A stretch of DNA of 64,000 bases from Candidatus Heimdallarchaeota archaeon. GTDB taxonomy: Archaea; Asgardarchaeota; Heimdallarchaeia; JABLTI01. Location: assembly GCA_018238155.1 (NCBI GenBank), contig JABCTZ010000026.1, positions 1 to 64,000 on the forward strand, in the 5' to 3' direction. This document shows, in pieces, positions 1 to 64,000 of this stretch. How positions within the stretch are numbered: the first letter of the stretch is position 1; every line of letters begins with the position of its first letter. The notes below the pieces were generated by a model, which saw only the letters and a list, made by a program, of their open reading frames with translations, was not told the origin of the DNA and made no database searches. The translations under genes and the position numbers were made by a program.

Positions 1-699
1 AGTATAAAATACTAAACTTTTATTGAGATCTCCTTTCATTGAATGGATAATACCAATATTATTTAGTGCACTACTTATCGAAATAACATATCCTGATTTT
101 AGCCAATAGGAGTGAGCTTTCTGATAAAATTCTAATGCCTGATCAACATTTCCAGAATCAGCTTGATTACTCCCTAAGAGATTGAATAAACTACCAATTA
201 AGCTATCATTTTTGATATCCGCAATAATCTCTAAACCTTCAGAATAATACTTGAACCCAAGTTCATATTCGCTTCTTATTTGGGTTATTTGTCCTTTTAT
301 TAAGATTATTTCTAGTTGTAGTTCAGCTTTTTGGGCTACAGTTAGTTTTGTTTCATTTTGTAATGCTTTTTCTAACGATTTAATACTTTTATTGCAATCT
401 TTGTAAGATCTTATTCTATAATATACATAAGAAAGATCTATTTTTGCTCTATAATAATAATAGATTAATTTATCATCGTCTTTACTTTGTTCAATAATTA
501 GATTTGCAATTGTTCTATTCTCTTCATATCGTCCCATCCAATCATTGGTTCTGTTCAGCAATAATAAAAGTTTAAGTTTGTTTTTAGCACTAAAGTCAAA
601 TTTTTTCAAATTCGTTTCAATATACTCCAGTGTTTTCTCGAGAAGTCCTTCTTTTAAAAATTGTTTACTTTTAGTTAGTATGGTTTGCTGTATACTCAA
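1..699 (-). CDS. TPR-repeat protein, tandem paralog of 913..2793; 5' part only, runs off the window
   Basis: Not in the ORF track. Manual translation from TTG at 699 gives MSIQQTILTKSKQFLKEGLLEKTLEYIE...YYYYRAKI...SALNNIGIIHSMKGDLNK, collinear with the 913..2793 protein. Confidence 0.85.
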   Translation of the reverse strand, partial: MSIQQTILTKSKQFLKEGLLEKTLEYIETNLKKFDFSAKNKLKLLLLLNRTNDWMGRYEENRTIANLIIEQSKDDDKLIYYYYRAKIDLSYVYYRIRSYKDCNKSIKSLEKALQNETKLTVAQKAELQLEIILIKGQITQIRSEYELGFKYYSEGLEIIADIKNDSLIGSLFNLLGSNQADSGNVDQALEFYQKAHSYWLKSGYVISISSALNNIGIIHSMKGDLNKSLVFYT

Positions 700-912
700 A
701 TATATAAACCCCGTATTTTTTGTCGGATTGTTTCCTATATATATGGTATTTTGCTTATTTAAGGGAATTTATATAGGATAATAACGATACAAAAAATTTG
801 TTTGTTTATTTTTCTCAATGAAAAGTCAATCAAATTCTGGCAAAAATAAAGATAAAACTAAAGGATAAGAATCTTGTAAGAGAATAAAAAAAGATAGATG
901 ATAAAATAAAAT

Positions 913-2793
913 TTACCAACCTATTTGTCGTTTCTGTAAAGATTGGGCAAAACCTGCCAAGTCCTTCATACTGGGAGCACTTGTAGATGCATTTGTTGAA
1001 TAGGTTTCTACCCTGTTTTGCTTCATTGAAAACAGTAACCCTTCAAGTTTAATAGCTCCAAGACGATCTAACATAGTAGTTTCTTCTCCACTTATTAATT
1101 TATTATAGGAATCATCTGAATTCTTCTGTGCTTTCTTAACTACTTTATTTAATAACTTGTATCCTTTTTCTTCAGAAATTTGTTGTGCTTTCTCAAATAA
1201 TCTACTAGCAGCTTTTAAATCAGGTTTAAGTAATTCTAATTTGCCTTTGAGTAGATATGTTTTTGCAAGTAAAGAGAAAGCATTTTGTGTTTCACCGATT
1301 TCTACAAGTTTATTTGTTAGTAAGTCTAATTCATCTAGAATGCTTTCATTACCTAATATCTTCAATTCCATGATCAACAGTTCACACAAATTGAAAATAC
1401 CTTCAACGATTCGTTCATAATCTATGACTTCGCCATTGATTATTTCACTAATGATATCTTTAGCAGTTACAAATCGACCTAAAATAGTATAAAGTGAAGC
1501 AAATGATATTTCATCAGAAGTATTTTCTTCAGATTGCAGTACAAATGCTTTTGATAATCGATGAAGCATAGTCACATGCTTATTTTCTTCTTTTTCAGAT
1601 ATATCATAAAGCTTGGTAAGATATTCCTTTGCTTCTTTCATTGAGTTTGTTTCTAAAGAGATCTTGATCAATTGATATATACCTTGAGATGCTTGAACGT
1701 CATTAGTAATCTTCTCAGAGTTTTTCACACTAATTTCTGTGTACTGTTTAGCTTTTCTAAAATCCATTTTTGAGAAATAAACTTCTCCAATAGATAAGTA
1801 TACTTGGGCAATATAGAAAGCATTATCATAATCATTAAATATTTTCTTGGTTTTATTTAGGAATTCAAGTGCAATATCTAATTCTCCTTTTCTTTGATAA
1901 TATTGTCCTATACTTAAATATGAAAGACCAATTCGCATTTTATTATTTACTTCAAGAAACAATTTCAATGCTTTTTGATTATAATAATTAGAAGTATCAA
2001 GTTCACCTTTCAAATAATAGAGATAACCGATATTATGTAATTGATTGGCAATGTTTTCTTTGTTACCTGTTTTTTCATTCAATTTGAGTGCTTTTAAGAA
2101 GAAATCAAGTCCTTGATTAATATCCCCTTTCGTTGAATGAACTATTCCAATATTATTTAATGCCATACTTCTAGAAATAACATTTCCAGATTTTTCCCAA
2201 TGAAATAAAGCCGTGGTGTAATATTTCAATGCTTCATCTAAATTTCCAGAATCACTATGATTATTTCCAAAAAGGTTGTTTAATCTACCTACGAGATCAT
2301 CATTTTTGACATTTTTAGCAATTTTTAATCCTTTGGTATAAAGTTCCACACCAAGTTCAATATCACCACTTTTTGCAGTTACCATTCCATTCATTAAAAT
2401 AATCCTAAGATGAAGCTCATCTATTTGAGATTTATTTATTTTTGTTTCTTTCATTAAAGCTTTTTCTAAAGATTTCAAGTTTTTAGTACACTCTTTGTAA
2501 GAACCAGATCTAAAATGTACCGAAGCAGAGATTATTTTAGCTCTATAATAATAATAGACTAATTCTGGTTTATCTTTTCTTAGTGAAACAATTTGATTAA
2601 CTACTGCCTTATTTTCATCATATTTCCCCATTAAACTATTGGTTTTACTTAATAATAATAAAAGTTCAAGTTTGTTTTCAATACTAAATTCAGAATTATT
2701 CAAACTAGATTCAATATACTTTAAGGCTTCTTCAAGAAGACCTTCGTTTAACAACTGTTTGCTTTCATCTAAGATAATAATTTCTTTGCTCAT
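913..2793 (-). CDS. Tetratricopeptide repeat protein (MalT-like TPRs)
   Basis: Repeated motifs ALNNIGIVH..KGD, LHNIGYLY..KGELD, SIGQYY..KGELD. Confidence 0.85.
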   Translation of the reverse strand: MSKEIIILDESKQLLNEGLLEEALKYIESSLNNSEFSIENKLELLLLLSKTNSLMGKYDENKAVVNQIVSLRKDKPELVYYYYRAKIISASVHFRSGSYKECTKNLKSLEKALMKETKINKSQIDELHLRIILMNGMVTAKSGDIELGVELYTKGLKIAKNVKNDDLVGRLNNLFGNNHSDSGNLDEALKYYTTALFHWEKSGNVISRSMALNNIGIVHSTKGDINQGLDFFLKALKLNEKTGNKENIANQLHNIGYLYYLKGELDTSNYYNQKALKLFLEVNNKMRIGLSYLSIGQYYQRKGELDIALEFLNKTKKIFNDYDNAFYIAQVYLSIGEVYFSKMDFRKAKQYTEISVKNSEKITNDVQASQGIYQLIKISLETNSMKEAKEYLTKLYDISEKEENKHVTMLHRLSKAFVLQSEENTSDEISFASLYTILGRFVTAKDIISEIINGEVIDYERIVEGIFNLCELLIMELKILGNESILDELDLLTNKLVEIGETQNAFSLLAKTYLLKGKLELLKPDLKAASRLFEKAQQISEEKGYKLLNKVVKKAQKNSDDSYNKLISGEETTMLDRLGAIKLEGLLFSMKQNRVETYSTNASTSAPSMKDLAGFAQSLQKRQIGW

Positions 2794-3075
2794 GAAAATT
2801 AGATCCTTTTTTGTCGAGAAATTCTAAACATATGTAGGTATTCAATTTATATAAATCAATTTATTAAGGAAAATGTCGACAAAAAATCAAACCATTTCAA
2901 TATAAATTAATATTCTAATTGTTGTGAAAAAAAATGTTTATAATATAAAAATAGATTTAGAAATTGATAATTCGCTTCATCAATTTCTATTTTTGTAGAA
3001 AATCTATTAAAGCTAATTTTTTGTATTATTAGCTCAACCGTTATCTTAATTAATTCTTTAGCACAATAATATTCG

Positions 3076-3900
3076 GTGTTTAATGATTTGACAATTGTAA
3101 TTTCAGTATCTAGCATTAGAGGAGGAGTTGGAAAATCAAGTTTATCGTTAGAGCTATCGCTATATTTGAGTACAAAAGGTAAAGTATTACTCATCGATAC
3201 AGACTTCTATGCACCTACGATTTTCAATGAAATTAACTCAAGATTAAAGCACAAAGCATTATCTGCTACTAAGCATTTTTCTCGAGATGTTTTCAAAGGA
3301 CTTTGTGAAGTCAAAGATTCAGTTGTAAAAGCTTCTACGAATTTTTATGTTATGTTTAGTGATCCCAAAGTGAATTTATGGGAATTAAGCACAGATATTG
3401 GTACAAAAGAATTTTGGATAGATGAAAATCCAAATAAACCATCTCAAGCGGAATTAGGCTTGGCTAAAATAAAAGAGTATACTGACAAGTTATCTTTTGA
3501 TTTCATTGTATTTGATTCAATGGCAGGAATGGCCTATCCGGTAATATTCTTTAGTTATCTTAGCACATATCCCATTTTTCTTACCAGAGCCTCTCTCCCA
3601 CAAGTAGAGGATGCAGTTGGTTTTATTAATCTAGTAGGCTCTGCAGAAAAACCGATAAATTTAGTTTGGAGCAATGTACCCAATGCGGATTCTTTTCTAC
3701 AAACTACTCGAGCAAAATTGAATCAAGCCATACAAGAAAAATGTGGAAATAGATTCAGAGCTCTAGGTTATATTCCTCGAGATCCGGAATTTGAGAGAGC
3801 AGCATTAGAAGGCAATCTAACAATGATTCCTAATGCTTTGAATTCAGCGTACTTTAAACAATTGAATGTTTTAATAAATACCATGTTCAATAACAAGTAG
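3076..3900 (+). CDS. MinD/ParA-family P-loop ATPase
   Basis: Deviant Walker A RGGVGKSS, VLLIDTD, FDFIVFDS, GYIPRDP. Confidence 0.8.
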   Translation: MFNDLTIVISVSSIRGGVGKSSLSLELSLYLSTKGKVLLIDTDFYAPTIFNEINSRLKHKALSATKHFSRDVFKGLCEVKDSVVKASTNFYVMFSDPKVNLWELSTDIGTKEFWIDENPNKPSQAELGLAKIKEYTDKLSFDFIVFDSMAGMAYPVIFFSYLSTYPIFLTRASLPQVEDAVGFINLVGSAEKPINLVWSNVPNADSFLQTTRAKLNQAIQEKCGNRFRALGYIPRDPEFERAALEGNLTMIPNALNSAYFKQLNVLINTMFNNK

Positions 3901-3907
3901 GCTTTTA

Positions 3908-5263
3908 TTATTTTTCTTCTTCACCAATTGATTTGTGAAAGAGGTTTGAAAGCCCTACGCGTTCTGATTTTTTAATCAGATGATTCTTATCAACTAATTC
4001 TAATTGCTTGCTTTGATTAAATTCGGTCAATACTCCAACAATCTTATCATAAAACCATGAGATTTCAGATAAAATACTTCCATCAACTTCCTCAGGAAAT
4101 GAAATAATGTTCATTTTGAGCTGCTTTACAAGTCCTTTATGTTTCTTATTTAGAAGGGTTTGAATATTCTTACTTTTTTCTTTGGAATGTTTTAGTAGTA
4201 TGGGATGGAACACTTTATGTAGATTTTCTTCCATTCGGTTCAAAATTGTTAGCTCTTTGACGGATTCATTGATGTCAGATCCATAATAAATACCAATTAT
4301 TTCAGTTCTATTTAGATTGGCATTTCTTGCAAAATAATCCAATTTTGAAGGTGTAACAAACCAAAGAATTACTTTTCCAATTTGCATTTTCACAATTTCA
4401 CTCTCAGATTGATATACACGCCACTTAATATTTCTTAAATCTTTAATAGGGGGTATATGATACTGTAAAGCAGTAATTAAATCAAAAAGCGTACCAACCA
4501 ATACTATACTTACAGAAGATTTAACCTGTTTGTCTATAAATCTGAAAGAAGCTTTTGCCAATGAATAAATTGATTCAACTTTTTCGCTAATTGTTAATAA
4601 TTGATGTTCCAAATATCTTTGAATTTGAGATGTTACATCGACATCTGATTGACTTTCAACTGAAAGATTTTGAACTTCATTAATAATCTCTTTTTCTAAA
4701 AGAGAGACTTTTTTATCCGTGAAATTATTTATATCTTGTGCTATTCCGCTTGCAGAACTAAATTTAGTTTTGATCATTCCTTTTGCATGTGTAACCAATG
4801 TTTCAAATTTTCTAGGATAAATTGCTAGAAACAAACTAGCTACAACACTGCCTTGTGAACTTATTCTTTCATCTCTTACAGATTCATCTTTGCTTCTGAA
4901 GACATGAACCAACATATACCAATCCTGATAAGGTATTTCTTCATTGTTTTTATTAGTAAACCCTTGAGTTTTTGGGAGTGGAAAAGGACCAAAAAGATGC
5001 TCGCCTTCAACTTGCTGAATGAATATCGCACTGTAATTTGCAATAAAATTTAACAGTCTTTCAGGGAATTCCTTTCTAGTAGATTCGCTTTGAGCTTTTA
5101 TTTCCATTCCTTTGTCTGTAAAGGAAGCTAAGCTTAGATATAACATAAAATCATCAATATTTTCTACATCATGAAAATCACCTTTTAGAACCGTTTTTTT
5201 AACTTGAAAAGGTGAATCACTTTTTGACCTAATTTTTTTAAATAAATCTCTGACGAAAGACAT
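3908..5263 (-). CDS. Asgard hypothetical protein: longin/uDENN-like domain plus possible degenerate small-GTPase fold
   Basis: 451-aa ORF with upstream GAGG. FGPFPLP...VFRSKDESVRDERI motif is shared with 44554..45336. Confidence 0.55.
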   Translation of the reverse strand: MSFVRDLFKKIRSKSDSPFQVKKTVLKGDFHDVENIDDFMLYLSLASFTDKGMEIKAQSESTRKEFPERLLNFIANYSAIFIQQVEGEHLFGPFPLPKTQGFTNKNNEEIPYQDWYMLVHVFRSKDESVRDERISSQGSVVASLFLAIYPRKFETLVTHAKGMIKTKFSSASGIAQDINNFTDKKVSLLEKEIINEVQNLSVESQSDVDVTSQIQRYLEHQLLTISEKVESIYSLAKASFRFIDKQVKSSVSIVLVGTLFDLITALQYHIPPIKDLRNIKWRVYQSESEIVKMQIGKVILWFVTPSKLDYFARNANLNRTEIIGIYYGSDINESVKELTILNRMEENLHKVFHPILLKHSKEKSKNIQTLLNKKHKGLVKQLKMNIISFPEEVDGSILSEISWFYDKIVGVLTEFNQSKQLELVDKNHLIKKSERVGLSNLFHKSIGEEEK

Positions 5264-5619
5264 TTTTATTCCTCTTATTTTAAGTAGTTATTATGAATGA
5301 ATTATTATCTAAAAATATGTTGATTTCGACAAAACCTTACTCTTAATCTTTCAAAGAATTTTACTTAAAAACGATGTTATTAAGGCATTCAGTAAAATTA
5401 ATAATATTAAAAAGCAAAATTTTACTTTATTTACTATTTGCTTATTTAAAAAGCATTAATGATTAGAAGACACTATTATATTCTGTTTCAGAGGTTTGAA
5501 TATTAAAAGCAAACTTAAAAATAACTTGACTTCTTATCTTAAGAATGATGATTTTTTCTACTGTAAGAAACCAAAGTATTGCTCTGAATATGAAATGAAT
5601 AAATTAAAGCAAAAATACT

Positions 5620-5725
5620 TGGTGCCGAGAGGGAGAGTTGAACTCCCGGCTCAGGAACCACAATCCCGAATGTTGCCAGTATATTTTAGAAAGAATGCTT
5701 CTAACTAAACTTACACCATCTCAGC
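5620..5725 (-). tRNA. tRNA-His(GUG) with an ~30-nt intron in the D-loop; CCA encoded
   Basis: Acceptor stem GCTGAGA/TCTCGGC followed by ACCA, anticodon arm CGGGA-TTGTGGT-TCCTG, T-arm GGGAG-TTCAACT-CTCCC. Extra hairpin-forming segment at ~5679..5710. Confidence 0.9.
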
Positions 5726-5750
5726 TTTGGTGATTTTGAATTACTAATTG

Positions 5751-5760
5751 GGTATAAAAG
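5751..5760 (-). promoter_or_regulatory. Putative TATA box of tRNA-His
   Basis: CTTTTATACC on the minus strand about 26-35 nt upstream of the tRNA 5' end. Confidence 0.45.
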
Positions 5761-6082
5761 TCATTCGAAAGAAGTTGAAATTTAATATGTAAGTAGTTCA
5801 CAATATAATAGCTGACTTTCTTTGTTAAGGTATTTTTAACACTTCATTTTAATCACATATTTTATCCATTTTTGTATAAGATTAACTTCAAAGTTCTTTT
5901 TGTAGTCAAAAGAACAAAAGGCAGATTTCGTTTTGTATAAAACTTCTTCCAAAGGAGAGGAAGCACTTATTCTATTTTACAAACTTATTACTGGTTATTC
6001 TAGTAGTAAATCTAAAAGAAAAATACTTCACTGATCAGTTTATGAAGATTAATAGAAGACAAGAAAAAATCAAACAAAGAAT

Positions 6083-6529
6083 TTACTTCTTCTTAGGTTT
6101 TCGCTTGATAGAAATTAGTTTTTTGATTTCGTTAACGAGTTCTTTGTCAACTACTCTAATAAATAACCAACGACCATCATGCAATTGTTTTGTATTGTCA
6201 AAAAGCTCATTTATTGATTTGCTAAATTCATCTCGCTGTTCGCAATATTTCTCAATTTCCTTCTTACCATAAGTAATTAAAAATGTGAAACTATTCCTTT
6301 CAGGGAAAAATGAACAGAGGGTTTTGTTACTTTTTCTATATCTAACCAACCAGCCATAATTTGTTCCATAAAAAACTGTTTCAGGTTCAATATCATAGTT
6401 TGCTTTCATGAATGATAAAAGCTCATTCCAAGCAGTTTCTGCCTTGACACCAATAAAGCCTACCATTTCAGCTCTAGATGGTTTCTTATCTCTCTCAAGC
6501 ATTCTTTGGTGATCCTTATATTCAACCAT
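6083..6529 (-). CDS. DUF3788-family protein
   Basis: YGWLVRYRKSNKTLCSFFP and HDGRWL motifs, C-terminal IKRKPK. Confidence 0.75.
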   Translation of the reverse strand: MVEYKDHQRMLERDKKPSRAEMVGFIGVKAETAWNELLSFMKANYDIEPETVFYGTNYGWLVRYRKSNKTLCSFFPERNSFTFLITYGKKEIEKYCEQRDEFSKSINELFDNTKQLHDGRWLFIRVVDKELVNEIKKLISIKRKPKKK

Positions 6530-6695
6530 ATTCTATCAGTTGTACAAGTGTTCTTCGAATAAATAAACATTTCAAAAAAGCATCATAGAGAAATATGTTC
6601 ACAAATCATTTCTAATGCAATGGTTAATATCAAAAAAGAATAATGTCAGAGGAATTAGCTCCCTCTGTTTTTTTTCACCTATATTTGAAACGGTT

Positions 6696-8270
6696 TTATT
6701 CCTCAAATTTTTTAGGAACTCTTGCATTACCGTTGTTAATAGTGCCACCTGCAATAACATCATTTACCTGTATTCCTGAAAGTAAGGAAGCAAAAACACC
6801 ATGAACGAATCTTGGTTGATAGAGGTTCTTAATGGGTGTGATCATTGCTAACCGAGATCGTCCAAAATTATCTGGATACGGAGCCATGTCATAAATTGAA
6901 GCTGTGGGTGATCCAGAGTAACGAGCATATGTTGCAGGTGTTGAAATATCCCTTAAAACAATGTGTTTTGTGAGATCTGGGATAACGTATTTCTCAACTA
7001 AGCTGATAAAGTAGTCCGCCCATTTCTCTTTCTTCGCTTTGTACTCTTTCGAATCTTCTTTTCTTAATTTTGCCCAATCAGCTAAAGCCATCGGTACTAC
7101 TCGAATAGTAATATTTGGTTTTCCGCCCGTTGTTAATGAGGGACAAATGATTCCAAAATGGAATTGTTTATCTGTGAATCCGATTTCCCCTTTTTCAAAG
7201 GAGTCAAAGAGTTTATCGAAAGAGCCTTTGCCTGTTGACAAGACATTGTATCCACAATCTAATCCGAGACCAGCTAAATCGATTTCATCATCTAATCCCA
7301 GAGAAATATTAAATGAAGAAGTGGACATTTTGACTGAAGAAACTTTTTTAGCATATTTCTTGTCATATTTAGCAATTACATCTAGTCCAATCATTTGCCT
7401 CATTGCAATATTTGGGTCGAGTGTTGTGATAACATTATCTGAAAGAATCTTTTCACCACTGGCTAGTTTCACGCCTTGAACAACGCCATCATCAATTAAA
7501 ATTTGATCCACTGTAGTATTGAGTAATAATTTTCCTCCTTGAGATAAATAATGTTCAGTTAATTTCTGAGGAAACTCTATGAATCCTTTCTTTGGACGAT
7601 AAGCACCCGCAATAAGCGAATTAATTGCTGAAACGGTCATTAATGCCGCAGCGCGATTTCCAGGAAGACCACTAAATGCTGCATAAGAGTCAAAAATCTC
7701 GATAACCTCATGTTCTGTGATATTGAATTGCTTGAAATATTCATCGAAAGTTTTTGAAGCATTCTTAATTATTTTTGGAGTTGTGAACAACATTTTCAGT
7801 ATTTGGAAAAAATTTGGGTTCAATTTTAATGCAAAGAATTCCTTGTACATTGCTCTTGAGTAATCAAGAAAATGCTCAATTTCCTTTGCATTGTTAGGAT
7901 ATTCAGTCATCAATTTATTCTTGAAATTATTGTATCCGGATGGTATCTCAATTTTGGTTATTTTTTCTGTATTAGGATCTACAATAAAGAATCGTGTATA
8001 GTACCCTTTGAATTCTTTCAAGTCAATTTCTATGCCAAGAAAATCATATAATTCAGACATATCAGGTATCATTTGACAAGTGTCAAAAACGTATCCTTTG
8101 CGTTCGTAAGAAGTAACATATCCACCTGTTTTTGGTTCTTTTTCAATTAGAAGGACAGGTTCTTCTTTTACATTGTGATGGAGTGCCCACGTTAGAGCAG
8201 AGCTTAAACCTGTAACTCCTCCACCGATTACGATTAATCCTTGCTTTTCTTTTGGAATGTTTTTTACCAT
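6696..8270 (-). CDS. FAD-dependent oxidoreductase, phytoene dehydrogenase-like
   Basis: Rossmann IVIGGGVTGL...EKEPKTGG..S...GYVFD and STPATYARYSG. ATG at 8270 preferred over TTG at 8339. Confidence 0.8.
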   Translation of the reverse strand: MVKNIPKEKQGLIVIGGGVTGLSSALTWALHHNVKEEPVLLIEKEPKTGGYVTSYERKGYVFDTCQMIPDMSELYDFLGIEIDLKEFKGYYTRFFIVDPNTEKITKIEIPSGYNNFKNKLMTEYPNNAKEIEHFLDYSRAMYKEFFALKLNPNFFQILKMLFTTPKIIKNASKTFDEYFKQFNITEHEVIEIFDSYAAFSGLPGNRAAALMTVSAINSLIAGAYRPKKGFIEFPQKLTEHYLSQGGKLLLNTTVDQILIDDGVVQGVKLASGEKILSDNVITTLDPNIAMRQMIGLDVIAKYDKKYAKKVSSVKMSTSSFNISLGLDDEIDLAGLGLDCGYNVLSTGKGSFDKLFDSFEKGEIGFTDKQFHFGIICPSLTTGGKPNITIRVVPMALADWAKLRKEDSKEYKAKKEKWADYFISLVEKYVIPDLTKHIVLRDISTPATYARYSGSPTASIYDMAPYPDNFGRSRLAMITPIKNLYQPRFVHGVFASLLSGIQVNDVIAGGTINNGNARVPKKFEE

Positions 8271-8434
8271 AATATCAGCCACTTTTTTCTTAAGTTTATC
8301 TTGGGAATTAATAATATTTTCTGATAATAATTGAAGCAAGATATGCTAAAACAACAAAAAGAACTGTTTTTAGTATAAACATATCGTAGTAGTCCTAAAG
8401 ATTTTTATTTCCTTTTTTAACAATATTTTTTATC

Positions 8435-10360
8435 ATGAAATCGATAGAGAAGTTATGCGAGAAATATGCTATCCAGAATGCACTCGACCATGGAGAAGCA
8501 AAACTTGGTCCAGTGATGAGGGTAATCATGGCAACCCATGCGGAGCTCCGCAAAGAAGCCGATAAAGTAACAGAAATTCTCGAACAACAAATTGATTTCA
8601 TAAATTCACTTACAAAAGAGAAAATCGAAAGAATCGCTCGAGAGAAGTTCCCTGAAATTCTGAAAAAGGAAGAGGAACAAACCTCAACAAAGGATGTTGA
8701 TTTCATTCGAACGATAATAAATGAGGATCTTAAAACAAATAAATTCAAGGGACGAGTCCATACTAGATTTCCACCAGAACCAAATGGCTATTTGCACATC
8801 GGACATGCTAAATCAATAAATTTGAATTATGGATTAGCTGAAGAATACAAAGGAAAATTCAATCTTCGATTTGATGATACAAATCCAATGACTGAAGAAA
8901 TGGAGTATGTGAAAGGAATAATCGAAGATGTAAAATGGCTTGGAGCAGATTTCGAGGATAGATTACTCTATGCTTCTGATTATTTTGAGCAGTTCTATGA
9001 CTGGGCTGTACAGCTTATCAAGAAAGGATTAGCTTTTGTTGATGACTCAAGAACAGAAATGATACGTAAAGATAGAGGTTCATTAACCGAACCAGGAAAA
9101 AATAGTTCTTACAGAAATCGCTCCATTGAAGAAAATTTGAGACTATTTGAGGATATGAGAAAAGGGGAATATCCAGAAGGGGGCAAAGTATTACGTGCGA
9201 AAATCGATATGACACATCCCAACTTATTGATGCGTGATCCAATTATTTACCGAATTCTCCACAAAGAACACCACAATACCGGAGAAAAGTGGTGTATTTA
9301 TCCCACGTATGACTGGGCTCACGGATTGGAAGATTCCATAGAAGGGATAACCCACTCAATTTGCACACTAGAGTTTGAAGTTCACAGACAATTATACGAT
9401 TGGTTCCTTGAACAGTTAGATGATGAAAAAGGAAACCCTATATTTCATCCACAACAAATTGAATTTGCTCGATTGAATGTTTCAAACACAGTTCTTAGCA
9501 AACGAAAAATGCTTCGATTAGTGAAAGAAGGATTTGTTAATGGCTGGGATGATCCAAGAATGTTAACAATTGTTGGATTGAAACGCAGAGGAATTACTTC
9601 TGAGGCTATCAGCAAATTCTGTAAAGTCATTGGTGTAACAAAAAGAGACACTATAATAGACATTTCAGTTTTGAATAAATGTGTTAGAGATGATTTGAAC
9701 AAACAATGTTCAAGGGTTATGAGCGTATTAAAGCCTCTTAAATTAACTATCACAAATTACCCAGAGGATAAAGTAGAGGATATTACTATTCCAAATCATC
9801 CCAAAATTAAAACTATGGGCACAAGAAAAGTGAAATTTGCAAAAACACTATTTATCGAACGAGATGATTTCATGGAAAAACCAACTAAAGATTTCTTGAG
9901 GTTGACACCAGGTAGAGAAGTTCGATTGAAATATGCCTTTGTTGTGAAATGTGATAAGATCATCAAAGATAAAAAATCTGGTGAAGTAATTGAGCTTCAG
10001 TGCAGTTTTGACCCAAAATCAAAAAGTGGGCAACCAGGTGACGATAAGGCTTACAGAACTATTCATTGGATTGCTAAGAAAAATGCTATTCAAGCAGAAG
10101 TAAGATTGTATAACCAGCTGTTCACGAAAGTAAATCCACTAGATACTGAAGAAGGGAAAGATTTCACAGATTACATAAATCCCAATTCTCTCGAGATAGC
10201 AAAAGCCTATGTAGAACCTCATTTACAAAAGGCAAAGAAAGGAACGAGATATCAGTTTGAACGTTTGGGATTCTTCAATGTTGACCCTATTGATTCTAAG
10301 AAGAATGCTTTAGTGTTCAACCAAATAATACCATTACGAGACTCAAAACCGAAAAAATAG
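8435..10360 (+). CDS. glnS: Glutaminyl-tRNA synthetase with an archaeal GluRS-type N-terminal extension
   Basis: FIRTIINEDL...VHTRFPPEPNGYLHIGHAKS, YPTYDWAHG, THSICTLEF (Cys as in GlnRS, where GluRS has Arg), QIEFARLN, VLSKRK, YQFERLGFF. Confidence 0.93.
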   Translation: MKSIEKLCEKYAIQNALDHGEAKLGPVMRVIMATHAELRKEADKVTEILEQQIDFINSLTKEKIERIAREKFPEILKKEEEQTSTKDVDFIRTIINEDLKTNKFKGRVHTRFPPEPNGYLHIGHAKSINLNYGLAEEYKGKFNLRFDDTNPMTEEMEYVKGIIEDVKWLGADFEDRLLYASDYFEQFYDWAVQLIKKGLAFVDDSRTEMIRKDRGSLTEPGKNSSYRNRSIEENLRLFEDMRKGEYPEGGKVLRAKIDMTHPNLLMRDPIIYRILHKEHHNTGEKWCIYPTYDWAHGLEDSIEGITHSICTLEFEVHRQLYDWFLEQLDDEKGNPIFHPQQIEFARLNVSNTVLSKRKMLRLVKEGFVNGWDDPRMLTIVGLKRRGITSEAISKFCKVIGVTKRDTIIDISVLNKCVRDDLNKQCSRVMSVLKPLKLTITNYPEDKVEDITIPNHPKIKTMGTRKVKFAKTLFIERDDFMEKPTKDFLRLTPGREVRLKYAFVVKCDKIIKDKKSGEVIELQCSFDPKSKSGQPGDDKAYRTIHWIAKKNAIQAEVRLYNQLFTKVNPLDTEEGKDFTDYINPNSLEIAKAYVEPHLQKAKKGTRYQFERLGFFNVDPIDSKKNALVFNQIIPLRDSKPKK

Positions 10361-10451
10361 TCTAGATACTATTTTATAGTTTCAAAAGAAATATTTAAAA
10401 CCGAGTTCGAAAAATAAAACTAGTATTGGAAAATTGATTCCAATCATCAAT

Positions 10452-10560
10452 AGACCCGTAGTCTAGTTCGGCCAAGGATTGGGGACTTTGAAAAAAGTCT
10501 CAATTCGTTGGGATTTTCAAGAATCCCTCGACGGGAGTTCAAATCTCCCCGGGTCTACCA
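10452..10560 (+). tRNA. tRNA-Gln(UUG) with a 31-nt anticodon-loop intron (~10493..10523); CCA encoded
   Basis: AGACCCG/CGGGTCT-ACCA acceptor stem (A1-U72), GGGGA-CTTTGAA-TCCCT anticodon arm after splicing, GGGAG-TTCAAAT-CTCCC T-arm. Intron forms a 10-bp stem with a TTCG loop. Confidence 0.93.
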
Positions 10561-10895
10561 CTTTTCTTATTTTAATTTCTTTTCCATTCTAATTTAACAA
10601 ATTAGATAAAGTAGTATTTTATTGTTAGCAAAATTGCACAAAGAATGATAGAGCTAAAGGTAACCAAAAAAATTAAATTAAAATTATGATTTTGCTCATC
10701 CATAAAGAATGAGTTTTACTACTAAAAAATATCATATTATCTAACTTCAAATTTTCAGTAATTGGAAATCTAAAGATAAGTGCAAAAGGGATGTTAGAAA
10801 AAATATCACAATGATTATAAGAGAGGATTCTGTATATCTCTTGGCTCTAATGATAAAAATTGTCATCAAAATTTACTTTTAGGTGCGTTTTACAC

Positions 10896-11912
10896 ATGGT
10901 TGCAGCTAAAGAAAAAAACAATTCTCAACTACAGGCAAACCAGAGAAGTGAATCAAATAAGGATTATTCAAAGTATACTGAGATAACGGATGAACAATTA
11001 CTAAAAATAAGAAAACGAAAAGAAGAATTAATGCAAGACATTGATATTGTTTTTTGGGAAGAACCAATTGCTAAAATTCATTGGATACCTGTTGATGGTG
11101 GTGAAATTCGAGTCCTTCATAATATACCGAAGAATCCCGTAGGTAATCGCCCAGTCATCTTTATTTCCGGTTGGCAAACTATGCCTTACCAATTCGTTGA
11201 TTTATACAAAATCCTTCATGAAAGAGTAGAAATTTACTTCATAGAAACTCGAGAGAAATACACAAGCAAAATACCAAGACGTAAAACCGATTTCTCCCTA
11301 TCACAAAATGCAAAAGATATTCAGAATACGATCAATTATTTCAATCTTCAAAGTAAGGATTTTGTTTTATTTGGTACTTGTTGGGGGGCTTCAACAATTC
11401 TCCAAGGACTCCTAGATGGTACACTTAAGGCACCTACAATGTGTACTTTTTCACCTATGCACAAGTTTTGGTTTAATAAGTTCATTCTTAAATATTTAAT
11501 CCCCTTTGTACCGAGTTTTGTTATAACCTTTCTGATGAGAACACTTGCGCATATTATTTTTATTGGTGAAAAAGCTGAAACACAAAAAAATCGCATGCAA
11601 CGTACAATGAAAGAAGGAGAAGCTTGGAAATGGAAGAAATCTGCTCGTGCTGCAATCCATTTTGAGTTATTCGGCAAACTTTCTACCATTGAAGAAGAGG
11701 TGCTAGTTATTAGTGGAACTCATGATAGAGTACACAAAGGATATGATTATCCACGATTTGCTGATGAACTTCCAAACGGAAGATTCTTTCACTTTGGTAT
11801 CGATGAATCAGAAAGAGAAAAAATGCTAGGTGTACTAATTTACGAGCTTGCCTTAACCACTTCAGAAAGCACACCAACTTTATTCGAGTTCTTCAAAAGG
11901 GAAATTGTTTAA
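10896..11912 (+). CDS. Alpha/beta hydrolase-fold protein
   Basis: PVIFISGW, nucleophile elbow GTCWG, VLVISGTHD. Confidence 0.7.
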   Translation: MVAAKEKNNSQLQANQRSESNKDYSKYTEITDEQLLKIRKRKEELMQDIDIVFWEEPIAKIHWIPVDGGEIRVLHNIPKNPVGNRPVIFISGWQTMPYQFVDLYKILHERVEIYFIETREKYTSKIPRRKTDFSLSQNAKDIQNTINYFNLQSKDFVLFGTCWGASTILQGLLDGTLKAPTMCTFSPMHKFWFNKFILKYLIPFVPSFVITFLMRTLAHIIFIGEKAETQKNRMQRTMKEGEAWKWKKSARAAIHFELFGKLSTIEEEVLVISGTHDRVHKGYDYPRFADELPNGRFFHFGIDESEREKMLGVLIYELALTTSESTPTLFEFFKREIV

Positions 11913-11988
11913 AATCTGATTTGTATTTAAGATTTTATTCTTTTTTTTAGTCAATTAATTTAAAACATGAGAAGAACATATTTTCTCT

Positions 11989-12309
11989 ATGACATATGTT
12001 GATTTAAACCATATTGAAGAAAAAGAAGTGGTTCCTGGATTTTTTGGTAAATTCATTCATTCTGATAATATTACTATAGCTTATTGGAGAATTGCTGCTG
12101 GAAGCATTCTACCAGAACACAAGCACCCTCATGAGTAAATTGTCAATCTGCTTGAAGGAACTGTTGAATTTACTTTGAATGGTAAAACACGTATTGTTCA
12201 ACCTGGCACAACAATTGTTATTTCATCGAATGTAATACATTCTGGCAAAGCCTTGACAGATACCAAAATAATCGATGTTTTTTATCCTGTTCGTGATGAT
12301 TATAAATAA
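11989..12309 (+). pseudogene. Cupin-domain gene with an in-frame TAA at 12136..12138
   Basis: Manual translation MTYVDL...LPEHKHPHE*IVNLLEG...SNVIHSG...IDVFYPVRDDYK. The family motif is HPHEQ, so CAA has become TAA. Confidence 0.85.
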
Positions 12310-12758
12310 AAAGAATCCTATGAAAACATTAGTTGATTTAATATGAGAAACACTTTTTGAAATGTATTGGCAAAAAAACTAATAAGAGAAAAATCAAGGT
12401 ATTTTGGTTAAAATCTTTCTCGTGGATTCTTAATAATTACAAATGAAAAGTAATTCACATTCAGTTAGATGCTTCTGTGTATCAACATTTGTTTATCTTA
12501 TCAAATCAAGCTTATATCTTTTATTTTCATCATTTTTATATTCAACTTCATATTTCTCAATTACATACAGAAAACCTTTTTTCCACTATATTCGCTTGTT
12601 GCTATATTACTACTCGTTTCAACAACAAAAAATCCAAGCATTGAAAGATTGGCTAAACTTTTCAATAGTTTCTTTATTTCTCTTTATTTCGAAAAAAAAC
12701 GATACTATTAATAAACAGCTAATATTCAGTTAAACTAATTTATCATTATTACAACTAT

Positions 12759-13757
12759 TTGGATTTAATGAATATGAAAATCCTGCTAACTGGAGCATTT
12801 GGCAATGTTGGTACTAGCACTTTAAAGTACCTTCTAGAAAGAGAATATGAAATAATTTGTTTTGACAAACTCACTTTTGAAACACGTCAAGCTGCAAGAC
12901 GTTTCAAGAAAAGTGATATCAGAATCACTTGGTCAGACATCAGAAATAAAAAAGCTGTTGATAAAGCAGTTCAAGGTTTAGACGTAGTGATGCATTTTGC
13001 TGCAATTATCCCACCTAAAGCAAATCGGAACAATGAATATACAATGCAAGTTAATTTTGGTGGAACAAAAAACATTGTTGATGCTATTAAAGTACAAAAT
13101 GATCCGCCCAAGTTGATCTATACATCTTCTGTAGCCATTTATGGCGATGTTCGGAATAAAGACTCACCGATTGTCAAAGAAGATTTAGAACCCAATCCAA
13201 GCCCAGGAGATCATTATGCAGTAACAAAATTGAATGCAGAGAAATACATTAAGGAATCAGGAATAGAGTATACTATTTTCAGATTAAGCTATATTCCAAA
13301 TTCACAGAAAATCAAACTTACACCCTTAATGTTTAGGATGCCTTTAGATACTCCAGTAGAGTTTACCCATACAGAAGATACCGGTTTGGCTTTAGCAAAT
13401 GCTATTGAAACCGAGAAAGTATGGGGAAAAATCTTTAATTTGAGTGGAGGAGCAAAGTGTCGTTTCTACTATAAAGATTATTTAGAAAGAATGCTTCCAT
13501 TAATGGGTATAGAAATGCTACCTGATGCAGCTTTTGGTGATGACCCATTTCACTGTTGTTATTACGATACAACAGAACTTAACAAACTTTTACAATTTCA
13601 GAATCATACATTTGAAGATCTACTCCAAGAAATGGTTGCTAATGCTAAAAATCAACGACGATTAGCGACAATGTTCAAACCTTTCGTAAAACCAGTGTTA
13701 TTGGCTTTGTCTCCTTATTACAAGAAGAATATGCAAAAGAAGAAAAAAGAAGAGTAA
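12759..13757 (+). CDS. NAD-dependent epimerase/dehydratase (extended SDR)
   Basis: TGAFGNVG, HFAA, TSSVAIYG, YAVTK. Confidence 0.85.
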   Translation: MDLMNMKILLTGAFGNVGTSTLKYLLEREYEIICFDKLTFETRQAARRFKKSDIRITWSDIRNKKAVDKAVQGLDVVMHFAAIIPPKANRNNEYTMQVNFGGTKNIVDAIKVQNDPPKLIYTSSVAIYGDVRNKDSPIVKEDLEPNPSPGDHYAVTKLNAEKYIKESGIEYTIFRLSYIPNSQKIKLTPLMFRMPLDTPVEFTHTEDTGLALANAIETEKVWGKIFNLSGGAKCRFYYKDYLERMLPLMGIEMLPDAAFGDDPFHCCYYDTTELNKLLQFQNHTFEDLLQEMVANAKNQRRLATMFKPFVKPVLLALSPYYKKNMQKKKKEE

Positions 13758-13779
13758 TTGTTTAACAGTTACTCCCATA

Positions 13780-14565
13780 TTAATCTGATAAAATAGCATT
13801 TACTAATTTTCCATGATAAATTGCCATTCTGTTAAGGATATGTAATGATCCAGTTAATATAAAGAACCCAATAAATGGTGTAATTACGTATAGAGCAATC
13901 CAGAAACCCATTGGTAAAACAGAATACCATATATCAGTGAAGAGTTGACCTTCTAACACATATTCAACAATCAATGCTGACCATGAAAACATCAATCCAA
14001 GAGAGGTAGAAATTAATGTTACTGCAACAGTAAAAGTGATGATTCCCAAAGGCATAGCTAAAAACAAAAAATAAAGCAATGATTTGTATATTGATTTGTT
14101 TTTCAAAGACGCCCAAGCTTTTTCTGTTGTTGTTCCTTCTTTAGAAAAAAGTATTTTTTGTATTGGGATATTTACACCAACTAATATTTTCGCAAGCCAT
14201 GATTGAACATTCATTAGATAAGGCATGCTTATGAGAAAGAAATACAAAAGTACGATTCCGATAATTATTGGAATTAGACCTACGAAAGTTGAGAAGCATG
14301 TTACTGAATAAACGAAATAAGTAATTCCTATGGGGAATAAGAGTATTAGGTAAAGTAAATTCAAATATGTTCTTCCATCTAAATACACACCGAAAAAACT
14401 AACATCTAATAATGAATGTCGTTCCTGAACGATTCTTGATTGGATCGGTGTTTCTTTTCTTTGTCCTTCATTTAGAAACTCAATACCACATGTACTGCAG
14501 AACTGCGTATTACTATCTTGTTTATTTCCACATTTTACACAAAAACTTTGATTCATTTTTTTCAC
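13780..14565 (-). CDS. Zinc-ribbon plus membrane 'putative sensor' domain protein
   Basis: CVKC...CSTC, then TYLNLLYLILLFPIGI and four TM segments. Confidence 0.65.
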   Translation of the reverse strand: MKKMNQSFCVKCGNKQDSNTQFCSTCGIEFLNEGQRKETPIQSRIVQERHSLLDVSFFGVYLDGRTYLNLLYLILLFPIGITYFVYSVTCFSTFVGLIPIIIGIVLLYFFLISMPYLMNVQSWLAKILVGVNIPIQKILFSKEGTTTEKAWASLKNKSIYKSLLYFLFLAMPLGIITFTVAVTLISTSLGLMFSWSALIVEYVLEGQLFTDIWYSVLPMGFWIALYVITPFIGFFILTGSLHILNRMAIYHGKLVNAILSD

Positions 14566-14722
14566 CGGATTCTAGTTACTACATCAGTAGTAGCTATAAA
14601 CGGATTAATCAATTATTTAAACCCACTCAAAAAGGGAAAATGAAATCATCTAATCAATTCCAATATACATTTAAGATAAATAGAAGAGTTACATAATAAT
14701 ATCTGTTCGAACTGGGATTGAA

Positions 14723-15694
14723 ATGAATGTATTAATAACAGGTGCCTTTGGAGTAATAGGTTCAAATTTACTGGAGACATTGGAAGATAAAGATTTTAAT
14801 GTACGGTGTTTTGATATCAAAACAAGAAAAACGAGAAAAAACGCTAGAAGATTTAGAAGAAAATTTGATATTGTATGGGGAGATATCCGTAACAAAGAGG
14901 ATGTTGCAAAAGCAGTTTCTGATCAAGATTTCATAATACATTTAGCTTATTTTTTACCTCCAATAAATAATAAAAACAGAATGGATGCAACTGAGGTGAA
15001 TATAACTGGAACAAAAAATATTATTGAATCAGCAAAAAATCAAACAACACCACCTAAACTTATTTTTGCATCTTCAGTTGCGATATATGGCGATACAAGG
15101 GGAAAACATCAACCAATCACAACAAATGAAAAACCAAATCCTGTTGATGATTATTCAAAACATAAAGTTGAATGTATGAATTTAATAAAACAATCAAATC
15201 TCACTTATTCAATCTATATTCTTGGAGTTATCCCACCAGTTAAGGAATTAATGTATGACGCAAAAATGTTTGATGTACCTATCAATACCAATATCGAATT
15301 ATTACATCCCTTTGATGTTGGTACAGCTTTTGTAAATGGTTTACTCAGTGAAAAAATATGGAATACAACATTACATATTGCAGGAGGATCAAGTTGTAGA
15401 TTGAATTATCGTAATTTTGTTAATTCAACTATGAAAGCAATGGGTATTGGGTCAATTCCTGATGAAGCTTTTGGTGGCAATATTTATCACTCCTCTTATC
15501 TGAGTTCTGAAGAAAGCAATGAAATACTAAATTATCAACATCACTCTTATGATGACATTATTTCAGATATGAGAAAATATAATAAACTCGTAATATCAAT
15601 TGCTAAATTACTCAGACCAATTATTAGAAGATTCATATTACATCAATCACCATATTATAAAATAAATCTTAGAAAGCAAGAGGGCAATGAATGA
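14723..15694 (+). CDS. NAD-dependent epimerase/dehydratase (extended SDR)
   Basis: TGAFGVIG, ASSVAIYG, YSKHK. Confidence 0.85.
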   Translation: MNVLITGAFGVIGSNLLETLEDKDFNVRCFDIKTRKTRKNARRFRRKFDIVWGDIRNKEDVAKAVSDQDFIIHLAYFLPPINNKNRMDATEVNITGTKNIIESAKNQTTPPKLIFASSVAIYGDTRGKHQPITTNEKPNPVDDYSKHKVECMNLIKQSNLTYSIYILGVIPPVKELMYDAKMFDVPINTNIELLHPFDVGTAFVNGLLSEKIWNTTLHIAGGSSCRLNYRNFVNSTMKAMGIGSIPDEAFGGNIYHSSYLSSEESNEILNYQHHSYDDIISDMRKYNKLVISIAKLLRPIIRRFILHQSPYYKINLRKQEGNE

Positions 15695-16677
15695 AAATAT
15701 TAATTACTGGAGCTTTTGGCAGTTTAGGATCACATATCCTTGACTTACTAGTTAAATCAAAACATACTATAACGTGCTTTTCAACAAACAGTCGCAAATC
15801 AAAACAAGTTGCTAAAAAATATCGAAATCACATTAACGTTTACATTGGAGACATCCGAAATTTTGATGACATAGTTAAGGCAATTCAAGATCAAGACTTG
15901 GTTTTACATTTAGCAGCCATCGTTCCTCCTAAATTTAATTCTATTTCATTAAATTACTCTCGAGAGGTTAACGTTTGTGGCTCCGATAATATTGTAGAAG
16001 CCATTAAACAGTCAGATCAGAATACAAAAATAATTTTTCCATCCTCAGTTGCAGTCTTTGGTGATGTTAGAAAAAGAGGTGCATGCATTCTATCTCCAGA
16101 TGAACCTGTAAATCCAAACTCGGATGATATTTATGCCCAACAAAAAGTTTTAGCTGAAGAAATAATTTATAATTCATCCTTGCAATGGTCTATCTTTCGT
16201 TTTGGTTTTATGCCCAATGTTGACAGTCTAAAAATGGATCCGATGATGTTTGATGTTCCTCTCAATACAAATATGGAACTCATTCATTTGAAGGATGCAG
16301 CAATAGCTATTGTAAATGCTCTCGAGAGAGAGGAGATTTGGAATAAAATTTGGCATATTGCCGGAGGAGAAAGTTGTAGACTAACCTATAAAGAATTTAT
16401 TAACACGATGTTAACAACAATGGGTATTGGGAAATTACCCGAGGAAGCTTTTGGTAACAATGATTTTCATTGTGCTTTCATGGATACAGATGAAAGTCAA
16501 GAGCTCTTACAATACCAACGCTATTCATTTGAGGATATTATTTCTGAAATGAAAAGCAAAACTGGGGTAATAAGATTTTTTGCTAAATTGTTCAGACCTA
16601 TCGTAAAGAGCTATATATTGAATCAATCACGTTACTACAAAGAGTGGAGAAGAAACTCTAAAAAGAGAGATAGTTAA
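15691..16677 (+). CDS. NAD-dependent epimerase/dehydratase (extended SDR)
   Basis: TGAFGSLG, HLAA, YAQQK. Start overlaps the stop of the previous gene. Confidence 0.85.
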   Translation: MKILITGAFGSLGSHILDLLVKSKHTITCFSTNSRKSKQVAKKYRNHINVYIGDIRNFDDIVKAIQDQDLVLHLAAIVPPKFNSISLNYSREVNVCGSDNIVEAIKQSDQNTKIIFPSSVAVFGDVRKRGACILSPDEPVNPNSDDIYAQQKVLAEEIIYNSSLQWSIFRFGFMPNVDSLKMDPMMFDVPLNTNMELIHLKDAAIAIVNALEREEIWNKIWHIAGGESCRLTYKEFINTMLTTMGIGKLPEEAFGNNDFHCAFMDTDESQELLQYQRYSFEDIISEMKSKTGVIRFFAKLFRPIVKSYILNQSRYYKEWRRNSKKRDS

Positions 16678-18168
16678 TCAATCATTTGCGATTTCTTTTC
16701 TTCTTTCAGCAAGAATTTTTTTGTATCTCCTTCTTTTTATAACGTAATACGTTGAGGGAAGAAGTATACCAATTAACACTATTGCGCCAAAAAATATACC
16801 AAAAATAGCTGGCATAGCTTTCTGATAGGCATCTTTATTATAATTCGTTAATTGTTGTTCAAAGGACCATTGACCGATACTATATCTAGCTCGATAATAG
16901 ATTTCATAATAACCGATACGAAAATCTAACCAAACACAATGAACAGTTCCAGAGCTATCACTAACTAAGCGTGGATCATATGCAGGAGTGATAGTAATTG
17001 ATACTTGTTCACCTGCAACCCAGATCCCATTTTCTCTACCTCTAATAGCTATTCCTGTGAATCCCGGCACAGTTTCAGTAATTTCATAAGCCATCCATAA
17101 TGTTGCAATATTATCAAATACTACCTCAGGATTTTCACCATCAATCATTAAATCTTCTTTTTCAAGGGATCTATATGGAGCTACACATTCAAGTTGAGAC
17201 CAATTTTTTTCTGAAGCATAAATTCGATAATGAATATTTCTTGTTCCTAACATTATTGGCGCAATTTCTGTATAATTACTCCAAAAAATGTTTATTTGTT
17301 CATTCCTTTCAACAAAGATTTCAGGATCAAGATTGCAAGTTGAATTAATTGCTACTATATAGCTCATCTGATGTGATTCGTTTTCATTATAGCTTTTGTA
17401 AAAAATATAATTCTTCGAATTAAGCCCTTGAGACCAAACAAAATGACAATTGCCTAAACTATCAATAAATAGATCACTGTTTTGGCAGTTCCCATATGTA
17501 CTATTAGACAATTGAACTATTTCTGACAATGTATCAGAAGTTTGATTATATTTCATAAAATAAACATTGAAAACTCCATCGAGATTACATAACCAAGAAA
17601 ACCAAATAGATTCATTAAAGAAACCCATCTTTGGATATCTATAGAAACTATCTGCTGAGTGCAATGAAAAGACTATTTTTGTATCAAAATCAACTGGATC
17701 TTTTTCTTGTAATTGAATTGTAGAACCAGTTTCATTAATATATGATAAAGCAAGATAGAAATGATCGTTATAAAAATCCATTACTGGATACGATTTTATT
17801 GTATTTCCTTCAACAGGTTGATAAAGATATGTTTTGGTTAGATTCCAATTTCCATTTTCATCAGTTTTTAGTAATACTATTTTCGAGAAACTTCCAATGC
17901 TTTCTTTATATGTTAAATAAAGATTTTCTGAGGAATCTATTGCTAGAGAAGGATTCGAAGGACCATAATTGGCACCTTGTGAATTAGTATTTAGTGATTG
18001 AAATGAAATATCATCACTATTTTTTATTGGATTTGCTTTGGTAATTGTAATTACTAAAAAGAGACTCTGAAAAGAAATATTGGATATGATAAATAAAGCA
18101 AGAATTATTTGTATTAATCTAGATTTCCTCAATAAATACCTGTCCTCTAATAAATAGATACTATTCAC
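16678..18168 (-). CDS. Membrane-anchored extracellular beta-propeller-like protein
   Basis: N-terminal hydrophobic signal, repeats P.L..DS.G..H.VW, C-terminal TM followed by a basic tail, many N-x-S/T sequons. Confidence 0.6.
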   Translation of the reverse strand: MNSIYLLEDRYLLRKSRLIQIILALFIISNISFQSLFLVITITKANPIKNSDDISFQSLNTNSQGANYGPSNPSLAIDSSENLYLTYKESIGSFSKIVLLKTDENGNWNLTKTYLYQPVEGNTIKSYPVMDFYNDHFYLALSYINETGSTIQLQEKDPVDFDTKIVFSLHSADSFYRYPKMGFFNESIWFSWLCNLDGVFNVYFMKYNQTSDTLSEIVQLSNSTYGNCQNSDLFIDSLGNCHFVWSQGLNSKNYIFYKSYNENESHQMSYIVAINSTCNLDPEIFVERNEQINIFWSNYTEIAPIMLGTRNIHYRIYASEKNWSQLECVAPYRSLEKEDLMIDGENPEVVFDNIATLWMAYEITETVPGFTGIAIRGRENGIWVAGEQVSITITPAYDPRLVSDSSGTVHCVWLDFRIGYYEIYYRARYSIGQWSFEQQLTNYNKDAYQKAMPAIFGIFFGAIVLIGILLPSTYYVIKRRRYKKILAERRKEIAND

Positions 18169-18383
18169 TATTAAAAAAGTATACTTATTTCAAAAAGGTG
18201 ATATGAAACACAGTAGTTGTATTCTCTGTGGTGAAAGTATTAACAAATGTCCTAATATTGTTATCCACTATAATTTCACTTCACACAAAAACACTATTGT
18301 TCCTAAGTATTGTTTGATAAAAGTTAGATGAGATATATTAGATAGAGAGCTTGCAAGCAAGTCTTTCTAAAATCATTCTTTTT

Positions 18384-18986
18384 TTATCGACGATTATAAT
18401 TATTTCTAATTATACAACCATTACTTTCTAAATTACTCAAAATCATCTTCATAGATTTTCTTATGGTTGATCTAAAATCCATATGAATTTCTTCCAAAAG
18501 TTGTAGTTCTAATATTTCAAATGGTAAGGAATGAATACTATTAGATTGTAGAAATAAACGTCTCAGAATGGTTAAACTACCAATTGCACTTGGAAGCGAA
18601 TACAATTGATTATTATTTAGTCGGAGTTCTCTTAAATTCTCTAAATCGCCAATCCATTTCGGAATTTCAGCTAATTGATTAAAACTCATGTCTAAAATTG
18701 ATAATTTGGTCAATTTTTGAATTACATCAGGCACTCTTTTATAATCGTTATTTGCTAGATTTAAAACAATAATCTCTTTTAGTTTAACAAGCTCTTCTGG
18801 AAGATAATCTAAATACAAAGCATTTAGTGATAATGTAATAACATCACCTTCACTTTCAACAAAGTACACTTTTTTATTTGTTGGGAATTCCGTTTCAAGT
18901 GGGATCTCATGTCTTATTATCTCGCTTAAATTGATTAAAATTTGTAGTTGATCTTTTTTGAGAGGACTTGCCAATTTTATTTTCAT
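18384..18986 (-). CDS. Leucine-rich repeat protein
   Basis: LxxLxLxxNxLxxLPxxIGxL repeats. Confidence 0.85.
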   Translation of the reverse strand: MKIKLASPLKKDQLQILINLSEIIRHEIPLETEFPTNKKVYFVESEGDVITLSLNALYLDYLPEELVKLKEIIVLNLANNDYKRVPDVIQKLTKLSILDMSFNQLAEIPKWIGDLENLRELRLNNNQLYSLPSAIGSLTILRRLFLQSNSIHSLPFEILELQLLEEIHMDFRSTIRKSMKMILSNLESNGCIIRNNYNRR

Positions 18987-19097
18987 CGCCTATTCTTCTT
19001 GTAAACCATTAACTAAGTCTTACTTTGCTTTTTTAAGCATCTTGTTATAATTTCAAAACAAAGAACAATTACTGATTTATTCTTAAAAAAATATTCT

Positions 19098-19115
19098 GAG
19101 GAGAAAAAACTCCTC
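19098..19115 (-). terminator. Hairpin closing the longin-Arf-7TM operon
   Basis: GAGGAG-AAAAAA-CTCCTC inverted repeat right after the 7TM stop codon, with a T-run further downstream on the minus strand. Confidence 0.45.
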
Positions 19116-19117
19116 TA

Positions 19118-19936
19118 CTAACTTTTAGAATCAACAATTAGTTTCTGTTCAAACCAAGTCTTCTTTCTGACTCTCTTACGGAACCAATCTGGGAGAAGCC
19201 ACCCAATATACATCATAATATAGGCAGTTAATAGTATCAAACTTCTAAACACCCATAGAGAGAAAGATAAAGCACCACTTTGTAGTTGTAAAGCGTAAAA
19301 AATACCACCCATCATTCCTCCTAGAAAGTAAACCAATAACCCATAGCCAATCATTTGTAATCCTCTTTTTCTAGTGATCTCATTTGTTCGTTTGGCTATA
19401 ATGAATGAACGAATGATAATTCTCAAAAAGATTATTGACTGAAGAACTACTTGAATAACTGTTAGTATTGGTACAAATGAAATATTCTGAAGATCAGCAG
19501 TAAAATCCGTTAAACGCGTTGCCCAAAGAAATCCAGGAATCAAAACATCAACTACAGTTATTGTTAGAAAAACTGCCCAAACTGCTACAATAAAGAAAAA
19601 AGTAACTAATTTAGTAACTTCAGCATCTTTTAGCAGATGTCTGCAAGAGAAAATGTACAAAAAAGATACTGCAGCTAATGCAGTTGTTGTTGCTATTGAA
19701 AGAAAAATTAAAGTAGCGTTATGCTCTTTCAATCCCAAAAGCTGTAATTGATAACTCATGGTAATGGAAAATCTAGAGATAAAAAAGACTATATAAATAA
19801 TCGCAAGCAAAAGTGTTCCTGTTGTTTGCTTTTTTCGGAAATTATTAAGAAGAGCAATAACCAATGTGAAAATAACCGAAGTAAGGATCCAAGAGACAAT
19901 TACATAAATCAATGAAATTGGATCAGCTATTACCAA
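19118..19936 (-). CDS. Seven-transmembrane protein
   Basis: Seven hydrophobic segments, basic cytoplasmic loops and a GWLLPDWFRKR tail. TTG start 1 nt after the GTPase stop, with GGAGGT SD. Confidence 0.7.
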   Translation of the reverse strand: MVIADPISLIYVIVSWILTSVIFTLVIALLNNFRKKQTTGTLLLAIIYIVFFISRFSITMSYQLQLLGLKEHNATLIFLSIATTTALAAVSFLYIFSCRHLLKDAEVTKLVTFFFIVAVWAVFLTITVVDVLIPGFLWATRLTDFTADLQNISFVPILTVIQVVLQSIIFLRIIIRSFIIAKRTNEITRKRGLQMIGYGLLVYFLGGMMGGIFYALQLQSGALSFSLWVFRSLILLTAYIMMYIGWLLPDWFRKRVRKKTWFEQKLIVDSKS

Positions 19937-19937
19937 A

Positions 19938-20474
19938 TCAGCTAACCTCCTTTAGAGATTCTACGAACCACTTGAAAGCTTCATAGATGTTTTCACCTGT
20001 CTTTGCAGAGGTTTCATAGCAGGCCCATTGATAATGTATATCAAGCAAGCCAAATTCTTTAATGAACCTATTTCGTTCTAAACCATCTTGTATATCACTT
20101 TTATGTAAAAGAACAAGTATTTTTATATCCTTGTGTAATTGAGATTTAAGCACATTATGAAAGACATTGTATGATTCTTCAAAACGCATTACATCAGTCT
20201 TATCCACTACATAGACAATACCATCAGATTTTTCGTTTACTTCTGACCAGAGCTGCCTAAAATCCTCTTGTCCACCCAAATCGAAAACATTTATCTCAAT
20301 TTTTCCGGAATGTATAGATTCACCTCTATTGATACCCATTGTTGGTTGTGTTTTAACGAATTCTCCAGTTTCCAAGAATTTAACAATGGTAGTTTTCCCG
20401 GCATTGTCTAAACCACAGATTGTGACATCAACTTCTCTGTTCTTGCTTTTAAAAAGATTAAATAAAAATGACAA
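19938..20474 (-). CDS. Arf/Arl/Sar-family small GTPase
   Basis: Amphipathic N-helix MSFLFNLFKSK, G1 GLDNAGKT, G2 PTMG, G3 DLGGQ, G4 HKSD, G5 TSAKTG. Confidence 0.92.
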   Translation of the reverse strand: MSFLFNLFKSKNREVDVTICGLDNAGKTTIVKFLETGEFVKTQPTMGINRGESIHSGKIEINVFDLGGQEDFRQLWSEVNEKSDGIVYVVDKTDVMRFEESYNVFHNVLKSQLHKDIKILVLLHKSDIQDGLERNRFIKEFGLLDIHYQWACYETSAKTGENIYEAFKWFVESLKEVS

Positions 20475-20493
20475 GGTACGAGTCTCCTTCTAG

Positions 20494-21003
20494 TTATCTC
20501 CAAAGATCATCAGAAAAGGCTTTTGATTCATCAACAACCTTTTTTTCCTTCTCATCAGAGAAGTCAATTGAGAGAGAAGTTGTGGAACTAATCTTAATGT
20601 TAATTCTACCTTTACTAAATCCATCATATAGATTTGGAAGTATTTCCTTCATAATCTCCATTCGAAGAAAAGCTTTCCCTTCAAGCTCATTTACAATCAC
20701 CGAGAAGAGCTTTCTTATTCCATCTATATCATAATTCATATTTGGAAAAATAGCAACTATAGTTCCGATGTTATCTCTCCCTTTCTCTTGAGGGAGCTTA
20801 AAAACGTAACTTGAATAATAGAAATTACCAATACCTGCAGAAGAAAAATCGCCTGATTTTGCTCCCATTGGCATGCTTTTATAGGTTATCTCACTTAGAA
20901 CTTCATCTGGTAAAACTTTGGGATGAGTCTCAACAAGTTCTAATCCTTTTTTACCCATTTGAACTAAACATAAACTTAACGGTTTGATAATTACAACCAC
21001 CAT
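20494..21003 (-). CDS. Longin/uDENN-like domain protein
   Basis: Pattern SLCLVQM-GKKG-LELVETHP-helix-SMPMG-three strands-two helices fits the longin topology. Confidence 0.55.
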   Translation of the reverse strand: MVVVIIKPLSLCLVQMGKKGLELVETHPKVLPDEVLSEITYKSMPMGAKSGDFSSAGIGNFYYSSYVFKLPQEKGRDNIGTIVAIFPNMNYDIDGIRKLFSVIVNELEGKAFLRMEIMKEILPNLYDGFSKGRINIKISSTTSLSIDFSDEKEKKVVDESKAFSDDLWR

Positions 21004-21141
21004 CTTTTAATTCTAAATTAATTAAAACATCGAATAATCCAATATAAAGATTATTTTTGCGACATAAAGCAAATTCTATTTTCGTGAGAAAACTATTGGT
21101 TGTTGTAAAGTCTAAAAATCAAACATTCTAAGTAAATTTTG

Positions 21142-21179
21142 AAAAGAAAAAAAATTGGAACTTAAAATCAGTTCCAATT
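21142..21179 (-). terminator. Hairpin plus U-tract terminator of the SagB-like gene
   Basis: AATTGGAACT-N7-AGTTCCAATT followed by a T-run on the minus strand. Confidence 0.6.
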
Positions 21180-21185
21180 ATTCAG

Positions 21186-21920
21186 TTATTTTTTACCCAA
21201 AGACGCAAGATAGATTACGAATAGTGATTCACCATCTAAATCAACAGCTTCATTGATCTTATCATCATAGAATGCGGCTATTGCACATACACCTGAATCA
21301 ATACTTTCTGCTGCTAAATACAGATTTTGACAAACATGCCCAACATCTAAGTGTAGATATCGATAACTTCTTTCACTATATCTCCATTCTAGACGATATG
21401 GTACAGCTACCCAAATAAAAGTAACATTTCCATCCTTAACCATTTTTTGACCATAAGATGCTTCAACCAGTTTTTCTCCAATTCCTTTATCCATTATATA
21501 TTCAAGCAATTTATGTTCAAGAGCTAAGTATCTATATAACCCTGGTTTTAATCCTTCAACATTGTTAATAAGAATCAATGTTTCAAAAGCATGTCTTGCA
21601 CCTGCGGAAGGAACCGTTCTCAAAGTATATGGTGGATGAGTCTTCTTTACACCTTGCGTAGCCCAAAGTAACCAAGCTAACTCTTCCAAAGTTAGGGGTT
21701 TATCTGCGTACTTTCTAACACTTTTTCTTTCTTCAATTGCTTTTCTCAAATCTATTTCTGGTATTTCAATTTTATCCGGTTTTGGTAAATCAATACTCTT
21801 TTTTGATTTATCATAGTCAAGTTCAAGAGGTGGATGAGATACTCGTTTTCTCTGATCAGATTCAGAAAGATGTTTGTATTTTGTCATTTCCATAAATATA
21901 TGCCCTATATGTTTAACCAA
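21186..21920 (-). CDS. SagB/ThcOx-family dehydrogenase (nitroreductase fold)
   Basis: RKSVRKY, RTVPSAGARH, WRYSERSYRY..LDVGHVCQNLYL. Confidence 0.88.
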   Translation of the reverse strand: MVKHIGHIFMEMTKYKHLSESDQRKRVSHPPLELDYDKSKKSIDLPKPDKIEIPEIDLRKAIEERKSVRKYADKPLTLEELAWLLWATQGVKKTHPPYTLRTVPSAGARHAFETLILINNVEGLKPGLYRYLALEHKLLEYIMDKGIGEKLVEASYGQKMVKDGNVTFIWVAVPYRLEWRYSERSYRYLHLDVGHVCQNLYLAAESIDSGVCAIAAFYDDKINEAVDLDGESLFVIYLASLGKK

Positions 21921-22028
21921 GTTTTATACCTCCAATGGTATCTTAAATAGACATTATAATTAAAAAAAGATTGCTCATTTTCTTTGTGGACAAAAGCATT
22001 AATTAGTCTATTAGTTAGATTTTTTCTT

Positions 22029-22553
22029 ATGACAGAACAGATTATTGTTGAAGAATATAATCCTGATTGGGTTGATAGTTTTTTGCAAGAAAAAGAGAGC
22101 TTGCTTAGTGCTCTTTGTTCTAACATCATTGATCTAGAACACATAGGTAGTACTTCTGTTTTTGATTTGGCGGCTAAGCCAATTATTGACATTCTTATTG
22201 GAGTGAAAACTCTTGATGAAGCAGAAAAATGTATACCTATACTTGAGAAAATGAATTATCAATATGTTCCTGAATTTGAAGATATTTTACCTGAAAGGAG
22301 ATATTTTTGCAAACCATCTCAAGGTGAAGGACACGACATTCATTTGCATATGACTATTCTTGGCAGTGATTTCTGGGAAAGACAATTATTATTCAGAAAT
22401 TATCTTCGTATGCATTCCGATGCTCGAGATAGATACTCAAAATTAAAGAAGAGACTAGCAAAAAAACATCGAAATAATAGAGAAGCATATACAAACGCAA
22501 AAGAAGATTTTATTTTAAAATGCATAGAAAAAGCTAGAGAAGAATTTTCTTAG
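22029..22553 (+). CDS. GrpB-family (UPF0157) protein
   Basis: EHIGSTSV..LAAKPIIDI, FRNYLR, YTNAK. Confidence 0.88.
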   Translation: MTEQIIVEEYNPDWVDSFLQEKESLLSALCSNIIDLEHIGSTSVFDLAAKPIIDILIGVKTLDEAEKCIPILEKMNYQYVPEFEDILPERRYFCKPSQGEGHDIHLHMTILGSDFWERQLLFRNYLRMHSDARDRYSKLKKRLAKKHRNNREAYTNAKEDFILKCIEKAREEFS

Positions 22554-22680
22554 CTTTTTTTTGTTTATCTTGAATCTTTTAATCGGTAAGATTGCTGACC
22601 ATCTATTTCCAAATTTGCAGCATAATCAGCAGAAAGAACTTTACGATTCGTTTGTTTGATTATATCATCGGAGAAAAACT

Positions 22681-22989
22681 AAACAACTTGAAGAAGAAAC
22701 TCAAACAAAAGCTTTTACTAAACCTTCTTTAGATATTAGCTCCTTTAATGAAACAAAATCTCATGAAATTCTTTCAGGTGCTACTTGTGACCTTTCTTTA
22801 GAAATAGGTTTGAAAAAATGGCTTGTTGATTTTAAAGAAGGTAGTTGTGAAATTTGTAAATTGGAATCAAGGGAAGGTCAACAAATTCTTCAGTGCCCTA
22901 AATGTTATGCTTTATTTCATCAAGATCATTTGAGAGCTTGGTTAAATGATTATTAAAGATGCCCCTGGTGTGGCTCAGATACAAATTAG
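22681..22989 (+). pseudogene. RING-finger gene remnant (no start codon, internal TAA at 22954)
   Basis: Translates CEICK...CPKCYALFHQDHLRAWLNDY*RCPWC, the same RING type as 41812 and 43329. Confidence 0.7.
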
Positions 22990-23042
22990 CCATTCATATA
23001 CGAATTTTTTTAATGCTTATCTCTTTTGTAAACTAGATTAAT

Positions 23043-23198
23043 ATGAAATGCCCAAAGTGCCAATCTGAAAAAATTGAAATTAGAATATCTAATCAACAGG
23101 CTCTTGGTAGAACATGCAGTGGGATGGATTTGAGAATCAATCATACTGTTAAACATAAAAGTAACAAATGTATTGATTGCTTATATGAATGGAAATAG
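23043..23198 (+). CDS. Small zinc-ribbon protein (51 aa)
   Basis: Below the ORF-track cutoff. MKCPKCQSEKIE...NKCIDCLYEWK. Confidence 0.6.
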   Translation: MKCPKCQSEKIEIRISNQQALGRTCSGMDLRINHTVKHKSNKCIDCLYEWK

Positions 23199-23252
23199 CT
23201 TTCTTTTTTGAAAACATTTATTTTTAGTTAAAATCTGATAATAATTCTAATT

Positions 23253-24098
23253 TCATTCCAATTCATAAGCTCTCTCCTCATATTCAGTTGCTTTATCGAA
23301 ATCTCCTGATTCTTCATATGCCGAAGCTAAATTGTGAAGAGCCTCAAAATATTTTGAATTGATTTCAACAGCTTTCTCGAAATAGGTAATAGCCTTTTTG
23401 AGGTCACCCATCATTGCATGTGTTACACCTAAATTATTATAGGCTTCATGATAGTTTGGATTTATTTTTATTGACTTTAGAAAATTGTGTAATGCTTCTT
23501 TGAAATTTTTCTGATCTATATGAACTAAACCTATGAAACTAAATGTTTCATGATTCGAGGAATCTATATCAACTGCTTTCTGGAAAAAAGCTAATGCTTT
23601 TTCATGTTCATTAAGCTGTAAATAGGTTCTTCCCAAAGTTATGTATGTAAGAGGGTACTCCGAAGAGAAAAGTAATGCTCTCTGACAAGCATCAATAGTC
23701 CTTTCTGGTTCATTTCTTTCAAAAAAACAGATTCCTAAATTTACCATCGCTTCAAAGTAATCTGGTTTTATCTCCAAAGCATCATTGAAACAAGAAACAG
23801 CAATATCGTATTTACCTAGTTTTGTATAATTTGCTCCTAGATTAACTAATGCTTCTGCATAATCGGGGTTAAGTTCAATTGCCCTTAAGTAACAATCAAT
23901 CCCTTTATCGTGTTTTTCTTGGCAATCATTAGCCAAACCAAGTAAAAACCATGCCCGGCAATTACTAGGTTGTAACAAGATGGCTCTTTCGAAAAATTCA
24001 ATTGCATTTTCAAATTTTCCACTTCTAATACCGGATACTAATCCTAAATGGAGCAATTCTTCTGGATTCTCAATTTCTTTTATTCCACGCTCAACCAA
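23253..24098 (-). CDS. Tetratricopeptide repeat protein
   Basis: Canonical TPRs (AIELNPDYAEALVNLG etc.). Confidence 0.9.
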   Translation of the reverse strand: MVERGIKEIENPEELLHLGLVSGIRSGKFENAIEFFERAILLQPSNCRAWFLLGLANDCQEKHDKGIDCYLRAIELNPDYAEALVNLGANYTKLGKYDIAVSCFNDALEIKPDYFEAMVNLGICFFERNEPERTIDACQRALLFSSEYPLTYITLGRTYLQLNEHEKALAFFQKAVDIDSSNHETFSFIGLVHIDQKNFKEALHNFLKSIKINPNYHEAYNNLGVTHAMMGDLKKAITYFEKAVEINSKYFEALHNLASAYEESGDFDKATEYEERAYELE

Positions 24099-24497
24099 GA
24101 TTTCTCACCGACATTCTATTATTCTTAAATACAAATACTTTTGAAATATATTGTTTTTTTGAGGGGGAAATTCTTTATCCTCCACAAACGATTTTTCCAC
24201 CATTAGAGAGAGATTATTATTCATTTTTTTTAAATTTTTGTACTAGCTAAAAACAAGTGTTACTATATAAGTCATTTACGAAATAGGCAAAAATCACGAC
24301 AAAAATAGTGTTTTTTTGCAAAGAAAAGCTTCTTTTCACAAAAATAATTTATTGTAAAAGTAGCCATTAATAAAAAAAATGATAAAATTGAAAACATATA
24401 AAAGCAATTTTACTCTATACAATCTTGATTATAGTATTAACTTTATTTCGTAAAGTCCAGTACATGGTCTAAATTGAAAAGCATAAAAGGTGAGTTA

Positions 24498-27356
24498 ATG
24501 TCTCTTAGAAATAATTGGAAAATAGCTATATCTTCTCTTAGATCAAATAAGAAATCACTACTACTTACAACTATTGGTTTAACTATTGCTCTATCTGTTT
24601 CTTTTCAAATGATTCTCTTTCTCATTGGTAGCAAAGGAGCTTTATTAGAAACTTTTCTAACAGGAAAATATGAACAAGGATTATTCGGAGGGGTGATTAG
24701 TGATGAAACAATTGCAATTGATATTGGACCTGATTTTGAAGGAGTAGTCTATAAAAATGGATATCCAACAGAAAAATTTGACCAAGATATTGGAGAAGAT
24801 CTTCTTAAAATTGCAACAGATTCTGGTTATAAGGATTTTATTGAAAGTACAAGAGCTTGTTCGATAACAGATGTAACACTGTATTATAGAGATGATATAT
24901 CAGGACCTATGTTAGAGAGGGATATGACACTCATTGGACTTTCCAAAAAAGATATTCAATTCTTAAAGTTTATTTCACCATTAGGTTTTCCGAAATTGAA
25001 TAGTACACATCATCTTATTATCTATACACGATTTCATTCTTCCAACAATATTTTTGTTCCACAAGATTATAAATTCAATATTTCAACTAGTTTAGCTCCA
25101 AGTGAAGTTTATGAAATCACTCTTGCAGGTGGTGTACCAATTGACTTTGACGAGATACATGAAACCTATTTATCAGTATATAATCAATTTTTGAGAAGGT
25201 TGGGGTACTCATTAGTAAAATTGCCTAGTATCATTATGGTATCTACACTAGATGGTGTAGGAGACTTATTAGAGAACATAGGAATTGACGAAGAATCAGT
25301 TCATCAAAAATATTATATCAATATAGATATTGACTACAAACATTATGGAGTATTTTCAGAAGAAAAAGATTATTTGAAAAATTATTCATTTGAACAAGAG
25401 CTAAAAACAAATGTTTTACAATCCATAAATACTAAATTCCCTTATATTTATAATAGAATTAATCACAATTTGCACCTCTTTTATGAAGACTTTAATTATA
25501 TTCAAACGATTATTCTTGTTCTCACTTTCCCCCCAATTGCTATTGCTTTCTTCATGATAAATTTCTCATTCAATATTGTTCGATCCCAAAACGTTCATCA
25601 TATCAATTTGTTAAAAGCAAGAGGTGCAACAAAAAAACAAGTTCTTTATGCTCTGTTATTAGAGATGGGCATTTCAACCACTATTTCATTAATTTTGGGT
25701 TCGTTCTTAGGAACACTGTTATTGCGATTGATTGGAAAAACAAGCGGATTTATGGAGTTTAAGAGTGACTTACCAATTGCAGATTATGGCTATTCTGCAG
25801 TCTTAGGTTTGATATTAATTATTTTAACTTTAGGCGTAATCTTATCACTGATAATAAACCTTCCAAGAATAATTGGTTTAAGTCGATTGAAAGTGAAAAA
25901 TATTGCCGGTGAAGAAGAAAGGAAGAAGAAACCGTTTTGGGAAATATTACGACTTGACAGAATAATTGGCATTTACGCTATCATTAGTGTAATAGTTTAT
26001 TTCTTAGCAATTGCTTATTCTACTGGAGAAAGACAAACTATTTTAATACTTATTTTTGGTGTTACCGCACCTGTTGCAATAGTTGTTGGAGTTAGCTTAC
26101 TCATCAGTCGCATTTTCACTCCGGCAATAAGAAAACTTGGAAATATTTTCTGGGCAAAAGGTGGTGGGACATTTGCTCTTTCATTAAAGAACCTCACACA
26201 TCAAAAAAAGCAAACATCTCGAGCAGTTATTCTAATAATTATAACTCTATCTTTTGGCATTGTAAGTGCGGTTGTCCCATCAACAATCGATTATAATACT
26301 TATCAAAGATGGGATTATGTGATAGGTGCGAATATTGTTGTAAATCATCAATTTGATATAGATGAAGTAATAAGTTATGCAAAAAATATTGATGGTGTTG
26401 CTGGTGTTACTAATATTATAATTCAAAAAGATGCAGATTTAAATTTGGGTTGGGGTCAAACACTTACTACAGTAATCGGTATAGATCCAGATACTTTTCT
26501 GGATGCTGCCTTTATGCAACCTGCAAGATATGGGTTCAATTTACCATTTAAAACATTGCTCAAGAAATTGGAAACTCCAGGGAATATTCTTGTACAGAGA
26601 AATAATATAAGAGATGCAGGTTTACATGTAGGTAATGATTTTCTTTCTGATCAAGGGCATTTCTTTGAAATTGTAGGGAAATTCAAATATTTTCCAAATG
26701 CTGTTATTGGCAAACAATTAGCCTCTTCTGTTTCATCTCAAAAATATATTGTTGGGAGCATAGACACAATAAAACAATTACAAAGTGATTTTGGTTATCC
26801 AAATTATATTCATTCTATTTATATTAAACAAGAAAAAGCAAATACAGGTACAGCAATTGCAGCGAAAATTAAAAATAGGTTTTCGTTGGCAAGTATAACC
26901 GTTACAGAAGATGGTGCTGTAAAAAATCTTGAAATGCCTGCAAGATTAACAATTTATGCTATGCTAAATTCATCCTTTTTAACAACGATGATCTGTACTA
27001 TCGCAGGAATTAGTATCTATTCCCTTCTGATTCTTTTTGATAGATCGAAAGAATTAGCAATTACACGAGCTTTAGGAGCGAAAAATAAAGAGATATATTA
27101 TTCCTTTTTGTATGAAACGTTATTGATCATGGGAATTGGTATTAGTATTGGCTTACCATTGGGTATCACAGTTTCATCTATTATTTCAACCATCATTAAT
27201 AGTAGAAATCAAGTTCCACCAATGACGATAAATGTTCCTTGGTTAGCTTTATTGGTAATTCTGATTTTTGCTTTAATAATTGCAACAATAAGTGCACTGA
27301 TTCCGGCTTATTATTCAACTAAGAAAGAAATAAATGATTTAGCGAGATCAAATTGA
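24498..27356 (+). CDS. FtsX/MacB-type ABC transporter permease
   Basis: Two FtsX-like halves (LLKARGA; ELAITRALGA), large extracellular loops. Confidence 0.85.
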   Translation: MSLRNNWKIAISSLRSNKKSLLLTTIGLTIALSVSFQMILFLIGSKGALLETFLTGKYEQGLFGGVISDETIAIDIGPDFEGVVYKNGYPTEKFDQDIGEDLLKIATDSGYKDFIESTRACSITDVTLYYRDDISGPMLERDMTLIGLSKKDIQFLKFISPLGFPKLNSTHHLIIYTRFHSSNNIFVPQDYKFNISTSLAPSEVYEITLAGGVPIDFDEIHETYLSVYNQFLRRLGYSLVKLPSIIMVSTLDGVGDLLENIGIDEESVHQKYYINIDIDYKHYGVFSEEKDYLKNYSFEQELKTNVLQSINTKFPYIYNRINHNLHLFYEDFNYIQTIILVLTFPPIAIAFFMINFSFNIVRSQNVHHINLLKARGATKKQVLYALLLEMGISTTISLILGSFLGTLLLRLIGKTSGFMEFKSDLPIADYGYSAVLGLILIILTLGVILSLIINLPRIIGLSRLKVKNIAGEEERKKKPFWEILRLDRIIGIYAIISVIVYFLAIAYSTGERQTILILIFGVTAPVAIVVGVSLLISRIFTPAIRKLGNIFWAKGGGTFALSLKNLTHQKKQTSRAVILIIITLSFGIVSAVVPSTIDYNTYQRWDYVIGANIVVNHQFDIDEVISYAKNIDGVAGVTNIIIQKDADLNLGWGQTLTTVIGIDPDTFLDAAFMQPARYGFNLPFKTLLKKLETPGNILVQRNNIRDAGLHVGNDFLSDQGHFFEIVGKFKYFPNAVIGKQLASSVSSQKYIVGSIDTIKQLQSDFGYPNYIHSIYIKQEKANTGTAIAAKIKNRFSLASITVTEDGAVKNLEMPARLTIYAMLNSSFLTTMICTIAGISIYSLLILFDRSKELAITRALGAKNKEIYYSFLYETLLIMGIGISIGLPLGITVSSIISTIINSRNQVPPMTINVPWLALLVILIFALIIATISALIPAYYSTKKEINDLARSN

Positions 27357-27365
27357 GGTGAATGA

Positions 27366-28079
27366 ATGTCCTTTATTGAAGTTGTGGATTTAGTGAAAGT
27401 TTATCGGGACCCTGAAAGCAGACTTCCAATTCCTGCACTTAATGGAATCAATTTTACAATAAAAGAAGGAGAGTTTGTTGGAATATTTGGACCTAGTGGA
27501 GCAGGAAAAACAACTTTACTCTCAATAATAGGCGGTTTGCTTGATCCCACTTCAGGTTATGTTAAAATTGACGGTAAAGAAATTACACAGCTAACTTACA
27601 AGGAATTAGTTACATTTCGAAGAGAGCAAGTAGGGTATCTCTGGCAGCTTCCAGAAGATAATCTTATCAGTGGAAATACCGTTTTACAAAATGTTATGCT
27701 ACCTTTGCAAATTGCAAATAAACCAAGGGAAGAACAAAAGAAAATTGCAAATGAACTACTGGATAGATTAGGGTTATCTCATCGTAAAAATCATCAACCA
27801 AACCAAATTTCCGGTGGAGAAGCTCAAAGAGTTGGTCTCGCAATTGCAATTGCAAATAGACCAAAGTTACTCTTAGGTGACCAAATAACAGGTGAATTGG
27901 ATACTACTTCAAGTATTGAAGTAGTCAACCATTTGAAATCATTTTCAGAAGAATATGGTACAACAATGTTAATTGTTTCACATAAAAGGCAATTCATAGA
28001 AGCTACCGACTATGGATTTGGTTTAGTCGATGGAAAGATATCTACTGTTTTAAATAACTTTCAAGTAGAAGGTGCCTAA
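27366..28079 (+). CDS. ABC ATP-binding protein (LolD-like), Walker B E>Q
   Basis: GPSGAGKT, ISGGEAQR, LLLGDQITGELD, VSH. Confidence 0.9.
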   Translation: MSFIEVVDLVKVYRDPESRLPIPALNGINFTIKEGEFVGIFGPSGAGKTTLLSIIGGLLDPTSGYVKIDGKEITQLTYKELVTFRREQVGYLWQLPEDNLISGNTVLQNVMLPLQIANKPREEQKKIANELLDRLGLSHRKNHQPNQISGGEAQRVGLAIAIANRPKLLLGDQITGELDTTSSIEVVNHLKSFSEEYGTTMLIVSHKRQFIEATDYGFGLVDGKISTVLNNFQVEGA

Positions 28080-28845
28080 ATTGTCAAACACATCCAATCG
28101 CTCACGAAAAATACTAATTAAATGCGAAAAACTAACAAAAACATATGATGATAGATCTGTGATTGTTAAAGCTCTACAGGGAATAGACCTAATTATCAAG
28201 GAAAATAAATTCATCGCAATAATAGGTTCTTCTGGAAGTGGAAAAACTACTTTATTAAATCTAATTGGTGGACTTGACAAACCAACAAGTGGGAAAATGT
28301 GGTTTGATGGAGAAGAAATATCTTCTCTTAATAAGAAAGAAGGAGTACTTTTTCGAAGAAAAGTGGGTATTATTTTCCAAGACTTCAATCTTCACTCTGT
28401 TTTAACAGTTCAACAGAATATCGAGCTTCCAATGATATATGCAGAAAAATTAGATAAACATGCTCGAATGATTCGAGTTGAAGATCTTATTGAAAAAGTT
28501 GGTTTAGAGAAAAGAAAGAGACATATTCCAACACAGCTTTCCAGTGGTGAAAAACAAAGAGTGGGAATTGCTCGAGCATTAGCCAATAATCCAAAACTTA
28601 TTTTAGCAGATCAACCAACGGGCAATTTAGATTCAAAAACTGGTGATAAAATCATCAAATTGATGAAAGATTTACAAAAGGAATTTAGTATAACGATTAT
28701 TGTTGTAACTCACAATTTAGATGTTGCAAGAAAAGCAGATAGAGTTTTTGCCATTGAAGATGGTAAAATTATACCAGTTACACTTGAAGGCAAAGAAAAG
28801 AAACGAATGAAGAAAAAAAAGAGAAAAAAAGCTAAAGCAAGCTAA
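28072..28845 (+). CDS. ABC ATP-binding protein (LolD-like), Walker B E>Q
   Basis: GSSGSGKT, LSSGEKQR, LILADQPTGNLD, VTH. Confidence 0.9.
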   Translation: MPKLSNTSNRSRKILIKCEKLTKTYDDRSVIVKALQGIDLIIKENKFIAIIGSSGSGKTTLLNLIGGLDKPTSGKMWFDGEEISSLNKKEGVLFRRKVGIIFQDFNLHSVLTVQQNIELPMIYAEKLDKHARMIRVEDLIEKVGLEKRKRHIPTQLSSGEKQRVGIARALANNPKLILADQPTGNLDSKTGDKIIKLMKDLQKEFSITIIVVTHNLDVARKADRVFAIEDGKIIPVTLEGKEKKRMKKKKRKKAKAS

Positions 28846-28894
28846 ATACTCTACTATCATCCATTTATTCAAAAAAGCTTCTTTTGAAATAAAG

Positions 28895-30061
28895 TTAGAG
28901 AAATAAATCAATCAACCCTTCATCATATTTCTCTGCGGTTTGCCAATGATTTTGGAATGAAGGTAGAGTTGATAGTTTCGATGCACCTTCAAATTGTACA
29001 AGATCATTATTCGGTTGTGTATGTATTTTCACTTCAGATTTATATTCTGGAAAATTGAATTTAAATTCTTCAAGAATTCGTTCATAAATCCCATTGAATT
29101 TTGTTCCCCCACCTGTCAAACAAATATTTTGAACCAATTTTGAAGAGATTTCTGAATCAATACTATTTGCAACAAAACCTATTGCTTTAGGTAGTGTTAT
29201 TTCATTTAACGGGAATCTTTCTCCATCAAAAGTGCTTCTAGGACATATATCTACTTTCTTTGAGAAATAATCCTTAAAGAAAAACAATTCAGCTAATTTC
29301 CAAAGCTCTGATGTTAGTTGAAAATTATTTTTATCTATAGAATATGTAAACGATTCAGTTTCAGATTCAATGATCTTTTTCTTGAATGGTCTTACAAAAC
29401 AAAAGTTCTCTTTTAAGTCTCGTAAGAAAAGTGCATCAAGAGAACCTTCGTATCCTTTCTTTTGTAACCATAACCCAAGTGTTTTTGTGAGATCAAATCC
29501 TCCAAAGGATATTTGAGCTATTTTATTTTCCAGAATTGTTGAATTATAAATGGGTACAATTCTAATTTGTGAAAAACCTATATCAACTATTAAACCAGTT
29601 AAACTTTTTGTTTTTGGTATATACCCAACTAAGGATAGAAATGGGTCTGAAACAAATGCTAACTTATTTGCTTGAAGGTCTTCATAGAAGAAGTCTTGAG
29701 CTAAATCTCTGAAAGGGCATTCAGATAAATTAGCTGTTGGAAGACTTAGTAACACTCTCCTCTCTGAGAGGTCTACACCTAATTTCATAACCATAGCTTG
29801 CCAATAAGCTTTCAACCAGTCTTCATTTGTCGTATAGCTACCTTGAAGAGGAAAATGTTTAATTCGATCACTTAGAATGGTATTTTGTCTTGGAAAAACA
29901 AAACGTGGAAATTGTTCTCCACCAAAACCGATTTTTGTACTTCCTGCACCATGGACGATTATAACAGGTGGAACTGTACTTGGGTCTACTTTTTCAGGAA
30001 GAATATCTGTTTTCAAATTTTCCACTTTTTTAGATTTATTAGCTGACATGAAAGATACCAC
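28895..30061 (-). CDS. Divergent actin-related protein
   Basis: GAGSTKIGFGGEQFPRFVFP, GLIVDIG...IVPIY, FGGFDLT..L, LKENFCFV, NICLTGGGT, WQTAEKYDEG. Start may be the ATG at 30049. Confidence 0.85.
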   Translation of the reverse strand: MVSFMSANKSKKVENLKTDILPEKVDPSTVPPVIIVHGAGSTKIGFGGEQFPRFVFPRQNTILSDRIKHFPLQGSYTTNEDWLKAYWQAMVMKLGVDLSERRVLLSLPTANLSECPFRDLAQDFFYEDLQANKLAFVSDPFLSLVGYIPKTKSLTGLIVDIGFSQIRIVPIYNSTILENKIAQISFGGFDLTKTLGLWLQKKGYEGSLDALFLRDLKENFCFVRPFKKKIIESETESFTYSIDKNNFQLTSELWKLAELFFFKDYFSKKVDICPRSTFDGERFPLNEITLPKAIGFVANSIDSEISSKLVQNICLTGGGTKFNGIYERILEEFKFNFPEYKSEVKIHTQPNNDLVQFEGASKLSTLPSFQNHWQTAEKYDEGLIDLFL

Positions 30062-30287
30062 TGAAGAGTATTTAAAGGGTTATTTTTTATATTAAAAATA
30101 TTCCCAGTATTAGCATCTACGTTCTATTAAAAAATTATTTGGGTCAAAGGTGATTTATTTTGTTAATTAAAATAAAGATTTTTTAATCAGAGACTTTTAC
30201 TATTGGTTTTGCTACAGAAAAGTTAATAGTCAGTATTTGAAGGAATTCTTCTATCAGAAAATGGCACAAATGAAACAGTGAGATTAT

Positions 30288-32297
30288 ATGCTAGACCTTA
30301 CTAAAATAGATTTTAAGAAAATGGGCTTTAGAGCAGGTATTGAAGTTCATCATCAAATAAACACCAAAAGAAAGTTATTCTGTCATTGTAAACCAATTCT
30401 TAGTCATGGAGAACCTGATTATCGTTTTGAACGATATTTTCGTCCTGTTTTAGGTGAAATGGGTGACTTTGATGAAGGAATGTTAATCGAATATGAAAAA
30501 GGATATCGAGTAATCTATCACGCCTATGAAGATTCGGTCTGTGTTTATGAGCAAGATGAGCAACCGCCCTTTTGGCCAGATAACGATGCTATTTATTTAG
30601 GGTTCGAGCTTGCTCATTGGTTAAATTTCTCTGCATTGGTTGACGAGGTTGTTGTTTCAAGAAAACAATATCTTGATGGATCCATTACTACGGGTTTTCA
30701 AAGAACAATGATTGTAGCTCGTGATGGCTGGGTTCCAATAGGAGAGAAAAAAATAGCTATTTCTAATCTTACCGTTGAAGAAGATTCGGCAAGAAAAATC
30801 AAAACTGAGAATTTTGGCAGGACAGTATATTATAATCTAGATCGCTTAGGAATGCCTCTTGTTGAGGTTATTACGGATCACAATGATTGTGATAATCCGC
30901 AAGACCTTCAACGAGCCGCTGAATATATTGGACTTACTTTGAGATTAAGTGGTATAGGCAAACGTGGTCTTGGAGTAGTAAGACAAGATGTGAATATTAG
31001 CATAAAAGGAGGGCGTCGAGTCGAGTTAAAGGGAGTACAAGATCTAAGCACTTTTGTTGATCTTGCAACACGGGAAGTAGCTAGACAAGATATGCTAATT
31101 AAGATTGCAGCAATGCTAAAAGAGCGTAGTTTCAAAAAGAATGAATTGGAACACATTTATATCGATTTAACAGATAAATTTGCTGGAAGCAATATTCCAA
31201 AAAATAATATTATTATGGGTATACGATTACCAAAATTCGGGAATTTGTTAGGCTTAGAAATTCAACCAGGTAAAGATTTTGGTCAAGATATAATTGAGAA
31301 AGCTGAATTGATTTCAGGTATTCCTAGAAGTAACCTCTTCCATTCAGATGAAATTAATAAGAAAGCTCTTCGAAAACTGCGTGAAAAAACCTTACGAAAA
31401 AACAAAGAACAATTCCAAGAAAATTTCTTTTTCCCTGTTGTTACAGATAAATTAAATCAAGATATTCGAAAAACACTTAGATTAAAGAAAGATGATGGAT
31501 ACTTCTTAACACTTGGTCCTCAAACATGGGTTATTCATGCTATGAAGAAGATCATTGAAAGAGCAAAAATGGCTCTTGATGGAGTACCTGAAGAAACACG
31601 CAGATTTTTACCTGATAATAATTCAGAATTCCTAAGAGTAATCCATGGACAAGATCGTCTTTATCCTGATACAGACACTCCACTGATTGATATGGATATT
31701 CAGAAAATCGAAGAACTGAAGAAGAAAGTACAGAAACGCCCTTGGGAATGGGAAACCGAATTCAAAGAAAAATATGGTTTGGATTATCAGAAAGTTAAAG
31801 CAATGATACGACATGGGACAATAACAACTGTTCAAGAGCTAATTGAAAAATTCTCACTAAACCCCAAAAAATGCTTTTTCTTCATTGAAGAAACACTACT
31901 TGCTCTCAGAAGAGAGGGGTTTGATACTTCAAAGTTGACCATTGAGAAGACTGCTGAAATAATCAAAGGTGCAGAAGATGGTGTGTATGATTTTAATCAA
32001 GTGATCAATATTGCTAAGACCATTATTAATAATCCTAAGAAAAGTCTGAAACAAGCACTTTCAGATTTGAAAATAAGGAAGATTTCTAAAACGGAGCTCC
32101 AAAAATTATTTACTGAAGCATTGAGTCAACTTACGAAATTTAAAAACGAAAAAATATCTGTTAAAGATGGTTCAATAAACAACCGGATAGCAGATAAAAT
32201 TACTGGTACTATTATGAGAAGAACAAATGGAAGTATATCAGGAAAGACGGTCTACGATTTTGTCTTGAAAAATTTGGAGGGTAAAACCAGTAATTAA
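30288..32297 (+). CDS. gatE: Glu-tRNA(Gln) amidotransferase subunit E
   Basis: GIEVHHQ...KLFC, DGSITTGFQRT, EEDSAR, LDRLGMPLVE, RQDVNISIKGG.RVELKGVQ, RLYPDTD. Confidence 0.92.
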   Translation: MLDLTKIDFKKMGFRAGIEVHHQINTKRKLFCHCKPILSHGEPDYRFERYFRPVLGEMGDFDEGMLIEYEKGYRVIYHAYEDSVCVYEQDEQPPFWPDNDAIYLGFELAHWLNFSALVDEVVVSRKQYLDGSITTGFQRTMIVARDGWVPIGEKKIAISNLTVEEDSARKIKTENFGRTVYYNLDRLGMPLVEVITDHNDCDNPQDLQRAAEYIGLTLRLSGIGKRGLGVVRQDVNISIKGGRRVELKGVQDLSTFVDLATREVARQDMLIKIAAMLKERSFKKNELEHIYIDLTDKFAGSNIPKNNIIMGIRLPKFGNLLGLEIQPGKDFGQDIIEKAELISGIPRSNLFHSDEINKKALRKLREKTLRKNKEQFQENFFFPVVTDKLNQDIRKTLRLKKDDGYFLTLGPQTWVIHAMKKIIERAKMALDGVPEETRRFLPDNNSEFLRVIHGQDRLYPDTDTPLIDMDIQKIEELKKKVQKRPWEWETEFKEKYGLDYQKVKAMIRHGTITTVQELIEKFSLNPKKCFFFIEETLLALRREGFDTSKLTIEKTAEIIKGAEDGVYDFNQVINIAKTIINNPKKSLKQALSDLKIRKISKTELQKLFTEALSQLTKFKNEKISVKDGSINNRIADKITGTIMRRTNGSISGKTVYDFVLKNLEGKTSN

Positions 32298-32311
32298 TTG
32301 AGGTGTCTACC

Positions 32312-33778
32312 ATGGTAAAGAAGAATAGTGAAACAAAAAAAGAAGAGCAAAAAGCTGTTCGTGAACCAACAGGGTATCGTGGAAACCTTCGCACAAGATT
32401 AGAAAAGGAGGGTATTGGTGTCTGGAGCCAAGTTCGTGTTAAAAAAGGAAACGCCCTTTACGAAGGTGTTATTCTCCCTAGAAGTCAACATACAACAGAA
32501 GGGTATCTTGTCTTAAAAGTAGATACCGGTTATAATATTGGTGTAAAAATAACTAAGGATACAACAATAGAAGAATACGGTTACAAAGAAGGAAAATACA
32601 AACTACCGGACATTAGTGTTACATTCAAAGATCATTTACCAAATGTTACTTTACTAGGAACGGGCGGGACAGTTGCATCTCGTCTTGATTATAGAACAGG
32701 AGCAGTATTACCAGCTTTTACTCCTGAGGAATTATTTAGTGCTGTTCCAGAGTTAATTGATATTTGTAATTTAACACCGAAGAAAATCTACTCGCTTCTT
32801 TCTGAGAACTTCAAACCAGAATTCTGGGTTAAAACTGCCGAAGCGGTTATGAAAGAATTCAAGAGTGGAGCGAATGGTGTTATTATTGGTCATGGAACAG
32901 ACACAATGTCGTATACGGGCTCAGCTCTTTCATTTATGTTCCAAAATTTAGCCGCACCGGTTGTCCTTGTGGGATCTCAACGGAGTAGTGATAGACCTTC
33001 AAGTGATGGTCCACTCAATATCATTAATGCAAGTCATATTGCAGGTTATGCTGACCTTGCTGAAGTTGTTCTTTGTATGCATGGTGGAACAAGCGACTCG
33101 TACAATCTCATCCATAGAGGAACGCGAGTAAGAAAGATGCACTCAAGTCGTCGAGATGCTTTTAGAACTATTAGTGATATTCCTCTAGGAGTTATCGATG
33201 CAAACCAAAAAGTCACCTTCCTTAAAGATGATGTGAAACGAAGAGGAGACATTGCTGATACTTATATTGACACAAAAATTGATCCAAAAGTCACTATTCT
33301 CTATTTCTACCCTGGAATGAATCCAGATACACTTGATGCAATTATCGATAAAAAATATCATGGAGTTGTTTTCGTTGGCACGGGACTTGGACATGTAAAT
33401 ACCGATATGTACCCTGCTCTCGAGAGAGCTCAAGAAGAAGAAATACCTATTTGTATCGTTGTCGAACCGCTCTACGGATTTACAAATCTTAGAGTCTATG
33501 AAACAGGTAGAGATATGTTAGCGAAAGGAGTATTCGAAGGAGCTAATATGCTTCCAAGTACTGCTTATGCTAAAATGATTTGGACATTAGGACATACTCG
33601 AGATGTTAAAGAAGTTGAAAAAATAATGACAACCAATATTGCTGGCGAAATAACCAACAAAGAAATGAATAAAGGTTATATGCTTATGCAAGGAGTCGAA
33701 CCTGGTCTTGATGAACTTCTTAAAAAGATCAATCCTAATCCAAGAGAACACACTTGGCCGGGAAGCAACGAAAACTAA
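32312..33778 (+). CDS. gatD: Glu-tRNA(Gln) amidotransferase subunit D
   Basis: TGGTVASRLDYRTG, HGTDTM, GSQRSSDRPSSD, RKMHSSRRDAF. GAGGTG SD before the ATG at 32312. Confidence 0.95.
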   Translation: MVKKNSETKKEEQKAVREPTGYRGNLRTRLEKEGIGVWSQVRVKKGNALYEGVILPRSQHTTEGYLVLKVDTGYNIGVKITKDTTIEEYGYKEGKYKLPDISVTFKDHLPNVTLLGTGGTVASRLDYRTGAVLPAFTPEELFSAVPELIDICNLTPKKIYSLLSENFKPEFWVKTAEAVMKEFKSGANGVIIGHGTDTMSYTGSALSFMFQNLAAPVVLVGSQRSSDRPSSDGPLNIINASHIAGYADLAEVVLCMHGGTSDSYNLIHRGTRVRKMHSSRRDAFRTISDIPLGVIDANQKVTFLKDDVKRRGDIADTYIDTKIDPKVTILYFYPGMNPDTLDAIIDKKYHGVVFVGTGLGHVNTDMYPALERAQEEEIPICIVVEPLYGFTNLRVYETGRDMLAKGVFEGANMLPSTAYAKMIWTLGHTRDVKEVEKIMTTNIAGEITNKEMNKGYMLMQGVEPGLDELLKKINPNPREHTWPGSNEN

Positions 33779-33787
33779 ACAAAATTA

Positions 33788-33815
33788 GATATAACTTAAC
33801 AACTAAAGTTATATC
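33788..33815 (+). terminator. Inverted repeat after gatD (terminator or operator)
   Basis: GATATAACTT-N8-AAGTTATATC. Confidence 0.45.
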
Positions 33816-33982
33816 GCCCCCTCATTTTAGAATCTTTTAAATATAGACTCATTTTTCATACATTGTAAGAAAGTATCTATTTAAACATAGAAAGGATACT
33901 TTTATTGGGAAATATCAGAAACAGCTTATCAATACATGCCCAAGTTAATAATTTCTTAAAAAAAAACACGGAATGATCTATC

Positions 33983-34480
33983 ATGGCTTTAATTAGTAAA
34001 AAATTCAATGATGCTTTGAACAAGCAAATAAAAGAAGAATTAGATTCAGGCTATCTATACCTTAGTATGTCCTACTGGCTTGAGGAAAAAGCCTACCATA
34101 ATTTAGCAAATTGGTATTATCTTCAAGCACAAGAAGAATATATACATGCAAAGAAATTCATGGATTATATTGTTGAAACAGGTGGAATTGTTGAATTATT
34201 GGGATTAGCAAAACCAAAGAGTGATTGGGAATCAATAAAACAAATTATTGATGCAGGTTATAAACACGAACAACATATCACTGGCAAAATTGTCGCTTTA
34301 GTAAAGCTTTCAGAAGAAATCAGCGAATTCCAAGCTAGAACTTTGCTCCAATGGTTCATTGATGAACAAATAGAAGAAGAAGCTAATGCAACTGAACTTA
34401 TTGACAAACATGCTGGATACAAGAACGATATGCTCTTTGATCAACATACTCAACGAGTAGCAGCAACACCATCAGAATAA
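33983..34480 (+). CDS. ftnA: Ferritin (non-heme)
   Basis: LNKQIKEE.DS.YLYLSM, QAQEE..HA.KF..Y, HEQ.IT..I, LQWFIDEQIEEE. Confidence 0.9.
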   Translation: MALISKKFNDALNKQIKEELDSGYLYLSMSYWLEEKAYHNLANWYYLQAQEEYIHAKKFMDYIVETGGIVELLGLAKPKSDWESIKQIIDAGYKHEQHITGKIVALVKLSEEISEFQARTLLQWFIDEQIEEEANATELIDKHAGYKNDMLFDQHTQRVAATPSE

Positions 34481-34634
34481 ACTGATTATCACTCTGCTTA
34501 TCAAATTGGATAACGAAATTCTTTCGTTTTCCTTCTATTTCTTTTATAGCTTATTTTTCAAATAAAACTTATAACTACAAAGTACGCCTTTTAGGTTAGC
34601 CAAAAATTTAGTAAAACTCGGGGATTAAGAACAA

Positions 34635-37241
34635 ATGTTAAAGAATCTCACTAAAGCTGAAATTGAAACAATTTATAATGAATATCAAGAGATTCGAGAT
34701 GAAATAATTAAAGATATACGATCTGACCTTTATGGTAAAAGAGTAATACAATACATACAGCACTTACTTTTTGCTTTGTTCATGATTCCTACTCTAACTA
34801 AAAACCACTTGATCAAAAGTAATGAAAAAATGAAATGCTCTTCAGAAGTAATTTTCAACAGCATATTGAATAGCCGAGATAAAAAGGAAAATTTACATGC
34901 ATTATTTACTTCTTTTGGAAAAAACCAAAAAAGAACCTCATATATAATTGAGGATAAAGAACTTATAATTCAGCTACCAATTGAAATCAGAGGTTGGTTT
35001 TCAAAAGCCTACTATAAAGAGAGAAATTATTTTGACGATTTAGAAATTTGTAAACTAGTTAAATTTTCTTTTGAAAAAATAAAACAATACGGTAGCAATG
35101 TTACTGAATCTTTCAGCACTATTTTTGAAAGAGATATGAACTATTACGACTTTCTATCATCAGAAGAAAAAGAAGATAAAGAAAAGATAAAAATCACCCG
35201 TCAATTAACAGGTAGAAGAAAAAAAGGTGTTTTCTATACGCCACCAGAGATTGCTAAATATATGACCGAAAAAGTTATTCTTTCACTTCTTAGTAAAAAA
35301 ATGACCATCTCAAGAAAAGAACTGGAAGATATAAAAGAAATTGACAATAATAAAACTCTCAAAACAATGTATAATGTCCTTTCTAATCTTAGAATTCTAG
35401 ATATTACTTGTGGTTCTGGAGAATTTTTGCTTGCAACTGCTAGAATTTTATTTGAATTACAAAAAAACATTGCCGGAAAATTGTCATTAAAAGTTTCTGA
35501 TGCAGAACTTAAGAAAGTCATTATTGAAAGTAATTTATTTGGTGCTGATTTGATAAATGAAGCACTTTCAATTTCAAGAATAAATTTGTGGTTATGGTTT
35601 ATTTCAAATCGTGAAGATGCAACTTTCGATTCGTTGCCTTCTATTGATTTAAATTTCAATTTAGTGTCAGGGAACAGTCTAATCGGTTTCGTAAATAATC
35701 ACTTGATTGGAAAAGAGAAAATCAATGAAGCATTTATGCACTATCTTAATGAGAAAAGCAAGAAAAATAATTTTACTATTGACGAATTGCTAGAAATGAA
35801 CCCATTACATTGGAGTGAAAAATTTCAATCCAGTATAGCAGAAGGTGGTTTTGATTTAGTTATTGGTAATCCACCTTATATTGAAATCAAAAAGATGAGA
35901 AATAAAAGAGAGAAAGAGATTTTTTCTCAAGAATATTATTCTGCATACAAATTGTATGATATTGCAATTTTATTCATTGAACGTGGTTTACAATTATTAA
36001 AAGAAAAAGGTCATCTTTCGTTTATTATTACCAATAAATTTCTCTCAACTGATTTTGGAAAAAATATCAGAGAGATTATTCTCACTCAATCTAAAATACA
36101 TTCGATTATTGATGTTTCATATTTACCTGTTTTTCAAGATGCTTCGATTTATCCTATTATTTTAACGATTGAAAAAGCAGTATCTCAAGACAGAGAAGTA
36201 AATCTTGCAAATCGTTTCTATGTTTCATCTAAAATAGAAGAATTAAATGAGTTACATTCTGATTCATTCGAAAAATATTTTAGAAAACAGATTGAGTTTT
36301 TTGAACTCCCGAAAATGATTTTTAATATTTCAGCAAATCTTGAACTAATACAATCGATCATGAATAATCCCTTAACAAAAAAATTAGATTCGTATGGGAA
36401 ATTTGCTTATCGTGTTTTAGGTTTCACAGATTGGAACAAAAATGTTAAACAAATCACTGAAAATCCTAAATCGAATGGAGATTTTAGAATTATTGGAACA
36501 GCAAATATTTCACCTTATTCTATCAACTTTCAAAAACCAGTTCGATTATCTAAAGTAAAGTTTGAAAATCCATTTCTTAAAATTGAAAATAAGAAGCATA
36601 CAGATCTTTTCAGTAAGCCTAAATTACTAATAAAAGAAGTTGCAAAAGAATTAACAGTAGCATATGATCCTGGAGTTTTCGCAAACTTAACTGGTATGTA
36701 TATGTTTTATCCACACAATCCGGACTTAATGAAAACGCTTACTTTGATTCTGAATTCTGATATTTTAAATGTAATCTTTTCATCATTATATAGTAGCACA
36801 CATCTTGCGGGAGGATATCTCCGATTTAATGGTAGCTATCTCAAAGAACTCCCAATAATAATTCCTGAGGATGCAAAGTTACAAAATATTTTAACAAAAC
36901 TAGCTAATTATCAATTATTTTTAACCCAGAATCAGAAATTAAATGAAATCACAGAAGTGGGAGATGCAATATTATTCCTTAAGAGTCTGAGCGATTTTCT
37001 TGTTGATTCAATATATTTTGAAAGAGAATTAGATTCAGGACTGATAACAACACTGAATTCAAGTCTAATAGAAATAAATTATGAAAATTGGTTTCTTGAA
37101 CTATTTACTGATTATTCTACTAGGTTTGATACTAACTATCTCAAGAGTGAAAATAACTTGAATATACTCAAGAAAATTCTTTCTTCATGTAAAAAATTAG
37201 AAGAAGAAAATGATATTATTGTTGAATTAATCAGTTTTTAA
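34635..37241 (+). CDS. N6-adenine DNA methyltransferase, TaqI/Eco57I-like, with C-terminal target-recognition domain
   Basis: GVFYTPPEI, ILDITCGSGEF (motif I), FDLVIGNPPY (motif IV), LKELPI. Confidence 0.85.
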   Translation: MLKNLTKAEIETIYNEYQEIRDEIIKDIRSDLYGKRVIQYIQHLLFALFMIPTLTKNHLIKSNEKMKCSSEVIFNSILNSRDKKENLHALFTSFGKNQKRTSYIIEDKELIIQLPIEIRGWFSKAYYKERNYFDDLEICKLVKFSFEKIKQYGSNVTESFSTIFERDMNYYDFLSSEEKEDKEKIKITRQLTGRRKKGVFYTPPEIAKYMTEKVILSLLSKKMTISRKELEDIKEIDNNKTLKTMYNVLSNLRILDITCGSGEFLLATARILFELQKNIAGKLSLKVSDAELKKVIIESNLFGADLINEALSISRINLWLWFISNREDATFDSLPSIDLNFNLVSGNSLIGFVNNHLIGKEKINEAFMHYLNEKSKKNNFTIDELLEMNPLHWSEKFQSSIAEGGFDLVIGNPPYIEIKKMRNKREKEIFSQEYYSAYKLYDIAILFIERGLQLLKEKGHLSFIITNKFLSTDFGKNIREIILTQSKIHSIIDVSYLPVFQDASIYPIILTIEKAVSQDREVNLANRFYVSSKIEELNELHSDSFEKYFRKQIEFFELPKMIFNISANLELIQSIMNNPLTKKLDSYGKFAYRVLGFTDWNKNVKQITENPKSNGDFRIIGTANISPYSINFQKPVRLSKVKFENPFLKIENKKHTDLFSKPKLLIKEVAKELTVAYDPGVFANLTGMYMFYPHNPDLMKTLTLILNSDILNVIFSSLYSSTHLAGGYLRFNGSYLKELPIIIPEDAKLQNILTKLANYQLFLTQNQKLNEITEVGDAILFLKSLSDFLVDSIYFERELDSGLITTLNSSLIEINYENWFLELFTDYSTRFDTNYLKSENNLNILKKILSSCKKLEEENDIIVELISF

Positions 37242-37281
37242 TTCTTTAAATGGAATTCCGAAATATTATAAATCAGCTGGT

Positions 37282-37620
37282 TTACTCTTCTTTATTCGCT
37301 AACACAAAACGTAACACAGCAAGTGCATGATTTGTTGTTGTGTCAAATACAGGAATAATTGAATCCTCTTGTTTAATCAAAAGAGGTATTTCTGTGCAAC
37401 CTAAAATAACTCCTTGAGCACCGTTTTCTTGTAATTTATTGATTATCTCGAGAGAGATTTCTTTTGATTCTTGAGTAATTGTATGATAAACTAGTTCCTC
37501 ATAGATGATTTTATCAATTAAGTTTTGATCTTCGAGTACGGGAATAATAACTTCGACATTGAATTTCTTCAAAGCTTCACAGCAATATCCAGTTTACAGT
37601 ATAAACCTTGTTATAAGTAG
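37282..37620 (-). pseudogene. Aspartate/glutamate racemase 3' fragment, duplicate of the 39261..39968 C-terminal half
   Basis: GVILGCTEIPLL and near-identical DNA. TAA at 37594..37596 where the paralog has CAA; the 5' half is missing. Confidence 0.85.
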
Positions 37621-37841
37621 TCTCAAGATAATTTTTGAATTCCATAATAAATTAACAAAAATTTATTCTCGTTTTTCTGTCTCAGGAATATTAGAGAAAG
37701 CAGCTAAATAATGGTAATTATACCGATTGCAAGTAATGATAAGATTGTCTTATTTATCCTTAACGATTTTTAATATTGCCCAAATTACAGGCAAAAAAAT
37801 ACTCTTGGTAGGAATCATTCTGGTAGAAATAATTAGAAAAA

Positions 37842-39005
37842 CTAATTAATATTTCTAATTAACCAGGTATACAAATCATCTTTTTCTAGCAAATCCTTGA
37901 CATGATAATTTTCTTTTGGTATAACAAGATCCCAAGCGATGGTTTGAGTTTTTTCTTTCCTATTATCCAACATGGCAAAAAACAATTTCTGAAGTTTTGG
38001 ATTCTCTTTCATTATGTATTTTGCTTTTTCTTTTCTAGAATAAAAGTCATTTGCTTTTTGTAAAAGTCTCTGTGTCTCACGTTCAAATGAGCGTTTGTTT
38101 TTCTTTAGTGCTCTCACAACAAGTCGTACAATTGGTCTTAGTTCTTTGGGCGCATATTGAATTGTTTTTCTGATACTATTATCCTTTTGCAAAAGCTCAT
38201 GAATATGACTTAGATAAAGTTGAGTGAGAATCTTGTGTCTTACACGGTAATCACTAGACTTTATTTTTACCATCAATCCATTAGGGTATATCATTACAAA
38301 ACCCTCAAATGTCTTACCATTCTGTTTGTTTGCAAAAAGTATAGCGTCATTCACTGAATTAAAACTAAATTCCTTTGAGAATGGAATTTGAAGACGAGTA
38401 GCTTCCTTACTCGGTGAAGAATAAGTGCCAGAAACAGTATCTATAACAGCTAATAGATACAAACCTTTGTTAGCGTATGAAACAACTTGACGGCAACCAC
38501 GAAAAATTATTTCAAACAAATAAGTCTTTCCGGGGAGAAGATCATTTGGTGTGATTCCTAGTTTTCTAATCCACTTGGTAGCCCATCTTGATTCAAGATT
38601 ATCAAATGTCCCCCTTGTACATACAGAGAGATCTCCGTTAAGATTGTATAAAATACCTAAACAACCATCCAATTTATTGAAAAAAAGCGGAATATCATCT
38701 GGAAGATTTTCCAACATTGTCTCAGGACGCTCGTTTAAATTGAAGAATTTAGCAAATGGACGAGCTACAATAAAACCATCTGAATCCGTAATAAGACCTC
38801 TTGAAACTCGAGTGTAATCATTCCAAAGACAATCAAAATTGGTTTTTTTGGTGTAATTGTAAATATACAAATCTGCTAAAGGGTGTTTCTGACAAGTTAG
38901 CAAACCAGTTGCTACTCTTTCTTTCATCTCCTCACAATCAATCCTAACAGCGTTTTTCGTTGCATCGAATTTTATTATAGGAGAACCTGTATTTACATTG
39001 ACCAT
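37842..39005 (-). CDS. T4 Rnl1 (RnlA)-family RNA ligase
   Basis: IYNY, RGLI..., RPFAKFFN, motif I KLDG, TRG, FEII, motif IV EGFV, motif V KIK. Confidence 0.85.
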   Translation of the reverse strand: MVNVNTGSPIIKFDATKNAVRIDCEEMKERVATGLLTCQKHPLADLYIYNYTKKTNFDCLWNDYTRVSRGLITDSDGFIVARPFAKFFNLNERPETMLENLPDDIPLFFNKLDGCLGILYNLNGDLSVCTRGTFDNLESRWATKWIRKLGITPNDLLPGKTYLFEIIFRGCRQVVSYANKGLYLLAVIDTVSGTYSSPSKEATRLQIPFSKEFSFNSVNDAILFANKQNGKTFEGFVMIYPNGLMVKIKSSDYRVRHKILTQLYLSHIHELLQKDNSIRKTIQYAPKELRPIVRLVVRALKKNKRSFERETQRLLQKANDFYSRKEKAKYIMKENPKLQKLFFAMLDNRKEKTQTIAWDLVIPKENYHVKDLLEKDDLYTWLIRNIN

Positions 39006-39260
39006 TTCTCTATCACTAACATAAAATTATTTACGAAATTATTTAAAGAATTTGTTTATAATAATTGTTTTTGAAATGGTGTCTGTCCTACTCAAAATCC
39101 AAATCAAAAATGCTGTAGAAATATGATGCCTTTTTTTGAGAAGTAGTGTTGAGAAATGAGATATTTCATAAAATGAATTTAAAGAAAGGGAAATTTAGAA
39201 AAATACTACCATAATGAATTTCCTTTTTCTTTACTAATAAAATTGAGTATTTTGTGATAG

Positions 39261-39968
39261 CTACTCTAATTTTTCTTCATCTGACAAAGCGAATTTTAAA
39301 ACTGCAAGAGCATGATTTGTAGCAGTATCAAAAACAGGAATAGGTGAATCCTCTTGTTTTACTAATAGAGGAATTTCTGTACAACCTAAGATCACCCCTT
39401 GTGCTCCACTTTTCTGTAGATTACCAATTATTTTCAAGTATGTTTTCTTAGATTCTTCTGTTATTGTGTGATAAACCAACTCTTCATAGATTATTTTGTC
39501 TATTAATTTTTGATCTTCAAGCTCAGGTACAATAACTTCAATACTGAATTTCTTCAAAGCTTTATGATAATAGCCGGTTTGCATTGTAAACCTTGTTCCA
39601 AGCAGACCTATTTTATTTATTTTCATCTCGAGTATTTTATGTGCTGTCGCGTCCATTATACTGATCATTGGAACAGAGGTACACTTTTGTAAATCTTCAA
39701 AAACAATATGAGGTGTATTCGTAGCCATTATAACAACTTCTGCTCCACCAGCTACCAAATTCTTCGCTGCTTGTTTTAGATTTGCCAACATTCCCGGATA
39801 ATTTTCATTTTGCATTTGATTAGTCAATGTTTCAAGATCTAAACTATCGATTATTATATCTGGAGAGGATAATCCACCTTTTATTTTGTTGTACTGTTGT
39901 ACTAACAAGCGATAATACTCAATTGTTGATTCTGAACTTAAACCACCAATAATACCAATTTTTTTCAT
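39261..39968 (-). CDS. Aspartate/glutamate racemase-family protein (YgeA-like Thr/Cys pair)
   Basis: MKKIGIIGGLSSEST, ATNTPH, LLGTRFTM, ILGCTEIP. Confidence 0.88.
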   Translation of the reverse strand: MKKIGIIGGLSSESTIEYYRLLVQQYNKIKGGLSSPDIIIDSLDLETLTNQMQNENYPGMLANLKQAAKNLVAGGAEVVIMATNTPHIVFEDLQKCTSVPMISIMDATAHKILEMKINKIGLLGTRFTMQTGYYHKALKKFSIEVIVPELEDQKLIDKIIYEELVYHTITEESKKTYLKIIGNLQKSGAQGVILGCTEIPLLVKQEDSPIPVFDTATNHALAVLKFALSDEEKLE

Positions 39969-39984
39969 TTCTTCAAGTCCTATA

Positions 39985-40593
39985 TTAACTAATATTCTTA
40001 CCATTATATATCGTTAAAGTCCATTTTTCTGTATCAGGTTGTAGAACAATTTCATTTAATTTACAATTCTCAAACCAGTCTATTTTTTCTGGATAAATTT
40101 GTAATGTGGAATCAAGGATATGAAATAATGATCCCCCATGTCCAACAATAAGAATGGTTCCTTTCGAATCATTCATTGATATTATATCAGTAAAAACATC
40201 CTTTATTCGGGCTTTCATTTCTTGACCATTTTCTCCTTCGGGTACTCTTTTTAAATCATCTTTCCAACATGAAACTAAAAAAGAATTATCTTCAGTAGTC
40301 ATTTCATCATTCCTACGCCCTTCATAAATTCCAAGATTGAATTCACGTAACCGCTCATCCGTTTTTATTGTATCAATTTGAAGTTTTTTACAAATTATTT
40401 CTGCTGTTGTTTTCGCTCGAGTGAGATCGGAGGAGTAAACCGAATCAAAAGAATACCCATTTTTAAGTAAAAAGTCACCCATTTCTTCAGCTTGTGTCAA
40501 ACCCAATTCTGAAAGGGGAAAATCTTGGTGCCCTTGAATGATTCTCTGGCGATTAGCTTCACTTTCTCCATGCCGTATCAAAACAATCTTCAT
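39985..40593 (-). CDS. Histidine phosphatase (phosphoglycerate mutase family)
   Basis: LIRHGES, SSDLTRA, LRE..LG..EG, VGHGG. Confidence 0.9.
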   Translation of the reverse strand: MKIVLIRHGESEANRQRIIQGHQDFPLSELGLTQAEEMGDFLLKNGYSFDSVYSSDLTRAKTTAEIICKKLQIDTIKTDERLREFNLGIYEGRRNDEMTTEDNSFLVSCWKDDLKRVPEGENGQEMKARIKDVFTDIISMNDSKGTILIVGHGGSLFHILDSTLQIYPEKIDWFENCKLNEIVLQPDTEKWTLTIYNGKNIS

Positions 40594-40944
40594 ATTTGTT
40601 CCTCATTCTTAATTCATAAAAGATACTTATTAGTGAAAATTATTTATTTAAATCATTAACTATTATTACTTTTTATATGATTCATTGATAAAACAAGAAT
40701 TAATTAAAACCATCTCTAGAATTACTAAAAAAATACTTTGTTCTCTCAAAATCTATCTGACCTTTTCTAATATTGACAAATTTAGTGGTCAGACAAAGTG
40801 ACAGATTAAAAAGATGTCTTGGATCTTTTAGAATAACCTCTACAAGCACCTTAAGGGAGTTTTATGTGTGTGTTACAAAAGCTGAAGCTCAATCATAAGT
40901 ATTGAAATGTGCTTATTGCCCTTAATTTTTTCTTTGGAAATTAA

Positions 40945-41766
40945 TCAGGTATTAGAGTGAGGTTCAATATTTAGCTTTGAATCTTCAAAATAATTGATAT
41001 CAAAAGCATCAAGATTATCCAAAATTTTAACTGTTTTTTCTCTAAAGTACTGAGGAACGTTGCTTCCAATACTAAATTCATTGACCAATTTTTTATATGG
41101 TTCAAAAAATTCAACAAGCAAATCAATAATTTCATTCCTATTTGTATTATCTTCTAAAACTTGATAGATTAGTTTTGACTTTCCTAAAGAGATATAGAAC
41201 AAATATTTGTAAAATTTCTTAAAGGAAATTTTTTCTTCGTCTATTTTCTTTAAATCAAATAAAATTTTCAGCAGATATCCCGGTAATAGACTTGTTGTTT
41301 CAACTTTCTTAACGATTTCAAAATGGTTCTGAATGGAAAGATATGCTCTTGTATTTAATTTTTTATATTGATTGAGTTCCTTAGTAATTTTTTCTTCTGT
41401 CCCCAGGTTGTTTAACAATTCTTTGTAACCTATTTTTCTAATCAAAAAGAACTCAAAAATTGCTATGACAATTAAGACAATTATTAATGGTAAAATCAAA
41501 ATTGGTATTATAGAATCTTTTTCGAAAATTCCTGCTTGGTTCTGAACAATAATTAAAATGGAAATAAAAACTATTAGAACCGCAGATACTGCTAATGATA
41601 TTCTATTGAAAATCTTCTTTGTTTCTTTAATTTCTGCACGGCAGATCTTTTCTTGGAATCTCCATGAGAATTCTTGCTTGATAATTATTTCGTTAAGAAA
41701 TGCTCGTGCTACCTCTGCATTTTCTTTCAGAATTTTCTGATCGATCATTTTATGTAAGCCCACCAT
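40945..41766 (-). CDS. Hypothetical 2-TM membrane protein
   Basis: Two TM helices followed by a helical domain; layout resembles the N-terminal half of 41812..43329. Confidence 0.6.
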   Translation of the reverse strand: MVGLHKMIDQKILKENAEVARAFLNEIIIKQEFSWRFQEKICRAEIKETKKIFNRISLAVSAVLIVFISILIIVQNQAGIFEKDSIIPILILPLIIVLIVIAIFEFFLIRKIGYKELLNNLGTEEKITKELNQYKKLNTRAYLSIQNHFEIVKKVETTSLLPGYLLKILFDLKKIDEEKISFKKFYKYLFYISLGKSKLIYQVLEDNTNRNEIIDLLVEFFEPYKKLVNEFSIGSNVPQYFREKTVKILDNLDAFDINYFEDSKLNIEPHSNT

Positions 41767-41811
41767 ATTACAGATATTGAATATACAAACTGATTTTTAA
41801 ATCAACGTGCT

Positions 41812-43329
41812 TCATCGATTTTTCTTCATTGACTCCATTACAGTTACTTCTAGTTGCTCTTCAATTTCTTTTTTACAATAGGGACACAAGTCACTTTTTT
41901 CCAACCACATAGAGAAGTGTTCAGCATGACCGAAACCCTCACAATGAGGGCAAATACTTACCTCTGTGCCTAATCCAATGCTATTCAAACAAACGAAGCA
42001 ATATGGAAGTTCGTTTTTGCACTTTTTGCAATATTGTAGAATAGACGAATTTTTAGTTTTGCAATAAGGGCATTTTATTGTTATACTTCCCCCTTTTCTT
42101 TTGGATAAAAACTGTTTAGCAGAAAATAATTGTTTGAAATAGTCAGTTCTAATTTTCTCATATTCATCTTTAGACATTTGTTCTTTTTCTTCATCAAGTA
42201 TTTCAAGAGTAGAATTTAATACTTCAATTTTTACTTCGAGCTCCTTATCTGTTAATAATTTCATTTTAATATTTTCTGCAGGGAGATTTTTTTGAATGAA
42301 TTTCATAGTTGTATAATACGTACCAGCTCTTGTTCGAATCTCTATCACGTCCCCATCAAAAGCTGAAATTGCTGAAAGTAGTTTATTCTTATCAATATTG
42401 AGCTTTTTATGTGGTATTTTAACAGTAGATTTTGCAATTGGTTTAGCATCCAATTGCTTCTTCATTTTACTAGTTAATTCTTCAACTTTTATAGCCAATT
42501 CTTTATTTGAGTTTATTTTCTGTAAAGTTTCAATTATATCATTCACATTTTTGATTGACTTTTGCATTTTTCTAAAATCAACCCTAAAGAACATATCAAA
42601 TTTATTTTGGGAGACAATTGATAGGCTTGAATCTATATCTGTCAATACATTCAACAATTCAGTTAATGTTTTTTCATCTTTAATCAAAACATCCAGATTT
42701 AAAGATTCTAAAATAAATGTTCCAGCTAGTATCATCAATACTAATCTCTTCATTTGATCTTTAGCAATGGGATCTTTATCCTGTAAGAGAATTTCAATAG
42801 CAATTTCATTTACCAATACTGCAGCAATTCTATTTCTGAATTCATTTGAAATTGTAATTTCAATTGCTTTTTTAATTAGTTGATCGGAAGCGTTTCTTTC
42901 GTCTAACTCATTATCTATTTGTTTTCTAATCTCGGCTGCTTCTATTTCAAGCTCTTTCTTCTTCTTTTTCAAAGCTCGTTTTGCTAAAAAACCAACATTG
43001 AAATTCGATAAAAGATAAAATGACACTCCAAAGGCAAGAAATAGACAAGCCAAAATAACTATGATTATGATTTCATCACCCAGATGACTTAGTAACCCAG
43101 CAAATACAAAACTAGCCAAAATAGAAGCTACAAATATAATTCCAGTAATTTTCCACATTTTCTCTGAAATTTTCTTTCTCTGTTCGTCCAATGCTACACT
43201 TTCATACATAGATTCTTTGCTTTTTTTGAAGAGGGATATTTCAACTAATGGTAAGGCTTTTTTTATACATTCTGAAATTATTTGCTGATTGTTTAGGTTA
43301 TTGTCTATTTCTGCTACTTGTGCACTCAT
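41812..43329 (-). CDS. 2-TM membrane protein with C-terminal zinc ribbon and RING finger
   Basis: CPYC..CKKC, then CFVC...CPHC..GHAEH...W....CPYC. ATG at 43329 overlaps the upstream stop (TAATG). Confidence 0.75.
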   Translation of the reverse strand: MSAQVAEIDNNLNNQQIISECIKKALPLVEISLFKKSKESMYESVALDEQRKKISEKMWKITGIIFVASILASFVFAGLLSHLGDEIIIIVILACLFLAFGVSFYLLSNFNVGFLAKRALKKKKKELEIEAAEIRKQIDNELDERNASDQLIKKAIEITISNEFRNRIAAVLVNEIAIEILLQDKDPIAKDQMKRLVLMILAGTFILESLNLDVLIKDEKTLTELLNVLTDIDSSLSIVSQNKFDMFFRVDFRKMQKSIKNVNDIIETLQKINSNKELAIKVEELTSKMKKQLDAKPIAKSTVKIPHKKLNIDKNKLLSAISAFDGDVIEIRTRAGTYYTTMKFIQKNLPAENIKMKLLTDKELEVKIEVLNSTLEILDEEKEQMSKDEYEKIRTDYFKQLFSAKQFLSKRKGGSITIKCPYCKTKNSSILQYCKKCKNELPYCFVCLNSIGLGTEVSICPHCEGFGHAEHFSMWLEKSDLCPYCKKEIEEQLEVTVMESMKKNR

Positions 43330-44036
43330 TAGTTCTTCCCTCCTGAAATCAATTGAGATTCTAGAATATGCTCTTTGCAATTTGGACAAGAGCCAATAGC
43401 TTTTAACCATTCTATAATATGACTTGCATGTGCATAGGTATCACATTTTGGACATCTAAGCACTTTATCATCTGCATAGATGTTTCTCTTACAAACACTA
43501 CATTGTTGTATTTCTTTATCACAACTAAAACAACTTTTTTCATTTTCAATAAGTTGACTATCACAAAAATAACAAATCTTGATTTTGTCTTCTTTTCTAT
43601 CTTCGATGATCTGATTGATAATAAACAATTCTTCATTTTTTTCTTGAATCAGTCTAAAATAATCAGTAGATAAGATTGCTTTTGCTTTGTATTTTTTCTT
43701 TATCCCTTTTAATGTTTTAATGATGGTCTTTTTTCTTATGGTTAGTTCTTGTTCAGATAATTCTTCATACCATACAAATGGCATTGTATCTTCTGACTTT
43801 AGAAGATTTGATTCTCTCTTGAAGTATTTATCAGGTATGAAATAAAATTCTCCTCTACCTGTTTTAATTGAAAAAACAAGGTTATCTTCTTTCAAGTTTG
43901 TTAGAATCTTTCTAACTTGACTGTTTTTCAGGTTATATATATCACTAATAGCATGAGCAGATAAAGGCTCGGTAGTTATCCTAAGAATCTTAATTATCTG
44001 TGAAGTAAGAGATTGTGTATCTATAATATTTCTCAT
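43329..44036 (-). CDS. Winged-helix, zinc-ribbon and RING-finger protein
   Basis: N-terminal PLSAHAISDIYNLKNSQVRKILTNL (HTH); CSVC...CPKC..AHASH..EWL....CPNC. Confidence 0.75.
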   Translation of the reverse strand: MRNIIDTQSLTSQIIKILRITTEPLSAHAISDIYNLKNSQVRKILTNLKEDNLVFSIKTGRGEFYFIPDKYFKRESNLLKSEDTMPFVWYEELSEQELTIRKKTIIKTLKGIKKKYKAKAILSTDYFRLIQEKNEELFIINQIIEDRKEDKIKICYFCDSQLIENEKSCFSCDKEIQQCSVCKRNIYADDKVLRCPKCDTYAHASHIIEWLKAIGSCPNCKEHILESQLISGGKN

Positions 44037-44209
44037 GAAAACCCACCAATATTATATCAATTTACTATTGAACATATAAAATGATTGATTCAAAAGAGAG
44101 AGAATTTGTAGAAATAACGCACAGCAACAAATTATCATTTAAAATAAATTAGCAAATATTTAAGTGATAATTTACTAGATATATTATACATACAAGTTGA
44201 GGATAGAAA

Positions 44210-44512
44210 ATGCCCAAAAGACAATCTAAAGTTATGCAAGAACCAATTGCTGAACCACAGAGAAGTAAGGTTCTTCTTTATATTTCATTTGCTTTAACAG
44301 TTATTGGCGCTACAATGGCATTATCTGTTACAGTTTTAATTGTTATTCCTGGTTACATTGAACTCTCATGGAGTACTCTTTTTACGAATCCATTAACGTA
44401 TATTCTCATAGTAGGATTAATTCTTGTAACTGCAGGGTTAATTATGCAAAGAATTATTACTCCACCTATGAAAGCAACAGAAACAGAAAAATTGAAAAGT
44501 AGATTGGAGTAA
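44210..44512 (+). CDS. Small 2-TM membrane protein
   Basis: GAGG SD, ATG start, two hydrophobic helices. Confidence 0.6.
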   Translation: MPKRQSKVMQEPIAEPQRSKVLLYISFALTVIGATMALSVTVLIVIPGYIELSWSTLFTNPLTYILIVGLILVTAGLIMQRIITPPMKATETEKLKSRLE

Positions 44513-44553
44513 ATCATTCTTCTCCTTTCCATTATGATAAGAAAAATTGCCAG

Positions 44554-45336
44554 CTATTTTACCAAATTTATGCAATGTTTATCGACTAGTTTTTTGAATC
44601 TTACATAGTCGCGCATTTTAACTATCTTTAATTGAGAACCAAATTCTCTAAGATTTAAATCTTCGAGTTTTTCAAGAGCTGTTATACGTTTCTTTGAGTC
44701 ATGTCTATCTTTTGAGAGATAGATATTAGCTTTATGAGATTTCAAATCGATTATAGTAATAATTCCGTCATCAAGAATTGTATGAGGATCTGCAAATTCA
44801 ATAAATCCTGCATCTCCGAAACTGAAAACTCGAATATTAACTATTTTAACTGAATCATTTAATTTTTTAAGTAATACCAGAACTGAATCTTTTGATATAT
44901 CAAGTTCTTTTTCCCAATGCTCTTTTCTAAATTTGGCGATTATATTTTCAACTGTTTTATGATTATTTAGAATAAACCTTTGCTGCTCATCTTTTAATAG
45001 AAGAAAAATCGAACATGTACGTCCGTGTTCTGCAATTCGACTGTCTTTAGTATTTGACGCTTTTACAGAAAAAGAATAGATCAAGTACCTTTGATTTGGT
45101 CTTTCAAAGAGGGGTAAAGGACCATACAAACCACCAAGCATATCATCTCCGCAATGGACCGCAGAAATACCATGAATTACTAATTTGTTAATCAATTTTT
45201 TTGGTAGTTTAACGATACTATATCGAGCCACTGGTCCATCATCTTCGAAAACACCAAAAATTATTCCTGTAAAAGCTTTTCTTAGCTTTTTCGGTTTTTT
45301 TAATGAGGGTGTTTTATCTGTTTCAGTGGTTGACAT
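44554..45336 (-). CDS. Longin/uDENN-like domain fused to a gelsolin-like domain
   Basis: IIFGVFEDDGP...LYGPLPL...YSFSVK...DSRI. C-terminal ITIIDLKSHKANIYLSK...ALEKLEDLN.REFG. Confidence 0.5.
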   Translation of the reverse strand: MSTTETDKTPSLKKPKKLRKAFTGIIFGVFEDDGPVARYSIVKLPKKLINKLVIHGISAVHCGDDMLGGLYGPLPLFERPNQRYLIYSFSVKASNTKDSRIAEHGRTCSIFLLLKDEQQRFILNNHKTVENIIAKFRKEHWEKELDISKDSVLVLLKKLNDSVKIVNIRVFSFGDAGFIEFADPHTILDDGIITIIDLKSHKANIYLSKDRHDSKKRITALEKLEDLNLREFGSQLKIVKMRDYVRFKKLVDKHCINLVK

Positions 45337-45619
45337 TGATCATCCCTTGTAAAATTAGTTCTAGATAGCCCTTAAGATTAATTATTTCTTTTTGAGCTAT
45401 AACATAAATTAGTAGCTATTAAATAAAAAGTATTTCATTATATTATTGCTACTTGTTCTTTGATTTTTAGCAAAGAAATTGGTATTTTCCAATCATTTTC
45501 TATATAACCATTCAAAAAATATATATCTAGTAAAAACGAATGCAGTAGTATCAATGATTAATCTTTCAAAACAATTGTAAAAACAATTGAGATTAAGAAG
45601 TGAAAAAAAAACTCGTGAA

Positions 45620-46990
45620 ATGACAAACCCTTATTTGGAGGAGAAAAAACTGTCGCCGAATGATGAGAAAGAATTTAAAAAGTTACTAATTATTGGATCT
45701 ATAGTTGGGTTAGTAGGTGCAATTGCACTTATATTAGGAATGATTTTACAGTTTAATGTCTTTAATACCGTAGAAATCAATGTTTTTGGCATTGTCGTTG
45801 TTGCATTTGCTTTCGGCATATTTTTAATCTGTCTAATAACGCTTCTCGGAACATTATCTGTAGGATTTAGTGTTAATGACGAACGACCAGGTTTGTTAGC
45901 TTTAGTTTTGTTCATATTTGCACCAACAGTTGTTTTAACAAATTTTAGTACTCCTTTGTATTATTTGCTAGAAATAGGTAATAGAGAGCTAGATCTTGGT
46001 TTTGTTGGATTTGGATTTTATTTGGTTTATTTAGGTGCCGGATTATTCCTTATTTCATTCATATTCCATGTTTGGACTTTCCTCTGGAAAAATAGGTTGG
46101 GCGATTCTGGTGTTAATGTCGCAGATAGCTCTAATGAAATACCTATGATCAAAATCTTAAGGATAATTAACAGTATCTTGATTGTTATTGCTAGTATTGG
46201 GATAATTTTTGGTATGATATTACCAGCTTATTCATCAATTGAAAATCCCAATGTTACAGGATTCTTCATGTATGAAAACGGTACACATGTCGATCTAGAA
46301 GCTATGTTCTTTTTAGCTTTGCTCTTTAGTATAGTAGTAACAGCAATTATTGTTATGCTTAGTAATTTTGGAGTTGTTAAATCCACTAGAAGCGAAATAC
46401 CATTACTAATACTTCTCGGAATTACTTTTTTAGTTCCAGGTTACATTCCAAAAGGAAACCCGTCCGGTGTTTGGACTTCTCCATTCTTTGAATTATTAAT
46501 CACAATGCGTGAAATTGTATATCAAGATACAGAACTTAGCTTCACTACTATGGGTTGGGTTCTAATAGTAGGAATATTGGTTCTACTCCTAACGGTATTC
46601 ATTGCATCGATTACATTCTTCTTTAGCAAATCAGCAACAAAAGCTGTTAAAAGGGTTAAATCTTCTGTGAAGAAGGTTAAGAAAGGAAAATTCCCTTCAA
46701 GTCCTCCATCCGCTAATGTTGGAGGATTGGCATCACAATTGGCTAGTTCAGGTCCTCCTTCAGCTGCAACAGGTCCTCCCTCGGCTGCATCAGGTCCGCC
46801 ATCTGCTTTAGGACAAGATCCAACAGTTTCATCCTCTCCGCCCACACCACCAAGCTTTTTAGCTTCATCAGGTTCACCTCCAAGTGCAGCAGCAACAGAA
46901 AAACCAACATGCCCATTCTGTGGTAAATCATTAAGATTTATCGATGAATACCAAAGATGGTACTGTGACAGTTGCGCACAATACGTATAA
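45620..46990 (+). CDS. Multi-pass membrane protein with a Pro/Ser-rich linker and a C-terminal zinc ribbon
   Basis: About 8 TM segments, GPPSAA repeats, CPFCG...WYCDSC. Confidence 0.7.
   Translation: MTNPYLEEKKLSPNDEKEFKKLLIIGSIVGLVGAIALILGMILQFNVFNTVEINVFGIVVVAFAFGIFLICLITLLGTLSVGFSVNDERPGLLALVLFIFAPTVVLTNFSTPLYYLLEIGNRELDLGFVGFGFYLVYLGAGLFLISFIFHVWTFLWKNRLGDSGVNVADSSNEIPMIKILRIINSILIVIASIGIIFGMILPAYSSIENPNVTGFFMYENGTHVDLEAMFFLALLFSIVVTAIIVMLSNFGVVKSTRSEIPLLILLGITFLVPGYIPKGNPSGVWTSPFFELLITMREIVYQDTELSFTTMGWVLIVGILVLLLTVFIASITFFFSKSATKAVKRVKSSVKKVKKGKFPSSPPSANVGGLASQLASSGPPSAATGPPSAASGPPSALGQDPTVSSSPPTPPSFLASSGSPPSAAATEKPTCPFCGKSLRFIDEYQRWYCDSCAQYV
46748..46810 (+). repeat. Three imperfect 21-bp tandem repeats encoding (S/T)GPPSA(A/L)
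   Basis: tcaggtcctccttcagctgca / acaggtcctccctcggctgca / tcaggtccgccatctgcttta. Confidence 0.8.
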
Positions 46991-47309
46991 TAAAATGGAA
47001 GGATTTTCCTTTCATCCTCTTTTTTCTTTTTTTTACTTTACTTCTTATTGATTAAGAATTAATTTCTATATGAGACTTACACACCAATAATTAGTGAATG
47101 AATAAATGGATTATTTATTCGTCATTTTCTCTCTCTTAATCCTCTGATAAAATAACAGTAAAAGTTATCCAACACTTTTCGTAAATCATACTCAATTTTT
47201 CTTTCTAGTATCAGAGAAGAGAATGTAATTAAACCAAAAAGATTGCCCTTTTTATTCGATTATTTTTAAAAAAAAGAGAAATATTATTTCTTTTGAAATA
47301 ATACTTGTT

Positions 47310-50123
47310 CTAAATTTGTTTTATTGCTTTAATAGTGTCTTTTCTGAAGATAATCCAAGATGTAAAAGCTGCGGATATAAGAGCTGTAATGTAGAGAAGA
47401 CCCGTTGCAAGTAAAAGTTGAACCGGTTTGAAAACCAATTCATTTGGTGGTATTGTTGTTGAATAGGTTAGTATTTCAGTAAACATATATGCCGCAAAAG
47501 TACCCAATACCGCACCTGCTATTGATCCAAAAACAACTAACGTCATTGATTCGGTTAAGAACATACCAAAAAGCTGTTTCGGTGACATACCAAGAACTTT
47601 CAAAGTAACCACTTCTCTTTCCTTTTCAATAGCTTGTATTAGAATCATCAAAGTAATAGCTGAAATGGTTATTATTAAAGAAGATATGAATGATGAATTA
47701 AGTGATCCATAAAGCATAGTATTTCTTAAACTACCTTCAAAAGCTTTTTCAAGATCTTCTACATTTTTGACCGAACGACCAAGTTCTTCTTCTATTGATA
47801 ATGCAACTTCTTTGATTCCAAAATTGGGGTCCACTTTTACTATCAAATCGCCAAAAGAGCTAAATGAGCTGTATGTGAATGTCTTTACATTTTCATACGT
47901 ACCAATTATAACAAATCGATATACAGTTCGACTGGTGTCAGGAACACTCTTGTAGTATCTTGGCATGAAGTTAAAAATACCCTTAATATTAAGAGTTCTG
48001 TTAAGAACTCCAAATGGATATTTATCATAGACAATATCAATTGTATCTCCTCCTTGAGTATTGATCCTATCCAACTGTTCCTTTTGCATAACAACATCAG
48101 TATCATTCACAATTTTACTAAAGAATTCTTCTGGATCATTTCCTGGGAGATATCCATCATCAAAATATGCTGTTTTAGCAAAGACTTCGGGATCTATGCC
48201 AATAACTTGGTAAGAATAGACTACATCGCCATAGCTTATTACCTGTGATGACGTTCTAATGTATGTAGCAGATTGCACGCCTTCTATTGCAGAAACTTGT
48301 TCTAAAGTGACATTATTTCCAACATTTATTCCATGAATTAGAATATCAGAACCAATTTCATAATAAGCATTTTCTCGATCATAGTCTTGATATGATTCTA
48401 TAGTAACTATCGATGAAAAGATGAGTGTGAATGTTAATGTGATAAGTATGAGTGATCTTGCTGTATCAGCTTTTCTTCTTGAACTCCGTTTAAATGCGAG
48501 ACCTACTATTTCAAGATTCTTTGTCTTCCACGAGATATTTGAAAGACGTTCGATTGCATACGGATATATCCTCGATACTAGTAGAACTCCTCCTAAAATT
48601 GAACACACAATAGCTGTAGTGCCTATGCCATTAGCAAAGGAGTAAGCAGAAGGTCCATCCAAATTAAAGAGAACAACTATCCACAGAGCAATACCAACAA
48701 TCATCAAGAATATATCCAGAAATGCTTTTTCCCAAAACGATTTCTTTTCTTGATGCTCCGTGTATGCTTCTTGTGTTGTGATAGTACTCATTTTCCAAAT
48801 ATTTAATGCATTGATGAGGATTGCTAGAACAAAACCTATAGTAATTACTGAAAAGAAAATAATTAAATTTAATGTTGGATTAATTGCTTGTCCTGAAAAA
48901 GACAAAAAGCCGGTACTTTTTGATAGCAGCCAAGAAAAGAGATAGCCTAAAACAAATGCAATTAAGATTGCTGAAATAGTCATCTCAATAACTTGAAAAA
49001 TTAGATTCATCATTACATCTTGCCTTGAACTACCTCTTTGCAGCATAGAAGATACATGACGCTTTTGACGTCGTTTCATTAAATTAGCTGAATAATTAGT
49101 TAGCGATAAGGCCATTCCAATTATTGGTGTAAGGAATAATATACCGAATAATTGGAAAACTAGAAATTCTTTTCTAAAATTATCAAGTAAGATCGACATA
49201 TCATTATATACGTGTAATGTGTACCCTTCTGCTTCAAATTCTCTTGTTATTTCCTGTGCTAATTGATTTACTTGAGCAATTTCGTTATGCAAATCAAAAG
49301 AATCTATCTTCTCAAGATCAAATGTAATCCTTCCGAAAGGATTTGTATAACCAGGTGATGCTCCTTCAACATTTGCTACAAAATTACCAAAGTTTGTATA
49401 ACTAGTAATCATAAATTGATCAGAAAATTTCTCGCTCATTGCTGAGAAATCAACACTCATTGGTCCTCTAACATTATTAAAGGATTCAGTTGTAACGACA
49501 CCTGAAATATTAAAATAAGCACCCGCTTGAGGAATGCCCCTAGCAATTACTTGTTCATTTGTCTCTTGAAAGTACCCTGTATAACAAGGAATAGTATCTA
49601 GAAGAGAGATATTTGTATTAGCTATTGTTGTAGTATCGACTACAGCAATGACATCATCGATTTTTTGAGGGATTGTTCCATTGTAAAGAATTGATTCTAA
49701 TGTGCTAAAATAATCAGGCGGTATTGCATAAAGGTTAAAGTCATTTATCTCATTTGTAGAGTTTCCATCGGAAATATCAACAACTGCGAAGAATCCCTTT
49801 TCAAGAAACCAGTCAACTCGTTTTACTCTTTGTTCAAGCTCAACAGCTTCTATAGCTGCTTCTGAAATGTCAAGAAGTTTAGGTATGCCAACGCCAATTT
49901 CACCTCTAAGATCATATGCACCAACATCTACAATAAACTGATTTGGAGGTACTTGCTGATAAAAACCAGTAAATCCACCAAATTGATAACTGTACATAAA
50001 CATTAAACTTGATGCAATTAGAGCAAGACTTATTCCCAATCCTAGAAACATAACAAGAGTGTTCCGTCTATTGAGGAAAATCATGTTGTAATGAAATTTA
50101 ATTTTCTCGATTATTTTTGCCAT
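47310..50123 (-). CDS. FtsX/MacB-type ABC permease (no adjacent ATPase)
   Basis: Two FtsX halves (MLQRGSS; EREVVTLKVLGMS); paralogous to 24498..27356. Confidence 0.85.
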   Translation of the reverse strand: MAKIIEKIKFHYNMIFLNRRNTLVMFLGLGISLALIASSLMFMYSYQFGGFTGFYQQVPPNQFIVDVGAYDLRGEIGVGIPKLLDISEAAIEAVELEQRVKRVDWFLEKGFFAVVDISDGNSTNEINDFNLYAIPPDYFSTLESILYNGTIPQKIDDVIAVVDTTTIANTNISLLDTIPCYTGYFQETNEQVIARGIPQAGAYFNISGVVTTESFNNVRGPMSVDFSAMSEKFSDQFMITSYTNFGNFVANVEGASPGYTNPFGRITFDLEKIDSFDLHNEIAQVNQLAQEITREFEAEGYTLHVYNDMSILLDNFRKEFLVFQLFGILFLTPIIGMALSLTNYSANLMKRRQKRHVSSMLQRGSSRQDVMMNLIFQVIEMTISAILIAFVLGYLFSWLLSKSTGFLSFSGQAINPTLNLIIFFSVITIGFVLAILINALNIWKMSTITTQEAYTEHQEKKSFWEKAFLDIFLMIVGIALWIVVLFNLDGPSAYSFANGIGTTAIVCSILGGVLLVSRIYPYAIERLSNISWKTKNLEIVGLAFKRSSRRKADTARSLILITLTFTLIFSSIVTIESYQDYDRENAYYEIGSDILIHGINVGNNVTLEQVSAIEGVQSATYIRTSSQVISYGDVVYSYQVIGIDPEVFAKTAYFDDGYLPGNDPEEFFSKIVNDTDVVMQKEQLDRINTQGGDTIDIVYDKYPFGVLNRTLNIKGIFNFMPRYYKSVPDTSRTVYRFVIIGTYENVKTFTYSSFSSFGDLIVKVDPNFGIKEVALSIEEELGRSVKNVEDLEKAFEGSLRNTMLYGSLNSSFISSLIITISAITLMILIQAIEKEREVVTLKVLGMSPKQLFGMFLTESMTLVVFGSIAGAVLGTFAAYMFTEILTYSTTIPPNELVFKPVQLLLATGLLYITALISAAFTSWIIFRKDTIKAIKQI

Positions 50124-50555
50124 TCTAAATCCTTCTGCAAACTCGTTTATGATTCACAAGTCAAAAATTTATAACGAAAAGTAATAAATAAGCATTTGTA
50201 AATCATTGATAAAAATAAACAAGACTAGTGTTCAAAATTAGCTTATTTGATTGTGTCTAGTATTATGTTCATTACAAATCATGTGAAAAGTAGTAAAATG
50301 AATTGTTGGAAATCAGCAATTTGCTTCATAGAAGTATATTTGAACTATATAATATACATGGAATTTGAATAAACAATATTTAACGAACTCCAATTCAAAA
50401 TCAATTTAGAAATTTGATGGTATTAAATTTCTCTAGAAAAAAACATGATAGATTTCTTCTTTTTTTAGAAAGTAATGGTTTTTTATGCCAATTATTATTT
50501 GAGAAAAGTATTTACACTGAAACAAACATTGTTTTTAATCCAAGAGGTTAGAAAA

Positions 50556-50903
50556 TTGAATACAAGATTCAAACAAGCAGCTCCTTGTGGATTGATTTGT
50601 GATGAATGTCCTTGGTTTCAAGGCAAAATGGAAATGAAATGTCCAGGTTGTTCTGAAAAAAAAGGCAAACCTTTTTGGGGTGAATGTGAAATTTTTCTTT
50701 GTACAGATATGAAGCATCACGAGCATTGTGGACTATGTAAGGATTTTCCATGTGAAACTGTTATCAATCAATTTGATCCAAATAATCCCAAGGGTAAGCA
50801 AGAAGCAATTTTTCGTGTGGGTCAGCTTGCCATAAGGAATAAAATAGGCACAAAAACATGGTTAACAAAAAGATCCTGTAGTTCTTTGCCAAAATTTGAG
50901 TGA
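50556..50903 (+). CDS. DUF3795-like Cys-rich protein
   Basis: APCGLICDECP, CPGC, CEIFLC, HCGLCKDFPC. GAGG SD before the TTG at 50556. Confidence 0.75.
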   Translation: MNTRFKQAAPCGLICDECPWFQGKMEMKCPGCSEKKGKPFWGECEIFLCTDMKHHEHCGLCKDFPCETVINQFDPNNPKGKQEAIFRVGQLAIRNKIGTKTWLTKRSCSSLPKFE

Positions 50904-51051
50904 ATTTTTAAAGAAAAATATTTCTGAGGTTCATTGGTATAGAAAAAATTGATATTAGTATTAAAAATTTTTATAAACTAAAACAAAAGAATAAAAATAG
51001 AATAACTTTAATTTGTATTTAAAAAAAAGTGTCTGTCTGAAGGGTAAAAAT

Positions 51052-51891
51052 ATGGTTGTAGTTGGTGCTTACATTCTCCCTCATGGTGCTATGATTTTGG
51101 ATCCTAATAAGGATAAAATTCCAAAAGAAGCAATTGATATACATCATGCAATGATTAAAATGGCTAAAAACATAAACGACTTGAAACCTGATTTAATTTT
51201 TTTAACAACGCCACATGGTATTGCACTTTCAAATGATTTTGGGATTTATATGAACAAAGGTGGAAGTGGTAGTGCAGAATGGAATAATGATTACAAAAAG
51301 TATAAGGTGCAAGTGGAATTCGATCAAGAGATAAGCAATGAATTGATAGAATATCTCCTTGATAAGGAAACAGCTATTCATGGTATTGCTACTTTTTCTC
51401 TAGGAGTAGATGCCCCATTTAGATGGGCAGAAGCTGTTCCTCTATGGTTTTTAAGAAAATTATCTACAAAACCAAAATATATTATAATGTCTCAACCAAT
51501 GAGACGCCATGAAGAAACTAAAGAACTTATTCTAGAAACACTCACTCTTGGAAACGATTTGAGGTTATTTTTTGAATCATTAGAAAAACGAGTGGTAGTA
51601 ATCATTAGTGCAGATTTAGGTCATACGCATCAAACAAATGGACCATTTGGATTTTCTGAAGAGGTAGAACTTTTTGATAAATTGATGGAAAAGTGGGCAG
51701 GAACACTAGATGAAAAATTACTAATTAAGAAGGCTGTTCCTAAACTTGATGAAGCTCTTTGTTGTGGTTACATTGGTTTTATATTACTACAAGGAATGTT
51801 AAATGGGAAAGGATTTACACCAGAAGTTATTACAAGAGCAACCCCATCATATTATGGGATGATGATAGCTCAATATACAAAAAATGAGTGA
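51052..51891 (+). CDS. LigB-like (class III extradiol dioxygenase / MEMO fold) protein
   Basis: LPHG, TTPHG, VPLWF, SADLGHTH..GPFG, PSYYGM. Confidence 0.65.
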   Translation: MVVVGAYILPHGAMILDPNKDKIPKEAIDIHHAMIKMAKNINDLKPDLIFLTTPHGIALSNDFGIYMNKGGSGSAEWNNDYKKYKVQVEFDQEISNELIEYLLDKETAIHGIATFSLGVDAPFRWAEAVPLWFLRKLSTKPKYIIMSQPMRRHEETKELILETLTLGNDLRLFFESLEKRVVVIISADLGHTHQTNGPFGFSEEVELFDKLMEKWAGTLDEKLLIKKAVPKLDEALCCGYIGFILLQGMLNGKGFTPEVITRATPSYYGMMIAQYTKNE

Positions 51892-52108
51892 GTAGATCAC
51901 AATTAAAGAAGATTTCCAAATTGCAAAAATTTGTTTATAAAAAAGTAAAACTATTTGTATCGAATTTTTGTTAAAAAGTTCCTTTTTATGAGGGGAATTG
52001 ATTCTTTTTCGAATTTTGTTATATTCTCCATAACGGAAAGATTTTAACTAAAGAAGCTAAAAATATTAGATAGGAATAGTCAACAGTCAATTGTTGATGG
52101 GTGATTTC

Positions 52109-52954
52109 ATGATCTTAAAGAAGCTTCGAAAAAGTAAGTCTGCTGTTTCTAATATTTTGTCTACTATATTGATAGTTGCATTAATGGTTACTTCAACTGC
52201 ATTAACATACAGTGTTCTAATACCAACAATTGACCGTGGAAGATTAAATGCTACTCTTTCAACCTCAGCTCTCTTTCTAACTAAATTTGATGGAGCCTTA
52301 CAAACGCTAATGTATGACGGCATTGGCTCTACAAGAAATTTAGAAGTAGATGCTTTTTCAGGCAGTCTGGATTTTCGAACTCAAGGATTAAATGTTCGCT
52401 TTTTTATTGATAGCGGACTCTTTCTTCCAATTCCAGGTTTGTCGTATGGTGTTGCTAGATTTACAATTCCGAGTGATATTGCAATAATGGATCGCTCTGC
52501 AGTTGATTACATCAAAGGTAATGCCTATTTCCCTCTAGCAATAAGTGATGAAGGCTCTTCTGATCCTGCAATGCTTGTAATGACAAGACCTTCGAATGAT
52601 GAATATAGAATGGAATTATGGTACCGACTTTTCCTTCATGTTAAAGACACTGGTGTGGGTGGAGATATTGATCTTTCTATTGTAGTTGTAGAATTTGCCG
52701 CAAGTGAATCTGTTCGTTCCTTAAATGAAGGTACATATTCTTTAATGCTTAACAAGACAAGTTTGGAACTAAATCCATCCAAATATGGATTTGTAAGCGG
52801 TAATCCAATAATTACCTCTGGTGATGATTTCTACATGACCATCAATAAGAATACCGGACCGCAGATTGCCTTCTCATCTTTAGGTACACGAACGAGTGTT
52901 TCAATAAATCTTATAGTAATTACACTAGGAATACAAGTTATTTCTCTATTCTAG
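52109..52954 (+). CDS. Archaeal type IV pilin-like protein (class III signal peptide)
   Basis: Basic leader LKKLRKSKSA / VSNILSTILIVALMVT hydrophobic helix. Confidence 0.7.
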   Translation: MILKKLRKSKSAVSNILSTILIVALMVTSTALTYSVLIPTIDRGRLNATLSTSALFLTKFDGALQTLMYDGIGSTRNLEVDAFSGSLDFRTQGLNVRFFIDSGLFLPIPGLSYGVARFTIPSDIAIMDRSAVDYIKGNAYFPLAISDEGSSDPAMLVMTRPSNDEYRMELWYRLFLHVKDTGVGGDIDLSIVVVEFAASESVRSLNEGTYSLMLNKTSLELNPSKYGFVSGNPIITSGDDFYMTINKNTGPQIAFSSLGTRTSVSINLIVITLGIQVISLF

Positions 52955-52982
52955 AAAAAAATTACTAGATAATTCTATTTTT

Positions 52983-53615
52983 TTAATACTTGAAATATTC
53001 CTTCAACTCGCTTAATTTTCGAGAATCAACCATTTCATCTCGAGGATTTGCTTCAATTATTTTCATTAGATTTTTAAAATGTCGTAATGCAGCAACATGG
53101 TCATTTTTTTGCAGAAAATAGAGAACAGTGTTCATCATGCCCTTTGCCCCAGCAATTTGAATTGTTCTATTTTTAGGATTGGTTCTTGAAAGATCGCTTA
53201 ACTCGAGGGAAAATTCACTGATGGATGGGGTTTGACTACTTAAAGAGAAATCATAAATAGCATTTACTAGGATCATTGTTAATATCTCTTTTAGAGGTTC
53301 ATTTTGAGTTTTATTTGTTAATTCACGTAAATGATTTATTTTTCCCTTCAAGTCTGTCTGAGAACTTCTTCCAAAATAGATGGGCATGGCATTTAATATT
53401 GCTCTACCATAATTGAACAAAACATCCGGGTTCTCGTAATATTCATCTGTAAAAGCAATTAATTCCAAAATTAGTTTATCTGCTTCGTCATATTTCCCCT
53501 CTTCAGATAAATCCATTGCCTTATTAAAAAGGGCATTCGATAATTTCTTTTGAACTCCTCTATCACTAGGATTCTCAGCAATGTTTTTTCTTAAATCATC
53601 AATTTGATATTGCAA
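52983..53615 (-). CDS. Alpha-helical repeat hypothetical protein
   Basis: TPR-like helices ending in xxNAxxxF. Confidence 0.6.
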   Translation of the reverse strand: MQYQIDDLRKNIAENPSDRGVQKKLSNALFNKAMDLSEEGKYDEADKLILELIAFTDEYYENPDVLFNYGRAILNAMPIYFGRSSQTDLKGKINHLRELTNKTQNEPLKEILTMILVNAIYDFSLSSQTPSISEFSLELSDLSRTNPKNRTIQIAGAKGMMNTVLYFLQKNDHVAALRHFKNLMKIIEANPRDEMVDSRKLSELKEYFKY

Positions 53616-53847
53616 TTAATCACTCTCAATAATTGTGTTTATGAGCTTTCAGCAATTTAAAACTATCATTCAAGTTAAAAAATAATCATTAATTAAATAC
53701 CTTTATCATTGAAATTTCTAAACTAGAAATCTGATTAGAATCAAACAATATCAATTTCATAATTCTTAACAGGAATAACATAAACACCTATTTCAGAGAC
53801 CTTATATTTAACTCAAAACAATAAAAAGAATCTAGTTTCTTTTTAAA

Positions 53848-54885
53848 TCATAATAGAAGAATTAGTGCAATTCCACCTATTGTCAATATTGTTCCTAGAA
53901 TTATTTTCCAATCAACCCTTTCTTTCAAAAAGAGAATTGAAAGCGGAGTAGCTATCAATGGTCCCGAGGCAGCTATTACTGATGGAGTCGATGAACCAAT
54001 TCTTTCAATTGCCAATAGGTAAATAATATTTGCTGCAACTAAACCAAGAAGTGCAGCGATTGCTACAAAAGAGGTATTTTTCCAAGTAAATTTGCTTTTG
54101 TTCTTCCCTCTATTTGTGCCAAAGAAAATTACCAAAGTTATTGGTACTAAGAAAATCATTCGTGCACCATTTAGTGTTATAATATTGACATCAGTTTGTT
54201 CTAAACCATAGCGTATCAATGTAGTTCCCGCAGCCCATGTTACTGCTGAAATAATTGACAGAACAATACCCAATATCAATTTGTTCTTAAATGGCGAGAA
54301 TTTTTGTTCGTTGAAATCAATTGCTGGATCAACATTTTCAAATTTAATTTCATCTATATTAGAATCAATTGTACTCTTATTTTCATCAAGCTCATTTTCT
54401 GTTTCATCTGGTAATGGTTTTTCGTTGCCAAGATTTTCACCATTAACTTTTGAGAGAGAGATGAAAACTACTCCAATAATTACTATTACTATCCCCAACA
54501 TTTTCAACCATTCAAAATTCACATCAGGAAAAAACACTACTTCTAATACATAAGTTAGCAATGGATAAGTCATTGCAATTGGATAAGCTTTTGAAACACC
54601 AATTAATTGAAGACTGGCGAAATAGAGGAGATTACCAAAAACAATACCCATTAATGCTGCAGAGACAAGAGGTAATAATACTTTCCAACCAATTGTGAAC
54701 ATCAGCATGAAATCACCCATTGCAGCAACAATAATTAGAAAGGAAAAACTTGCAACAACAGTTTGAATAAGTAATAATCCAGAAGGTTTCAAATCCTTAC
54801 CTTGTGCTTTAATTATTACAGTTACAATACCTGAAAGAAGCATATTTCCAATTGCGGCTATAATACCTAAAGTTTCTGGTTCCAA
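53848..54885 (-). CDS. EamA/DMT-family transporter
   Basis: Two 5-TM halves, IGVSKAYPI, PLIATPLSILFLKERV. Confidence 0.88.
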   Translation of the reverse strand: MEPETLGIIAAIGNMLLSGIVTVIIKAQGKDLKPSGLLLIQTVVASFSFLIIVAAMGDFMLMFTIGWKVLLPLVSAALMGIVFGNLLYFASLQLIGVSKAYPIAMTYPLLTYVLEVVFFPDVNFEWLKMLGIVIVIIGVVFISLSKVNGENLGNEKPLPDETENELDENKSTIDSNIDEIKFENVDPAIDFNEQKFSPFKNKLILGIVLSIISAVTWAAGTTLIRYGLEQTDVNIITLNGARMIFLVPITLVIFFGTNRGKNKSKFTWKNTSFVAIAALLGLVAANIIYLLAIERIGSSTPSVIAASGPLIATPLSILFLKERVDWKIILGTILTIGGIALILLL

Positions 54886-55038
54886 ATTTGTTCACGCAAT
54901 TCTCAAATTAGAAATCATTTATGAACTCTTGTGTATGTATACTAATGATGGAATTCCCTATTTTACTGTAATTTATAAGAGGATTTTTATTTGATAGTAA
55001 AAACTTTCCATTGTCTAAAAAAAATAAGTGATGAAATT

Positions 55039-55278
55039 ATGAGCGAAAATTTTGAATTCGATGAAGATACAAAGTGCATTTATGAGATTCTTAAGAAAGA
55101 AAATGATATTTCCTCTAGAAGGGTTTTGGAACTCGCTTCGTCAGAGGAATATATAGAAATCTGTTCAGGGTGTGCATCAGGTGACACATTCCTTCGAGCA
55201 ATTAAGAAAATGGAAAAAGCCGGTCTTGTTAAATCGTCTCTGGGAAAGGGCGGATATAAATGGCATCTAAATCAATAA
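55039..55278 (+). CDS. Small winged-helix protein with a CxGC motif
   Basis: CIYEILKKE...CSGCASGD...KKMEKAGLV...GKGGYKW. Confidence 0.65.
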   Translation: MSENFEFDEDTKCIYEILKKENDISSRRVLELASSEEYIEICSGCASGDTFLRAIKKMEKAGLVKSSLGKGGYKWHLNQ

Positions 55279-55318
55279 TTGATTTATAGTGTTTTATTAA
55301 TACTAAGAGCTGTTTCTA

Positions 55319-55615
55319 ATGACAGACAATGAGAAAACAAGAGATCTCTACAAAAATATAGAACCAGAACTCAGAAAGTTGTTTAATTCCCAATCTAAAA
55401 AAGAGATTCTGTGTGTCTATTCTATTTTGAAAAAGGAGAAATCGCTCTCAACAAAAAGACTAGTTGAAATCGCTCTTTCTCAAGAATTTAATCATTATTG
55501 TAAAGGTTGTGCAGCATCTGATAGTGTTTACAGAGCAGTTAAAAAACTTCAAGAAAAGGGTTTTGTTTTATGCCACTTAGGTAAAGAAGGGTATATTTGG
55601 GAATTCATGAAATGA
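55319..55615 (+). CDS. Small winged-helix protein with a CxGC motif, tandem paralog
   Basis: CVYSILKKE...CKGCAASD...KKLQEKGFV...GKEGYIW. Confidence 0.65.
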   Translation: MTDNEKTRDLYKNIEPELRKLFNSQSKKEILCVYSILKKEKSLSTKRLVEIALSQEFNHYCKGCAASDSVYRAVKKLQEKGFVLCHLGKEGYIWEFMK

Positions 55616-55688
55616 AAAGCGAAATGTTTTCTATCAGAGAATAAACAAAAAAAATGGCTAAAGGGACTTCTAAATCCCTCAAAATAAT

Positions 55689-57389
55689 CTATTCTACGAC
55701 TGTTTCTACGTGAGTTTCTTCTCGCAGAGGTCTACGTAATACTTTTCCTACTGGAGAGAGTGGTAATTCTTCACGATATTCAAAGAATTTAGGAATTTTA
55801 TAGGGAGCAAGATTTTTCTTGCAATATGCTCTTAATTCTTCTTTTGTATACTTTGGTGCACCTTCCCGAAGAACAATAACTGCTTTGATTACCTCGTTAA
55901 CCAGTTTATCTTTTATTGGAATCACTGCAGCCATAGAAATATCAGGATGATTGCAGAGGCAAGTTTCTACTTCTAAAGGCCATACTTGGAATCCTGAAGT
56001 AAAGATACAATCTTTCAGCCTATCAACAATCTTAAAGAAACCATCTGGAGACATTTTTACTACATCACCTGTTTTTAACCAGCCATCTTTAGTTATCACA
56101 TTATCAGTTTCATCTTGTTGATTCCAATAACCCTTCATTATTTGTGGACCCTTTACAAGTAATTCACCTTCACTTGTAAGATTGTCTTCATTGTACGAAT
56201 CTAATGGAATATCTTTACCTGTGTTTATGTCAATTATTTTTACTGTAACACTTGGAACTGGAATTCCGATACCGTCTTGTCTAAGAGCTAGATCAGCTGG
56301 ATTTACGTGAGTTACAGGGGAAGCTTCTGAGAGACCATAGCCTTCAATAAGAACAGCACCGGTTCTTGCTTCAAATTTAGTAGTAATATCAGGATGAAGA
56401 GCACTTCCTCCAGAAATACTCATTCTCAATGACGACCAATCATAATCAGCACTTTTGGGATGTTCAGCTAATTTTTGGAATAATGTTGGAACACCAGTGA
56501 AGAATTGTATTTTATATTTCTGAATAATTTGCATTATTTCTTCCAGTTTTCTTGGATCTGGAATAAGAACAATCATTCCAGCAGCAGCCATAGGCCAAAA
56601 GAATGAAGTTGTCAAACCAAAAATATGTGAGAATGGTAATGCACCAATATTTGTAGGTTGAATACCAGGGTAATTTCCACCAATCCATTCAACCCAGAAA
56701 TCTATGACAATTGCTTGTGATACTAAATTTCTGTGAGTAAGCATTGCGCCCTTTGGTACACCTGTTGTACCGCCAGTGTATTGTAAACATGCGAGATCAT
56801 GTTCAGGATTCATTTTTGGGCGAATATCTTTGTTCTCACCATTTTTTAATACTTGAGAATATTTTAATTCTGCTTCTGAGATTTTAGTATTTTTACGAGC
56901 AATAATATTCTTGTAAAGGAATCCTTTAATGAAACTAAGTTCGTCTGCAATGGATGAAATTATAACATGTTCAAGATCAGTTTCCGAGCGTACTTCTCGA
57001 ATTTGGTTCAAAAAAAGATCTAAAGAAACAATTACTTTTGAGCCACTATCTTTTAATTGAAACTTTATTTCCTTTGGTGTATAGAGAGGACTAATAGCGG
57101 TCACTATTGCACCCAAATAAAGAACACTTAGATAACTAACAACATATTGTGGGCAGTTTGGCATTAAAAGGGCAACTCTGTCACCTTTTTTAACACCTAA
57201 TTTTGCAAGTCCATTTGCAAATTTCTGAACTTCAACTTTTGTTTCTGAATATGTTTTCGTTTTGTCTTTGAAGATAAGAAAAGGTTTTGAGCTTGCTTTT
57301 TCAACCGACTCATAAAAAAGCTCAATCAAACTTAAATTTGGAACATCAAATTCCGTAGGTATTTTTGGATGATATTTCCATTGGGCCAT
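55689..57389 (-). CDS. Long-chain fatty acid-CoA ligase
   Basis: YTGGTTGVPKG, EGYGLSEASP, GPQIMKGYW, TGD, LPLSPVGK. Confidence 0.9.
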   Translation of the reverse strand: MAQWKYHPKIPTEFDVPNLSLIELFYESVEKASSKPFLIFKDKTKTYSETKVEVQKFANGLAKLGVKKGDRVALLMPNCPQYVVSYLSVLYLGAIVTAISPLYTPKEIKFQLKDSGSKVIVSLDLFLNQIREVRSETDLEHVIISSIADELSFIKGFLYKNIIARKNTKISEAELKYSQVLKNGENKDIRPKMNPEHDLACLQYTGGTTGVPKGAMLTHRNLVSQAIVIDFWVEWIGGNYPGIQPTNIGALPFSHIFGLTTSFFWPMAAAGMIVLIPDPRKLEEIMQIIQKYKIQFFTGVPTLFQKLAEHPKSADYDWSSLRMSISGGSALHPDITTKFEARTGAVLIEGYGLSEASPVTHVNPADLALRQDGIGIPVPSVTVKIIDINTGKDIPLDSYNEDNLTSEGELLVKGPQIMKGYWNQQDETDNVITKDGWLKTGDVVKMSPDGFFKIVDRLKDCIFTSGFQVWPLEVETCLCNHPDISMAAVIPIKDKLVNEVIKAVIVLREGAPKYTKEELRAYCKKNLAPYKIPKFFEYREELPLSPVGKVLRRPLREETHVETVVE

Positions 57390-57545
57390 TTCAAATTACT
57401 CCTGAGATTTTAATTTAAATTATTTTTAAATATAAAATGTAACTATACATTAGACTAAGTCTTTACATACTAAAAATTCTTTTTAAAACTTCTTGTAAAA
57501 TATTAGCTGTATAGACAAAAAAGAACCTTTTTCTAGTGAAAAAAA

Positions 57546-58616
57546 TTATTTTTCTAAAGTTTCCAGAATTTTCAATATTCTTAAGCTGGTATCTTTATAA
57601 CCGTATAGTTCTTTTTTGAAAGCTATCTCATTTGAGAGCATAATATCTAATTTTTCTTTGATTTCAGTTGGTTTTGCTAAAATATTTCCTCCAGCTTCAA
57701 TTGTTTCCAACCATTCAGTTTGTTCTCTTACAGTTACACATGGTTTCTCATGCCAATATGCTTCTTTTTGAACTCCACCTGAATCGGTTATAATCGCTTT
57801 GGAATCTTTCAATAATTTACTGAATTCAAAGAACCCAACTGGGTCAATAATATTGAGGTTATTGTTTGTTTTTTCAAGAAGCTTTAATGACTGTAACTTG
57901 CGTTTTGTTCTTGGATGAAGAGGTATAACAACAGGTAAATTTAATCGTCCTAATTCATCCATTATTTTTGGTAATTTTTCATCTGTAGTGTTTTCTGCCC
58001 GGTGTATTGTGGATAAAAGGTACTCGTCCGGAATTTCATCACGACGAGGTATTGCATTTACTTTATCCTCAATCATAAAAGCAATTTCATACATTGTATC
58101 ACCTGTTTGAAAAACATTTTTTGTAATACCTTCATTTTTTAGGTTTCTAACGGCAACATGAGTTGGACAAAATAGTAAATCAGAACAATGGTCAGTAAGA
58201 ATACGATTGATTTCTTCAGGCATCCTTCTATTGAAACTTCTAAGACCTGCTTCAAGATGAGCAACTTTTACATGCAGCTTGGCTGCTGCTAGAGCACCAC
58301 TTATTGTTGAATTTGTATCTCCTGGAACGATTACAACATCAGGTTCATTTTCAATTATTACTTTTTCAATTGCCTTTAGCATCTCACCTGTTTGATATCC
58401 ATGTAATCCCGAACCCACACCTAAATTATAATCAGCAGGTTTCACATCCATTTCTTTGAAGAAAATATCAGACATGTTGATATCGTAATGTTGACCTGTA
58501 TGCACCAAAATATGATCATGTTTAGATTTGTTTATTATTTTAGTAAGTGGAAACATTTTAACGAAATTGGGTCGAGCACCAACAATGGATAATATTTTCA
58601 AATACAATTCCTCCAT
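57546..58616 (-). CDS. wecB: UDP-N-acetylglucosamine 2-epimerase (non-hydrolysing)
   Basis: GARPNFVK, HTGQHYD, GDTNST, HLEAGLRS..MPEEINR, TDSGGVQKEA. Confidence 0.92.
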   Translation of the reverse strand: MEELYLKILSIVGARPNFVKMFPLTKIINKSKHDHILVHTGQHYDINMSDIFFKEMDVKPADYNLGVGSGLHGYQTGEMLKAIEKVIIENEPDVVIVPGDTNSTISGALAAAKLHVKVAHLEAGLRSFNRRMPEEINRILTDHCSDLLFCPTHVAVRNLKNEGITKNVFQTGDTMYEIAFMIEDKVNAIPRRDEIPDEYLLSTIHRAENTTDEKLPKIMDELGRLNLPVVIPLHPRTKRKLQSLKLLEKTNNNLNIIDPVGFFEFSKLLKDSKAIITDSGGVQKEAYWHEKPCVTVREQTEWLETIEAGGNILAKPTEIKEKLDIMLSNEIAFKKELYGYKDTSLRILKILETLEK

Positions 58617-58821
58617 TTCAATAATAAACGATATTCTATGGAATTAACTTATGATAGTTAAAGAAATGCTACTTTTTAAATTTACTCGAATACTTCCTAG
58701 ATTATAGATATTACTACATAATAAATGAGTTAATATCATCAATAGACTCAAAATAAAGGCTTTAAGCAATTGAATGGTAACTTTTATGTTTGCTATTAAT
58801 AAGAAAATCAAAGTGTCAAAG

Positions 58822-59667
58822 ATGGTTCAGCAGAAAAAAATACTCGTTGTGATACCCGCACGAAATGAAGAGAAATTTATTAGGAAAACAGTAGAAGTGC
58901 TTGGTGAACAAAACCCTAAGCCAGCAAAAGTAATTATTATAGACGATGGTTCAACAGATAAAACTAGTCAAATAGCAAAAAAAGCTGCTGAAAAAGCAAA
59001 ATTAAATTTTGAAATTATTACCAGAAAAGATAGAGGATTTTCTGCTTTGGGTCAAGCAACACTAGCAAGAATATATAATGAAACGTTTAGATCTGTTAAC
59101 TTGTCAAAATATGATTTTTTGGTCATAAATGGTGCTGATGCATTATTAACCAACGATTATTTTGAGAAACTATTAACAAAGTTCAATGATAATCCTGACT
59201 TAGTTATTGCGAGTGGTTATTGTCCAGGAGAAAAAATCAACAAAGGACATGCTCATGGCATTGGTAGATTCTATCGGATGGATTTTTTTATAAAAACTTG
59301 CAAAGGCAGATTTGAAATTAGTAATGCATGGGAATCAATTCCAATATTTTTAGCAAATGTTAATGGTAAAATTGTTAAAAGTTACCAAGAACCAATATTA
59401 TATCACTTACGACCAAGATTTGCTAGAGCAGCAGATCGAATTTATATCTTGCGTGGAGCAGCTATGAAAGAAGTTGGTTATTGGACACCATATGCTATTG
59501 GTCGTTGTATGCTCGTGAGCAAAAAACACAAAAGAATTAAGGTTGGAATTTTGATGCTCGTTGGTTTTTATAGAGCAAGAACGAGCAAGCGTTTAGAGAA
59601 ATTAGCAAAAGAATATCGAAAGTATCAAATAAATTTTGTAACAAAATCCTTATTGACAAAATTATGA
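58822..59667 (+). CDS. Glycosyltransferase family 2
   Basis: VVIPARNEE, IIIDDGSTD. Confidence 0.85.
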   Translation: MVQQKKILVVIPARNEEKFIRKTVEVLGEQNPKPAKVIIIDDGSTDKTSQIAKKAAEKAKLNFEIITRKDRGFSALGQATLARIYNETFRSVNLSKYDFLVINGADALLTNDYFEKLLTKFNDNPDLVIASGYCPGEKINKGHAHGIGRFYRMDFFIKTCKGRFEISNAWESIPIFLANVNGKIVKSYQEPILYHLRPRFARAADRIYILRGAAMKEVGYWTPYAIGRCMLVSKKHKRIKVGILMLVGFYRARTSKRLEKLAKEYRKYQINFVTKSLLTKL

Positions 59668-59761
59668 ATCCTAAAATGAAAAGGAGAAAGCTCTTTCAAT
59701 TTTTTTATTTCTCGAACAGAAGAATTTAAAATCCACTCAAGTTCAGTATGTATATTATCAA

Positions 59762-61102
59762 ATGGTGCGAGAAATCTTGACTAGCATTGATCTTCAATCT
59801 CTAATAAGTATTTTACATTTCGGAGGAGCTTTAATTGGACAACCTACGGTAATTCCTGCAAAAGTACCAAAAACAGAACCAATATTTACTTTTCCTTTTA
59901 GAGATGAGAAAATTGATTTCCACCCAGAAAAATCATATAATACTCTCTATGATATAACTAAGAATTTACTTTTTAAATATAGAGACAAGAAAATTGGTTT
60001 ACCTTTAAGTGGAGGAATAGATTCAACGACTATTCTGTATTTAGTTCAAGATATAAATAAAAAAGAAAATCTAAATATTACTGTTAAAGCGTATAACCAA
60101 GTATTTGATTTTAGAGATGAGTCAAAATATGCTCAACAAATTGCAGATCAAACTGAAACCGAATTAGAAGTCATTCATCAAACAACCAGTCAAAATTTAA
60201 AGGAATTTGATGAAATATTGAAAATTTTTCCAGAACCTATAATGGGAAATGCACATATGAATACTATATACAAGAAAATGAAAAAGGATGGAAATATTTC
60301 TGCAATAAGTGCATTGGGTGGGGATGAATGTTGGGGCGGATATCCTAGTCATAGAATTTTTCATGATAACCTCTTTTCAAAACACATCTATCAAGCTCAA
60401 GGAATTAGAACAAAATTACTTAGGGTATTGTTTACACCAATAAGTAAACAACAATTGTGGATAAGGTACAACTTAAGATTTAATCCTAAAAAACAATTTT
60501 TGAATCCGAGAAAATACCGAAAAGCAACGAAAAATATAGGGAACAATTTGATTAGTAATATTAGGAATTCACAGTATATTTGGTTTTATTACAATTATCT
60601 TGATGTTAGTTCAAAATTACCTAATAATGGCAGATTTAACTTGTGGGATGCAAATGAGCATTATACATTTACAAAATGCGAAAAACTATACAAACATCAG
60701 ATAAATGGTGTAGGAGTTCTTAATGGTCTAGAAATATTATTCCCATTTTTAGAACCAGATTACGTTAAATATTCACTTGCGATTGACAAGTCAAACAAAA
60801 TCAAAGATGGTATTTCGAAATGGGGGATGAGGCAAATGATGAGAAATAAGATTCCTGAAAACCTTCTAATGAGAGGAGCATATGGTGACAAGATGGGTTG
60901 GGGTGAATTGTACCAAGTTTTGTGGGAAAACGGATACAAAGAATTTTCTGAAGAATTGCTAACAAAAGAAAAAGTAGAGGAACTCGATATACTTAATTGG
61001 TCATTGATAAACAAAACATTGAGCAATCTCAATAAAAGGTTTAGAGGAGCTGAAGCAAGAACTCTAATTACAATGTCGTTATTCCAGAAAATACTAGAAT
61101 AA
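59762..61102 (+). CDS. Asparagine synthetase-like amidotransferase, synthetase domain only
   Basis: LSGGIDST, GGDECWGGY, FPFL, KWGMR. No N-terminal Ntn glutaminase domain. Confidence 0.78.
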   Translation: MVREILTSIDLQSLISILHFGGALIGQPTVIPAKVPKTEPIFTFPFRDEKIDFHPEKSYNTLYDITKNLLFKYRDKKIGLPLSGGIDSTTILYLVQDINKKENLNITVKAYNQVFDFRDESKYAQQIADQTETELEVIHQTTSQNLKEFDEILKIFPEPIMGNAHMNTIYKKMKKDGNISAISALGGDECWGGYPSHRIFHDNLFSKHIYQAQGIRTKLLRVLFTPISKQQLWIRYNLRFNPKKQFLNPRKYRKATKNIGNNLISNIRNSQYIWFYYNYLDVSSKLPNNGRFNLWDANEHYTFTKCEKLYKHQINGVGVLNGLEILFPFLEPDYVKYSLAIDKSNKIKDGISKWGMRQMMRNKIPENLLMRGAYGDKMGWGELYQVLWENGYKEFSEELLTKEKVEELDILNWSLINKTLSNLNKRFRGAEARTLITMSLFQKILE

Positions 61103-61186
61103 AAAAAGACTTGAATGAAACTAATGAAAAGTTGATCAAATCAAAAGAATAGAAATGATAAAAAATGATTTCCTAGGTGAGCAAAT

Positions 61187-62344
61187 TTGAAAAGAATTTT
61201 AATGTTTTCTCATAGTTATGTTCCAGATATTCGTATAGATAAAGAAGTAAAAGCTTTATTTGAAGAAGGTTACGAAATTTACTTTATATGTTCAGCAAAG
61301 GGAAAAGGACAAATATCGAAATATTATAAGAAAGTATTTTTTGTCCCTCTAACGCGTATGCAAAAGGCATTCATACCCTTTTCATTTCGCAAAGCGAAGA
61401 AAAAATACCAAGAGATAATTAGAGAAATCTCGCCAAACATATTGCATGCTCATGACCTCATGGCTGCAAATATTGCTTTAAAAGTAAAGCCCAAGAATAC
61501 TAAATTTATTTATGAAGATCATGAAGTTTGGGAGCTAATTAAAAAACTAGAATTGAAAGAAAAACAAAATATACTAAAAATACCATTACGAATATATCAA
61601 TTCTTGGCAGTAAAATATTTAACAAAAAGAATAATGAAAAAGGCAGATTTAAACATCGTAGTCCAAAGACATTGGATAGATTTCTATAAAAAACGTGGAA
61701 TTAAAGAGAATAAAATAATCTCTATCGAGAATTTTTCTTCCAGAGAGATGATAGAAGAAGCACTAAGTGAAGCAAAATTTATTGATGAGTTTATTCAAAA
61801 TGATCCTAGAAAGAAGCTAGTACACTCTTCAAGATCGAGCAAACCTTCTGATGATTATCTAAGAAATATCACTACATTTGCAGAAGCAGTAAATGAATTA
61901 GAAAACTGGGTTATGGTTATTTTTGGTCCTGTAGACGAAAAATTTGAAAAACTAGGGGTGAAATTTCTACCTCCAAGAAATGTTTTAGAATATTTAGCAA
62001 GTTGTTCGAAATGTGATGTAATGATTAATCCACTTGTAATCAATGAACGGATTCATTATTGCTCACCAAATAGATTATACGAAGCTACTGCTTTGGGTTT
62101 ACGTGTATTCTCACCAAAAGCACAAGCATTTTATGAGAATTTCGACGATATGCTAATTTGGTTTGATCCGAAAATAACCAAAAAAGAGATAGTGAAAATT
62201 CTTCAAAATATTGATGAATACCCTACTAAGAAGGAAATACAAGAGTATTCAAAGAAGCATCATAATTGGGATAATGAAGTAATCAAGCTAATTGAAAGCT
62301 ATAAAACGATTGAAATAGAAATAAAGAACTTTACTAGGAATTAA
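61187..62344 (+). CDS. Glycosyltransferase family 4
   Basis: PDIRIDKE..AL, HAHD, YEDHE, SPNRLYE, HNWD. Confidence 0.8.
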   Translation: MKRILMFSHSYVPDIRIDKEVKALFEEGYEIYFICSAKGKGQISKYYKKVFFVPLTRMQKAFIPFSFRKAKKKYQEIIREISPNILHAHDLMAANIALKVKPKNTKFIYEDHEVWELIKKLELKEKQNILKIPLRIYQFLAVKYLTKRIMKKADLNIVVQRHWIDFYKKRGIKENKIISIENFSSREMIEEALSEAKFIDEFIQNDPRKKLVHSSRSSKPSDDYLRNITTFAEAVNELENWVMVIFGPVDEKFEKLGVKFLPPRNVLEYLASCSKCDVMINPLVINERIHYCSPNRLYEATALGLRVFSPKAQAFYENFDDMLIWFDPKITKKEIVKILQNIDEYPTKKEIQEYSKKHHNWDNEVIKLIESYKTIEIEIKNFTRN

Positions 62345-62380
62345 AAGATTTAACAGAAACATCTTACTAAAAAAGGAATA

Positions 62381-62566
62381 ATGAGTAAAATATACTTTAA
62401 TCCCATTCATTTGAAAGAATTCTATACAAATAAATATGGATACAAGAAAGGAGATCTCCCACAAACGGAGGAGTTATCAGGCAAAGTATTAACTTTGCCA
62501 ATGTATCCTGATTCATCTAAAGATAATTTAGATTATATGATACAAAGTATAAAGGAAGTAATTTAA
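62381..62566 (+). pseudogene. DegT/DnrJ/EryC1/StrS aminotransferase C-terminal fragment
   Basis: IYFNPIHL...GDLPQTEELS..VLTLPMYP. The N-terminal ~300 aa are absent. Confidence 0.75.
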
Positions 62567-62632
62567 TTTTTGTCTCATAAACAAGTATTTTAGAGGATGA
62601 AAAAGATACTTGAAGAAAATGCTTAATTTCCG

Positions 62633-62959
62633 TCAATATTTCTTATCTATAATTTCAGTTATTAATTGAGCATTTCTTTCGGTTGCTTTACCATCAAAGC
62701 TAATAAATTTGTTGATCAATTTTTTTCTTTGTTCTTTCAAAAAATCTTGTAGCATCATTAACAAGACATCTAGTTAACAAATTGTATTTGAAAGTATGAG
62801 GATGAGAATAAATATCTTCAAAGAGGTCAACGAAATCTCTTCCTTTCAATTCAGTAGTTATTAGAAAAATCTTATGTCCTTTCTCTTTCAAGCTTCTTGT
62901 TTTTTTTCAATTCTAACATCAGGCATATGATTGTGAGTTAACATTAGAATATTTACCAT
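62633..62959 (-). pseudogene. Fused remnants: frameshifted GT4 N-terminus plus the C-terminal tail of a 62990-like gene
   Basis: ATG at 62959 gives MVNILMLTHNHMPDVRIEK, frameshift in the A8 run, then TRSLKEKGHKIFLIT. The last part reads FDGKATERNAQLITEI. Confidence 0.7.
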
Positions 62960-62989
62960 TAGTAATTACCTCTTCATTCTATGAATCCA

Positions 62990-64000
62990 TTACTTAGCTA
63001 TTTGAGTAATAATTCTCGCATATCTAGATGATGCTTTCCCATCAAATTTTATGAGATCTTTAATGAGTTTTTTCCGATTCATTGTGAGTTTTTTCTGAGC
63101 GGAATCATCATATAAAGATTGGTTTATAGCATTCACAAGTTCTTCTTTTGTTTCTACTTTTAGTACAGCTCCTGAATTCTTGAACAAGGTATTCTCTTCT
63201 TCATTGGGAGGAATGAATGTAATAACCGGTTTATCAAAAAACATTGCTTCTAAACCTGTAGTTGAGTGAACAGTAATAGCAACATCACATACATTTAGAA
63301 CGTCAAACAAAGGCAAATTTTTCTGAACAATTGCACTAGTTAAATTATATTTATCATTTATCAAATTAGCAATTTTCTGTTCATCCTCTCTGGGGTGAGG
63401 TTTCCAAATTAATTGTAAATCTGAAAAATTTTCTTTTAATGTTTCTGCTATATTCAAATTAAAATAGTCTCTATTTGCTATTACAGGTAATGCTTGACTT
63501 AATATAACCACTGTTTTCTTTTTAGAATTGAAACCTAGTTTCTCTAGAAAGTCATTTTTATTGAAGATTTCTTTTTTCAAAATAACATCCCATTGCGCAC
63601 TACCAACAATTTCAACGCGATTTTTTGGATAACCACCAAATTTAGTAATTAGTTCTTTAGTGTTATTTCCATGAACACAAGTAAGATCTGCAACATGATT
63701 GCATTTATCATCTACATCATGATTTTCCTCGTCACAGATCATATTGTTTGAAACAAAATATTCAGGAGAAGCGAAATTGATAAACCCATGTTGAATAGCT
63801 ATAGTAGGAATTCCTAGAGTTTTTGCTGAATAGATAAACGCTTTCCCATTAGCAGCATGTTCATTATGCAACACAATTACTTTTGGTTTGATTTCTTCAA
63901 GTAATTTCAGAAAAAGAGTATATTTCTCATAAGCATTACTCATTTCAGTTTTGAAAATCCTAAACAATTGAAATCTATTGACATCTAACAATGAAACTCC
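62990..64000 (-). CDS. GT-B fold surface-polysaccharide biosynthesis protein (CDP-glycerol transferase / sialyltransferase-like); 5' end outside the window
   Basis: AIQHG, WKPHPRE, HSTTGLEAM, FDGKAS. Confidence 0.7.
   Translation of the reverse strand, partial: GVSLLDVNRFQLFRIFKTEMSNAYEKYTLFLKLLEEIKPKVIVLHNEHAANGKAFIYSAKTLGIPTIAIQHGFINFASPEYFVSNNMICDEENHDVDDKCNHVADLTCVHGNNTKELITKFGGYPKNRVEIVGSAQWDVILKKEIFNKNDFLEKLGFNSKKKTVVILSQALPVIANRDYFNLNIAETLKENFSDLQLIWKPHPREDEQKIANLINDKYNLTSAIVQKNLPLFDVLNVCDVAITVHSTTGLEAMFFDKPVITFIPPNEEENTLFKNSGAVLKVETKEELVNAINQSLYDDSAQKKLTMNRKKLIKDLIKFDGKASSRYARIITQIAK

Follow-up and report, generated by a model that had tools for sequence, protein, structure and literature searches.

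The tRNA-His gene of the window

The window—the whole stretch of 64,000 nucleotides analysed here, from a contig of a Heimdallarchaeota genome—carries on its minus strand a tRNA-His(GUG) gene that lacks both bases of the canonical archaeal and bacterial tRNA-His identity, the encoded G−1 and C73, and whose D loop appears to be interrupted by an intron. The gene lies alone in an 819-nt gap flanked by two minus-strand open reading frames with unremarkable products. The following features are found at the locus:

5620..5725, minus strand: tRNA-His(GUG) gene, G1 through the encoded CCA, 106 nt with the intron counted (manual cloverleaf, orthologues, covariation)
5726, minus strand: position −1, an A and not a G, unable to pair with A73 (sequence reading)
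5711..5725, minus strand: 5′ exon, positions 1–15, with the 5′ strand of the acceptor stem, U8, G9, the 5′ strand of the D stem, A14 and A15; its 3′ boundary (5711) is deduced from intron-less genes of the same genus and a fold resembling a bulge-helix-bulge
5679..5710, minus strand: putative D-loop intron, about 32 nt long and separating positions 15 and 16 (splice sites predicted)
5620..5678, minus strand: 3′ exon with the remainder of the D loop, the 3′ strand of the D stem, the anticodon arm, a 4-nt variable loop, the T arm, the 3′ strand of the acceptor stem, A73 (5623) and CCA (5622–5620)
5661–5659, minus strand: anticodon GUG (His)
5753..5759, minus strand: TTTTATA, TATA-box-like, 28–34 nt upstream of G1 (read directly; found at the same place in the orthologue of the same-genus genome G009)
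5611..5615, minus strand: run of five Ts, 5 nt past CCA (read directly)

The TTTTATA element probably represents the archaeal promoter of the gene, which would imply only a short 5′ leader, and the five-T run is a likely oligo-T terminator. The acceptor stem of 7 bp is formed by GCUGAGA (5725–5719) and UCUCGGC (5630–5624), includes a U3–G70 pair, and begins with G1–C72. The D stem consists of GUGU (5716–5713) and ACAU (5673–5670), with its loop interrupted by about 32 nt. A 5-bp stem and a 7-nt loop make up the anticodon arm (CGGGA/UUGUGGU/UCCUG), and the T arm reads GGGAG/UUCAACU/CUCCC. The attributes of a functional tRNA are present: a cloverleaf, GUG in a 7-nt loop, a T loop containing UUCAA, and an acceptor stem of 7 bp. 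The initial annotation of this DNA had read A73 and an A at position −1, and this reading is correct, as nucleotides 5623 and 5726 are both A.

ARAGORN, run with and without its intron mode, calls no tRNA at 5620..5725, and Rfam reports nothing at the gene at its gathering score; below that score, the Rfam tRNA model aligns with the 3′ two-thirds alone (21.2 bits, E 0.075). The silence of both tools is attributable to the D-loop insert of about 32 nt, which goes unmentioned in the initial annotation: where tested, ARAGORN calls the intron-less orthologues of the same genus tRNA-His(gtg). The notion that no tool call means no gene was therefore rejected; standard tRNA finders simply overlook this tRNA-His owing to its D-loop intron. 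The precursor folds with −37.5 kcal/mol (z = −3.5), a stability reached by none of 200 shuffled sequences, and a covariance model of the spliced tRNA (R1), built partly from this same gene, scores it at 83.6 bits. Across 27 A73-type genes, 99.1% of the stem cells are paired and compensatory changes occur at 19 of 21 pairs, whereas shuffled and slid controls score far below this alignment. Because stem pairing is maintained by compensatory changes, the tRNA-His is under selection and is not a relic, and the feature at 5620..5725 is confirmed, beyond chance, as a real tRNA-His gene. Weak Rfam matches to isrQ and snoRNA families around it were dismissed as chance.

The D-loop intron

Two genomes of the genus (G001 and G009) share the gene together with its D-loop intron. 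Five other genomes of the genus encode an intron-less tRNA-His with the D loops AAUGGUA or AACGGUA; splicing of the window gene between positions 15 and 16 yields AAUGGCA, equal in length to these intron-less loops. Three more distant members of the family harbor an anticodon-loop intron and not a D-loop intron. A relaxed bulge-helix-bulge can be drawn for the window gene, composed of a central helix GUGU/AUAU, the bulges AAG and ACU, and an inner helix UUUAG/CUAAA. A strict bulge-helix-bulge is absent from the minimum-energy fold of the precursor, and the relaxed form costs 4 kcal/mol more; for this reason, the splice sites are given as inferred only. Covariation is seen in the inner helix of G001 (UUCAG/CUGAA), and in G009 a G–U pair of the central helix is changed to G–C. 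Hidden D-loop introns of Asgard tRNA genes are the subject of a 2026 preprint (10.64898/2026.10.13.758758), in which tRNA-His is not discussed. When applied to the whole genome of the window in intron mode, ARAGORN calls only 43 tRNA genes, with gaps that include His, Asn, Cys, Trp, Lys(UUU), Thr(UGU), Val(CAC), and others. This genome probably contains further tRNA genes concealed by introns.

A single credible tRNA-His gene in the assembly

The assembly comprises 4.08 Mb in 46 contigs (32.8% G+C) and is 90.7% complete with 5.9% contamination. In a pairing-aware scan of the genome for a GUG anticodon arm followed by a T arm, the window gene is the only credible match. A second tRNA-His was looked for genome-wide; neither short-word BLAST across the genome nor a search near hisS on contig C13 revealed a second tRNA-His. 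With model R1, an A73 orthologue is detected in 10 of the 11 other genomes of the family and a canonical gene in none; in the eleventh, G004, the model detects no tRNA-His. The same type of search in the closed genome G016, which belongs to family f2, returns one tRNA-His, of the A73 type.

These results bear on the idea that the window gene is a decaying or accessory copy, the true canonical G−1:C73 tRNA-His being hidden in the unassembled part of the genome. Completeness and contamination of the assembly would allow for it, and unusual introns make tRNA genes easy to miss, as illustrated by the silence of ARAGORN on several other anticodons. The picture among the family relatives and in closed G016 speaks against it, as does the gene itself, with a cloverleaf maintained via compensatory changes and TATA-like and oligo-T signals on its flanks. 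We regard a hidden canonical copy as extremely improbable.

G009 holds, besides its orthologue, a diverged tRNA-His copy (L012, G009:C94:20300-20402, minus strand) that also has this D-loop intron. It bears G at −1, A73, and two mismatches in the acceptor stem, and is situated 3.1 kb upstream of a hisS of equal orientation. This copy could be a pseudogene, derive from a co-binned strain, or constitute the remnant of a tRNA-hisS unit.

Positions −1 and 73 across Asgard genomes

Judged by the relatives of its HisRS, the genome belongs among Heimdallarchaeota MAGs. tRNA-His was surveyed in the 83 genomes of the class and in 151 genomes sampled from the phylum, and three states can be distinguished. 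All genomes surveyed are Asgard, and C73 as the archaeal norm is taken from the literature (PMC3245924, PMC9976931). The first state is that of the window gene. It is represented by 31 distinct genes, all of which carry A73, while position −1 is A in 15, T in 13, C in 2, and G in 1, a composition no different from that of positions −2 to −6; even inside the genus the −1 base varies (A, U, C). CCA is encoded in 27 of the 31 genes, and the first pair is G1–C72 in 26 of 26 distinct A73-type sequences. This state characterizes families f1 (to which the window belongs), f2, f4, and f6 of the class and, in addition, family f17 and one genome of family f25. Ca. Heimdallarchaeum aukensis and endolithica, whose genomes are closed (G016 and G026; family f2), encode U at −1, A73, and CCA. 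The second state, an encoded G−1:C73, is found in f3 and f7 of the same class and in f9, f10, f11, f14, f16, and f18; overall, G−1 is encoded in 36 of 38 C73 genes, which come from Asgard families other than those with A73. The third state, C73 without an encoded G−1, is confined to two genomes, G090 and G099.

A73 without a conserved −1 nucleotide is thus a trait of whole lineages, namely four Heimdallarchaeia families and two other Asgard families. Tabulating the two positions across Asgard genomes, as the initial annotation had suggested, separates A73 families with an unconstrained −1 from C73 families that mostly encode G−1. A tRNA-like gene of unusual form, 69 nt long and with the anticodon GUG and U73, was noted in family f14 (L114, G194:C157:12332-12400), 400 nt from another tRNA-like match, and was left out of the tRNA-His tallies.

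Search for a G−1-adding enzyme and the 5′ end of the tRNA

The initial annotation had offered two ways in which a cell could cope with such a tRNA-His, non-templated addition of G−1 by Thg1 or a histidyl-tRNA synthetase (HisRS) that does not depend on G−1. The first of these is unsupported. Thg1 (PF04446) was found neither in the window's own genome nor in any of the 83 genomes of the class, two closed genomes included; Thg1C (PF14413) was found in none of 12 genomes of the order; and tblastn with four Asgard Thg1-like proteins against the own genome gave nothing better than E 0.3. The PF04446 search is positive in 11 of the 151 Asgard genomes, none of them from an A73 family. Since it recovers Thg1-like genes in these 11 genomes, the search works in the phylum, and Methanosarcina acetivorans served as a further positive control. 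Among the 11 are G090 and G099, the two genomes with C73 and no encoded G−1. In both, tRNA-His (L097 in G090, L093 in G099) has U at −1 and a Thg1-like protein is encoded; the expected pairing of C73 lacking an encoded G−1 with a Thg1-like enzyme thereby holds, which fits templated G−1 addition.

G−1 might still be added post-transcriptionally opposite A73, be it by a divergent Thg1 or by an unrelated enzyme, with HisRS staying G−1 dependent. A73 in combination with G1–C72 is the exact eukaryotic substrate, the genome is only 90.7% complete, and a missing homologue leaves room for an analogue. Against this stand the empty class, closed genomes included, next to 11 positive genomes elsewhere in Asgard, the negative lineage-specific tblastn, the requirement of archaeal-type Thg1 for a C73 template (PMC3245924), and a partner HisRS in which the positions that hold G−1 are lost or changed (see below). 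Addition of G−1 by such an enzyme is, in our estimation, unlikely.

The genome encodes an archaeal RNase P RNA (125.5 bits). Because A−1 cannot extend the acceptor stem opposite A73, ordinary RNase P cleavage at +1 is expected. As another possibility, the encoded −1 nucleotide would be retained on the mature tRNA, through shifted RNase P cleavage or a transcription start at −1, and would put a 5′ phosphate at the position where HisRS needs it. U at −1 is able to pair with A73 in 13 of the 31 genes, the TATA-like box at 28–34 nt upstream of G1 would allow for a very short leader, and the HisRS of A. pernix tolerates A−1 and C−1 (identity review PMC9976931). However, a −1 position that resembles −2 to −6 in composition and varies within a genus shows no sign of such a role, the A−1 of the window leaves the acceptor stem at its ordinary length, and the RNA of the processing enzyme is present. 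Retention of the −1 base hence also appears improbable.

The partner histidyl-tRNA synthetase

The own genome encodes one HisRS, a 501-aa open reading frame with a GTG start on contig C13 (protein P0001). It scores 306 bits against TIGR00442, the hisS equivalog, for which the cut-off is 287, and its structural model (pLDDT 85.6) adopts an ordinary HisRS fold, with Thermoplasma HisRS as the best fold match (TM 0.87). After Thermoplasma, the closest solved relative of P0001 is trypanosomatid HisRS, both by sequence (195 bits) and by fold. Enzymes of the P0001 type measure approximately 500 aa, share 36–46% identity over their full length, and score 340–470 bits. Every genome sampled from f1, f2, f6, and f17 has one, as do five of six genomes of f4. 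The C73 families possess other HisRS types of 435–485 aa that score below 180 bits against P0001. In a tree of 168 HisRS sequences (FastTree), the P0001 type forms a clade of 12 with 100% support, and a branch of 100% support divides this clade from the group to which most other Asgard HisRS belong. A73 and a P0001-type HisRS therefore co-occur in five of the six A73 families.

The positions contacting G−1 were taken from the T. thermophilus HisRS-tRNA complex (PMC4357726). In the P0001 clade, the Gly-Gly pocket reads SG in the own genome and KE, DD, EE, FG, EN, or SE in its relatives; the equivalent of Arg115 is always Thr, and that of Arg7 is unconserved. Arg120 and Glu114, which serve as contacts to C74 and A76, are conserved. 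The helical insertion domain, the clamp on the acceptor end, is larger by about 55 aa in this clade. As single-residue signatures of G−1 independence, both the Gly-Gly pocket and Arg115 were considered and set aside as not diagnostic on their own. The SG pocket also occurs in f7, the tRNA-His of which keeps G−1:C73; SG, AG, GE, EG, and GQ are all found in Asgard HisRS paired with G−1:C73; and the T. brucei enzyme has Gly-Gly, so no single residue can be diagnostic. The last example, a G−1-independent HisRS that keeps Gly-Gly, renders sequence a weak predictor of G−1 independence altogether. The second proposal of the initial annotation, a G−1-independent HisRS, is supported by covariation, in five of six families, with a HisRS clade in which the G−1-contact positions are changed.

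The covariation between HisRS and tRNA is strong, not absolute, the exception being G198, a genome of family f25 labelled Lokiarchaeota. This genome (L105, L126) combines U−1, A73, and CCA with an f3-like HisRS and no Thg1, and perhaps came to A73 independently, by another route. In genomes of family f17, the A73 tRNA-His is located about 40–90 nt upstream of a P0001-type hisS on the same strand, at L127 (G159:C10:7677-9286) and at G112:C15:1417-3024. The f17 HisRS is sister to the enzyme of the own genome in the HisRS tree, and taxonomy puts f17 in another class.

A proposed pathway

We consider it likely, from the covariation and the altered contact positions, that the window gene encodes the cell's single working tRNA-His, which would start at G1, bear A73, and be charged by a co-evolved, G−1-independent HisRS. 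First, the D-loop intron would be removed from the precursor. RNase P would cut at +1 to yield a mature tRNA-His that begins at G1, has no −1 nucleotide, and retains A73. The P0001 HisRS would then charge this G1-start tRNA without requiring G−1. Candidates for the signal that replaces G−1 are A73, the anticodon, and acceptor-stem contacts established by the enlarged insertion domain. Three parts of this pathway are what we infer: the mature 5′ end, the G−1 independence of the enzyme, and the substitute for the G−1 identity signal. Taken at the level of sequence, the data point to a rewired recognition rule and not to the eukaryotic Thg1 route.

Significance

The G−1 of tRNA-His is among the most nearly universal identity marks of tRNAs. 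To our knowledge, exceptions have been described only in a few protists and in one clade of Alphaproteobacteria. Among the Heimdall-group Asgard archaea, entire families, with published closed genomes among them, carry A73 with no encoded G−1, and no Thg1 was found in them; they would constitute a third, archaeal case of tRNA-His identity rewiring. The literature searched contains no description of an A73 or G−1-less tRNA-His in Asgard or other archaea, and reviews assign C73 to archaeal tRNA-His and place the origin of A73 in early eukaryotes (PMC3245924, PMC9976931). The order of events at the origin of eukaryotic tRNA-His—the change from C73 to A73, the loss of the encoded G−1, and the recruitment of Thg1—becomes testable. 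Based on the present-day occurrence of A73 without an encoded G−1 in several Heimdallarchaeia families and one Loki-labelled genome, eukaryotes might have inherited A73 from an Asgard ancestor already devoid of G−1:C73, with non-templated Thg1 addition layered on later. We regard this scenario as doubtful. In a related and likewise doubtful reading, tRNA-His and HisRS may travel between Asgard lineages as an orthogonal two-gene module, a view suggested by the tRNA-hisS adjacency in f17 and by the sister relationship of its enzyme to that of the own genome despite their different classes. The pair is a natural candidate for an orthogonal tRNA/synthetase pair.

Comparison with known systems

The window gene resembles canonical archaeal and bacterial tRNA-His in its anticodon, cloverleaf, and 4-nt variable loop and differs from them in having neither G−1 nor C73. 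In the eukaryotic cytosol, tRNA-His bears A73, Thg1 adds G−1 without a template, and HisRS depends on this G−1. The acceptor end of the window gene is like that of eukaryotes, with G1–C72, A73, and no G at −1. In contrast to eukaryotes, no Thg1 was found, CCA is encoded, and the HisRS is of another type than in eukaryotes: the human enzyme scores 105 bits against P0001 and 218 bits against the HisRS of family f3, the type closest to it. The term eukaryote-like, by which the initial annotation had described the identity of this tRNA, is consequently apt for the tRNA (A73, no G−1) and inapt as far as HisRS and Thg1 are concerned. Family f3 belongs to the window's class and has a canonical G−1:C73 tRNA-His. 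For its HisRS (L135:575-1891, genome G017), human cytoplasmic HisRS nearly equals the top match, Elizabethkingia HisRS, and beats any archaeal structure. Motif 2 of the f3 enzyme reads FRDGPxKKGRYREFxQCDAD, and the HisRS of Heimdallarchaeota B3_Heim falls into its 90%-identity cluster.

Alphaproteobacteria of the Caulobacter crescentus type charge a G−1-less tRNA-His with a divergent HisRS (PMC3064791, PMC3245924, PMC4357726). The Asgard system shares with them A73, the lack of an encoded G−1, a search for Thg1 that found none, and a lineage-specific HisRS that covaries with the tRNA. In place of the Gly-Gly pocket, Caulobacter has two Asp; the HisRS of Ca. Heimdallarchaeum endolithica literally reads DD there, and that of the own genome SG. 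Despite these similarities, several differences exist. The first pair is G1–C72 in the Asgard tRNA and a G1–U72 wobble in Caulobacter. The Gln of motif 2 is kept in Asgard HisRS, whereas Caulobacter has Gly118. P0001 is only 21–25% identical to HisRS of the Pelagibacter group and falls into a clade of its own with 100% support, separate from the alphaproteobacterial one. Finally, the host is an archaeon, and only the Asgard clade has the enlarged insertion domain.

The cytosolic HisRS of T. brucei has been shown biochemically to be G−1 independent, and the same applies to Acanthamoeba castellanii (Rao and Jackman 2015, PMC4338351); in that work the protist enzymes were also tried for rescue of yeast lacking thg1. 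As in these protists, the Asgard tRNA-His combines A73 with a Watson-Crick G1–C72 pair and no G−1, and no Thg1 was found in the genome. The synthetases differ in that the trypanosomatid enzyme keeps Gly-Gly and has an insertion domain of normal length, and in the motif 2 loop, which reads RYEAITRGRRRE in trypanosomatid and RDETLQRGRVKE in Asgard HisRS. While the T. brucei system has been assayed biochemically, G−1 independence of the Asgard enzyme is a prediction. Judged by these comparisons, the Asgard pair most likely works like the Caulobacter and trypanosome/Acanthamoeba systems and is a member of neither family.

Follow-up and report, generated by a model that had tools for sequence, protein, structure and literature searches.

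Can an archaeon use a glutaminyl-tRNA synthetase (GlnRS) of the bacterial type, and how would such an enzyme come to accept an archaeal tRNA-Gln? In reviews published up to 2022, GlnRS is said to be missing from all or almost all archaea, the reason given being that archaeal tRNA-Gln, whose identity set is A1:U72 and A73 (PMC9499178), is incompatible with both the bacterial and the eukaryotic enzymes. Neither of the two archaeal GlnRS forms considered here appears in the published reviews, and one preprint mentions a Heimdallarchaeial GlnRS in passing. The window (the whole stretch of DNA analysed, 64,000 nucleotides of contig JABCTZ010000026.1 of a Candidatus Heimdallarchaeota archaeon) carries a gene that bears directly on this question (Table 1). 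Taking all lines of evidence together, we consider that its product is probably a functional Gln-specific synthetase, composed of a bacterial core obtained by horizontal transfer and the N-terminal domain of an archaeal glutamyl-tRNA synthetase (GluRS), and that this is the best explanation of the locus as a whole.

Table 1. Positions, within the 64,000-nucleotide window, of the features discussed in the text
Feature	Position	Strand	Basis or remark
Predicted GlnRS gene, chimeric	8435..10360	+	ORF, 641 aa plus stop; NCBIfam glnS TIGR00440 681.7 bits (cut-off 425.8)
N-terminal helical domain, residues 1-84	8435..8686	+	homologous to the archaeal GluRS N-terminal 'YqeY' domain
Bacterial-type GlnRS core, residues 85-641	8687..10357	+	opens with the bacterial N-terminal 'DFIRxIINEDL' motif
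tRNA-Gln(UUG), A1:U72, A73, encoded CCA	10452..10560	+	aragorn -i; tRNA-Gln covariance model 59.7 bits
31-nt intron in the tRNA anticodon loop	10491..10521	+	aragorn -i, i(40,31); boundary ambiguous by 1-2 nt in an A run
gatE, 669 aa, window-type paralogue	30288..32297	+	TIGR00134 445 bits (cut-off 320)
gatD, 491 aa, window-type paralogue	32303..33778	+	TIGR02153 510 bits (cut-off 324)

Judged from sequence comparisons, the open reading frame almost certainly encodes a GlnRS with a chimeric architecture. The whole protein scores above the equivalog threshold of the glnS model, and the PRK14703 model (809.7 bits, cut-off 681) matches from residue 82 onwards; the archaeal gltX model TIGR00463 aligns from residue 5 and stays below its cut-off (386 versus 402). 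Pfam places the class-Ic catalytic domain (PF00749) at residues 108-422 and two anticodon-binding domains at residues 425-526 and 542-617. In an alignment of the archaeal GlnRS copies, R111, H121, Y292, C310, Q341 and K356 are invariant. R111, Y292, C310 and Q341 correspond to the E. coli glutamine determinants Arg30, Tyr211, Cys229 and Gln255, while the HIGH motif (H121) and the MSK loop (K356) are kept in every copy. The sequence-only reading had recognized bacterial GlnRS signatures in residues ~85-641, including a Cys at a position where GluRS has Arg. Both claims hold, the former by the NCBIfam cut-offs and the Gln-specific residues, the latter by a pairwise alignment in which C310 lies opposite an Arg of the GluRS encoded in the same genome, a distinct protein of 605 aa on contig C17.

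The core is collinear with bacterial GlnRS (E. coli GlnS, PDB 1GTR/1QTQ/1O0B; P. aeruginosa, 5BNZ), with which it gives alignments of 620-635 bits starting at residue 84/85. It has in common with these enzymes the Gln-specific and catalytic residues as well as the Leu136 unpairing loop. The Heimdallarchaeial protein differs from E. coli GlnRS in its additional N-domain and in the replacement of Asp235, an acceptor-stem reader, by Val (V316). Asp is found at the equivalent position in 18 of 28 close bacterial sequences, as against 0 of 10 archaeal GlnRS with the N-domain (long form) and 0 of 9 without it (short form).

The tRNA gene that had been proposed to follow the GlnRS gene is indeed present, beginning 91 bp past the stop codon. 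Default ARAGORN, and Rfam at the gathering threshold, report no tRNA in the window; the intron-aware mode of ARAGORN (-i) finds the tRNA-Gln. In minimum free energy folding of the pre-tRNA the intron pairs with the anticodon arm, and no canonical bulge-helix-bulge is formed. The acceptor stem of the linked tRNA is AGACCCG/CGGGTCT with discriminator A, whereas E. coli tRNA-Gln has U1:A72 and G73. A tRNA-Gln(UUG) was called next to GlnRS in half of the long-form loci examined (9/18), and all seven of these adjoining genes whose acceptor end was read have A73 and an encoded CCA. In the complete Heimdallarchaeum genomes the tRNA-Gln genes lie ~13 kb from GlnRS, with no direct linkage. A tRNA-Gln(UUG) with U73, located on contig C41 of the source genome, might have pointed to a second tRNA pool; this idea was dropped, since the orthologues of that gene have A73 in nine other genomes of the same family (f1), and the remaining two genomes gave no match.

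The indirect pathway is encoded in this genome as well. The gatE and gatD genes of the window, adjacent to each other and 20 kb from the GlnRS gene, were correctly reported as intact, and both pass their equivalog cut-offs, with scores of 445 and 503 bits for gatE and of 510 and 511 bits for gatD. They represent one of two pairs, since a second GatDE pair, also above the cut-offs, resides on C41. The two GatE proteins are 34% identical and the two GatD proteins 49%. Possession of two divergent pairs is a feature of family f1. The window-type pair was at one point regarded as a divergent paralogue specific to f1, which was rejected because this is the only type in f3, the second family with long-form GlnRS, where it provides the sole GatE. 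Across the whole class (seven families, 83 genomes) GatD exceeds its cut-off in 75 genomes. Of the 41 genomes that have GlnRS, 38 belong to this set, and the three exceptions are fragmentary or incomplete. Since the source genome has retained GluRS together with two pairs of GatDE, Gln-tRNA(Gln) is probably produced by the direct route as well as by the indirect one. The dual pathway suggested earlier is thus borne out as far as coding capacity is concerned, one genome encoding GlnRS, GluRS and GatDE, and its operation is likely in view of that gene content.

Alternatively, the two routes might not be redundant on the same tRNAs. GlnRS might have taken over some or all of the tRNA-Gln species, GatDE being kept for conditional glutamine supply, for a subset of isoacceptors or for another substrate. 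The divergence of the two f1 GatDE pairs suggests subfunctionalisation, and the source genome has three tRNA-Gln genes; moreover, two tRNA-Gln sets (G73 and A73) coexist in Hodarchaeales. Nevertheless, both GatDE pairs score at equivalog level, and all conserved tRNA-Gln genes of the long-form lineages have A1:U72 and A73, so that there is no obvious identity mark by which two pools could be told apart. We regard a partition or replacement of the pathways as unlikely, and retain the reading in which both routes operate.

The N-terminal domain provides the second half of the chimera. Residues 7-82 align without gaps with the N-termini of GluRS from the same genome and from other Heimdallarchaeia, N15, G20, A22 and N57 being invariant; a resemblance of residues 1-80 to the archaeal GluRS extension had been noted before, and the homology covers residues 1-84. 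A six-frame search of 251 Asgard genomes with this domain retrieved GlnRS and GluRS N-termini only, with 45.6 bits (43% identity) for the GluRS of the source genome, 51-59 bits for GluRS of Hodarchaeales (family f6) and 20-38 bits for other Asgard GluRS. A word-indexed search with residues 1-84, a method of low sensitivity, yielded three near-identical proteins only. In a separate phylogeny the domain sits with Heimdallarchaeial GluRS N-domains, grouping with those of Hodarchaeales (96/87*). The idea of a graft of the host's tRNA-binding domain survives in part: an archaeal GluRS N-domain does precede a bacterial core, but its source is not the GluRS of the present host.

What this domain does can be approached by comparison with known proteins. 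Residues 1-85 of the non-discriminating GluRS (ND-GluRS) were described by Nureki et al. 2010 (PMC2978374) as a 'YqeY' domain that is disordered in the crystal, and the label used here is drawn from that literature and from weak structural matches in the noise range. The AF2 model of the N-domain has four helices (pLDDT 83.8). VIA-align superposes it on two YqeY structures, with Z 5.4 for 8XJG (46 residues at an rmsd of 1.2 A) and Z 4.7 for 1NG6 (47 residues at 1.5 A); all Z values are <=6.2 and within noise. Foldseek found no match to the model in the PDB at E 0.001 or better; the bank lacks the homologous part of the ND-GluRS structure 3AII because that part is disordered. An hhalign comparison with the YqeY domains that form C-terminal extensions of bacterial GlnRS gave a probability of 0.3%, and when eight N-domains were compared with Pfam, allowing E values up to 10, only noise came back.

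By analogy with characterised enzymes, the N-domain may act as a cis tRNA-binding adaptor, a role to which we assign even chances. In Deinococcus GlnRS the YqeY domain works in cis to raise the affinity for tRNA-Gln (Deniziak et al. 2007, PMC1865053), and the N-terminal domain (NTD) of yeast Gln4 acts likewise in tRNA-Gln recognition (Grant et al. 2012, PMC3333875). It is also conceivable that the domain is a protein-protein docking module, binding GatDE, GluRS or another translation factor in a transamidosome-like assembly. In favour of docking, the GluRS from which GatDE receives Glu-tRNA(Gln) carries the same domain, crystals of free GluRS show this domain disordered, and the hhalign and Pfam comparisons lend no support to a YqeY-type tRNA-binding fold. 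However, the characterised domains appended to GlnRS all act on tRNA affinity, and the C-terminal subdomain of YqeY does superpose on the model (see above), so that we judge a docking function to be quite improbable.

The origin of the core was examined in phylogenies of focused sequence sets. The core is 62-65% identical to GlnRS of Bacteroidota/Calditrichia-like type, compared with 33% identity to the GluRS of its own genome, and its scores against human and yeast GlnRS are 444 and 388 bits, respectively. In the trees it falls inside bacterial-type GlnRS, nested with sequences of several bacterial phyla in a shallow clade (99/95*-100*); the archaeal GlnRS stand apart from the eukaryote-type clade (100*), and all GlnRS are set off from Asgard GluRS by a branch with 100* support, so the core does not group with the latter. 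These data suggest that the core is very probably of bacterial origin, and the distribution of the gene argues for transfer from bacteria to archaea.

The opposite history would have GlnRS arise by duplication of an archaeal GluRS with retention of the N-domain, the product being related or ancestral to the eukaryotic enzyme, and bacteria acquiring the gene later. Such a vertical origin would accommodate the N-domain common to GlnRS and GluRS, the poor support of the deep GlnRS nodes and the weak structural likeness of the N-domain model to the NTD of eukaryotic GlnRS (Z 4.6-5.5, in the noise range). It is nonetheless highly improbable in view of the identity values, of the well-supported shallow clade containing several bacterial phyla and of the lack of GlnRS in four of the seven families of the class. 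Moreover, the N-domain is followed by the retained bacterial 'DFIRxII' segment, ahead of the catalytic domain, as would be expected of a fusion and not of descent from GluRS. Forcing Asgard and eukaryotic GlnRS into one clade makes the tree 37.6 lnL units worse (AU p 0.077), and this grouping is thus disfavoured, not formally rejected. The same applies to a link with the eukaryotic enzyme, which is not supported. The suggestion that the locus bears on how eukaryotes lost GatDE finds no support, the archaeal enzymes lying in a shallow bacterial clade away from eukaryote-type GlnRS, and the origin of eukaryotic GlnRS is not informed by the present evidence.

A technical origin, either an assembly chimera at ~8680 or a bacterial contaminant contig in the archaeal metagenome-assembled genome (MAG; estimated contamination 5.9%), is effectively refuted by the 212-kb contig with uniform G+C, on which gatDE and the intron-containing tRNA are both archaeal, by the same fusion in ~60 independent proteins and MAGs and two closed genomes, by a contig from a different study that bridges positions 8376-8751 in a ~92%-identical relative, and by the relative G075, which has GlnRS and gatDE on one contig.

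Where the sequence-only reading implied one event in the source genome, the chimera turns out to be common to a whole lineage. Long-form GlnRS above the cut-off was found in 29 genomes of two families, f1 (8 of 12 genomes) and f3 (21 of 31), two complete Ca. Heimdallarchaeum genomes being among the carriers. Proteins of the same architecture, 60-93% identical, occur in dozens of Heimdallarchaeota MAGs.

Acquisition of a core combined with grafting of a domain is supported by these comparisons. According to the scenario that we favour, a bacterial GlnRS core would have entered Heimdallarchaeia by horizontal transfer, and within this class its N-terminus would have gained the ~85-residue helical domain of an archaeal ND-GluRS. 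The appended domain, presumably a tRNA-binding helper in cis, together with the change of Asp235 to Val, may enable the bacterial-type enzyme to accept native tRNA-Gln (A1:U72, A73). GlnRS would then charge A73 tRNA-Gln, and one gene for such a tRNA immediately follows that of the enzyme. The sequences thereby suggest how the incompatibility between archaeal tRNA-Gln and GlnRS was overcome, which turns an old argument into one that can be tested at the bench; the enzyme is a conserved one, and the class that has it is, among archaea, the nearest to eukaryotes.

The chimera would constitute a third, independent case of an indirect-pathway helper domain appended to GlnRS. Deinococcus radiodurans GlnRS (PDB 2HZ7) is similar in that a bacterial-type GlnRS carries a small helical domain derived from indirect-pathway machinery. 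However, the Deinococcus domain is C-terminal, ~215 residues long and GatB/YqeY-like, while that of Heimdallarchaeia is N-terminal, comprises ~85 residues and comes from archaeal GluRS; the two have no detectable sequence relationship by hhalign, and the host of the latter is an archaeon retaining GatDE. With the ND-GluRS of M. thermautotrophicus (PDB 3AII) the chimera has in common the N-domain and the class-Ic architecture, but it differs from GluRS in its GlnRS-specific unpairing loop, in the Cys replacing Arg and in its sub-cut-off gltX score. Eukaryotic GlnRS (yeast Gln4 NTD, 3TL4; human QARS, 4YE6; PMC3333875) also bear an appended N-terminal helical domain. This domain, in contrast, has ~190-250 residues and consists of PF04558 and PF04557, both absent from the Heimdallarchaeial GlnRS, and the cores belong to separate clades.

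A second, unfused form of bacterial-type GlnRS occurs in Hodarchaeales. It resembles the chimera in its archaeal host, bacterial type, linkage to tRNA-Gln and coexistence with GatDE, and differs from it in the lack of the N-domain and in linked tRNAs with the bacterial discriminator G73 instead of A73. G73 copies of tRNA-Gln are present in all 12 GlnRS-positive genomes of family f6, and GlnRS in none of the nine genomes without such copies; the GlnRS genomes also keep A73 copies elsewhere. As a tentative interpretation, which we consider possible and less probable than its negation, the orthogonality barrier may have been crossed in two ways, by a change of the enzyme in Heimdallarchaeaceae and their relatives and by a change of the tRNA in Hodarchaeales and Thermoplasmata. 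On the enzyme side, grafting of the GluRS N-domain and loss of Asp235 would permit reading of the native A73 tRNA-Gln; on the tRNA side, duplicated tRNA-Gln genes would have acquired G73 and now supply an enzyme left unmodified. If this is true, the long-form organisms could be living intermediates with redundant routes acting on the same tRNAs, a stage that any loss of GatDE would have to pass through first. Such natural enzyme/tRNA pairs may serve in the engineering of orthogonal translation. The AU test (p 0.45) does not discriminate between one and two acquisitions of the long and short forms. The bacterial sequences nearest to the short form are those of Desulfobacterota and Anaerolineae, with 70-72% identity.

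The sequence-only reading had described the window gene as a chimeric GlnRS with bacterial GlnRS signatures, and the database searches bear this out. The protein clearly passes the NCBIfam GlnRS equivalog TIGR00440 (681.7 bits; cut-off 425.8) as well as PRK14703 (809.7 bits; cut-off 681), the latter match beginning at residue 82, and residues 84/85-638 match the solved bacterial GlnRS of P. aeruginosa (5BNZ) and E. coli (1O0B/1GTR) with 620-635 bits. Human (444 bits) and yeast (388 bits) GlnRS match only from residue 105. With the NCBIfam model of archaeal GluRS, alignment begins at residue 5 and the score is below the cut-off, and M. thermautotrophicus GluRS (3AII; 213 bits) matches from residue 3. 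When aligned with the E. coli enzyme (whose numbering is used here), the window GlnRS and all archaeal copies examined retain the Gln determinants Arg30, Tyr211, Cys229 and Gln255, together with the HIGH motif, the MSK loop and, in the unpairing loop, Leu136. At the position of Asp235, which reads the acceptor stem, the window GlnRS has Val; of 28 close bacterial sequences 18 have Asp there, against none of the ten long-form (N-domain-bearing) or nine short-form (unfused) Heimdallarchaeial enzymes.

Positions of the features discussed (plain coordinates, window; G, genome, G000 being the window genome; C, contig; L, locus)
Feature	Position	Strand	Remarks
Chimeric GlnRS ORF	8435..10360	+	641 residues
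Class-Ic catalytic domain (Pfam)	GlnRS residues 108-422		
Two beta-barrel anticodon-binding domains (Pfam)	GlnRS residues 425-526, 542-617		
tRNA-Gln(UUG)	10452..10560	+	ARAGORN with intron search; 31-nt intron, A1:U72, A73, encoded CCA
gatE	30288..32297	+	above cut-off
gatD	32303..33778	+	above cut-off
868-aa ORF	34635-37241		just downstream of gatD
Separate archaeal GluRS	contig C17, window genome		605 aa
Second GatDE pair	G000:C41:173726-177133 (L036:5655-9158)		model scores higher than window pair
Second tRNA-Gln(UUG)	G000:C41:228195-228270 (L037:4196-4271)		same acceptor stem, U73
tRNA-Gln with non-canonical introns	L008:3936-4074, L006:3280-3387, L012:3282-3384, L028:3815-3921		
N-domain-like frames of f6 (examples)	G069:C123:4566-4754, G066:C56:46516-46704, G067:C76:13000-13200		
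Thermoplasmata archaeon bin33 GlnRS locus (L158)	CP070751.1:3895540-3900162		

The likeness of residues 1-80 to the N-terminal extension of archaeal GluRS was likewise upheld. A six-frame search of 251 Asgard genomes with residues 1-84 retrieved first long-form GlnRS (42-90% identity) and then GluRS, in each case at the N-terminus, the latter with 51-59 bits in the Hodarchaeales short-form family (f6), 45.6 for the window genome's own GluRS, 25-47 in family f3 and 20-38 in other Asgard archaea. The GlnRS and GluRS N-domains align without gaps over approx. 85 residues, beyond which GlnRS continues into a bacterial N-terminus (DFIRxIINED) whereas GluRS enters its own catalytic domain, as is characteristic of a fusion. 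In a tree from 84 alignment columns, too few to show the direction of exchange, the GlnRS N-domains group with those of Hodarchaeales GluRS (96/87), inside the Heimdallarchaeial GluRS radiation, and not with GluRS of f3 or of the window genome's family (f1). Within the GlnRS part of this joint clade, GluRS N-domains of four f6 genomes (L060-L063; G063, G059, G069 and G066) form a long branch, a placement that might reflect exchange of the domain from GluRS to GlnRS or the reverse. Family f6 also has two seemingly different GluRS types (198-225 vs 277-302 bits on the glnS model), and open frames of approx. 340-380 aa whose start weakly resembles the GlnRS N-domain (23-26% identity, E 1e-5 to 1e-3); these may represent another protein family with a related helical domain.

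The AlphaFold model of the N-domain is a confident four-helix domain with a flexible linker (pLDDT 83.8). Its counterpart in archaeal GluRS is called a "YqeY" domain in the literature (Nureki 2010, PMC2978374). Profile-profile and Pfam searches with the N-domain were negative, and Foldseek found no match to the model in the PDB. In an independent structure search of 48,161 chains all Z-scores were 6.2 or below, i.e. in the noise range, where the top 50 included two YqeY structures (rmsd 1.2 A and 1.5 A over 46-47 residues) as well as the N-terminal tRNA-binding domains of human and yeast GlnRS.

The chimeric GlnRS is neither an artefact nor a one-off. The window assembly (4.08 Mb, 46 contigs) has a completeness of 90.7% and a contamination of 5.9%. 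The domain junction is bridged (8376-8751), in an approx. 92%-identical relative, by a contig that comes from an unrelated study, and both Ca. Heimdallarchaeum aukensis and Ca. H. endolithica, whose genomes are closed, have the long form. About 60 proteins of approx. 640 aa, 60-86% identical over their full length, occur in MAGs labelled Heimdallarchaeota, Heimdallarchaeaceae or Asgard, the nearest relative being from a cold-seep Heimdallarchaeota MAG. GlnRS exceeds the cut-off in 41 of 83 species genomes of the class (f1, 8/12; f3, 21/31; f6, 12/22), and in no genome of f2, f4, f5 or f7. The long form is that of f1 and f3, while the f6 enzyme, assigned to Hodarchaeales by NCBI names, begins like the bacterial one.

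Core trees were built from both Heimdallarchaeial forms, their closest bacterial matches and 50%-identity representatives, including eukaryote-type GlnRS (verified by PF04558/PF04557), with Asgard GluRS as the outgroup. Deep nodes are weakly supported. Eukaryote-type GlnRS forms a single clade (100), and the two archaeal forms share another clade, shallow and well supported (100 in the FastTree and quick PMSF trees, 99/95 in the careful tree), together with bacteria labelled Bacteroidota, Calditrichia, Desulfobacterota and Anaerolineae. A grouping of archaeal with eukaryote-type enzymes is disfavoured, though not formally rejected (37.6 lnL units worse, p-AU 0.077). The initial interpretation of the chimera stands in part. 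Its suggested link to the eukaryotic loss of GatDE is not supported, and on present evidence the chimera does not inform how eukaryotic GlnRS arose. The long form (100/100) is nested in a Bacteroidota-like cluster, behind nodes of 95/88 and 96/91; the short form (100/99) stands apart, its nearest bacteria being Desulfobacterota and Anaerolineae (70-72% identical). A tree that unites the archaeal forms in one clade is compatible with the AU test (delta lnL 2.8, p 0.45), so there may have been either one acquisition or two. GlnRS is widespread among bacteria but patchy among archaea, which argues for transfer from the former to the latter.

The tRNA-Gln genes that accompany the two forms differ. 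The tRNA-Gln(UUG) adjoining the window GlnRS, one of three tRNA-Gln genes in the genome, was missed by default ARAGORN and by Rfam. Such a gene was called near GlnRS in 9 of 18 long-form loci (approx. 77-150 bp past GlnRS in eight, approx. 560 bp in L008), and A1:U72, A73 and encoded CCA were found in all seven linked tRNAs read by acceptor-end scan; A1:U72 and A73 are archaeal tRNA-Gln identity features (PMC9499178). In Heimdallarchaeum genomes A73 genes lie approx. 13 kb from GlnRS. Several GlnRS-adjoining tRNA-Gln genes contain one or two non-canonical introns (D-loop, T-arm); ARAGORN types these as Ile, Ser, Val or Tyr, and standard tools therefore under-count the linkage. Behind the Hodarchaeales short GlnRS lies a convergent UUG and CUG tRNA-Gln pair, in which A1:U72 is combined with the bacterial discriminator G73. 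All 12 GlnRS-positive f6 genomes have G73-type tRNA-Gln, as does one further genome (at a contig edge), and none of the nine f6 genomes without it has GlnRS. The complete f6 genome G058 contains both G73 and A73 sets; A73 alone was found in the GlnRS-less G062 (f6) and G046 (f5), and in the long-form G006. Retuned tRNAs thus accompany the unfused enzyme, and native ones the fused form.

This tRNA-side pattern of Hodarchaeales recurs in an unrelated archaeal lineage: a Thermoplasmata MAG encodes a short bacterial-type GlnRS (61% identical), which has G73 tRNA-Gln(CUG) and tRNA-Gln(UUG) genes on its upstream side and, downstream, an A73 tRNA-Gln(CUG). The second tRNA-Gln(UUG) of the window genome has U73, a eukaryote-type discriminator. 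Its orthologues have A73 in nine other f1 genomes, while the remaining two gave no match; the U73 is therefore peculiar to the window assembly and due either to strain-level change or to misassembly.

The coexistence of GlnRS with gatE-gatD, as initially proposed, was confirmed, and the genome has a distinct gltX. Moreover, the window genome contains a second GatDE pair (GatD 49%, GatE 34% identical to the first). The window GatE type is the sole type in f3 and occurs throughout f1, and the second resembles GatE of f4-f7; f1 therefore has both types. Two GatE matches were also observed in G001 (f2). AsnRS is present in the window genome, in which a search for GatB found none. GatD exceeds the cut-off in 75 of 83 class genomes; of the 41 GlnRS-positive genomes 38 reach it, and three are incomplete or have the gene split at contig ends. 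GluRS accompanies GlnRS and GatD, and this gene content supports dual direct and indirect routes. The ORF following gatD weakly resembles BREX PglX-type adenine methyltransferases (74 bits, far below cut-offs) and may belong to a defence or restriction-modification locus.

We infer that grafting of the N-domain and loss of Asp235 would have adapted GlnRS to archaeal tRNA-Gln. The role proposed for the N-domain parallels that of the cis-acting YqeY of Deinococcus GlnRS (PMC1865053) and of the yeast Gln4 NTD (PMC3333875). The enzyme would belong to a known class, that of GlnRS extended by a tRNA-helper domain, here in a domain of life where it was not expected, and offers a directly testable mechanism.

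Reviews describe archaea as lacking GlnRS (e.g. PMC9499178); one paper asserts GlnRS transfer to archaea without detail, and a 2024 preprint notes in passing that GlnRS of Hodarchaeales and Kariarchaeaceae lies next to cox genes. Our literature search for papers pairing GlnRS with Heimdallarchaeota found none, and the NCBI annotation of these proteins is automatic. The present analysis contributes the AU tests, the placement of the N-domain with GluRS of Hodarchaeales type, the distribution of Asp235, the counts of GlnRS together with G73 across f6, the distinction of two GatDE types, and the match of the N-domain to the "YqeY" domain named for GluRS in the literature. Other fused GlnRS were observed in bacteria (P0062, P0078, P0117; P0309, P0339 and others; P0121): some of approx. 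1030-1100 aa carry a PF19269 domain of GluRS type at the N-terminus (WOR-3 and others), some of approx. 707 aa a PF01588 tRNA-binding domain (Deltaproteobacteria), and one form of 865 aa a GST_C domain.

Follow-up and report, generated by a model that had tools for sequence, protein, structure and literature searches.

We report that a stand-alone longin, an Arf-family GTPase and a seven-helix membrane protein are encoded as one conserved unit in a Heimdallarchaeota genome, where the unit is present in several copies, and that the three proteins diverge in step across related loci. The unit lies on the minus strand of the window, i.e. the whole 64,000-nucleotide stretch of contig JABCTZ010000026.1 that we analysed. 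Asgard archaea encode many eukaryote-like small GTPases as well as longin and roadblock proteins. We propose, at about even confidence, that the three genes form a single transcription unit and specify a membrane-bound switch module in which a longin of the NPRL2 type, docked on the 7TM protein and most likely acting as a GAP, regulates an ArfR-type GTPase.

Organisation of the three-gene unit

An earlier note on this DNA had described three co-oriented genes with gaps of 19 and 1 nt, Shine–Dalgarno (SD) motifs ahead of the second and third genes and a closing hairpin, and the ORF list together with the sequence of the minus strand bears out all of these elements. In the order of transcription, the features are:

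21153-21179, minus strand: terminator-like hairpin at the end of the upstream nitroreductase gene (terminator-site search)
21011-21050, minus strand: candidate AT-rich promoter region with TATA-like stretches (read from the sequence by eye)
20494-21003, minus strand: gene 1, longin, 169 aa (ORF list)
20484-20487, minus strand: GGAG ribosome-binding site of gene 2, 10-13 nt ahead of the start and within the 19-nt spacer (read from the sequence)
19938-20474, minus strand: gene 2, ArfR-type Arf-family GTPase, 178 aa, TTG start (ORF list)
19946-19950, minus strand: GGAGG ribosome-binding site of gene 3, within the final codons of gene 2 (read from the sequence)
19118-19936, minus strand: gene 3, 7TM protein, 272 aa, TTG start (ORF list)
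19098-19115, minus strand: closing hairpin GAGGAG-TTTTTT-CTCCTC followed by a T-rich tail, a terminator-like site

As read from the sequence, gene 1 ends with a TAA at 20496-20494 and gene 2 starts at 20474, which leaves a spacer of 19 nt, while the TGA of gene 2 (19940-19938) and the start of gene 3 (19936) are separated by a single nucleotide. The closing hairpin has a folding energy of -10.1 kcal/mol (z -2.1). Since there is one hairpin at 19098-19115 and another at 21153-21179, the three-gene unit is bracketed at both ends. The candidate TATA-like stretches are TTTATATT at 21048-21041 and TTTTAATTAATTTA, which is closer to the start codon.

Conservation, copy number and co-divergence

The source genome contains six complete longin-Arf-7TM copies and one longin+7TM pair. 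When loci in other assemblies were retrieved with the longin alone, Arf and 7TM genes were found downstream at all 8 of the 8 non-redundant loci, and in a survey of 400 genomes of the phylum nearly all strong longin matches were followed by a 7TM match 50-610 nt downstream on the same strand. Among 48 non-redundant loci we count about 29 triads and 11 longin+7TM pairs that lack the Arf gene. Pairing of the longin with the 7TM protein holds even at very low similarity: at two loci (L020 and L021) the longin matches at hhalign E 1e-19 to 1e-20 and the adjoining 7TM proteins match at 1e-13 to 1e-17. The triads are spread over several genera, in Heimdall-type genomes.

The longin, the ArfR and the 7TM protein diverge in step across the triads: in 25 of them the distance matrices of the three proteins correlate with r 0.84-0.91 (Mantel p <= 0.0005). 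Distant relatives of the longin in other Asgard families cluster with Arf-domain proteins of ~300 aa and with 5-7-TM proteins; the membrane proteins beside these distant longins are unrelated to the gene 3 family (hhalign probability < 1%), and the C-terminal domain of the Arf-fusion protein falls outside the gene 1 longin family. Judged from these sequence comparisons, the clustering of a longin, an Arf-domain protein and a polytopic protein is probably an independent recurrence.

That the adjacency might be meaningless, with three unrelated genes packed side by side by chance, has only the general compactness of archaeal genomes to recommend it, and we regard its probability as negligible. 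Chance packing is contradicted by the about 29 triads and 11 pairs in several genera, by six paralogous copies within one genome, by the co-divergence of the three proteins and by the 1-nt distance from the gene 2 stop to the gene 3 start; the synteny data already refute it. The synteny check thus supports the view that the three genes form a conserved unit.

Gene 1 is a longin of the NPRL2 type with a candidate arginine finger

Gene 1 had been described as longin- and uDENN-like, and the first half of this description stands. The AF2 model (pLDDT 79) has the topology bb-a-bbb-aa, i.e. the beta-beta-alpha-beta-beta-beta-alpha-alpha order of longins (E10-17, E20-27, H33-43, E53-58, E61-70, E78-86, H93-109 and H115-131), and has two short strands and a disordered stretch at its C-terminal end. 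The best Foldseek match of the model is NPRL2 (E 3e-7); in the VIA comparison the NPRL2 chain 9o5a_H scores Z 15.8 with an rmsd of 2.8 over 143 residues, and the structural match spans NPRL2 residues 5-160. The uDENN half of the description fails, since 169 aa leave no room for DENN/dDENN and DENND1 scores Z 10.1 vs 15.8 for NPRL2; a uDENN-DENN-dDENN module is therefore ruled out as the identity of gene 1 by length and fold scores.

The ranking of the other VIA matches is consistent with this assignment: six NPRL2 entries score Z 13.6-15.8, yeast Npr2 Z 14.2-14.4 and chains of the FLCN complex Z 11.1-11.8, with Ykt6, AP sigma, DENND1 and Mon1-Ccz1 at Z 8-10. The Atlas neighbours are likewise NPRL2, Npr2 and NPRL3 (TM 0.69-0.71 for NPRL2/Npr2). 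By these model comparisons, gene 1 appears to be a stand-alone longin of the NPRL2 type, clearly nearest to NPRL2/NPRL3 of GATOR1, and its predicted fold is nearer to GAP-type longins than to other longins. At the sequence level, gene 1 is without a Pfam match even at E 10 over 38 family members, none of which matches NPR2, NPR3 or Folliculin at E <= 10, and a search of PDB sequences with the longin-family profile returned chance matches only (nanobodies, E 0.4). No fused longin relatives of at least 337 aa were found, which is weak evidence.

Besides an invariant Arg76, the gene 1 family is marked by the signature KSMPxGAKxGDF, by Gly20 and Pro28 and by DDLW at the C-terminus. The triads (27/27) and the pairs (11/11) all have Arg76, and Pro28 is kept at all 48 of the 48 loci. 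In the AF2 model Arg76 sits in the loop between E61-70 and E78-86. Catalytic arginines of eukaryotic longin GAP complexes are NPRL2 Arg78, FLCN Arg164 and SMCR8 Arg147, with NPRL2 serving as the arginine-finger subunit of GATOR1. The NPRL2 sequence has G20-P21, P28 and R78-N79 ahead of ALLFNLGFV, and gene 1 has G20-L21, P28 and R76-D77-N78 ahead of IGTIVAIF. We therefore consider Arg76 a candidate arginine finger at the position of NPRL2 Arg78, an equivalence drawn from its place in the chain and from the ranges aligned in the structural match rather than from residue-level superposition. An invariant arginine at this finger position points to a GAP and not to the GEF that had been proposed. 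Since Arg76 is equally invariant in the 11 Arf-less pairs, it may instead be structural or act on an Arf encoded elsewhere.

A GP motif that opens strand 2 has been reported as specific to GAP-type longins (PMC12290439). This motif seems to be half kept in gene 1, as Gly20 followed by Leu21. Among the 38 longins from triads and pairs, 36 keep Gly20 and 34 have Leu at residue 21, with Pro in one pair longin; of the 10 distant relatives, 7 have G/N-P at residues 20-21.

Gene 2 is an Arf-family GTPase of the ArfR type

The assignment of gene 2 to the Arf family, with an amphipathic N-terminus, Ser2 and motifs G1-G5, is confirmed by Pfam, by the family alignment and by a solved relative. The protein matches Pfam Arf (PF00025) at E 2e-41, with 141.6 bits vs a cut-off of 22.3 and coverage of profile positions 5-173 of 174; SRPRB is a secondary match (E 1.8e-9). 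Motifs G1-G5 (GLDNAGKT, PTMGIN, DLGGQ with Gln69, HKSD and TSAK) are invariant alignment columns, HKSD being NKxD in the paralogues. In the family alignment the catalytic Gln69 is present and an intrinsic Arg is absent.

The N-terminus MSFLFNLFKSK follows the family pattern MSFxxxLF, in which M1, S2, F3, L7 and F8 are invariant, and Ser2 takes the place of the myristoylated Gly2 in 13/13 family sequences. The closest solved chain is GerdArfR1 (8oun_A, E 1.7e-27), which begins LSFLQRLF and is likewise without a Gly ahead of the motif. The Arfs of the triads form one clade with support 97/99, and we classify gene 2 as an ArfR-type GTPase. For GerdArfR1, an Arf-type GDP/GTP switch and membrane binding dependent on the amphipathic helix have been reported (PDB 8OUK-8OUN).

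Gene 3 is predicted to span the membrane seven times

Seven hydropathy peaks and seven helices predicted by AF2, in a model of low confidence (pLDDT 64), uphold the earlier count of seven TM segments. The K+R counts are 3/3/5/8 on one side vs 0/1/1/0 on the other, and because of this charge bias the predicted topology is N-out/C-in, which is receptor-like. Conservation within the family averages 0.60 in the cytoplasmic parts, 0.39 in the membrane and 0.27 outside. The cytoplasmic motifs are NFxKKxTxGT in loop 1, YxFxxRHxLxD at the end of TM3, RKRG in loop 3 and YxGWxxPxWxxRxRxKxW, which covers the end of TM7 and an amphipathic helix. The conservation analysis found no conserved polar residues of a transporter-like kind inside the helix bundle.

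Gene 3 belongs to an uncharacterised family of predicted seven-helix proteins, for which a profile search recovered 135 cluster representatives, including 48 with values below 1e-30. It has no Pfam match even at E 10 over 14 family members, and the weaker 7TM relatives likewise have none. The exhaustive profile search for fused forms turned up just two proteins of greater length (380 and 398 aa), and neither contains a Pfam domain. The sole match to Pfam GPCR families is Srsx at E 0.56 in 1 of 14 members. With the low-confidence model, the best Foldseek E is 7.5e-3 and thus misses 0.001, for which reason we do not propose a relationship to GPCRs. In the VIA comparison of the same pLDDT-64 model, GPR156 scores Z 17.4, GABA-B 16.4, rhodopsins 15 and TMEM87A 14.6, and the nearest Atlas cluster is fungal DUF7702/DUF3112 (TM 0.70). 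The resemblance to a GPCR-G-alpha pair put forward earlier thus survives as an analogy only: the seven helices and the receptor-like topology are retained, whereas there is no GPCR sequence match and rhodopsins score almost as high.

In 34 aligned family members TM7 has no Lys column that could correspond to the Schiff-base lysine of microbial rhodopsins. A feature search in a protein atlas pointed to a cluster named 'histidine kinase N-terminal 7TM region'; HisKA_7TM (PF16927) was not borne out by sequence: no alignment member matches it at E <= 10, and a kinase domain is not fused.

A proposed membrane-bound switch module and competing readings

We envisage the 7TM protein as an N-out/C-in membrane component that offers a conserved cytoplasmic face, made up of loops 1-3 and the basic helix after TM7, as a platform or sensor. 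The longin would dock at or near this face and regulate the ArfR encoded between the longin and 7TM genes, most likely as a GAP whose invariant Arg76 would enter the ArfR active site with its Gln69. Once GTP-bound, ArfR should anchor itself in the same membrane through its amphipathic N-terminal helix, as in the experiments with GerdArfR1, the relative for which, rather than for gene 2, release of the helix on GTP (interswitch toggle) was shown. The whole module has been duplicated to six or seven copies per genome. Divergence of the 7TM protein is fastest in its extracellular parts, a pattern that fits paralogue-specific inputs into a common switch mechanism.

We infer the docking of the longin on the 7TM protein, its binding to ArfR and its GAP activity; a sensing role of the 7TM protein is suggested solely by its conservation pattern, and extracellular loops of membrane proteins often diverge fast, which is no proof of sensing. 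A complex prediction with longin, ArfR, GTP and, as the partner, the 7TM protein scored 0.64, with 0.00 and 0.00 for partner-replaced controls; the Arf-replaced control, at 0.45, is too close to 0.64, so the prediction speaks neither for nor against binding. A more far-reaching version, in which the module is a true receptor-coupled small-GTPase system and each 7TM paralogue senses its own external or membrane cue and sets the nucleotide state of its own Arf via the docked longin, we hold to be quite improbable. If true, it would be an archaeal counterpart, and possibly a forerunner, of lysosomal nutrient sensing (GATOR1, Rag and transceptor) and of GPCR-G-alpha signalling, in both of which a GTPase of the Arf/Rag/G-alpha branch is gated by a membrane protein.

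The earlier note had the longin regulating the Arf as a GEF. The conserved longin-Arf linkage is upheld by the synteny, whereas the GEF role loses ground to a GAP on account of the fold and Arg76. As an exchange factor like Mon1-Ccz1, TRAPP or DENN, the longin would let the 7TM receptor drive GTP loading of the Arf. Most characterised longin-based regulators are indeed GEFs (PMC12290439), DENND1-Rab35, Mon1-Ccz1 and Fuzzy-Inturned are among the structural matches (VIA Z 7.6-10.1, DENND1 being at 10.1), and the synteny evidence fits GEF and GAP equally. However, the fold is nearer to the GAP longins NPRL2, NPRL3 and FLCN (Z 11.5-15.8) than to GEF longins (about 8-10), the invariant Arg76 together with Gly20 and Pro28 coincides with NPRL2 positions, and by the ORF list the unit encodes neither a DENN core nor a second longin subunit, all of which makes exchange activity rather unlikely. 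The GAP assignment itself has a point against it: in eukaryotes a longin GAP is built from two distinct longin proteins, as a heterodimer within a larger complex, whereas here there is a single small longin.

The longin could also be non-catalytic, an adaptor that binds ArfR-GTP and so couples the GTPase to a 7TM protein that is cargo, transporter or landmark and not a sensor. There are precedents: the SRX domain of SR-alpha binds the Arf-like SR-beta, and the longin-fold sigma and mu-N domains are part of Arf1-recruited AP complexes. AP sigma, mu and Ykt6-type longins are among the structural matches (Z 8-10), gene 2 has its secondary SRPRB match, the existence of Arf-less longin+7TM pairs makes the longin-7TM tie the older core, and other Asgard families put different, unrelated polytopic proteins in the membrane position. 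Nevertheless, an adaptor leaves unexplained both the absolute conservation of Arg76 and an NPRL2 fold score well above those of adaptor longins, and the 7TM family is conserved on its cytoplasmic face only and has no transporter-type polar residues inside the bundle; we deem such a role unlikely. An NPRL2-type longin acting as a GAP on ArfR is therefore the reading that we carry forward.

Significance of the operon family

The single parts of this system are already known, and we found no description in the published literature of the longin-Arf-7TM gene cluster that links them. A 2026 preprint describes structural clusters of Asgard 7TM and 'class C GPCR' proteins, and the parts of it available to us mention no gene link to a GTPase or longin. 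A 2025 paper in Traffic poses the question of whether GAP-type Asgard longins act with ArfR or with Rag proteins, and genome layout has been described as generally unhelpful for matching GTPases to regulators (Tran et al. 2024). The longin-Arf-7TM operon family is a clear exception to this uninformative layout. With it, archaeal Arf proteins gain a first set of concrete candidate partners. Six or seven times per genome, a specific ArfR is joined to its cognate NPRL2-type longin, which carries a candidate arginine finger, and to a membrane protein as partner, and recombinant proteins from such trios would allow the regulator question to be tested directly. If the longin is an Arf GAP, the catalytic mechanism of the GATOR1/FLCN/C9orf72 type would be older than eukaryotes, and the longin GAP mechanism would have begun tied to a polytopic membrane protein.

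Comparison with known systems

Gene pairs of a Ras-superfamily GTPase and a roadblock/longin-superfamily regulator (PMC4316618) are also seen in MglA-MglB, with its roadblock GAP, and in the Asgard operon of LAMTOR1-like, Rab-like and DENN proteins (Liu et al. 2021). The unit described here differs from both in that the regulator is a predicted NPRL2-type longin, the GTPase is of the Arf type and an integral 7TM protein is the fixed third member. In the Loki strain MK-D1, small GTPase genes generally lie outside operons with longin or roadblock genes (Tran et al. 2024).

With GPCRs, gene 3 shares a predicted seven-helix N-out/C-in arrangement, short conserved cytoplasmic loops, a basic amphipathic helix after TM7 and a genetic tie to a GTPase of the Arf/G-alpha-related branch, and GPCRs are its top structural matches. 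It differs in having no sequence relation to GPCR families, the structural scores being those of a generic 7-helix bundle in a pLDDT-64 model. Furthermore, gene 2 is a small Arf without the helical insert and without beta-gamma partners, and a longin stands between receptor and GTPase, with nothing to indicate exchange activity of the 7TM protein.

Gene 2 belongs with the Asgard ArfR/AArf proteins (GerdArfR1 and HodArfR1; PDB 8OUK-8OUN; Vargova et al., Zhu et al. 2025), with which it shares the N-terminal hydrophobic pattern, Gln69 and Arf-type motifs, and it differs from them in falling into a distinct clade (97/99) that is almost always encoded between longin and 7TM genes. Published work on Asgard ArfRs treated these GTPases in isolation, and their native regulators 'remain to be established' (Zhu et al. 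2025).

The closest parallels to the module as a whole are the longin GAP complexes that act on Rag and Arf GTPases in eukaryotes, i.e. GATOR1 (NPRL2-NPRL3-DEPDC5), FLCN-FNIP and C9orf72-SMCR8. Gene 1 resembles GATOR1 in its longin fold, which of all solved chains is nearest to NPRL2 (Z 15.8), in the conserved Arg just ahead of strand 5 and in Gly20 and Pro28 at NPRL2-like positions; its putative client, in which a catalytic Gln is present, belongs to the Arf/Rag superfamily of GTPases, and its putative membrane site is beside a polytopic protein. In the Rag system, SLC38A9 is such a polytopic membrane partner. The differences are considerable. Gene 1 is a single 169-aa protein without the NPRL2 C-terminal domain, a paired longin or DEPDC5, it has no Pfam NPR2 sequence match, and the Pro of the GP motif is replaced by Leu. 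Its putative client is a single-domain ArfR and not a Rag heterodimer, and the archaeal system is encoded in an operon that has been duplicated many times.

Linkage of longin, Arf and 7TM genes

The linkage of genes in the order longin-Arf-7TM is the main finding of this analysis. In its 4.08-Mb genome (GC ~31%) the window corresponds to contig C20, and its closest public relatives carry the label Heimdallarchaeota. The features of the operon, with both sequence motifs read directly from the DNA, are as follows:

21179-21153, minus strand: terminator-like hairpin at the end of the upstream nitroreductase gene
20494-21003, minus strand: gene 1, longin, ORF of 169 aa
20487-20484, minus strand: GGAG within the 19-nt gene 1/gene 2 spacer
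19938-20474, minus strand: gene 2, Arf GTPase, ORF of 178 aa
19950-19946, minus strand: GGAGG within the final codons of gene 2
19118-19936, minus strand: gene 3, 7TM protein, ORF of 272 aa
19115-19098, minus strand: hairpin with a perfect 6-bp stem, then a T-rich tail, 3' of gene 3

Genes 2 and 3 are separated by 1 nt, as also read from the DNA. Given the hairpins on both flanks, the tight spacing and the GGAG and GGAGG motifs, genes 1-3 look like one transcription unit that is bracketed on both sides.

The same genome encodes six complete units (contigs C20, C15, C41, C10, C29 and C39) as well as one longin+7TM pair lacking an Arf gene (C21:5502-6928, locus L017). When loci in other assemblies were fetched via the longin alone, Arf and 7TM genes followed downstream in identical order in all of them. 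Across 400 genomes of the phylum, 9 of the 11 genomes from the window's own family gave strong matches, as did one other family of the same class; nearly all strong longin matches had a same-strand 7TM match downstream, at a distance of either 548-608 nt, i.e. the space of an Arf gene, or 51-159 nt, without one. The 48 non-redundant loci include ~29 triads and 11 pairs, so that the three-gene order proposed in the earlier note is conserved. The tie between longin and 7TM holds over great sequence distance: upstream of 7TM relatives as remote as E 1e-13 to 1e-17 lie longins of this family that are themselves highly divergent (hhalign E 1e-19 to 1e-20).

The pairs include L017, L039-L046, L020 and L021. 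Their gaps measure 51-159 nt, except in L020 and L021, where the genes abut; in one pair subtype the 7TM protein lacks the C-terminal basic helix. These pairs may use an Arf encoded elsewhere. A stand-alone Arf gene of the window's genome (C13:86298-86855, 185 aa), which has no longin or 7TM neighbour, is nested in the clade of triad-encoded Arfs and is a possible trans partner. Two triads of the related genome G082 (L027 on C60, and C49:46178-48083) look damaged, one with the Arf ORF shortened to ~74 aa and the other with in-frame TGA stops in the longin and 7TM matches; either decay of these copies or a fault in the assembly may account for this.

Over 25 triads, the longin, Arf and 7TM pairwise distances are correlated (r 0.84-0.91, Mantel p <= 0.0005), which indicates that the units were copied and diverged as wholes. 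Mean identity over triads is 55% for Arf, 48% for the longin and 29% for the 7TM protein, the fastest evolving of the three. In other Asgard families, remote longin relatives that carry the G/N-P motif and the arginine (see below) lie in co-oriented clusters beside ~300-aa Arf-domain fusion proteins and one or two proteins with 4-7 TM segments that show no relation to the 7TM family (L056:12662-15624; L057:1068-3835; L058:27-2123 and 2591-4563). The theme of longin, Arf and polytopic membrane protein has thus recurred independently.

Several neighbouring genes were also recorded. The upstream gene (21186-21920, minus strand) belongs to the nitroreductase family; a nitroreductase gene also adjoins one distant longin locus, L054, probably by coincidence. 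Past the 3' hairpin, 131 nt downstream of the operon, lies a gene for a 200-aa leucine-rich-repeat protein (18384-18986, minus strand). Of the relatives, only the closest retains it beside the operon (L004:7133-7735). The genome has several LRR paralogues, among them two proteins of 1102 aa and 1326 aa. Further on, 16678-18168 (minus strand) encodes a repetitive-looking 496-aa protein, rich in Asn/Ser/Tyr/Trp, that matches no Pfam family and has one TM helix, at its C-terminus; it is perhaps a beta-propeller-like protein of the cell surface.

Gene 1 encodes an NPRL2-type longin

Gene 1 had no Pfam match, either singly or over 38 relatives. Its AF2 model (pLDDT 79) has longin topology, as the earlier note had anticipated, and the top Foldseek matches are GATOR1 NPRL2/NPRL3 and yeast Npr2/Npr3 (E 3e-7). 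In VIA-align comparisons NPRL2 scored Z 15.8 (rmsd 2.8 Å, 143 residues), a Lokiarchaeal roadblock-longin protein 13.5 and FLCN-complex chains 11-12, as against only 8-10 for Ykt6, AP sigma/mu subunits, Mon1-Ccz1 and DENND1, so the uDENN-like assignment of gene 1 gives way to an NPRL2-type one. In the ESM Atlas, its own archaeal cluster (248 members) is followed by eukaryotic NPRL2, Npr2 and NPRL3 clusters. At known functional sites NPRL2 has G20-P21, P28 and, directly ahead of strand 5, R78-N79; gene 1 has G20-L21, P28 and, likewise directly ahead of strand 5, R76-D77-N78.

Conservation of longin residues over 48 non-redundant family members (27 triads, 11 pairs, 10 distant relatives)
Arg76: triads 27/27; pairs 11/11; distant relatives 7/10
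Pro28: triads 27/27; pairs 11/11; distant relatives 10/10
Gly20: triads 26/27; pairs 10/11; distant relatives 5/10
Position 21: triads Leu 25/27; pairs Leu 9/11; distant relatives Pro 7/10

The proline of the distant relatives completes a 'GP' motif (G or N, then P), which, according to a 2025 study (PMC12290439), marks GAP-type longins together with an arginine finger and occurs in some Asgard longins. Because of the fold scores, the NPRL2-like residues and the GP motif in distant relatives, we classify gene 1 as an NPRL2-type (GAP-type) longin.

Gene 2 encodes an ArfR GTPase and gene 3 a predicted seven-helix membrane protein

Over its entire length the GTPase encoded by gene 2 matches the Arf family (Pfam Arf, E 2e-41); it has the motifs GLDNAGKT, PTMGIN, DLGGQ (Gln69), HKSD and TSAK and an N-terminus, M-S-F-x-x-x-L-F, that is invariant in the alignment. 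Triad-encoded Arfs form a single clade (support 97/99). The nearest solved structure is 8OUN, GerdArfR1, for which an Arf-type GDP/GTP switch has been demonstrated and whose membrane binding needs the amphipathic helix.

For gene 3, neither the window protein nor its family members found a Pfam family. The seven TM segments reported earlier recur as seven predicted helices, with a short C-terminal amphipathic helix, in a low-confidence AF2 model (pLDDT 64) and as seven hydropathy peaks; these peaks and a strong positive-inside bias predict an N-out, C-in topology. Across 34 family members, mean top-residue frequency falls from 0.60 in the cytoplasmic loops and post-TM7 helix to 0.39 within the membrane helices and 0.27 in extracellular segments. 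NFxKKxTxGT, YxFxxRHxLxD (where TM3 meets the cytoplasm), RKRG and YxGWxxPxWxxRxRxKxW stand out as conserved motifs. Since the 34 aligned members show no lysine column in TM7, a rhodopsin is ruled out.

The resemblance to a precursor of GPCR signalling, which the earlier note had suggested, goes no further than analogy: with the pLDDT-64 model, GPR156 (Z 17.4) and GABA-B (16.4) are closely followed by rhodopsins (~15) and TMEM87A (14.6), and Foldseek gave no E-value below 1e-3. As modelled, gene 3 appears to be a generic seven-helix receptor-like bundle, and the match scores do not indicate GPCR homology. An exhaustive profile search with the 7TM family returned 135 cluster representatives, 48 with E < 1e-30; the named ones are all Asgard. 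The ESM Atlas cluster nearest to the model is fungal DUF7702/DUF3112, of unassigned function (TM 0.70, 235 residues aligned), possibly a eukaryotic look-alike.

Discussion

The best-supported reading of the operon is that of a docked NPRL2-type longin regulating ArfR at the cytoplasmic face of the 7TM protein. The conserved cytoplasmic face would serve as the docking surface on which the longin sits, and the N-terminal helix of GTP-bound ArfR would insert into the membrane that holds the 7TM protein. Adjacency of the three genes by chance is excluded. The earlier note had cast the longin as a GEF coupling a 7TM receptor to the GTPase; we favour a GAP, because the fold is much nearer to GAP longins, because Arg76, Gly20 and Pro28 align by position with NPRL2 and because the GTPase has the catalytic Gln and needs an externally supplied arginine. 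Counting against a GAP, the GP motif is half lost in gene 1 (Gly20-Leu21), a single longin stands here in place of the heterodimers of eukaryotes, and Arg76 is invariant also in the Arf-less pairs. A competing explanation gives the longin the role of effector or adaptor, comparable to SRX-SR-beta or an AP sigma subunit; in another, the 7TM protein is a cargo or transporter and not a sensor.

ArfR GTPases and NPRL2-like longins of Asgard archaea are already known, and a recent preprint (2026) mentions 7TM proteins of Asgard archaea whose structures cluster with those of GPCRs. We found no report in the literature of a gene-level link between the three. Asgard Arf regulators have explicitly been called unknown (Zhu et al. 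2025), the GTPase partners of GAP-type Asgard longins have been posed as a question (2025 Traffic paper), and operons have generally been no help in matching GTPases to regulators (Tran et al. 2024). The longin-Arf-7TM operon falls among the small-GTPase/longin-roadblock regulator modules; it differs from the others in its fixed integral-membrane third member and in its striking paralogue expansion.
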